DNA of 27,695 nucleotides from an uncultured Planctomycetia bacterium. GTDB lineage: Bacteria; Omnitrophota; Gorgyraeia; 2-02-FULL-51-18; JAGOUK01. The DNA lies in assembly GCA_964532445.1 (NCBI GenBank), contig CAZHID010000002.1, forward strand, positions 1-27,695, in the 5' to 3' direction. Both the position numbers and the translations under genes were made by a program. The notes under the pieces were generated by a model that worked only from the letters and a program-made list of their open reading frames with translations, was not told the DNA's origin and searched no databases. Below, piece by piece: positions 1 to 27,695 of the stretch (position 1 is the first letter of the stretch; each line of letters starts with the position of its first letter).

Positions 1-255
1 ATCATGTACCTCACCGCTTATGAGATGGGTTATCGCGGGAAGCCCCAAGCGCTCGGTGAGCCTTCGGTCTCCCTGCCGTACGTGGTCAAGTACCTGGATT
101 TTTTGAGGAAAAAGCTCGGCAACAACGAGCGCGCGGTCATCAGCGCGTACAACGCCGGCCCCGGCGGTGTGGGAACGAACCCCGGCTACACGTCCAAGGT
201 CATCGCCTACCTGAAGCAAGCCCCGTCCGACTGGCAAGTCTACGGCACGAGCTAA
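1..255 (+). CDS. Lytic transglycosylase (SLT domain), 3' part; gene starts upstream of the window
   Basis: Frame is open from base 1. IMYLTAYEMGYRG resembles the tail of the GLMQ..TA motif, followed by YVVKYLDFL, AVISAYNAGPGGV and YTSKV, typical of the SLT C-terminal half. Confidence 0.75.
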   Translation: MMYLTAYEMGYRGKPQALGEPSVSLPYVVKYLDFLRKKLGNNERAVISAYNAGPGGVGTNPGYTSKVIAYLKQAPSDWQVYGTS

Positions 256-290
256 GTCCGGTCCCGCAAAAATCACACGACCCGACCGGC

Positions 291-3044
291 TTAACCGGTC
301 GATTTCATTCCGAAGGAGATACCGTTCGTGGTGAGGAGCAGAACTTCACCGATCTCGTTCTTCGTCTCGTCGCTCAGGCGCTCATAGCCCGGTTCGCGCA
401 TCTTTGAGAGATAGCGCAGCTGGAGGAAGTTCAACGGATCGACGTAGGGGTTGCGCAGACGGATCGAGGCGTTCAGCACCTGGAGACGCTCAAGCAGGCG
501 CCGCTGACCGGTGATCTGGATCACTTTTTCGACCGAACGGCGGTGCTCGCTTTGGAGACGTTTGTGGATATCCTCACGGAGCTTCGTGTCATGCACCAGC
601 TGCGAATACAGCTCAGCGATATAAAGGTCCGCCTTGGCCAGGGAGATCTGGACGTTGTCGATCAGCGACCGGAAGAACGGCCATTCGGCGTACATGGCCT
701 TGAGCTCGCTGAGCCCGGAGCCCTTGCGCTCGCGGATGAACTGGTCCACGGAGGCACCGACGCCGTACCAGGACGAAACGATGTAACGCGACTGCACCCA
801 GCTGAACACCCAGGGAATGGCCCTCAGGTCCTCGATGCGGCGCGACGCGCGGCGCTTGGCGGGACGTGAGCCGATCTTGGTCATCTCGATCACCTGGATC
901 GGGGTCGCCTGATAATAAAAGTCGAGGAAGTTGTCCGTCTCGAAGATGAGCTCCCGATAGAACTTATGGGACGCCGAGGACAGGAATTCCATTTTTTCTT
1001 CCCACGCGCGGGTCTGCGGCGTGGACTCACGGGACTTGGAGACGGTGTTGGTCCAGGCCACCGCGGTGATGAGCTGCTCGATGTTGCGCGCGGCGATCGT
1101 CGGGTTGGTGTACTTCTGCGACACCACCTCCCCCTGCTCGGTGATCTTGATGCGTCCGCCGAATGCCGCGAACGGCTGCGCGAGAATGGCGCGGTGCGAC
1201 GCGCCGCCGCCGCGGTCGACGGTCCCGCCCTTGCCGTGGAAGAACCTCAGCTCGATCTTGTGGCGCATCGCGGTCTCGGCGAGTTTTTTCTGCGCCTGAT
1301 TGAGCTTCCAGTTGGCGGTGAGGTACCCGCCGTCCTTGTTGGAGTCCGAGTATCCGAGCATGACCTCGTGCAGGTTCCCGCGCGAGGCGACGTACGACTG
1401 GTAAATGGGGATCGTGAGCAGCCGGTCCATGATGGCCGGCGCGGCGGCCAGCGCGTCGATCGTCTCGAAGAGCGGCACGATGCTGATGCGCGACTCCTTG
1501 ACCTGGTAATTCTCCACCATGATGAGGCCCGTGAGCTTGCAGAGGAAGAAAAAGCCCAGGAGGTCCGAGGGCTTCTCGGACATCGAGATGAGGTAGTTCT
1601 CGACCATGCCCTGATAGGACTTCTCCGAGAGGTCGCGGATCGTCCGAAGCTGCTCGAGGATGTCCGCGGCGTCGGCGGACAGCTCCTTGGGTACCTTGTG
1701 CAGGTCTTTTTCGAGGATCTGTTTGATGAGCTCGTCCTCGTCCGGCTCCTCGCCGAGGACCTCACGGACGGCCGCGCGGATCTTCGAGCTGTGGTCGCGG
1801 AAGTCGAGGCGCGCCATGTGGAAGCCGAACACGCGCACCTGGTCGATGAGACGCTGGAGGTCGCCGGCCGCGGCATGGCGGCCGCGGTTGGCCTTGAGAC
1901 TGCGCGAGATCACCTCGAGGTCCTTGGCGAACTCCTCGGCGGATGAGTAGCCGTACCCCTCTCCGGCGAACGTATTCTCGAGCTTCTTGTGGATCAGCGA
2001 AAATTTCTTGCGGTACATCTCGGTGGACTCGTACCGCTTCATCTCGCGGGCGAGGTCGGGCAATTTTTCGCAGTCGAACGCGATCGACTCCATGATCTCG
2101 TCCGACACGGGGATACGGACCGTCGACTGGCTGAAACGACGGATCAGTTCCTCGACCTGAGCGAGGTAGGTCCCGAACATCACCTCGCGGTGTTCGCGGG
2201 CGGTACGGCGTGTGACGTCGCAGGTCACGAACGGATTGCCGTCGCGGTCGGCGCCGACCCAGGACCCGAAGCGCACGAACGGCGGCGCCGGAAAGTCCTC
2301 GCCCGGATAGACCAGGCGGAATTCCTGACGGAGCTTCTCATGGACCGCCGGCACAAGCTTGAGGATGGTCCGCTTGAAGTAGAAGCAGGTCTGCTCGACC
2401 TCGTCCATCACGTTCATCTTGCGCTGGCGCACCTCGGAGGTCTGCCAGAGCACCTCGAGCGTGCGCTTGATGTCCTCGAGCAGGACATCGCGTTCGAGGA
2501 AGGTGCGCTCGGCACGGTTGATCTCGGTGAGCGCGGTGTCGATGCGCAGAAGGTGGTCGAGGACCGTGCGGCGCTTGGCCTCGGTCGGATGCGCCGTGAG
2601 GACCGGTTCGACCTCCAGACGCGAAAGCTGCTCGCGCGCGTCGGCGGCCGAGACGCCGCGGCGCTTCAGGTCGTTCAGGAGCTTGCGCAGCGACATGTCC
2701 TGCTGGCGCGACGGATCGCGGTCGTAGTCGCGGATCCGGCGGACGCGCTGCATCTCCTCGGCGATGTTGACGAGCTGGAAAAAGATCGTGAACGCGCGCG
2801 CGACCTTGTAGGCGTCGTCGAGCGAAAGGGAGTCGATGAGTTTTTCGAGCTTCTTGACGAGCTTGCTGTCGTGGCGCGCGCGGATGGCCTTGGACGCGCG
2901 GCGGATCTCCTCGATGATGTCGAAGAGGCGCTTGCCCTCCTGCTCGCGGATGACCTCACCCAGGAGCGTGGTCAGAAAGCGCACGTCCTTGCGGAGACGG
3001 TCGAAGCTCGAGAATTTGGCGGACTGGTCGTGGGCGGCTCTCAT
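291..3044 (-). CDS. ppc: Phosphoenolpyruvate carboxylase (bacterial type, 917 aa)
   Basis: Motifs VLTAHPTE (catalytic His), GSWVGADRDGNP, EVMLGYSDSNKDGG (catalytic Lys), FHGKGGTVDRGGG, TEQGE, GSRPAKRR, LRAIPWVFSW, LRNPYVDPLN and C-terminal GMKSTG. Confidence 0.97.
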   Translation of the reverse strand: MRAAHDQSAKFSSFDRLRKDVRFLTTLLGEVIREQEGKRLFDIIEEIRRASKAIRARHDSKLVKKLEKLIDSLSLDDAYKVARAFTIFFQLVNIAEEMQRVRRIRDYDRDPSRQQDMSLRKLLNDLKRRGVSAADAREQLSRLEVEPVLTAHPTEAKRRTVLDHLLRIDTALTEINRAERTFLERDVLLEDIKRTLEVLWQTSEVRQRKMNVMDEVEQTCFYFKRTILKLVPAVHEKLRQEFRLVYPGEDFPAPPFVRFGSWVGADRDGNPFVTCDVTRRTAREHREVMFGTYLAQVEELIRRFSQSTVRIPVSDEIMESIAFDCEKLPDLAREMKRYESTEMYRKKFSLIHKKLENTFAGEGYGYSSAEEFAKDLEVISRSLKANRGRHAAAGDLQRLIDQVRVFGFHMARLDFRDHSSKIRAAVREVLGEEPDEDELIKQILEKDLHKVPKELSADAADILEQLRTIRDLSEKSYQGMVENYLISMSEKPSDLLGFFFLCKLTGLIMVENYQVKESRISIVPLFETIDALAAAPAIMDRLLTIPIYQSYVASRGNLHEVMLGYSDSNKDGGYLTANWKLNQAQKKLAETAMRHKIELRFFHGKGGTVDRGGGASHRAILAQPFAAFGGRIKITEQGEVVSQKYTNPTIAARNIEQLITAVAWTNTVSKSRESTPQTRAWEEKMEFLSSASHKFYRELIFETDNFLDFYYQATPIQVIEMTKIGSRPAKRRASRRIEDLRAIPWVFSWVQSRYIVSSWYGVGASVDQFIRERKGSGLSELKAMYAEWPFFRSLIDNVQISLAKADLYIAELYSQLVHDTKLREDIHKRLQSEHRRSVEKVIQITGQRRLLERLQVLNASIRLRNPYVDPLNFLQLRYLSKMREPGYERLSDETKNEIGEVLLLTTNGISFGMKSTG

Positions 3045-3050
3045 AGCCGA

Positions 3051-3827
3051 TTATGATATCACACGGTCATCCAGGCGGAAGCGGATGGGGACCTGCACGG
3101 TGGATTCGACGGACAGCGGTCCGACCCGGGCGGGCTCAAAGATCCAACGCCGGACGGCCGCGAGTGCCGACCGGTCCAGATGCTCGTGGCCCGAACCTTC
3201 AAGAAGACTGACCTCCTTGGGCCGGCCCGAACGGTCAACGACCACTTCCAGCAGGACCAATCCCTCTTCCCCGGCGCGCCGGGCGGCTTCCGGATAACGC
3301 GGGGCGGGGTTCCTCAAATAACTCGGTTTTGCGGCGACTTGCGCGCCGGATGACGCGCGCTGACTCACCGCGTCCTGGCCCGGAACCGCGGAACTACCGT
3401 CGCCGATCGGGCCGGGTCGGGACGCGATGGGCGGTTGGACCGCGGCGGCAGGAGGCGGCTCGGCGAGAACCGCTTCCGACGCCGGTTCGGGCTCGGATTC
3501 GATCGCGGGGGTGGGTTCGGGTTCCCGGACCGCTTCCACCGGCTCTTGGACCGGTTCTTGCTGAACGGTATCCGCCGCTTCCGCGGCCGCCGGCAGCGCG
3601 GCGATGAGCTCGACCTCGATGGCGCTCGCGCCTTCGGTCACACCGTACCCCGCCGGACGGGTCCACAGCCAGCCGCTTAGAAGCAGCATCGCTCCATGCA
3701 GCACGACCGAAAGAACGAATCCCTTGATCGGGTCATGGCGGTCCGGCATGAACGGTGCGGAGCGTTCGGACCGTCCGCGGACCCCGTGCGGTACGACGGA
3801 GGCCGGGGCTGACGCGGCCGCGTTCAC
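3051..3827 (-). CDS. tonB: Energy transducer TonB
   Basis: N-terminal anchor SVVLHGAMLLL (SxxxH motif), Pro/Glu-rich linker (EPVQEPVE..EPEP), TonB_C domain (YLRNPAPRYPEAARRAGEEGLVLLEVVV...WIFEPA...VPIRFRL). GTG start overlaps the exbD stop (GTGA); ATG at 3749 is an alternative start. Confidence 0.9.
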   Translation of the reverse strand: MNAAASAPASVVPHGVRGRSERSAPFMPDRHDPIKGFVLSVVLHGAMLLLSGWLWTRPAGYGVTEGASAIEVELIAALPAAAEAADTVQQEPVQEPVEAVREPEPTPAIESEPEPASEAVLAEPPPAAAVQPPIASRPGPIGDGSSAVPGQDAVSQRASSGAQVAAKPSYLRNPAPRYPEAARRAGEEGLVLLEVVVDRSGRPKEVSLLEGSGHEHLDRSALAAVRRWIFEPARVGPLSVESTVQVPIRFRLDDRVIS

Positions 3828-4240
3828 GCGTCGTCCCGCCGCGTCTGGATCATGACTTTTTGGATCCCCGCCCGCCGGATCTCATCGAGCGCGCGGACGA
3901 CCGAGCCGAACCCGGCCGCGTCGTCCCCGTTCAGGACCACTCCGGACTCCGGATGCTCACGGCGCAGACGCTCCAGACGCGCGGGCAAAGCCTCAACAGG
4001 AACCGCCTCTTTGCCGAGATAGAACAGACCGTCACGGTCCACAGTCAGCGTGAACGTTTCCGCGCGATCGATGACCGCCGACGTCCGGCTCCCAGGGAGC
4101 TTCACGGTCACCCCCTGGTTCTGGACCATCGAGAGACTCACCATCACAAACGTCGCGAGCAAAAAGAAAACGATGTCGATGAGCGGGATGATCTCGATCC
4201 TCGCCTTGCGGCGCGCGTGCGGCGAAACGATGCGGATCAT
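3824..4240 (-). CDS. exbD: Biopolymer transport protein ExbD
   Basis: IEIIPLIDIVFFLLATFVMV (conserved TM Asp), VVLNGD...VVRALDEIRRAG; ATGA overlap with exbB. Confidence 0.93.
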   Translation of the reverse strand: MIRIVSPHARRKARIEIIPLIDIVFFLLATFVMVSLSMVQNQGVTVKLPGSRTSAVIDRAETFTLTVDRDGLFYLGKEAVPVEALPARLERLRREHPESGVVLNGDDAAGFGSVVRALDEIRRAGIQKVMIQTRRDDA

Positions 4241-4848
4241 GAGCCTTGAGCGCTCCGGTCCTTGAGCAGGAGCTCCAGGTGGTTGGACGCGTCCTCCAGC
4301 TCGTGACGGGCTTCCTCAAGCCGCGCGTTGAGGTAATTGAACGGCAGGAGCGACACGATCGCGATGCCGAGGCCGAACGCGGTCGCGATGAGCGCTTCGG
4401 CGATGCCGCCCGTGATCGCCGACGGCGCGTCAAGCTGGCTTCCGCCGATGAGACCGAAGGCCCGGATCATCCCGGTCACGGTGCCCAGAAGTCCCAATAA
4501 AGGCGCGAGCGTGATGATCGTGTCGAGCTCCGGAAGGCCCCGGCTGAAACGCTTGAGCTCCTGGTTGGCCGCGCGCAACAGCGCGTTCGAGAACGACGTC
4601 CCGCGATGGGCCAGACCCGCGGCGAGGGTGCGCGCCACGAAGTCCGGAGAACCTGAACCGATCTTCGCCCCGGCGTCCGGCTGGCCGCGCTCGACGGCCC
4701 GCAGGATCTCCTCGACCGACCCTGGCCGCCGGCTGACGCGCTCGCGCCAGATGAAAAAGACGCGCTCCAGCGTGATCGAAAGCGCCGTGACCGATGTGAC
4801 GAGCAGCGGCCACATGATCGGGCCGCCTTTGACGAAGATCTCTATCAT
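4237..4848 (-). CDS. exbB: MotA/TolQ/ExbB proton channel protein ExbB
   Basis: APLLGLLGTVTGMI and GGIAEALIATAFGL motifs. Start reassigned to ATG 4848 (MIEIFVKGG), which has GGGGA upstream and avoids overlapping the receptor gene. Confidence 0.92.
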   Translation of the reverse strand: MIEIFVKGGPIMWPLLVTSVTALSITLERVFFIWRERVSRRPGSVEEILRAVERGQPDAGAKIGSGSPDFVARTLAAGLAHRGTSFSNALLRAANQELKRFSRGLPELDTIITLAPLLGLLGTVTGMIRAFGLIGGSQLDAPSAITGGIAEALIATAFGLGIAIVSLLPFNYLNARLEEARHELEDASNHLELLLKDRSAQGS

Positions 4849-4852
4849 GCGA

Positions 4853-7012
4853 TCATCCCCACTTGTATTTGAACCCGCCAAAGGCGTTGCGCCCGTCGGC
4901 AGGATCGATGCCGTCCCCGCGAACCCTCGCAAAGTAATGTTCGTCGAACAGATTGTTCACGCCCGCGAACGCGGTCCACGCGTCCGTGATGTCCCAATCG
5001 AACGTGAGGTCCCAGACCTTGTACGAAGACACCGTTAACTGCGCAGTATTATTGTCGTTGGCGAAATGGTCGTCAACGAAAGTCGCGGCCAATCGCGCGC
5101 GCAGCCGTTCCTTCCACCCTGCCTGGATCCCGGCCTTCTGGATGAAGTCCGGCGCGTATTGGGGCGTCTTGCCGGTGTTCGGCCCGCCGGTGAATTCCGC
5201 GTCCAGGAACATCGTGTTGTAAAAAAGCTTGAGACTGGCCTCCGCGTCGGCCCCGGACTCCGCCCCGAGCAAACCCAACGCGTCGAGCTCGAACGCCGCT
5301 TCCACGCCCTGATGACGGGCATCGCCGACGTTCTGGACCGTGCTCAAGCCGCCGATCGTCGCGCTGCCGATCTGATCATCAAATTCCATATAAAAGTAGC
5401 TCACATCGACGGAAAGATGGCGGAAAAAGCTCCCGCGCAAACCCAGGTCCGACTGCCACGACCGCCCTTCCTGGAGGTCCTGGTTGACCACCTGGTTCGT
5501 GCCGTTCGGGACCGCCTGCGTGAAGATCATCGGCCGGTAGCTTTGAGAAAAGTTCGCGTAGCCCGTAAGGTCCGGAGCAAGCTCAAGTTCCGCGGCCACG
5601 CCGGCCAGCGCCACGAAGTCGTGGATGGACTCATCCGACAGCGGCACGGTCGTCGTGTGGAGGTTGATGTTCTCCTGAAGGTCCTGCCAGATGTTCTCCA
5701 GCCGCACGCTCGGCGTCACCGACAGCACACCCATGCGGAACAAGTTCTCCGCGAACACGGACAGGTAATTCAGCGAGCGGTCCGCGTCCTTGCGGACCGA
5801 TCCGTCGACCGCATCAGCGGTGAGACCCCGCTTGTCGATACGCGGTGAATCCGTCTGATGGTACAGCGCGCCGTAAGTCAGCGTGTGTTCGTTCTCGGAG
5901 AAAAAAGCCGGATAATCGCGGCGGATCCTGGCTTCAACGCCGAGGGTGTCGAATTCCTGGTTCTCGATGTCGTTGGTCGACGCGGTCGCTCCGCTCGGAA
6001 CGGTGCCAAAACCGCCGCCGCGCTGACGCCAGCTCAAACGCTCATAATGCGTGTAATAGGCCTTGGCTTCCAAGCGCGTCGCCTCGTCGAGGTCCCGCTC
6101 GAACGCCAGCCAGCCCGCATAGCGGTTGAGCTCGAAGCGGTCGGCAAGCTTGGCGGTGAACGCGTCATCCAGGTCGAATTGGGCGCGGGTCAGACCGCCG
6201 GGTTCCCCGTGCGCTTCCTCGTACAGATCAAGACCCAGAGTCCATTTGCCGTCCAGTCCGCGATCCCACACGAGCTTGAGACCCGCCCCATCCACCTCCG
6301 ACTGGCTATTGAAGTCTCGGAAGCCCTGGGATTCCCGATGGTGATAATACCCGTGATACCCGAGGCCGGAACCGTTGTCCGTTCCGCTCACCGATGTGTA
6401 GTTGGAAAAAAGGTCGTTCGATCCCCAGCTGTTCTCGGTCGACACCTGAAGCGGTGAGCCCTCATAGGGGTCCACCGTCACAAAGTTGAGCGCGCCGCCC
6501 GGCTGCGGACCATACATGAGCGCGGCGCCTCCGCGCAGGAACTCCACACGGTCCACCGTCTGGACCGCGGGCACGTAATAGGCTTCCGGATAGCCGAACA
6601 TGTCCGCATGGATCGGGATCCCGTCCTTGAGCACCTGGGTGAACTGCGCGCGGTGCGGCTCGAGTCCCCGGTAACCGACGCTGAAGAGCGGCGTGGACTC
6701 TTCGCTCAGCAGAAGTCCGGGAGTGCTCTGAAGCACCTGCCGGAAGTTGTTGTTGATCACGGGCGGCGCGTCTCCGAGCCGGATCACTGACGATTTTTTT
6801 CCGGAGTAGATCTTCGTGCCGTCGACCGCCGGAAGCGACTCAACGACGGTCCCCGCGCCGGTGCCCGACGCGTCCCGATCTCCGGACACGACCACCTCGT
6901 CCATCACCGTCGAAGAGGTCGCGGCGTGGGCCGGACCGGACAGCATCACAAGCAGATAGAACCATGCCCGCGCCTTGGCATTGGGGATCAGGTATTGTTT
7001 GCACATGTTCAT
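4853..7012 (-). CDS. TonB-dependent outer-membrane receptor, FecA-like (719 aa)
   Basis: Signal peptide ending PAHA; TonB box DEVVVSG; plug motifs LQSTPGL, VGYRGL and DRVEFLRGGAALMYGPQPGGALNFVT; C-terminal GVNNLFDEHY...GRNAFGGFKYKW. Start at ATG 7012 with AAGGA SD. Confidence 0.9.
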   Translation of the reverse strand: MNMCKQYLIPNAKARAWFYLLVMLSGPAHAATSSTVMDEVVVSGDRDASGTGAGTVVESLPAVDGTKIYSGKKSSVIRLGDAPPVINNNFRQVLQSTPGLLLSEESTPLFSVGYRGLEPHRAQFTQVLKDGIPIHADMFGYPEAYYVPAVQTVDRVEFLRGGAALMYGPQPGGALNFVTVDPYEGSPLQVSTENSWGSNDLFSNYTSVSGTDNGSGLGYHGYYHHRESQGFRDFNSQSEVDGAGLKLVWDRGLDGKWTLGLDLYEEAHGEPGGLTRAQFDLDDAFTAKLADRFELNRYAGWLAFERDLDEATRLEAKAYYTHYERLSWRQRGGGFGTVPSGATASTNDIENQEFDTLGVEARIRRDYPAFFSENEHTLTYGALYHQTDSPRIDKRGLTADAVDGSVRKDADRSLNYLSVFAENLFRMGVLSVTPSVRLENIWQDLQENINLHTTTVPLSDESIHDFVALAGVAAELELAPDLTGYANFSQSYRPMIFTQAVPNGTNQVVNQDLQEGRSWQSDLGLRGSFFRHLSVDVSYFYMEFDDQIGSATIGGLSTVQNVGDARHQGVEAAFELDALGLLGAESGADAEASLKLFYNTMFLDAEFTGGPNTGKTPQYAPDFIQKAGIQAGWKERLRARLAATFVDDHFANDNNTAQLTVSSYKVWDLTFDWDITDAWTAFAGVNNLFDEHYFARVRGDGIDPADGRNAFGGFKYKWG

Positions 7013-7055
7013 TTTTTCCTTCGTATCGGACGCGCTAGGTACTTGTTTGGCTCGG

Positions 7056-7117
7056 GCGCTTTTCATCCCTGGCGATTTTTTTATAAAAGCGCTTGGCGGT
7101 CCGCCCATCGGCGGACC
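7056..7117. repeat. Two adjacent inverted repeats in the phnE-receptor spacer
   Basis: GCGCTTTT (7056-7063) / AAAAGCGC (7085-7092), and GGTCCGCC-CATC-GGCGGACC (7098-7117, perfect 8-bp stem). Confidence 0.6.
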
Positions 7118-7133
7118 TTTCAAAAGATCCCGG

Positions 7134-7922
7134 TCAGGCCTTGCGGCCGACCGCGTAACTGAAGGCTTTGCGCACCCGGAAGCTCACGGCGTCCACGACG
7201 ACCACGACCGCGAACGTGAGCAGGAGCGCCGTCATGAGGCTCCGGTACTGGAGCATCTGCGCGTATCCCATCATGTAATACCCGATCCCGCCCGCGCCGA
7301 CGAATCCCATGATGGTCGACGCGCGAACATTGTATTCGAACATAAAGATGAGCTGGCTCAGCACCTGATTGGCCGTTTCGGGCAGAACGCCGTGCCAGAA
7401 CACCTGCAGGCGGCTCGCGCCGACGCCGCGGAGCGCCTCCACGACCTCCGGATCCGCGGCCTCGAACGTCTCGTAATAGAACTTGGCGAGATACCCCACC
7501 GTGTAAGCCGCGACGGCGAGCACGCCCGCCTTGGCGCCCAACCCCACCACGACGACCGCGATGAGGCCGTAGATGATCGACGGAACGGAACGGATCGCGC
7601 CGATCAGGACGCGCGCCGGCACCGCGACGGCCGGACCGAAGAGCGAACGGTCCGCGAGACATCCCAGCGGCACGGACACGATGAAACCGATGAGCGTCCC
7701 CGCGAAGGCGATCTCGATCGTCTGGAAAAGGGAGCCGATGAGCGTGCCGAGTGACGATGGGTCCGGCGGGAACATCCGTCCGATGAAGTCCGCGCCGTTC
7801 GCCCAGGAACGCCCCCAAGACTCGCCGCTCAGGAGCCCCAGATGTGCGGCCGCGGCGACGCCGGCCGCGAACACCGCCCAACCGATCACCTGATGGGCGG
7901 TCCGCCGCGTCAAAGTTTTCAT
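7134..7922 (-). CDS. phnE: PhnE/PtxC-family ABC transporter permease
   Basis: QTIEIAFAGT, IRSVPSIIYGL, GYLAKFYYETFE, EAA-like ALRGVGAS, GVLPE, FEYNVRASTIMGFVGAGGIG; ATGA overlap with phnC. Confidence 0.88.
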   Translation of the reverse strand: MKTLTRRTAHQVIGWAVFAAGVAAAAHLGLLSGESWGRSWANGADFIGRMFPPDPSSLGTLIGSLFQTIEIAFAGTLIGFIVSVPLGCLADRSLFGPAVAVPARVLIGAIRSVPSIIYGLIAVVVVGLGAKAGVLAVAAYTVGYLAKFYYETFEAADPEVVEALRGVGASRLQVFWHGVLPETANQVLSQLIFMFEYNVRASTIMGFVGAGGIGYYMMGYAQMLQYRSLMTALLLTFAVVVVVDAVSFRVRKAFSYAVGRKA

Positions 7923-8632
7923 TGGATCTTCTCCAGCAGTTCAGCCGCCAGGACAGGACGCGCCCGGTCGAGCATCACGCGGCCGTTCTTGAGCGCGATC
8001 ACGTGGTCCGCGGTCGCCGCGGCGACGTCCAGATCGTGCGTCGTGATGATCCAGCCGATCCCGCCGGCCGCGGTCTGCCGCACGAGCTCCAGCATTTCAA
8101 GCGACGTGACCGCATCGAGCTGCGAAACAAATTCGTCCGCGAGCACGAAGTCCGGCCGGCGCAAGAGGCACCGCGCGATGGCGACCCGCTGACGTTCGCC
8201 GCCGCTCAGGTCCCCGACGATCTCCTGCTCCTTGTGGGCTAGCCCCACGCGTTCCAGCAGCGCTCGCGCTTCGCAGAGCAGCGGGGCCGGCCAAAGCCCC
8301 GGCATGGAACGCAGAGCGCCCACGCGAGCGAGCGCGCCGGACAGAACGTTCTGCAGCGCGGTCTGATTGCGTACAAGACCGAGCCCTTGAGGGACATAGG
8401 AAGTGACGCTGCCCGGAGAGCGCCGGATCGCGCCGGACGAGGGCTTTAAAAGGCCCTGCAGAAGTTTGAGCAGCGTCGTCTTGCCTGACCCGCTGCGGCC
8501 GACGAGCATCGTAACGGCCCCCGATCGGGCGCGCAGCCCCGCCCCGTCCAGCACGCGGGGACCTCCGGGATACGCGAAGCTCACCTGTTCCGCGGTGATC
8601 TCTGCCTGGGGGACGGCGCGGCTCAAAGTCAT
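7919..8632 (-). CDS. phnC: PhnC/PtxA-family ABC ATPase
   Basis: Walker A GRSGSGKTT, Q-loop YVPQ, signature LSGGERQRVAIAR, Walker B VLADE, H-loop TTHD; LSGALARVG is PhnC-like; ATGA overlap with phnD. Confidence 0.85.
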   Translation of the reverse strand: MTLSRAVPQAEITAEQVSFAYPGGPRVLDGAGLRARSGAVTMLVGRSGSGKTTLLKLLQGLLKPSSGAIRRSPGSVTSYVPQGLGLVRNQTALQNVLSGALARVGALRSMPGLWPAPLLCEARALLERVGLAHKEQEIVGDLSGGERQRVAIARCLLRRPDFVLADEFVSQLDAVTSLEMLELVRQTAAGGIGWIITTHDLDVAAATADHVIALKNGRVMLDRARPVLAAELLEKIQ

Positions 8633-9594
8633 TTCTTTTCCGTGAATTCCAGACCCGTGCGCTCCAGCATCCCGGCCAGCGCGGACAAATGCCCGCTCCC
8701 CGCCCGCTCGAAGCGCACAAAGATACCTGACACGAACTTCCGCATGAGCGCGCGGTGCTCAGGCGCGTTCAACTCCAACAGCGCCGCCGTCAGCCTTTCG
8801 CGGTCCGCGGACCCGAGCGTTTTAGCCGCGACGACGGCGTGGGACGGGATCGGCCCCTGCTCAGCCACGACGCGGGACGCCGCCAGCGCTTCGACAAAAA
8901 GTTTTTCGGGCACGTCTCCCGCGATCACCGTCACGTCGACCTGGCCCGACTTGAGCGCCTCGACCCCCTGCGGATAACCGCCCGCAAAAAGCACCTCTGA
9001 GAAGAACTGCTTGGGATCCGCCGCGCCGGCAGCCGATCTGACGACGAGGCCCTCAGCGACGAGCTTGTCGAGCGGAGCGACATAACCGGAGGTCGAGATC
9101 GGGCTCGGGAACGCGGCTTTGTGGCCGCGCAGATCGGCGAGCGTCTTCACGGGTCTGTCCGGACGCACGATCCAGTAAGAGCGGTAATTGGGCGCCTCGC
9201 CAAGTTTCCCATCCACCATGACCTCGCGGACCTCCGAGAGGATCACGCTCGCCCCCGCCTCCCGTTCAGCGAGCCGGGCCGGCCAGGCGCCCATGAACGC
9301 CGCGTGCGCGTGGCCATAACGGAGCGCTTCGACGACCCCCGCGTAACTCGCCGGAAAAAGGATCTCGATATCCCGGCCAAGCTTTTTTTCCAAAAAAACC
9401 TCGAGCTCCTTCGCCTGGTCCGATAACGCGGCCGTAGTCGCGGTCGGTTGGACGGCGATGACCCACTTGGCCGACGGCTGGGAACCGCTCCCGGCCGCGT
9501 CTGCCGGCTCGGGGGCGATCAAAAAAGAAGCGGCCACGAACACGATCGGCGCCGTGACCAGCGCGAGCGCTCTGAGCATATACCGGATTTCCAT
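8629..9594 (-). CDS. phnD: PhnD/PtxB-family substrate-binding protein (321 aa)
   Basis: Signal peptide ending PADA; ASYAGVVEAL, YRSYWIV, FPSPISTSGY and GQVDV motifs. Start reassigned to ATG 9594, with GAAAGG SD overlapping the hemP stop. Confidence 0.85.
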   Translation of the reverse strand: MEIRYMLRALALVTAPIVFVAASFLIAPEPADAAGSGSQPSAKWVIAVQPTATTAALSDQAKELEVFLEKKLGRDIEILFPASYAGVVEALRYGHAHAAFMGAWPARLAEREAGASVILSEVREVMVDGKLGEAPNYRSYWIVRPDRPVKTLADLRGHKAAFPSPISTSGYVAPLDKLVAEGLVVRSAAGAADPKQFFSEVLFAGGYPQGVEALKSGQVDVTVIAGDVPEKLFVEALAASRVVAEQGPIPSHAVVAAKTLGSADRERLTAALLELNAPEHRALMRKFVSGIFVRFERAGSGHLSALAGMLERTGLEFTEKK

Positions 9595-9605
9595 ATTCAC
9601 GCCTT

Positions 9606-9788
9606 TCATTTGGTCAGGATCAGCTTTCCCTGCTTCGTTTTCATAAGCCGGTACAAAATACCGCGGTGGCGGATCCAAACGGATGATGCGGTGCCCAATA
9701 TCCGCTCCGAATCGACCACTTTTTCGGCGCTAGGATTCAGCACCGGGTCTTGACCTTCGTCTTGTGACGCATGGGACGGATCTAACAT
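9606..9788 (-). CDS. hemP: Hemin uptake protein HemP/HmuP family
   Basis: VDSERILG...VWIRHRGILYRLMKTKQGKLILTK matches the HemP pattern (I.H.G..Y.L..T..GKLILTK). Start uncertain: ATG 9788 overlaps a Fur-like box, and a downstream GTG is possible. Confidence 0.9.
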   Translation of the reverse strand: MLDPSHASQDEGQDPVLNPSAEKVVDSERILGTASSVWIRHRGILYRLMKTKQGKLILTK

Positions 9789-9805
9789 TGCGACTGATTC
9801 TCATT
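9787..9805 (-). promoter_or_regulatory. Fur-box-like operator
   Basis: Minus strand AATGAGAATCAGTCGCAAT matches AATGAGAATnATTCTCATT at 15 of 18 defined positions (hand count); lies in front of hemP and a TonB system. Confidence 0.7.
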
Positions 9806-9813
9806 GATAGGTT

Positions 9814-9848
9814 AAAAAGAAACCTGATTTCTAATGAAACCAGGTTTC
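9814..9848 (-). terminator. Intrinsic terminator-like hairpin (RRM gene terminator and/or leader attenuator)
   Basis: Minus strand GAAACCTG-G-TTTC-ATTA-GAAA-T-CAGGTTTC forms a 13-bp stem with one G-U pair and a 4-nt loop, followed by TTTTT. Confidence 0.65.
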
Positions 9849-9868
9849 AATTGAGACTTGATCTTATC
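9833..9868. promoter_or_regulatory. Two further 19-bp Fur-like dyads
   Basis: AATGAAAC-CAG-GTTTCAAT (9833-9851, near-perfect dyad) and ATTGAGACTTGATCTTATC (9850-9868, 12 of 18 to the Fur-like consensus); the second covers the predicted -10. Confidence 0.5.
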
Positions 9869-9889
9869 AGTCTTAATCTACGAAGTCAA
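9861..9889 (-). promoter_or_regulatory. Sigma70-type promoter pointing at hemP
   Basis: TTGACT (9889-9884), 17-nt spacer, TAAGAT (9866-9861), with an extended -10 TG. Confidence 0.7.
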
Positions 9890-9899
9890 CAGGATCGGA

Positions 9900-10352
9900 T
9901 CAGTCCATCTGCTGCGAGGAGGACGAACGGCCGCTGCCCCCGCGACGTCCGCGAAAACCTCCGCGGCTTCTGCGAAAACCCCCGCGATTGCCGCCCTGTC
10001 CCTGGCTGCCCTCGGGACGCGGACGCGCTTCGTTGACGTTGATCGCGCGGCCCTTGAGCTCTTCCCCGTTCAGGGCGCGGATAGCGGCCTGGATCTCGGA
10101 GCGGTTACTCATCTCGACGAAGCCGAAGCCCTTGGACTGGTTGGACTGACGGTCGCGGACGACCTGCGCGGAAGTGACCCTGCCGTGCGGCTCGAACGCC
10201 TTGCGGAGGTCCTCGTCGGTCACATCGTAGGAGAGGTTACCGACATAGAGCTTGAGCGAGCTCCCGCTGGAACCCGAATGACCGCCGTAGCCCGATGATT
10301 TCTTAAACCCGAAAAAAGCCGCTATTTTGGAGAAAAAGGATTCTGATGACAT
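9900..10352 (-). CDS. RRM (RNP-1) RNA-binding protein with N-terminal extension and RGG-rich tail (150 aa)
   Basis: RNP2 LYVGNL, RNP1 KGFGFVEM, INVNEARPR, tail RGGFRRSRGGFRGRRGG. ATG 10352 is the nearest in-frame start upstream of the RRM; the ORF-track start (10448) lies inside the predicted promoter. Confidence 0.92.
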   Translation of the reverse strand: MSSESFFSKIAAFFGFKKSSGYGGHSGSSGSSLKLYVGNLSYDVTDEDLRKAFEPHGRVTSAQVVRDRQSNQSKGFGFVEMSNRSEIQAAIRALNGEELKGRAINVNEARPRPEGSQGQGGNRGGFRRSRGGFRGRRGGSGRSSSSQQMD

Positions 10353-10432
10353 AGATGTGTGTGGTTGATCGTGCGGAAATAAGGAGCGGTTGATGATCGA
10401 ACTACGATAACAATGCGAACTGCGAACGCGGC

Positions 10433-10461
10433 AGTATAGCACCCCCACCCTTCCGTTTCAA
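10433..10461 (-). promoter_or_regulatory. Strong sigma70-type promoter of the RRM gene
   Basis: TTGAAA (10461-10456), 17-nt spacer, TATACT (10438-10433), with an extended -10 TG. Confidence 0.75.
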
Positions 10462-10496
10462 GAAAAGCGCCCCTTCGGTTGCCCGAAGAGGCGCTT
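10459..10496 (-). terminator. Intrinsic terminator of the Spy-like gene
   Basis: Plus strand AAAGCGCC-CTTCGG-TTGC-CCGAAG-A-GGCGCTTT; on the minus strand the stem is followed by TTTTCTT. Confidence 0.75.
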
Positions 10497-10551
10497 TGAA
10501 TGAACGTCCGCCGCGCTTCGCTCCGGGGGAGCGGAACGGGCCCAAGACCGC

Positions 10552-11193
10552 TTAGGCCTTGTGGTGGTGATGTCCCGCGTGCCCGGCCTTCTTGAGCTCC
10601 ATGGCCTTGGCCTTCTGCTCAGGGGTGATGATCGCCTTGAGGTCCGCGTACGCCTTGACCGTGGACTTGGCGCCCAGGGCCATGCCCGCCATACCGCTGT
10701 CGATCATCGACTCCAGGGCTTCCACGTCGACCTTGTCCTGGCCGAGGCGGTTTTCCATCTCAAGCGCGAAGATCTGCATCTCGGCCATGCCGCGGATGGA
10801 GTTCTTTTCGACCTCGAGGTCGAGGGCCTTGATCTGGGCGATCTGGTCATCGGTCAGACCCAGCTCGTCCTTGTGCTCCAGGATCCAGCAGACCTTCTGG
10901 CAGAACTTCGCGGCGATCGGGCAGGGCGAGGAAGCGTGACCGCAGCCGCGGCCGTAACCGCCCATCTTCTTGCAGGAACCGGACTTGGCGCAATCTCCGC
11001 CCTTGTCGCAGCTCCCTTTGGCGCAGCCGCCCATCATGCCGCCCTTATCGCATCCACCTTTCATCCCGCCGCTGATCGGGCAGGACTTGCCTTCCGGACC
11101 ACCCTCGTGATGACCGGCGATCGCGGGCAGAGCCGCCAAGCCGAGCATGGTTACGATCGCCAGGACCGGTAAAAAGATTTTCTTATAGTTCAT
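10552..11193 (-). CDS. Secreted Spy/CpxP/ZraP-like protein with Cys/Gly-rich N-terminal region and His-rich tail
   Basis: Signal peptide ending PAIA; GGGAGG SD; LTxxQ-type motifs ELGLTDDQ and ITPEQ; 10 Cys in residues 38-102; C-terminus GHAGHHHHKA. Confidence 0.7.
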   Translation of the reverse strand: MNYKKIFLPVLAIVTMLGLAALPAIAGHHEGGPEGKSCPISGGMKGGCDKGGMMGGCAKGSCDKGGDCAKSGSCKKMGGYGRGCGHASSPCPIAAKFCQKVCWILEHKDELGLTDDQIAQIKALDLEVEKNSIRGMAEMQIFALEMENRLGQDKVDVEALESMIDSGMAGMALGAKSTVKAYADLKAIITPEQKAKAMELKKAGHAGHHHHKA

Positions 11194-11320
11194 AGAGACC
11201 TCCCGTTTACGCGTTATATAGGAACGGGGTCATCATAATCGCCTCGATCAAAGAAAGCAATGGCAATCGATTTTGAGCATTTCCATACCGCACCCGCCGG
11301 CCGAGAGGCCGTTTTGGGCT

Positions 11321-11348
11321 TTGCAGAAGCCCTCAATCTTGATATCCT
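11321..11348 (+). promoter_or_regulatory. Putative promoter of dedA-liv
   Basis: TTGCAG (11321-11326), 16-nt spacer, TG-n-TATCCT (11343-11348), 8 nt before ATG 11357. Confidence 0.5.
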
Positions 11349-11356
11349 TTAGCCAC

Positions 11357-12004
11357 ATGATCGAATTCTTCACCGAGTTTTTCTCCAAATTACACCACCT
11401 GGACGAGCTCATCCGCTGGGGCGGCTACACCGCCCTGACGATTATTGTCTTCGCCGAAACGGGTCTGCTCGTGGGTTTTTTCCTCCCCGGCGACTCGCTG
11501 CTCGTCACCGCGGGGCTTGTGTCGGCGCTCGACGGCACGCTGAACATCTGGATCCTGACAGCGCTCCTCGTCGCGGCGGCCATCATCGGCGACACGGTGG
11601 GTTACTGGATCGGCTATCACCTCGGTCCGCGTCTCTTCAATAAGGAAAACAGTCTGCTTTTCCACAAGGACCACATCACCAAGACCCGTAATTTTTACGA
11701 CAAGCACGGCCCCAAGACGATCGTCCTCGCGCGCTTCGTCCCTATCGTGCGCACCTTCGCCCCCACCATCGCGGGCGTCGCCAGGATGGATTATAAAAAA
11801 TTCGTCACCTACAACGTCTTCGGCGGCGTGCTCTGGGTCGGCAGCATGCTGCACGGCGGTTATTGGCTGGGACGTCTCATCCCGAACATCGAAAAGCACA
11901 TCCACATCGTGATCCTCGTCGTCATTTTCGTGTCGCTCATCCCCATCTTCAACGAATGGCGCATCTCGCGCGCGCACAAACCTAAGTCCGAAAGGGTCCC
12001 CTAA
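11357..12004 (+). CDS. dedA: DedA family membrane protein (215 aa)
   Basis: FAETGLLVGFFLPGDSLLVTAG, GDTVGYWIG and ARFVPIVRTFAPTIAG motifs; start taken at ATG 11357. Confidence 0.93.
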   Translation: MIEFFTEFFSKLHHLDELIRWGGYTALTIIVFAETGLLVGFFLPGDSLLVTAGLVSALDGTLNIWILTALLVAAAIIGDTVGYWIGYHLGPRLFNKENSLLFHKDHITKTRNFYDKHGPKTIVLARFVPIVRTFAPTIAGVARMDYKKFVTYNVFGGVLWVGSMLHGGYWLGRLIPNIEKHIHIVILVVIFVSLIPIFNEWRISRAHKPKSERVP

Positions 12005-13216
12005 ATGAGCTCGATCATCGCCGGCCGCTCCCGTTCCGTCCGAACTTCCAGCGTCCTGCGGGCTTGGTCCGCCCCCCTGTCGCTACTGCTCGCGCTCGGC
12101 CTGCTCGGGGGCTGCGCCTCCCAGCCCGGGACCGGGGACGGACCCAAGGCTGCCGCGCCGTCCGTGATCAAGATCGGCTGCGCGGCGCCGCTCACGGGCG
12201 ACCAGGCCCAGATCGGCATCGACCATTGTCAGGGCGTGCAGATGGCGGTCGAGGAGTTCAACGCGGCGGGCCGTCTCGCCGGCACACGCGTTGAGATCCT
12301 CAAGATGGACGACCAGCGCAACCCCGCTCAGGCCGTGAACGCCGCCAAGAAGCTCGTGTCCGACCCGGCGGTCCTCGGTGTCATCGGTCACTTCAATTCC
12401 AGCTGCACCCAGCCGGCCTCCGCGATCTACCACGGCGCCGGGATGACCCAGATCACCGCGGCGTCCACGAACCCCGACCTGTCCAAGCAGGGCTTCAAGA
12501 CCTTCTTCCGCGTCGCGGCCACGGACGACGTCCAGGGACCCAAGGGCGCGCGCTTCGCGGCCAAACAGCTCGGCGTGAAGCAGCTCTTCGTCATCGACGA
12601 CAAGACGACGTACGGCAAGGGCCTCGCCGACGCGTTCGAGAAAGAAGCCGCGGCGCTCGGCATCAAGATCCTCGGACACGAAGGCATCACTCAAGGCGAC
12701 AAGGACTTCAATCCCCTTCTCACCAAGATCAAGCCGCTCCAGCCGGACCTCATCTACTTCGGCGGCATCTACCCCGAGGGTTCGCTGCTCCTGCGCCAGG
12801 CCCGCGCGCTCGGCATCCCCGCGCCGTTCATGGGCGGCGACGGCATCGCGACCCACACGCTCGTCGAGCTCGCCGGCGCGGCGGCGTCCGAAGGGACCTA
12901 CGCCACGATGGTCGGCGGCGACATGAAGAAGGTCCCCTCCGCGACCGCGTTCGTCGAAGCCTACGAAAAGCGCTACGGCAAGCTCGGTCAGTGGTCCGCG
13001 TACGGCTACGACGCGGCGAACATCCTGCTCAAGGCGGTCGAGACCGCGGCGGCCAAGGACCGGGCGGGCGTCCTCGCGGCCATGCGGACGGTCCCCTCGT
13101 TCACCGGCATCACCGGCAGCGTCGTCTTCGACGAAAAAGGCGACAACAAGAACCAGTTCATCGGTATTTTCAAAGTGACCGGCGGCGAACTCGTCTACGT
13201 CGGCCCCGCGGAATAA
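12005..13216 (+). CDS. livK: Branched-chain amino acid ABC transporter substrate-binding lipoprotein (LivJ/K family)
   Basis: Lipobox LGGC; IKIGCAAPLTG, VIGHFNSS, STNPDLS, FFRVAATDDVQG, DKTTYGKGLA, YGYDA. Confidence 0.9.
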   Translation: MSSIIAGRSRSVRTSSVLRAWSAPLSLLLALGLLGGCASQPGTGDGPKAAAPSVIKIGCAAPLTGDQAQIGIDHCQGVQMAVEEFNAAGRLAGTRVEILKMDDQRNPAQAVNAAKKLVSDPAVLGVIGHFNSSCTQPASAIYHGAGMTQITAASTNPDLSKQGFKTFFRVAATDDVQGPKGARFAAKQLGVKQLFVIDDKTTYGKGLADAFEKEAAALGIKILGHEGITQGDKDFNPLLTKIKPLQPDLIYFGGIYPEGSLLLRQARALGIPAPFMGGDGIATHTLVELAGAAASEGTYATMVGGDMKKVPSATAFVEAYEKRYGKLGQWSAYGYDAANILLKAVETAAAKDRAGVLAAMRTVPSFTGITGSVVFDEKGDNKNQFIGIFKVTGGELVYVGPAE

Positions 13217-13217
13217 A

Positions 13218-14138
13218 TTGAGTTGGGACGTATTTTTTCAGCAGTGCGTTAACGGCCTCACGATCGGCTTCATCTATTCCCTGATCGCGCTCGGCTACAC
13301 GCTCGTCTTCGGAACGCTGCAGCTCATCAACTTCGCGCATGGCGAGATATTCATGGTGGGCGCGTTCGCGGCGCTTTTCATCCACGCGCTCCTGGGCGCA
13401 TTGCCTCCGGGGCCGCTGAACGCCGTGTTCTTCCTGCCGCTGGTGCTCGTGTTCGCGATGGCGGTCTGCGCGGCGGTGGGCGCGGCGGTCGAACGCTTCG
13501 CGTACCGGCCCCTGAGGCACGCGCCGAGGCTCGCGCCGCTCATCACCGCGATCGGCGTCTCCTTCCTGCTCCAGAACATCGTGATGCTCGCCTTCGGTCC
13601 CACGGACAAAAGCTTCCCCGACCTCTTCGCGGTCCACAAGTTCCCGATCGGCTCCGGCGGGGCCGGCATCACGAACCTCCAGGTCCTGATCTGGACGGTC
13701 TCGATCTTGCTTATGGCGGGGCTTCACTTCTTCATCCGGAACACGCGGGCCGGCAAAGCGATGCGCGCGCTCTCGGATGACCGGGACGCGGCGAGCCTCA
13801 TGGGCATCAACACCAACCGCGTGATCGCCTCGACGTTCCTCATCGGGTCGGCGCTCGCGGGCGCGGGCGGCGTGCTCTTCGGCCTCTACTACAACACGGT
13901 GAACTTCCACGACGGGTACCTGGCCGGCATGAAGGCCTTCACCGCGGCGGTGCTCGGCGGGATCGGCAACATCCCCGGCGCGATGGCCGGCGGCGTGATC
14001 CTCGGCGTCCTCGAGGGCTTCGGCGCGGCGGTCATCTCGTCGGAATGGAAAAATGTCTTCGCCTTCGTGATCCTCATCATCATCCTCCTGATCCGGCCGA
14101 ACGGCCTCTTCGGCTCGCGCGTGGTGAAAAAAGTATGA
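13218..14138 (+). CDS. livH: Branched-chain amino acid ABC permease LivH
   Basis: YSLIALGYTLVFGTLQLINFAHGE, GKAMRA, KAFTAAVLGGIGNIPGA; TTG start 1 nt after the livK stop. Confidence 0.93.
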   Translation: MSWDVFFQQCVNGLTIGFIYSLIALGYTLVFGTLQLINFAHGEIFMVGAFAALFIHALLGALPPGPLNAVFFLPLVLVFAMAVCAAVGAAVERFAYRPLRHAPRLAPLITAIGVSFLLQNIVMLAFGPTDKSFPDLFAVHKFPIGSGGAGITNLQVLIWTVSILLMAGLHFFIRNTRAGKAMRALSDDRDAASLMGINTNRVIASTFLIGSALAGAGGVLFGLYYNTVNFHDGYLAGMKAFTAAVLGGIGNIPGAMAGGVILGVLEGFGAAVISSEWKNVFAFVILIIILLIRPNGLFGSRVVKKV

Positions 14139-14154
14139 TGCATGTGAGAACGTC

Positions 14155-15189
14155 ATGAGTTTTTTCAACCTGGCGCTTTTCAAGAAAGATCGCGGGCGTC
14201 AGGTATTGGCGTTGGTGTTTTTGGTGGCTCTGTTCGTGCCGGTCGTGGACCGGAACGCGTACCGGGTGGACGTGCTGGTGAACGCGGGGATCTTCATGAT
14301 GCTCGCGCTCGGCCTGAACGTCATCGTGGGTTATGCGGGGATGCTCAATCTGGGCTACGCGGCGCTTTTTGCCGTGGGCGCGTACGCTTATGGGATCCTG
14401 AACACGACGCTGGGCGTGCCGTTCTGGATCGGGCTGCCGCTCGCGGGTCTCGCGGCTGCGGGGGTCGGGATGCTGCTCGCCTTCCCCGCCCTGCGGCTCG
14501 GCGGCGACTACCTCGCCATCGTGACGCTCGGGTCGGGCGAGATCGTCCGTATTCTCCTGAACAACCTGGACGGCTGGACCGGCGGCCCGAACGGCTTACT
14601 GGGCATCGACCATCCGACCCTGCCCTTCGGTTACGACTTCGGTGTCGCGTCGGCGCCGTACTACTACCTGGTCATCGTCCTCATCGCGGCGCTCATTTTC
14701 GCGTTGAAACGCGTTGAGTGCTCGCGGCTGGGCCGCGCGTGGATGGCGCTGCGCGAGGACGAGCTCGCGGCCGGCGCGATGGGCATCAACCTGGTCTGGA
14801 CCAAGCTCTCGGCGTTCGGCATCGGCGGGTTCATCGCCGGCATGGCCGGCAGCGTGTTCGCCGCCAAGCAGGGCACCGTTTCGCCCGACAGCTTCGACTT
14901 CGTCGTGTCGGTCATGGTGCTGGCGATGGTCGTGCTCGGCGGTCTGGGCAACATTTACGGCGTGCTTCTCGGTGCCTTGGCTTTGAGCCTGCTTCCCGAA
15001 TTCCTGCGCGGCTTTGAGATCTACCGGATGCTGATCTTCGGCGCGGCGATGATCGGGATGATGCTGTTCCGGCCTCAAGGCATCCTGGGGGAGGCCCATC
15101 ACCGGGCGGAGTACAGCCGGGAACGGCGCCGCGCGCCGCGCATCCCGATGAAGCCGTCCGCCGGTCCGACGCCGGGGACCGCCTCATGA
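14155..15189 (+). CDS. livM: Branched-chain amino acid ABC permease LivM
   Basis: ALGLNVIVGYAGMLNLGY, LRLGGDYLAIVTLG, GRAWMALREDE, MVVLGGLG. Confidence 0.93.
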   Translation: MSFFNLALFKKDRGRQVLALVFLVALFVPVVDRNAYRVDVLVNAGIFMMLALGLNVIVGYAGMLNLGYAALFAVGAYAYGILNTTLGVPFWIGLPLAGLAAAGVGMLLAFPALRLGGDYLAIVTLGSGEIVRILLNNLDGWTGGPNGLLGIDHPTLPFGYDFGVASAPYYYLVIVLIAALIFALKRVECSRLGRAWMALREDELAAGAMGINLVWTKLSAFGIGGFIAGMAGSVFAAKQGTVSPDSFDFVVSVMVLAMVVLGGLGNIYGVLLGALALSLLPEFLRGFEIYRMLIFGAAMIGMMLFRPQGILGEAHHRAEYSRERRRAPRIPMKPSAGPTPGTAS

Positions 15190-15989
15190 AGACCGCCGAG
15201 ATCGCCCAGACCGACCTGCTCAAGCTCGACGGCGTGACCAAGCGATTCGGCGGCGTCTGCGCGCTCGAGGACGTCTCGTTCCGCGTCCGACGGGGCCACA
15301 TCCTGAGCGTGATCGGTCCGAATGGCGCGGGCAAAACCACCCTTTTCAACTGCATCACCGGCATCGCGGCGCCGGACGCGGGCAGCGTCCTGTTCGGCGA
15401 CGCGCAGACTTGCCTCAACCGCCTCTCGCCGTTCAACATCGCCGCGCGGGGCATCTCGCGCACGTTCCAGACGATACGGCTCTTCCGCCACATGAGCGCG
15501 ATCGAGAACGTCCTCGTCGGCGCGCACACTCAGCTCGGCGCGGGCCTCTGGGGCATCCTCACGCGGGCGCGCTGGGTGCGTCTGGAAGAGGAGCGGGCGA
15601 TCGGACGCGCGATGCGGCTCCTCGAATTTTTCGGACTGGAGGACAAGGCGCACGAAATGGCCCAGAACCTCCCCTACGGCCACCAACGGCGGCTCGAGAT
15701 CGCACGCGCGTTGGCTTCCGACCCCAAACTCCTGCTCCTGGACGAGCCGGCGGCCGGCATGAATCCTAAGGAAAAGGAAGATCTCCTCGCCCTCATCCGC
15801 GCGATCCGCAACCGGGGCGTCACGATCGTCCTCATCGAGCATGACATGAAATTCACGATGCCCCTTTCCGACCGCGTGGTCGTGCTCGACCACGGCCGCA
15901 AGATCGCCGACGGAACGCCCGACGAGGTCCAGCGGGACGGCCGCGTGATCGAGGCCTATCTCGGACGGCGTGAGGAGACCGCCGTATGA
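15186..15989 (+). CDS. livG: Branched-chain amino acid ABC ATPase LivG
   Basis: GPNGAGKTT, RTFQ, LPYGHQRRLEIARAL, LLLDEPAAG, IEHDM; ATGA overlap with livM. Confidence 0.94.
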   Translation: MKTAEIAQTDLLKLDGVTKRFGGVCALEDVSFRVRRGHILSVIGPNGAGKTTLFNCITGIAAPDAGSVLFGDAQTCLNRLSPFNIAARGISRTFQTIRLFRHMSAIENVLVGAHTQLGAGLWGILTRARWVRLEEERAIGRAMRLLEFFGLEDKAHEMAQNLPYGHQRRLEIARALASDPKLLLLDEPAAGMNPKEKEDLLALIRAIRNRGVTIVLIEHDMKFTMPLSDRVVVLDHGRKIADGTPDEVQRDGRVIEAYLGRREETAV

Positions 15990-16693
15990 TCCTCGAAGTG
16001 AAGTCGCTCTGTTCCGGCTACGGCAAGATCCAGGCCCTCAAGAGCGTGTCGCTCAAGGTCCCGGCGGGCGGCATCGCGGCGCTCATCGGCTCGAACGGCG
16101 CGGGCAAGTCCACTTTTCTCATGACGCTGTCGGGGGTCGTTCGGCCCTGGTCGGGCGAGATCCTGTTCGAAGGCGCGCCGATCCATCGGCTCGGGGCCGA
16201 CGAGATCGTACGCAGGGGCGTCGTGCAGGTTCCGGAAGGCCGGCGCGTGTTCGCGCGGATGACGGTGGAAGAAAATCTGGACCTCGGCGCTTATACGCGG
16301 CCCGCGGGCGCGGACCTCAAGGCCGATAAGGAAGAGTTGTTCGCGCTTTTTCCGATCCTCAAGAAACGCCGGTCGAGCCTCTCAGGCAACCTGAGCGGCG
16401 GCGAGCAGCAGATGCTCGCGATGGCCCGGGCGCTCATGAGCCGGCCGAAGCTCCTGCTCCTGGACGAGCCCAGCCTGGGGCTCGCGCCCAAGATGGTGGA
16501 CGCGGTCTTCGACCTCATCCGCCAGATCAACGCACGCGGCATCACGGTCCTGCTCGTCGAACAGAACGCCTACAAAGCCCTCGCCCTCGCCCAGACCGCC
16601 TACGTGATCGAGAACGGCGCCAACGAGTTGGAAGGCCCGGGGCGTGAGCTCCTGACCAATCCGCGCGTCAAAGCCGCCTACCTCGGGGCCTAG
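15986..16693 (+). CDS. livF: Branched-chain amino acid ABC ATPase LivF
   Basis: GSNGAGKST, VPEGRRVF, LSGGEQQMLAMARAL, LLLDEPSLGLAP, AAYLG; ATGA overlap with livG. Confidence 0.94.
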   Translation: MILEVKSLCSGYGKIQALKSVSLKVPAGGIAALIGSNGAGKSTFLMTLSGVVRPWSGEILFEGAPIHRLGADEIVRRGVVQVPEGRRVFARMTVEENLDLGAYTRPAGADLKADKEELFALFPILKKRRSSLSGNLSGGEQQMLAMARALMSRPKLLLLDEPSLGLAPKMVDAVFDLIRQINARGITVLLVEQNAYKALALAQTAYVIENGANELEGPGRELLTNPRVKAAYLGA

Positions 16694-16702
16694 ACCCCCA
16701 CA

Positions 16703-16737
16703 CCCGGCCGGACCTCCGGTCCCCTGTCCGGGCTTTT
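16703..16737 (+). terminator. Possible terminator between convergent livF and cysE
   Basis: CCGGAC...GTCCGG stem (16708-16731) followed by GCTTTT; imperfect. Confidence 0.35.
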
Positions 16738-16750
16738 CCGATCTTATTTT

Positions 16751-17674
16751 TTAAATAGTGAACGTGCGCTTGCCGGGCTTGCGCTGGCGGGACTTGTCGC
16801 GGATGAGGAGCTGCTTTGTCTCATAAACGACAAGGGAATTGGGCTTCACGCTGTGGGTGAGAAAAACACCCGCGCCGACCGTGGAACCGGCGCCGATCAC
16901 CGTGTCGCCGCCGAGGATCGTCGCGTTGGGATAGATCGTGACCCGCTCTTCGACGTCGGGATGGCGCTTACCGCCCTTCACGATGCGGCCAGTCTCGTCC
17001 TTGGCGAAGCTGCGCGCTCCGAGCGTGACGCCGTGGTAGAGCTTCACCCAATTGCCGATGCGTGTGGTCTCGCCGATGACGACGCCCGTGCCGTGGTCGA
17101 TGAAAAAGTGTGAGCCGATCGACGCGCCCGGATGGATGTCGATGCCCGTGCGGCTGTGGGCCCACTCGGTCATCATCCGCGGGATGATCGGGGCGCCCGC
17201 CTTGTAGAGCACGTGCGCGGCGCGCTGGATCGAGATCGCCTCGATGCAGGGGTAGGCCAAAATGATCTCCTCGCGGCGGCGCACCGCCGGATCGCCTTCG
17301 TAGGCGGCCTCGATGTCGGTCCTGAGAAGCTCGCGCACCTGTGTGAGTGACTTGAAGAATTTGTCGGCGACCGATTTGGTGAGCTTGGCCGCGGCGGCGG
17401 ATCCCGAAGCTTCGGTGGGACCGCCGCCGGTCAACCGCGCCGCCTTGAGGATCTCTCCCTCCAAAAGGCGGGCAAAGCCTTTGAATTTTCGCGCGGCGAG
17501 CTCCTCGCACACGGGCGGCCGCACCGCGCCGTCGTCATGGAAGCCGGGGTAAAGGATCTGCAGCAGGTCTTCGCAGATGCGCGCGACCTCGCGCTTGGAA
17601 GGCATGGTCGTGCAATCGGCGGCAGGCCGGCCGGTCCGGGAAGAAGGCTTGCGGGTCCTGGAGGAGCGCTTCAT
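16751..17674 (-). CDS. cysE: Serine O-acetyltransferase (long N-terminal type)
   Basis: LLQILYPGF, DIEAAYEGDPA, IILAYP, RMMTEWAHSRTGIDIHPGA, FFIDHGTGVVIGET, KRHP and a hexapeptide-repeat region; alternative start at MPSKREV. Confidence 0.9.
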   Translation of the reverse strand: MKRSSRTRKPSSRTGRPAADCTTMPSKREVARICEDLLQILYPGFHDDGAVRPPVCEELAARKFKGFARLLEGEILKAARLTGGGPTEASGSAAAAKLTKSVADKFFKSLTQVRELLRTDIEAAYEGDPAVRRREEIILAYPCIEAISIQRAAHVLYKAGAPIIPRMMTEWAHSRTGIDIHPGASIGSHFFIDHGTGVVIGETTRIGNWVKLYHGVTLGARSFAKDETGRIVKGGKRHPDVEERVTIYPNATILGGDTVIGAGSTVGAGVFLTHSVKPNSLVVYETKQLLIRDKSRQRKPGKRTFTI

Positions 17675-17725
17675 AGAAGGATTATTCTATCACCGGGCAA
17701 CGGTGTTTCGGCGAGCGGCGATATT

Positions 17726-18382
17726 TCACTTGGCGGCGATGTTTTCGTATGCCGGGATGACGGCCTTCTCAGCACGCGCGGCGGCGACCCACTCCCGCGA
17801 CGCGGGCAGCGACTCGACCGCCTTCATGTACGCGCGGGACACCGCGTCCGTCCGGACGCCGTCCGCGAGGAAGCGAAAAACCACCGGCGCGTACATCGCG
17901 TCCGCCACGCTGAACCGGCCGAACAGGAACGGTCCGCCCCTCCCCCATTTGCGGCGCGCGGACTTCCATATCCCGAGGACCCGGTCGATGTCAGCTTGCG
18001 CGTCCGCGGGAACCTTGAAGCCTTGATAGCGGGCCAGGAAGTGGCACGGCAAATTCTGTCTTAAGGCGGCGAATCCCGCGTGCATCTCGTGCGAAACGGA
18101 ACGCGCTTCCGCCTTGGCGGAGGGGTCTGAGGGCCAAAGACGCTTGGATGGGAATTTTTCGGCGAGGTGTTCGCAGATCGCGAGGGACTCCCAGACGGCG
18201 GCTCGGCCGTCCTTGAGGACCGGGACCCGGCCCGCGGGTGAATAACGGCCGATCTTGGCGGCGGAATCGGCGCGGCGGATCAGGATGAGCTTTTCGGTGA
18301 ACGGGATGCCGGACGCCTTCATCAGAAGCCAGGGGCGGAACGACCAGGACGAATACTTTTTATTTCCGATGACCAGTTCCAC
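17726..18382 (-). CDS. Glutathione S-transferase family protein
   Basis: IGNKKYSSWSFRPWL, SPAGRVPVL, WESLAICEHL, EMHAGF, FLFGRFSVADAMYAPV; GTG start with AAGGAGG SD inside the cstA 3' end. Confidence 0.9.
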   Translation of the reverse strand: MELVIGNKKYSSWSFRPWLLMKASGIPFTEKLILIRRADSAAKIGRYSPAGRVPVLKDGRAAVWESLAICEHLAEKFPSKRLWPSDPSAKAEARSVSHEMHAGFAALRQNLPCHFLARYQGFKVPADAQADIDRVLGIWKSARRKWGRGGPFLFGRFSVADAMYAPVVFRFLADGVRTDAVSRAYMKAVESLPASREWVAAARAEKAVIPAYENIAAK

Positions 18383-20039
18383 TCACCCCTCCTTGGCGGA
18401 CGGCCTGGACCGTCTCGTACAGCAGCCTGCCCGCAAGCCCGAGCAGCACCAGCGCCACCAGACCGATCGGATCGAACACGCGCGGCGCGGCCGTGAGCTT
18501 GGCGAAGAACGGCCGGGCCATCAGGACGAGCGACCAGACGGTCATCGCGAGCATGAAGCCCATCGGGATCGCGGCGACCCACCAGGCCTTCTTGGACTTC
18601 CAGAGCCACACTGAGAGCACCATGAGCGTGAGCCCCGCGAGCAGCTGGTTCGATGTGCCGAAGATCGTCCAGAACACCTTCCACGCCGGGACCGCGTTGC
18701 CGGCCGCGTCGGTCAGCTTGAGCGATACACAAAAAAGCGGTATCGCCAGCGAAGCGAGTGTCGCGGTCAAACGGCCCCAGCGGGACTTCCAGCCGGTCAA
18801 TTCTTCGAGCAGATGGCGGGCCAGACGCGTGGCCACGTCGAGCGTGTCGTAGATGAACGTCGTGAACGCCAAAAGCACGAACGAACGGGCGAGGTCCTGC
18901 GGGATACCCAGATGCTGAACGAGCCGGCTTAAGCCCTCGGCGTAGATGCGGTCGGGCGAGGACGAGGTCAACGCGCTGCCCTTCACGAGGATCATGACGG
19001 TCGACAGCGCGATCACCGCGACCAGCGCTTCCAGCAGCATGCCGCCGTACCCTACCGCCCGGCAATCGGATTCCTTGTTGATCTGTTTGGATGTCGTGCC
19101 GGAGCAGACGATGCCGTGGAACCCGGAACACGCGCCGCACGCGACGGTCACGAACAGCATCGGAAAAAGTCCGATCCCCTTCTCGTTGACGAAGCCCAGG
19201 AAGGCCGGGTATTCGATCTTTTCACCGCCGAGGAAGAGCCCCACAAGACCGAATGCCAGCGTCACATAAAGGAAAAAGCCGCCGAGATACCCGCGCGGCT
19301 GGAGCAGAAGCCACACCGGGATCACCGACGCGATGAAGCAGTATCCCAGCAGCAGGACGTTCCAGCCCTGTTGCGGCGTCAGGATACCCAGGTCCGGCAA
19401 ACGCACCGGGATGAAACGCCCGAACCAGACCGCCGCCACTACGAGCAGGAGAAAGAGCGGTGTCGCGAGAACGAGCGGCATCCCGAATTTTTTGAGCGCG
19501 ATACCCATGGTCAGGCCGATCAGCAGGTACAGGATGGAAGAAGCCGCGACCCCTCCCCCCAGCTCAGGATCGACGAAGGAGCCGGACGTGATGTCGGTGA
19601 AGGCGGTGATGACGTAGATGAGCGAGAGCCAGACGAAGAGGAGGAAAAAATACCGGCCCTGTTTGCCGAGGTATTTGTGGACGAGCTCGACCAGCGTCGA
19701 GGCGCCGTGTTTGACCGAACCGGTGAGGCTCCAGAAGTCGTGCATCGCGCCGATGAAGATCGAGCCGAACACGACCCAGAGGAGCACCGGCAGCCAGCCG
19801 AACCAGAGGCCGGCGAGGATGGGCCCGACGATGGGGCCGGCCGCGGCGATGGCGCTGAAGTGCTGTCCGAGCAGGAATCCCCTGGAGGTCGGGATGAAGT
19901 CGACGCCGTCGTTCTTCTCGTGGGCGGGGGTGCGGCCGTCGTCGCTCAGGCCCGCCATCCGTCCCAGGAACCGCCCGTAGGTCAGGTACGCGGTGATCAG
20001 GATCGCGCAGACAGCGGCGGCCAGAACGAAAAGGGGCAT
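18360..20039 (-). CDS. cstA: Carbon starvation protein A (CstA) family transporter
   Basis: TPAHEKNDGVDFIP, GQHFSAIAAAGPIVGP, GAMHD, VACGACSGFH, GYGGMLLE, FGTSNQLLA. Confidence 0.92.
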   Translation of the reverse strand: MPLFVLAAAVCAILITAYLTYGRFLGRMAGLSDDGRTPAHEKNDGVDFIPTSRGFLLGQHFSAIAAAGPIVGPILAGLWFGWLPVLLWVVFGSIFIGAMHDFWSLTGSVKHGASTLVELVHKYLGKQGRYFFLLFVWLSLIYVITAFTDITSGSFVDPELGGGVAASSILYLLIGLTMGIALKKFGMPLVLATPLFLLLVVAAVWFGRFIPVRLPDLGILTPQQGWNVLLLGYCFIASVIPVWLLLQPRGYLGGFFLYVTLAFGLVGLFLGGEKIEYPAFLGFVNEKGIGLFPMLFVTVACGACSGFHGIVCSGTTSKQINKESDCRAVGYGGMLLEALVAVIALSTVMILVKGSALTSSSPDRIYAEGLSRLVQHLGIPQDLARSFVLLAFTTFIYDTLDVATRLARHLLEELTGWKSRWGRLTATLASLAIPLFCVSLKLTDAAGNAVPAWKVFWTIFGTSNQLLAGLTLMVLSVWLWKSKKAWWVAAIPMGFMLAMTVWSLVLMARPFFAKLTAAPRVFDPIGLVALVLLGLAGRLLYETVQAVRQGGVSGTGHRK

Positions 20040-20070
20040 GCGGGTCTACGAACCGCTTTTCATCGATCCG

Positions 20071-22158
20071 TTATTTGAAAATCGCATACTGGATGACGAA
20101 CGAGGCGCTGACGACAGCGACCATGGACATGAGCTTGAGCAGGATGTTGATGCTCGGACCAGCCGTGTCTTTGAGCGGATCACCGACCGTATCACCGACC
20201 ACCGTTGCCTTATGCGCGTCAGAGCCCTTGCCGCCGTAATTACCGGCTTCGACGTGTTTCTTGGCATTGTCCCAGGCCCCGCCTGCGTTCGACATGAAGA
20301 CGGCCAATGAGAACCCCGAAACGAGCGAACCCAACAGCATCCCGACCACGCCTTCGGCGTTGAAAAGCAGGCCCACAATGATCGGGGAAGCGATCGCGAG
20401 AAGGGCCGGAGCGATCATTTCGCGTTGGGCGGATACGGTACAAATCGAGACGCAGGCCGCGTAATCCGGTTTGCCGGTACCGTCCATGAGACCCTTGATC
20501 TCACGGAACTGGCGCCGCACTTCGAGCACGATCGACTGGGCCGCGCGGCCGACCGCGTTGTTCGCCAGTGAACTGAAAAGGAACGGCAGCATGCCTCCGA
20601 TGAAAAGTCCCGTGATCGTCTTGGGGTCCATCAGACCCGCGGTCAGCGGATGTCCCAAGCGGAGCGCGTCCGCCCGGTAAGCCGCGATAAGCGCGAGCGC
20701 GGTCAGGGCCGCAGACCCGATCGCAAACCCCTTACCCGTCGCCGCGGTCGTATTCCCGAGCGAATCCAGCGCGTCGGTACGCTCACGCACGATCGGGTCG
20801 AGCTTGGCCATCTGCGCGACACCGCCGGCGTTGTCCGCGACCGGACCGTAGGAGTCCGTGGCCAACGTGATGCCGAGCGTGCTCAGCATGCCGACCGCGG
20901 CGATGCCGATGCCGTAAAGACCCACCTCGAAGTTCTGCAGCCCGCCAGCCGCCCAGAACGCGACCCAGATCCCGCCCGCGACCGCGATCACCGAACCCGC
21001 GGTGGACATCATGCCCACGCTGATCCCGCTGATGATGACCGTCGCCGGGCCCGTGAGCGCGCTCTTGGCGATGTCCTGCGTGGGCTTGTAGCAATCCGCC
21101 GTGAAGTATTCCGTGCAAAAACCGATGACCACGCCGCTGACCAATCCCGCGAGCACCGAAAAGTACAATCCCCGATACTCCGCTCCGAGCGTCCAGGTGA
21201 TCACAAAATAAGATGTTGTCGCGATCAAAAAGGCGCTCACAAGAATGCCGCGGCGGACCGCGCCCAACAGGGATTTTTGGTCCGCTTTTTCGTGCGTCTG
21301 AACAAAGAAAGTCCCGATGATCGAAGCCGCGATACCGACCGCCGCCAACAACATCGGCGCCACGACGCCAGCGGCGCCCAAACCGGCTGCGAACGCGAGC
21401 ACGACCGTTCCGATGATGGAACCGACATAGGATTCGTAAAGGTCCGCGCCCATTCCAGCAACGTCACCGACGTTATCACCGACATTGTCCGCGATCACCG
21501 CCGGATTGCGCGGGTCATCCTCAGGGATCCCCTGCTCGACCTTGCCGACCAGGTCCGCGCCGACATCAGCCGCTTTGGTAAAAATACCGCCCCCCACGCG
21601 CGCAAAGAGCGCCTGGGTCGACGCGCCCATCCCGAACCAGAGCATGCCGGTCGTGACGACGCCTTCACGGGCGGAAGCCTCCATTCCCGCGTACAGATAT
21701 TCGGACAGGAAGTACCAGAATGAGAGGCCTAGAAGCCCCAGGCCCACGACAACGAAGCCCATGACCGCGCCGCCGGAGAACGCGATCCGAAGACCCGCGT
21801 TCAAACTCTTGGAGGCGGCGAAAGCTGTTCGACCGTTCGCGCGAACAGCCATTTGCATACCGATGAATCCCGCGAGCGCGGAACAAAGGCCCCCGGTCAA
21901 AAAGGCGAATGGCGCCGTTCCCGGCAAATGTCCAAGGCGCGACAGAATGAAGGTCAGCGCGAACGCGGCTGCGAAAAACATGCCCACGACCGTGTACTGC
22001 TGCTTGAGATAGGCGCTGGCCCCTTCAGCTATCGCCTTTTGGATCACCAGGATCGCCGGTGTGCCTTGAGGGGACCGGTTGATACGGACCATCAACAAGC
22101 CCGCGAAGATCAACGCTACGACCGCCCCGGCCGGCGCGATCCAAAACCATTCGTGCAT
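20071..22158 (-). CDS. hppA: Membrane-bound ion-translocating pyrophosphatase, K+-dependent type
   Basis: GGGIFTKAADVGADLVGKVE, EDDPRN, DNVGDNVGD, YGPVADNAGG, GNTTAA (Ala = K+-dependent), GGAWDNAKK, GDTVGDPLKDT; AAGGAAGGA SD. Confidence 0.96.
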   Translation of the reverse strand: MHEWFWIAPAGAVVALIFAGLLMVRINRSPQGTPAILVIQKAIAEGASAYLKQQYTVVGMFFAAAFALTFILSRLGHLPGTAPFAFLTGGLCSALAGFIGMQMAVRANGRTAFAASKSLNAGLRIAFSGGAVMGFVVVGLGLLGLSFWYFLSEYLYAGMEASAREGVVTTGMLWFGMGASTQALFARVGGGIFTKAADVGADLVGKVEQGIPEDDPRNPAVIADNVGDNVGDVAGMGADLYESYVGSIIGTVVLAFAAGLGAAGVVAPMLLAAVGIAASIIGTFFVQTHEKADQKSLLGAVRRGILVSAFLIATTSYFVITWTLGAEYRGLYFSVLAGLVSGVVIGFCTEYFTADCYKPTQDIAKSALTGPATVIISGISVGMMSTAGSVIAVAGGIWVAFWAAGGLQNFEVGLYGIGIAAVGMLSTLGITLATDSYGPVADNAGGVAQMAKLDPIVRERTDALDSLGNTTAATGKGFAIGSAALTALALIAAYRADALRLGHPLTAGLMDPKTITGLFIGGMLPFLFSSLANNAVGRAAQSIVLEVRRQFREIKGLMDGTGKPDYAACVSICTVSAQREMIAPALLAIASPIIVGLLFNAEGVVGMLLGSLVSGFSLAVFMSNAGGAWDNAKKHVEAGNYGGKGSDAHKATVVGDTVGDPLKDTAGPSINILLKLMSMVAVVSASFVIQYAIFK

Positions 22159-22171
22159 AAAATGTCCTTCC

Positions 22172-23107
22172 TTAATGAGCGGCGTCCGTATGGGTTTTTT
22201 TGACCGGCCAGATCATCGATGCCGCGACGGAAGCCGCAAGCACGGTGAGGATCACGGCCAGGGACGCCATCACGGGTAAATGGTAATGCTCCGCGATCAG
22301 CATCTTGATACCGACAAAAACGAGAATGAGCGCCAGTCCGTACCTGAGGTAATGGAACAGGTCCATGACGCCCGCGAGCGCGAAATAAAGCGACCGCAGA
22401 CCCATGATCGCGAAGATGTTGGAGGTGTAGGCGATGAAAGGGTCGTGGCTGATGGCCAGCACCGCGGGGATCGAGTCGACCGCGAAGATCAGGTCCGTCA
22501 TTTCGACCACGATCAACGCGACAAAAAGTGTGGTCGCGTGGAGCTTGCCGTTGATCCGGGTGAAGAAATGCCCGTGATCGGCGCTGTGGGTCACAGGGAT
22601 GAACTTTTTGAGGATCTTCACGCCGATGTTGTTCTCGGGGTCGATCTTCTCGTCCTTCTTGAACGCGAGCTTGAGACCCGTGAAGACCAGGAAGGCTCCG
22701 AACACGTACATGATCCAGGCGAACCGGTGGATGACCGCGACACCCGCGCCGATGAAAATAGCGCGCATCAGAACGGCGCCCAGGATCCCCCAGAACAGGA
22801 TCTTGTGCTGGAATTTCTTGCTGACATGGAAATACGAGAAAATGATGATGAAAACGAAGATGTTGTCGACCGACAGCGCGTACTCAATGACATAAGCGGC
22901 CAGGAACTCGGCGGCTTTGTCGTGTCCGTACCAGACGAAGACGCCGGCGTTGAACGCGAGCGCGGTGAGGATCCAGACGGTCGTCCAGCCCAGCGCTTCC
23001 TTGAACTTCACCTCATGGGCCTTGCGGTTCAGCAGCCCGAGATCGAGCGCCATGATGGTCACGACAACGACACCGAATGCGGCCCACAGCCAAAACTGGG
23101 TGGTCAT
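22172..23107 (-). CDS. TerC/Alx family membrane protein (possible Mn2+ exporter)
   Basis: YVIEYALSVDNIFVF, GILGAVLMRAIFI, VEMTDLIFAVDSIPAVLAI, SNIFAIMGLRSLYF. Confidence 0.92.
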   Translation of the reverse strand: MTTQFWLWAAFGVVVVTIMALDLGLLNRKAHEVKFKEALGWTTVWILTALAFNAGVFVWYGHDKAAEFLAAYVIEYALSVDNIFVFIIIFSYFHVSKKFQHKILFWGILGAVLMRAIFIGAGVAVIHRFAWIMYVFGAFLVFTGLKLAFKKDEKIDPENNIGVKILKKFIPVTHSADHGHFFTRINGKLHATTLFVALIVVEMTDLIFAVDSIPAVLAISHDPFIAYTSNIFAIMGLRSLYFALAGVMDLFHYLRYGLALILVFVGIKMLIAEHYHLPVMASLAVILTVLAASVAASMIWPVKKTHTDAAH

Positions 23108-23177
23108 GAAGTTCTCCGAAAAATAAGGTGAAGTGATCTATGGAAAGCGGGGTCGAAGGGGGTCATAAGTTCGCAGT

Positions 23178-23183
23178 ATTATA
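23178..23183 (-). promoter_or_regulatory. Perfect -10 hexamer TATAAT upstream of terC
   Basis: TATAAT on the minus strand in the 82-nt CPA2-terC spacer; no convincing -35. Confidence 0.4.
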
Positions 23184-23189
23184 CGGTAA

Positions 23190-25496
23190 TCAGGACATTC
23201 GCGAAAGAAGTTCCGAAGCCCGGTCGAGGTCGTCCGAGCGGCCGAACAGCACGAGCTCGTCCCCCGCTTCAAGCGTCATCTCGGATTCCGGGTTGTGGTA
23301 CACCTTACCCGACCTCTCAAGGCCCAATACCGTCACATTCGTCTCGGCCCTCAGGCCGATCTGACGGATCGTCCGTCCGACGGACGCCGATCCTTCGCGA
23401 ACGGTCATACGGCGCGTCGCCGCGGGCCCCGCTCCGGTCGCGACGGGCTTCTGCCGCGCCTTCTGCCGCAGGAATTCCGAGGCCTTGCGCACCTGCTCCT
23501 TATCCCCCACCATGAGCAGGACGTCGCCGGGCTGCAGCGTTTCCTCGGGACCCGGATTGGGGATCGAGTCATCATCCCGGTAGATCGCGACCACGGTCGT
23601 TCCGGTCGCGGTCCTCAGCCCCAGCGTCCGCAGGCTCTGTTGCAGGGCGGACTCGCTGAATGGCACGACGAAATCGAGGATCTCGACCTCCCAGGGGTAC
23701 TGGTCCCGGATGAACTTGACGAGCTCGTCCTGGGCCATCTTGACGCCGGCCGACGACGCGACCGACGCCTCCTTGTCGAACACCCCGAGCATCACGTGCT
23801 CCACTTTTTCATGCGTCTTGCGGACCGAGCCCCAGAGCAGCACGCCCGAAATGACCAGGAGACCCGCCAGACCGACACCGATCGGAGGGGTCGGGTTGAA
23901 GAAGGACCCCACCGCGAGGAACAAAAGACCGAAGAACACCATCACCAAAAAACGGAACACGTTGTGCACGCCGCGGCCCGCCTCGCCTGAAGGGTCCATG
24001 TGGCCGTCCGCCTTCCAGAGATTAAGGAAGACCACGTTCCAGAAGATCCGGTCGGCGGTGTGAGCCAGGCCCAGAAGCGGCGGGAACATCGCGATCCCGA
24101 CCCCTGTCCAGAACGCCGATCCCGCTTCCCAACCGAAATAACCGCGGACCTGAAGCGCCGCGAAGTACACCACCGCGCCGAACAGCAGGTACCCGGCAAG
24201 ACGCGGCATGTATTGACCGAGCCCCTTCCATATCTCCGCCTTGCGGCTCCCCTCGAACCGCACGCCGCCGACGTGCGTGAGCCAGGACGTGTAGAAGCCG
24301 GCGAAGTTCGAAACGCTCTTCGGCATGGTGCGCCGGATCCCGCCGATCACCGCCGGCGTGTTCTTCATCAGAAGGGGTGTCGTGAGCGCCGTGATCGCTG
24401 AGACCGACACAGCGATCGGGTACAGAAAGGCACTCGTCACGTTGAGCGCCTGACCGAGCCGGGCGATGATGAACGAAAATTCTCCGATCTGCGCCAAGCC
24501 CAAGCCGACCTTGAGCGAATTGGTTCCCGAATGCCCCGCGAGAAATGCTCCGAGCGAGCATGCCGTGATCTTTCCGATGATCGTCGCGAGCGTGATGATC
24601 GTGATCGGCAGCGCATATTCGACGATGATCTTGGGGTCGATCAGCATGCCGACCGACACGAAGAACACCGCGGTGAACATGTCGCGCAGCGGCTCCATCC
24701 GTCCGATGACATCGTGCGCGTGCCGCGTCTCGGCGATGACCGCGCCCATGAGGAACGCGCCCAGCGCCGCCGAGAAGCCCGCCTTCGCCGCCAGCAGCGA
24801 CGATCCCAGCGCCAATCCCAGGACCGTGATGACCAGCGTCTCATGGACCCGCAGGCTGCGGATGTAACTCAGAAGCTTCGGAACGATCAGGGCCGACACG
24901 GCGAGACCCACGACGATGAACGTGATCACCCGCATCGTCGAGATGCCCGCCTCGCGGAACGTAAGCTCCCCCGTCGTCGCCAGACCCGACAGGAGCGCGA
25001 TGATGACGATGGCCAGGATGTCCTCGACGATCAGGATACCCAGGATGATCTGCGCGAACTTTTCCTGGACGACCTTCATGTCGACCAGGACCTTGGCGAT
25101 GATGGTCGTGCTCGAAATGGACAGGATCGCTCCGAGAAAGAGACTGTCCATGGGTTTCCAGCCGAACGCGTTTCCGAGCGAGTAACCGACGCCGATCATC
25201 ACGATGATCTCGAGGGTGCCCGCGAACAGCGCCACAAGCCCCACCTTCATGAGCTTCGAGACGCTGAACTCCAGCCCGATCGTGAACAGAAGGAAGACCA
25301 CGCCGAGTTCCGACAGCGTCTGGATGCTGTGGACGTCCGTGATGAGCGAATAAGGAGGGGTGTTGGGCCCGATCAGAAGCCCGGCCATCAGGTAGCCGAG
25401 CACGGTCGGGATGCGCAGCCGCTGGAACAGGATCGTGATCACGGCGCTGGCGCACATCACGACCGCGAGGTCCTGAAGAAAAGTGACGTGCTCCAT
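23190..25496 (-). CDS. CPA2-family cation:proton antiporter with two C-terminal TrkA-C (RCK_C) domains
   Basis: GYLMAGLLIGP, LGVVFLLFTIGLEFS, SISSTTII, GILIVEDI, FFVSVG, AQIGEFSFII; then LRTATGTTVVAIYR...LQPGDVLL and LRAETNVTVLGLER...LEAGDEL. Confidence 0.9.
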   Translation of the reverse strand: MEHVTFLQDLAVVMCASAVITILFQRLRIPTVLGYLMAGLLIGPNTPPYSLITDVHSIQTLSELGVVFLLFTIGLEFSVSKLMKVGLVALFAGTLEIIVMIGVGYSLGNAFGWKPMDSLFLGAILSISSTTIIAKVLVDMKVVQEKFAQIILGILIVEDILAIVIIALLSGLATTGELTFREAGISTMRVITFIVVGLAVSALIVPKLLSYIRSLRVHETLVITVLGLALGSSLLAAKAGFSAALGAFLMGAVIAETRHAHDVIGRMEPLRDMFTAVFFVSVGMLIDPKIIVEYALPITIITLATIIGKITACSLGAFLAGHSGTNSLKVGLGLAQIGEFSFIIARLGQALNVTSAFLYPIAVSVSAITALTTPLLMKNTPAVIGGIRRTMPKSVSNFAGFYTSWLTHVGGVRFEGSRKAEIWKGLGQYMPRLAGYLLFGAVVYFAALQVRGYFGWEAGSAFWTGVGIAMFPPLLGLAHTADRIFWNVVFLNLWKADGHMDPSGEAGRGVHNVFRFLVMVFFGLLFLAVGSFFNPTPPIGVGLAGLLVISGVLLWGSVRKTHEKVEHVMLGVFDKEASVASSAGVKMAQDELVKFIRDQYPWEVEILDFVVPFSESALQQSLRTLGLRTATGTTVVAIYRDDDSIPNPGPEETLQPGDVLLMVGDKEQVRKASEFLRQKARQKPVATGAGPAATRRMTVREGSASVGRTIRQIGLRAETNVTVLGLERSGKVYHNPESEMTLEAGDELVLFGRSDDLDRASELLSRMS

Positions 25497-25498
25497 GA

Positions 25499-26566
25499 TC
25501 AGCTTTTAGCCGGCTCTTGCTTATCGATGAACTGATGCCGGTAGATCTTGATCAACGCGAAGAAAAGCGACATCACGATCGGCCCGATGAAGATCCCGAA
25601 CATGCCGTATTGGGCGACCCCTCCGATCACGCCCACGAGCAGGAGCGCGTACGGAAGGCCGGAGCGCTGGCCGATCACGAGCGGCTGCACCACGTTATCG
25701 ACCAGGTTGATCGGCACCGCGCCGACGGCGAACAGGATCCCCGCGCGCGTCCAATCCTGCTGGACCGCTAGGTACACGACGAACGGGAACCAGACCGCCG
25801 CCGCGCCGACGATCGGCAGAAGCGACGCGAAGAACGTGACCGCCGCCACGAGCGCCGGCAGCGGCAGGCCCAGGACCCAGAACGTGACGCCGGCGATCGC
25901 CGATTTGATGAGCGCCGAGAGGACCTGCCCGTGGATCACTGCCGCGAAGGTCTCCTTGAGCTGCCGCATCACTTCTTTTTTATTGTCCTCGTCGAGCGGG
26001 AGGATCTTTTCCAGGAACGTGACGATGTTCCGCCCGTCCTTGAGGAAGATGAAGAAGAAGAAAACCGCCAAGAGCGCGTTCACGAAGAGCAGGAGGACGT
26101 TCTTGGTGATCTGCGCGGCCTGGGACGCGGCGAACCGGCCCCAGCTGGCGAGCGAGTCCGACACCCAACCGCCGAGCTCGGCCTTCAGCCGCTCAAAAAG
26201 CCCCGTCGATCTCGCGCGGTCGACGATCGGCAGGGACGACAGCCAGTCGATGAACGCGATGTACTCGCGGTTGCGGATCCACGCGGTGAGCCATTGCGCG
26301 CCGCGGACGGCTTCCCCGCTGACAGCGGCCACCGCCCACACGATCAGCGGCACCGCCGCCGCCAGGACCAGGAGGGTCGTGACGAACGCAGCGGCCGCCT
26401 CATGACGCGTCCTTTTAACGACCGCCTGATACAGCGGGTAGAACGCGAACGCCAGGACCGCGGCGAACAGGATCGGTCCCGTGAACGGGCTCAGGATGAG
26501 TAAAAAGTGGAAAGATATGAAAAGCAGGATCGCGATGAAGAACGCGGTGATCACGGTGGGTTTCAT
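25499..26566 (-). CDS. AI-2E (PerM/UPF0118) family transporter
   Basis: PILFAAVLAFAFYP, FFIFLKDG, SLLPIVG, DNVVQP, GGVAQYGMFGIFIGP. Confidence 0.9.
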   Translation of the reverse strand: MKPTVITAFFIAILLFISFHFLLILSPFTGPILFAAVLAFAFYPLYQAVVKRTRHEAAAAFVTTLLVLAAAVPLIVWAVAAVSGEAVRGAQWLTAWIRNREYIAFIDWLSSLPIVDRARSTGLFERLKAELGGWVSDSLASWGRFAASQAAQITKNVLLLFVNALLAVFFFFIFLKDGRNIVTFLEKILPLDEDNKKEVMRQLKETFAAVIHGQVLSALIKSAIAGVTFWVLGLPLPALVAAVTFFASLLPIVGAAAVWFPFVVYLAVQQDWTRAGILFAVGAVPINLVDNVVQPLVIGQRSGLPYALLLVGVIGGVAQYGMFGIFIGPIVMSLFFALIKIYRHQFIDKQEPAKS

Positions 26567-26627
26567 AGCTGATTATCGCACGGGGAACCCCCTCCCCTCT
26601 ACAGCAAAAGGAGAGGACGTCCCCCTA

Positions 26628-27410
26628 TCAAAAGATCCCCGCCGCCAACAGCGCCGCGTAGACGACCAGCAGCGCCGCGACAAGCGCGCGGATAGCCCCC
26701 ATCTTTATTTTTTGGATAAAAAAACTCCCCGTCCACGCGCCGAGCGAAGTGCCCGCGACCGCTGTCAGGAGGATGCCGGCGTGTGCCCAGAGAAGCCCGC
26801 GCCTGAACTCCGCGTGATAGACCAGAAGCCGGGCGAAGTCCACCCCGCACGCGATCACGACCCCCGTGCCGACAAAAACAGGGACGCTCAAGCCCGCGCG
26901 GGCGAGAAAAGCGCTGCGGAACGCGCCCTGATGACCGGACAATCCGCCGAAGAAGCCGCTCAGAACCCCTCCGAGCGGCAGGTACTTCCGGTCGAACTCG
27001 AGCTTTTTGAGCGCGGGCAGGATCTCCATCGCGGCGAAGAACAGCATGAGGGCTGCGATGACGAGCTTGAGCGGCGTGACCGAGGCTTCGTGTCCCGCGA
27101 TCCGGTAAACCGCCAGCGGATCGGAGCCGGGGAAATATTTGAGCAGGAACGCGCCTAGAACAGCCGAGAGGACGGCCGGCACGCCGAATTTCCACAGAAC
27201 GGACCGGTCGGCGAGAGGGCTGACCAGGACCAGCTTGAACAGGTTGCTCGCAAGATGGACGATGGCCGTGAGGCTCACCGCCGTGGGGATGGGATAAAAA
27301 AAAGCGAAGGCCGGGAGCAGGATCGTTCCAAGACCGAAGCCGGAGTAGAGCTTTAAAAATGAGGCGACGAAGCTTGCGGCGCCGACGACCAGGATCACGG
27401 TGAATTCCAT
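26628..27410 (-). CDS. Sulfite exporter TauE/SafE family protein
   Basis: YSGFGLGTILLP, AVSLTAIVHL and GVLSGFFGGLSGHQGAFRSAFL in an approximately 8-TM hydrophobic protein. Confidence 0.85.
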   Translation of the reverse strand: MEFTVILVVGAASFVASFLKLYSGFGLGTILLPAFAFFYPIPTAVSLTAIVHLASNLFKLVLVSPLADRSVLWKFGVPAVLSAVLGAFLLKYFPGSDPLAVYRIAGHEASVTPLKLVIAALMLFFAAMEILPALKKLEFDRKYLPLGGVLSGFFGGLSGHQGAFRSAFLARAGLSVPVFVGTGVVIACGVDFARLLVYHAEFRRGLLWAHAGILLTAVAGTSLGAWTGSFFIQKIKMGAIRALVAALLVVYAALLAAGIF

Positions 27411-27468
27411 CAGCGATTCCCCTTCCGGCTTAAACCGGGCGGATCAGGCGGTCGGGCTGGCGGTCGGT

Positions 27469-27621
27469 TCAAACCGCCGGCTGGGCCGGCTGAACGACAA
27501 GCGCCTTGACCGCTTCGAGTTCCTCGGCGAAGCCGGTCTGCACGAACCCGGTACTGGCCACGGTATCGCCGTCCCGAATCAGGGCGATTGCTTCGTCGGC
27601 GGTAACGATCTTGCTGCGCAT
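27469..27621 (-). pseudogene. 50-codon N-terminal remnant of an acyl-CoA:acetate/3-ketoacid CoA-transferase (YdiF/Pct type)
   Basis: Not in the ORF track (<60 aa). Hand translation: MRSKIVTADEAIALIRDGDTVASTGFVQTGFAEELEAVKALVVQPAQPAV*. The first ~35 aa match the family N-terminus (KIV.A.EA..LI.DGDTV...GF..G..EL); AGGAGG SD at 27634-27629. Confidence 0.75.
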
Positions 27622-27695
27622 GGTGCTTCCTCCTGATCATCTTCCTGATTTCCGGTCCAAGGCCGGTCCGCCACCAGCGCCGGGCCGGGCACGGC

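Follow-up and report, generated by a model that had tools for sequence, protein, structure and literature searches.

A PhnD-family transporter within a TonB-dependent operon as a candidate ferric iron importer with a proposed transferrin-like binding site

Gene content and upstream region of the operon

Profile searches of the window (the whole stretch of DNA analyzed, 27,695 nucleotides) recover eight co-directional genes on the minus strand, in the order hemP, a periplasmic binding protein (SBP) gene, an ABC ATPase gene, a permease gene, a TonB-dependent receptor gene, exbB, exbD, and tonB (Table 1), in agreement with the families assigned in an earlier, sequence-only reading of this DNA. 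The close packing described in that reading was also recovered when the junctions were re-read in the sequence: the stop codon of hemP lies 11 nt ahead of the ATG of the SBP gene, ATGA overlaps join the SBP gene to the ATPase gene, the ATPase gene to the permease gene, and exbB to exbD, a GTGA overlap joins exbD to tonB, and 4 nt separate the stop codon of the receptor gene from the ATG of exbB. The signal peptide and TonB box of the receptor begin about 38 codons past the TTG at 7123, and its true start probably lies near 7012, which would leave a gap of about 120 nt after the permease gene.

Table 1. Positions of the genes and upstream elements of the operon, numbered along the window
Feature	Positions	Strand	Evidence or remarks
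Promoter-like element	9861..9889	-	TTGACT, 17 nt, TAAGAT; TG ahead of the -10
Hairpin	9814..9848	-	13-bp stem, 4-nt loop, T5 run; between promoter-like element and Fur-like box
Fur-like 7-1-7 box, 15 bp	9789..9803	.	TGAGAATCAGTCGCA on the minus strand; ends 1 nt ahead of the hemP ATG
hemP/hmuP-type small protein, 60 aa	9606..9788	-	PF10636, 50.8 bits
Periplasmic binding protein (SBP), PhnD fold	8629..9594	-	PF12974, 160 bits
ABC ATPase	7919..8632	-	PF00005; TIGR02315, 157.7 bits (cut-off, 266.1)
PhnE-type permease (BPD_transp_1)	7134..7922	-	TIGR01097, 234 bits (cut-off, 216.7)
TonB-dependent receptor, FecA-like	4853..7123	-	Plug and barrel; without N-terminal signaling domain
exbB	4237..4848	-	PF01618
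exbD	3824..4240	-	PF02472
tonB	3051..3827	-	PF03544
PEP carboxylase gene ppc	291..3044	-	6 nt past tonB; no terminator-like site between

Among the encoded proteins, HemP probably regulates expression of the receptor, and the PhnE-type permease presumably works as a homodimer. The nearest family of the ATPase is PhnC, yet its score falls below the TIGR02315 equivalog cut-off. FecA is the sole solved match of the receptor at an E value of ≤0.001 (5e-21), and against the FecA equivalog model the receptor scores 108 bits, the cut-off being 1100. The stop codon of tonB is followed after 6 nt by the ATG of ppc, which is probably cotranscribed with the operon here. As a member of the conserved module, ppc was rejected because relatives carry feoA-feoB at that position.

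The hairpin upstream of hemP may act as an attenuator within the leader or, alternatively, terminate transcription of the RRM gene upstream. In two related loci, L004 and L012, the same promoter-like element is found at the corresponding place and an equivalent Fur-like box lies past the hairpin, which is kept in L004 and, in L012, is kept with altered stem letters that include one compensatory pair.

No site in the window matches the E. coli 19-mer Fur consensus at ≤3 mismatches, and that consensus was dropped in favor of a 7-1-7 lineage consensus, TGA[G/T]AATnATT[C/A]TCA. The box directly ahead of hemP differs from this lineage consensus at 2 positions, and no other site in the window comes within 3 mismatches of the consensus. 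With the lineage consensus, which was picked with the window's own box already in view, 14 of the 25 matches at ≤2 mismatches across the 80 related loci described below fall in cluster-head windows, which make up 2.4% of the DNA (binomial P = 6e-17), an enrichment of about 50-fold at cluster heads; shuffles that kept local composition averaged 0.26 matches and never exceeded 2. Two fur genes are present in the organism's own genome, and the operon may be under Fur control. The case for Fur-like boxes overlapping the promoter is weaker than the earlier suggestion had it: the one good box is located between the hairpin and the hemP ATG, and only a site with 4 mismatches overlaps the -10. A position downstream of both a promoter-like element and a hairpin is unusual for an operator.

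Genomic neighborhood of the transporter genes

A neighborhood survey with purpose-built HMMs yielded 80 related genome loci with the SBP-ATPase-permease triad, in which gene order is conserved. Among the diderms (PVC-group, Acidobacteriota, and one MAG labeled "Bacillota"), a TonB-dependent receptor adjoins the triad in 21 of 27 loci, the receptors of Acidobacteriota being of a different type (HMM scores of 95 to 240 versus >1000). Over the 80 loci, the neighbors of the triad include fur in 8 loci, hemP in 6 related loci, and feoAB in several, and genes for ferritin and a ferric-reductase domain also occur nearby. The same SBP is found without any receptor in monoderms and archaea. A divergent DtxR/IdeR-type repressor gene lies just upstream in 22 of about 51 monoderm (Chloroflexota) or archaeal loci, and the gene for an FTR1 iron permease adjoins the triad in 8 loci of monoderm Chloroflexota and archaea. 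No phosphonate or phosphite catabolic genes were found among the recurrent neighbors in the 80 loci. The iron link of the triad is not a local accident.

Two recurrent clusters of "unknown" neighbors were discarded as shadow frames on the strand opposite the DtxR gene. The module is patchy: of 30 genomes from the same order, only 3 carry it. One distant member of the SBP branch defined below by Tyr207 and His252 also follows a TonB-dependent receptor; the contigs of two further distant representatives are too short to show context.

The sequence-only reading had pointed out that the operon lacks a FecBCDE- or HmuTUV-type transporter and the window a C-P lyase. Searches of the whole assembly, which is 88.7% complete, recovered no FecCD-type permease, PhnJ, FeoB, or FTR1. 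Matches to FeoB_N in this genome are weak, partial GTPase matches, and FeoB_C was not found there. The triad operon encodes the only candidate for a dedicated iron importer recognized in this 88.7%-complete genome. The idea that a Phn-family transporter replaces the usual inner-membrane iron transporter is strongly supported by the conserved gene order, by the adjacent fur, DtxR, hemP, feoAB, and FTR1 genes, and by the enrichment of Fur-like boxes in many lineages. Searches of sequencing runs located the locus in DNA runs from wastewater and freshwater only, and no RNA run was found to carry it.

Binding pocket of the SBP and its resemblance to transferrin

PF12974 is the only significant family match of the SBP, which does not belong to the FbpA family, and its best Foldseek matches are ArrX, PtxB, and PhnD (E of ~1e-21). 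Against the PhnD equivalog model TIGR03431, it scores 105 bits, under the cut-off of 261.1, and it passes only the broad subfamily model TIGR01098 (124 versus 112 bits).

Seven residues of the SBP (Y137, S167, S169, G170, Y207, D227, and H252) do not vary among 40 members drawn from many phyla, and in alignments these positions correspond to the ligand contacts of solved PhnD and PtxB proteins (Y93, S127 to S129, H157, E177, and D205; PMC5700983). The Ser167-Thr168-Ser169 anion loop is kept, and the His of the STS-H motif, a motif that hydrogen-bonds ligand oxygens in phosphorus-oxyanion binding proteins (PMC5700983), is replaced by an invariant Gly206-Tyr207. The cap residue, which is Asp in PhnD and Tyr in PtxB, is an invariant His252, and the SBP has none of the known cap sets, i.e., Asp/Thr/Glu in PhnD, Tyr/Asp in PtxB, and the Asp-Arg pair in HtxB. 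Among 95 cluster representatives, Tyr207 occurs together with His252 in 43 and His207 with a residue other than His at position 252 in 35, and the combination of His207 with His252 occurs in none. Tyr207 and His252 change as a coupled residue switch. The pocket is predicted to form a site for Fe3+ plus an anion, comprising Tyr137, Tyr207, Asp227, His252, and the Ser167-Thr168-Ser169-Gly170 segment.

The profile of this SBP family matches transferrins, with E values as low as 8e-9. When built from the central region, the profile has a transferrin as its top match (5e-10), with ArrX, PhnD, and PtxB behind it, and aligns Y137 with an iron-ligand Tyr and the STSG segment with the carbonate loop. 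In three transferrins, the residue aligned with the invariant Tyr137 is the Tyr of a YY/YE motif, the hinge-strand iron ligand that is Tyr95 in human transferrin. The STSG loop aligns with the transferrin anion segment, with Gly170 matching Gly127 and Ser167 occupying the Arg position; the anion site of transferrin, at the N terminus of a helix, consists of Thr120, Arg124, Ala126, and Gly127. The family motif IPSHAVV aligns with VPAHAVV of melanotransferrin, pairing His252 with His279, in a segment that is below threshold. The further ligands in transferrin are Tyr188, His249, and Asp63, and Tyr207 may be the equivalent of Tyr188, to judge by its position and a motif. No counterpart of Asp63 was identified in the SBP, and Asp227, from the other lobe, may serve in its place.

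A subprofile of the C-terminal third recovered no transferrin, only chance matches to ribosomal protein L30. The Pfam Transferrin model PF00405 matches 8 of the 40 members at an E value of ≤0.05, of which one passes (24.8 versus 20.3 bits), and has no match in the window's own SBP. In Foldseek searches, transferrins rank directly behind the PhnD family. McQuaid 2018, as cited in PMC7676907, places the origin of transferrin and phytotransferrin among phosphonate-binding periplasmic proteins.

As a tentative proposal, which we regard as possible though not as the likelier outcome, the Tyr207/His252 branch of PF12974 could be the prokaryotic source of the iron site in transferrin, a site that eukaryotic transferrin and phytotransferrin would have inherited and not invented, and could constitute a widespread and unrecognized ferric import route that is counted as phosphonate uptake. 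The binding of Fe3+ with a synergistic anion would then have arisen in bacterial and archaeal SBPs of ABC transporters through the coupled switch from His to Tyr and from Asp to His in a pocket of the phosphonate type.

Candidate substrates and comparison with known systems

The transporter most likely imports ferric iron, because the residues that hold phosphonate are exchanged for a Tyr/His set resembling that of transferrin and because iron regulators adjoin the SBP gene in many bacteria and archaea. On balance, we favor a Fur-controlled, FbpA-like ferric-ion pathway in which an SBP of PhnD lineage, resembling transferrin, would capture Fe3+ directly. The FecA-like receptor, powered by its own ExbB-ExbD-TonB complex, would carry a ferric species into the periplasm, where the PhnD-fold SBP would take up Fe3+ much as transferrin and FbpA do. 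The metal would be held by Tyr137 on the hinge strand, by Tyr207 in place of the phosphonate-binding His, by His252 in place of the cap Asp or Tyr, and probably by Asp227, with a synergistic oxyanion (carbonate or phosphate) seated in the retained Ser167-Thr168-Ser169-Gly170 loop at the N terminus of a helix. The loaded SBP would dock on the dimer of the PhnE-type permease, the PhnC-like ATPase would drive import, and HemP would act as a small regulator. Fe3+ as the ligand, the role of the anion, the substrate of the receptor, and the actual regulation are what we infer here.

The whole iron context would fit equally well if the cargo were not bare Fe3+ but a small ferric chelate, such as ferric citrate or a complex of iron with another organic acid, phosphate, or phosphonate, that is delivered by the FecA-like receptor and contacted by the Tyr/His pocket. 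This is in essence the version of the sequence-only reading. Such a cargo accords with FecA being the receptor's only solved relative at an E value of ≤0.001, with the anion loop retained in the SBP, and with the presence of ppc past tonB and no terminator-like site between them. However, the adjacency of ppc is not conserved, with feoAB at that place in relatives, and the pocket derives from one of phosphite or phosphonate size and is lined by invariant hard-metal ligands. Moreover, the known SBPs for siderophores and citrate belong to a different cluster and are paired with FecCD, which was not found in this 88.7%-complete genome, and the same SBP occurs without any receptor in monoderms and archaea. 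We consider a chelate an unlikely substrate.

Import of another metal (Mn2+ or Zn2+) or of a metal oxyanion, under regulators of the Mur, Zur, or MntR type, appears improbable. The Fur and DtxR families do include non-iron sensors, there are Mn sensors among the DtxR proteins that have a FeoA-like domain, and arsenite, arsenate, or selenate is the ligand of other PF12974 members, but the neighbors are iron specific (hemP, feoAB, FTR1, ferritin, and the ferric-reductase domain), the boxes resemble Fur boxes, and the combination of Tyr, Tyr, His, and Asp with an anion is the classical Fe3+ site. Least probable is a true importer of phosphite, phosphonate, or phosphate that merely lies beside iron genes, or one that couples Fe and P scavenging: the matches to PF12974, TIGR01098, and the PhnE equivalog, the identity of the nearest solved proteins (PhnD, PtxB, and HtxB), and the public names, all of which say phosphonate, speak for it, but the SBP falls far under the PhnD equivalog cut-off (105 versus 261 bits), the STS-H His and the cap residues are replaced (PMC5700983), PhnJ was not found in the 88.7%-complete genome, and the recurrent neighbors include iron regulators across unrelated phyla and no P-catabolic genes. 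The substrates put forward in the sequence-only reading, namely, iron chelated by phosphate or phosphonate, a siderophore containing P, or Fe and P scavenged together, are not supported, given the loss of the STS-H His and cap residues, the gain of Tyr and His at what are probably the Fe3+ positions of transferrin, and the lack of P-catabolic genes accompanying the system, both in this genome, which was searched for PhnJ, and as recurrent neighbors in the 80 loci.

No publication ascribing an iron-related role to a member of the PhnD family came to light in our literature search, and public annotation names these genes phosphonate or phosphite transporters everywhere. If direct capture of Fe3+ by this SBP is correct, SBPs for bare ferric iron would number three lineages, the other two being FbpA and the cluster A metal binders; diderms would use the present one behind a TonB-dependent receptor, and monoderms and archaea without one. 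Work on how the iron site evolved from an oxyanion site would also gain a prokaryotic relative of transferrin that is open to experiment. Surveys that equate phnD-like genes with phosphonate uptake would then miscount, and iron uptake would be underestimated in MAGs labeled Omnitrophota or Planctomycetota, in Acidobacteriota and Chloroflexota, and in ammonia-oxidizing archaea.

With FecABCDE, the operon shares a receptor whose nearest solved relative is FecA and a probably iron-regulated, TonB-dependent arrangement with an ABC importer at its end; it differs in having neither the FecIR signaling domain (STN) nor its partner, no FecB, and no FecCD. The PhnDCE, PtxABC, and HtxBCD systems have the same three-gene architecture, fold, Ser-Thr-Ser loop, and two conserved Tyr residues, and the permease passes the PhnE cut-off, but a search of this 88.7%-complete genome for PhnJ and the recurrent neighbors in the 80 loci gave no link to C-P lyase, ptxD, or htxA, and the neighbors are Fur and DtxR genes in place of Pho regulation.

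The precedent for the favored ferric-ion pathway is the route from TbpA or LbpA to FbpA and then FbpBC, in which the site of class III FbpA consists of three Tyr residues and carbonate (PMC10182148). Like the ferric routes of Neisseria, Haemophilus, and Moraxella (TbpA, LbpA, or FetA with FbpABC, also known as Sfu, Hit, or Fut), the operon would lead from a TonB-dependent receptor to a two-lobed type II SBP and on to an ABC importer of type I whose permease is of the BPD_transp_1 family, and the proposed site resembles that of FbpA in being Tyr rich with a synergistic anion (PMC10182148). Unlike those routes, its SBP is of the PhnD lineage (PF12974), one PhnE-type gene encodes its permease where those routes have a fused FbpB, its receptor is FecA-like, and it has its own ExbBD-TonB and hemP. 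With transferrin and phytotransferrin (ISIP2a), the SBP shares the fold and a His motif of the PSHAVV type, and its family profile matches transferrins along the strand with the iron-ligand Tyr and at the anion-binding helix N terminus, but it is a prokaryotic, single-lobed protein that feeds an ABC transporter and has Ser at the position of the carbonate-binding Arg.

Gene arrangement and upstream elements

Family profiles matched eight genes on the minus strand of the window, running from 9889 to 3051. The sequence-only reading had listed eight same-strand genes of these families, and its junctions are likewise borne out: hemP and the binding-protein (SBP) gene lie 11 nt apart; ATGA overlaps join the SBP gene to the ATPase gene, the ATPase gene to the permease gene, and exbB to exbD; exbD and tonB share GTGA; and the receptor gene and exbB are separated by 4 nt. 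The signal peptide and TonB box of the receptor begin ~38 codons past the first TTG, so ~120 nt probably separate the permease gene from the receptor. After tonB, ppc follows at a distance of 6 nt with no terminator-like site in the gap; in relatives, this position is occupied by feoA-feoB.

Features of the operon, its flanks and the loci of relatives
Feature	Locus and coordinates	Strand	Remark
hemP	window	minus	PF10636
SBP	window 8629-9594	minus	PF12974
ABC ATPase	window, within operon	minus	
Permease	window	minus	PhnE equivalog cut-off passed (234 bits vs 216.7)
TonB-dependent receptor	window, within operon	minus	
ExbB, ExbD, TonB genes	window, within operon	minus	
ppc	window 291-3044		
Promoter-like TTGACT-17-TAAGAT	window 9889-9861		upstream of hemP
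13-bp hairpin with T5 run	window 9848-9814		upstream of hemP
Fur-like 7-1-7 box, 15 bp	window 9789-9803		ends just short of hemP ATG
Conserved promoter-hairpin region	window 9814-9889; L004 9850-9945; L012 9825-9905		
LTXXQ and RRM genes	window 9900-11193; L002 8530-9824; L004 8548-9855		
Second TonB-dependent receptor	G000 (window's own genome), contig 2, 40754-41086		~13 kb past window
FTR1 fused to 4Fe-4S (Fer4_5) domain	L078 12461-14530		Dehalococcoidia MAG; 690-aa frame
Ferric-reductase-domain protein and ApbE (flavin transferase)	L010 12468-13951		Dehalococcoidia contig
Small exported proteins without Pfam family	L009 9531-9989; L006 6957-7406		
Receptor-SBP-ATPase-permease row	L106 313-5249		SBP 31% identical

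Promoter-like element, hairpin with T run and Fur-like box follow one another in an order common to three relatives, the box keeping a constant spacing to the hairpin and a variable one to the start codon; the hairpin of L012 has changed stem letters. This hairpin could act as a leader attenuator, terminate the RRM gene upstream or form a tiny RNA. Upstream of the operon, the genes for a protein with an LTXXQ domain and for an RNA-binding RRM protein are arranged as they are in both closest relatives.

Of the Fur-like boxes claimed for this region, one 7-1-7 box stands; the classical E. coli Fur 19-mer has no match at 3 or fewer mismatches. Across 80 genome loci, cluster heads comprise 2.4% of the DNA and hold 14 of the 25 matches (at most 2 mismatches) to the consensus TGA[G/T]AATnATT[C/A]TCA (P = 6e-17), compared with a mean of 0.26 in shuffles that preserve local composition. 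Such boxes also precede triads (SBP, ATPase and PhnE-type permease genes) without a receptor in Acidobacteriota and at one Chloroflexota locus.

Linkage to iron genes

Metagenomic relatives with SBPs 71-72% identical have the order RRM gene-SBP-ATPase-permease-receptor-exbB-exbD-tonB, followed by feoA-feoB-hemP-ferritin-second receptor. With a 58%-identical SBP, the order is receptor-SBP-ATPase-permease-exbB-exbD-tonB-feoA-feoB, and an Omnitrophota-labelled genome has hemP-receptor-exbB-exbD-tonB-one unannotated gene-SBP-ATPase-permease-fur. The 80 loci were scanned with HMMs built from the operon genes. Of the 16 from the PVC group, 13 had a receptor next to the triad, as did 7 of the 10 from Acidobacteriota and a single 'Bacillota'-labelled MAG. 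Receptors in Acidobacteriota belong to another type (HMM scores of 95-240 vs >1000), indicating that the receptor-triad pairing was assembled more than once. No receptor lay by the triad in ~51 monoderm Chloroflexota and archaeal loci, as expected; the top recurrent neighbor there, in 22 loci, is a divergent DtxR/IdeR-family repressor gene just upstream, and in 8 an FTR1 iron permease gene adjoins the triad. Among the 80 loci, fur is adjacent in 8 and hemP in 6. The neighborhood survey that the sequence-only reading called for thus finds the iron linkage conserved.

Several relatives carry further genes at these loci. An FTR1 fusion directly follows the triad in L078, and the ferric-reductase-domain and ApbE genes of L010 lie tail to tail with it. 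Small exported proteins, one of them His-rich, occur inside the iron clusters of certain relatives and have no counterpart in the window. In L106, whose SBP is a distant member of the branch with Tyr207 and His252, gene calling splits the receptor into separate Plug and barrel genes, perhaps through a frameshift.

The window lies on contig 2 of a MAG of 1.98 Mb, 88.7% complete, whose DNA was detected in metagenomes from wastewater and freshwater. FecCD permease, FeoB and FTR1 were not found in this assembly, making the operon its only recognizable dedicated iron importer; nor was PhnJ. The genome has two fur genes and three TonB-dependent receptors, the third on contig 150. Genomes of its order bear either of two public labels, 'uncultured Planctomycetia' or 'Candidatus Omnitrophota' (e.g., L012 [G003], L020 [G017] and L023 [G010]). 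Within the order the module is patchy (3 of 30 genomes), in the manner of an accessory, mobile module for uptake.

Binding-protein pocket and kinship with transferrin

The SBP is distant from solved PhnD, PtxB, HtxB, AioX and ArrX (E of ~1e-10 with the single sequence and ~1e-18 with a profile) and 50-79% identical to members from Planctomycetota/Omnitrophota-labelled MAGs, Acidobacteriota, Chloroflexota, Rokubacteria, Thaumarchaeota, Halobacteria and others. Tyr137, Ser167, Ser169, Gly170, Gly206, Tyr207, Asp227, His252 and His302 are invariant in 40 members. The PhnD/PtxB pocket comprises a hinge Tyr, an 'STS' loop, the His of an 'STS-H' motif and a cap residue (Bisson et al., PMC5700983); alignment to E. 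coli PhnD and PtxB, read with that account, places Tyr137 at the hinge Tyr, Ser167-Ser169 at the loop, Tyr207 at the motif His, Asp227 at Glu177 and His252 at the cap (Asp205 in PhnD, Tyr208 in PtxB). Of the 95 cluster representatives (50% identity) closest to the query, 43 have Tyr207 with His252, 35 have His207 with a residue other than His at 252, and none has both His; the two pocket states are mutually exclusive. Position 227 of the Tyr/His branch is Tyr, Asp or His. An oxyanion-binder pocket has therefore been converted to Tyr, Tyr, Asp/Tyr, His with the anion loop kept, and its predicted chemistry is that of the transferrin site.

The iron ligands of human transferrin are Asp63, Tyr95, Tyr188 and His249, and its anion-site residues are Thr120, Arg124, Ala126 and Gly127; Tyr207 is the putative counterpart of Tyr188 by position, and a profile of the C-terminal third retrieved no transferrin. 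The SBP family profile matches transferrins directly (8e-9 to 1e-3), and a central-region profile retrieves insect transferrin first (5e-10), then ArrX (1e-8), PhnD (1e-4) and PtxB (2e-3). This profile aligns Tyr137 to the first Tyr of the transferrin 'YY' strand, STSG to the carbonate loop and, in a sub-threshold segment, IPSHAVV to melanotransferrin VPAHAVV. Pfam Transferrin matches 8 of the 40 members, one passing threshold, and 51% of the members of an archaeal Atlas cluster. For the AlphaFold model of the SBP (pLDDT 90.6), the best matches are in the PhnD family, followed by transferrins. Published work traces transferrin and phytotransferrin back to periplasmic proteins that bind phosphonate (McQuaid 2018, as cited in PMC7676907).

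Proposed route of iron

Conserved iron neighbors and boxes enriched at cluster heads make the iron role that the sequence-only reading gave this Phn-family transporter probable. Transferrin-like, direct binding of Fe3+ by the SBP, predicted from its residues, is favored by a narrower balance. A ferric chelate as substrate would fit the same neighbors, and the pocket chemistry leans toward the bare ion; another metal would suit the predicted metal binding, and the neighbors point to iron. A true P-oxyanion importer agrees with the name phosphonate binder, given to the SBP in all public and automatic annotations, and is the least likely reading, given the converted pocket and the lack of a PhnJ match in the assembly. 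The full-text literature searched describes an iron role for no prokaryotic PhnD-family protein.

In the proposed route, the receptor and the operon's own ExbBD-TonB would carry iron over the outer membrane, the periplasmic SBP of PhnD descent would take up Fe3+ plus an anion, the PhnE-type permease and ATPase would import the iron, and a Fur-family repressor would govern the operon. So read, the operon would be a ferric-ion pathway analogous to the TbpA/LbpA to FbpA to FbpBC route (PMC10182148).
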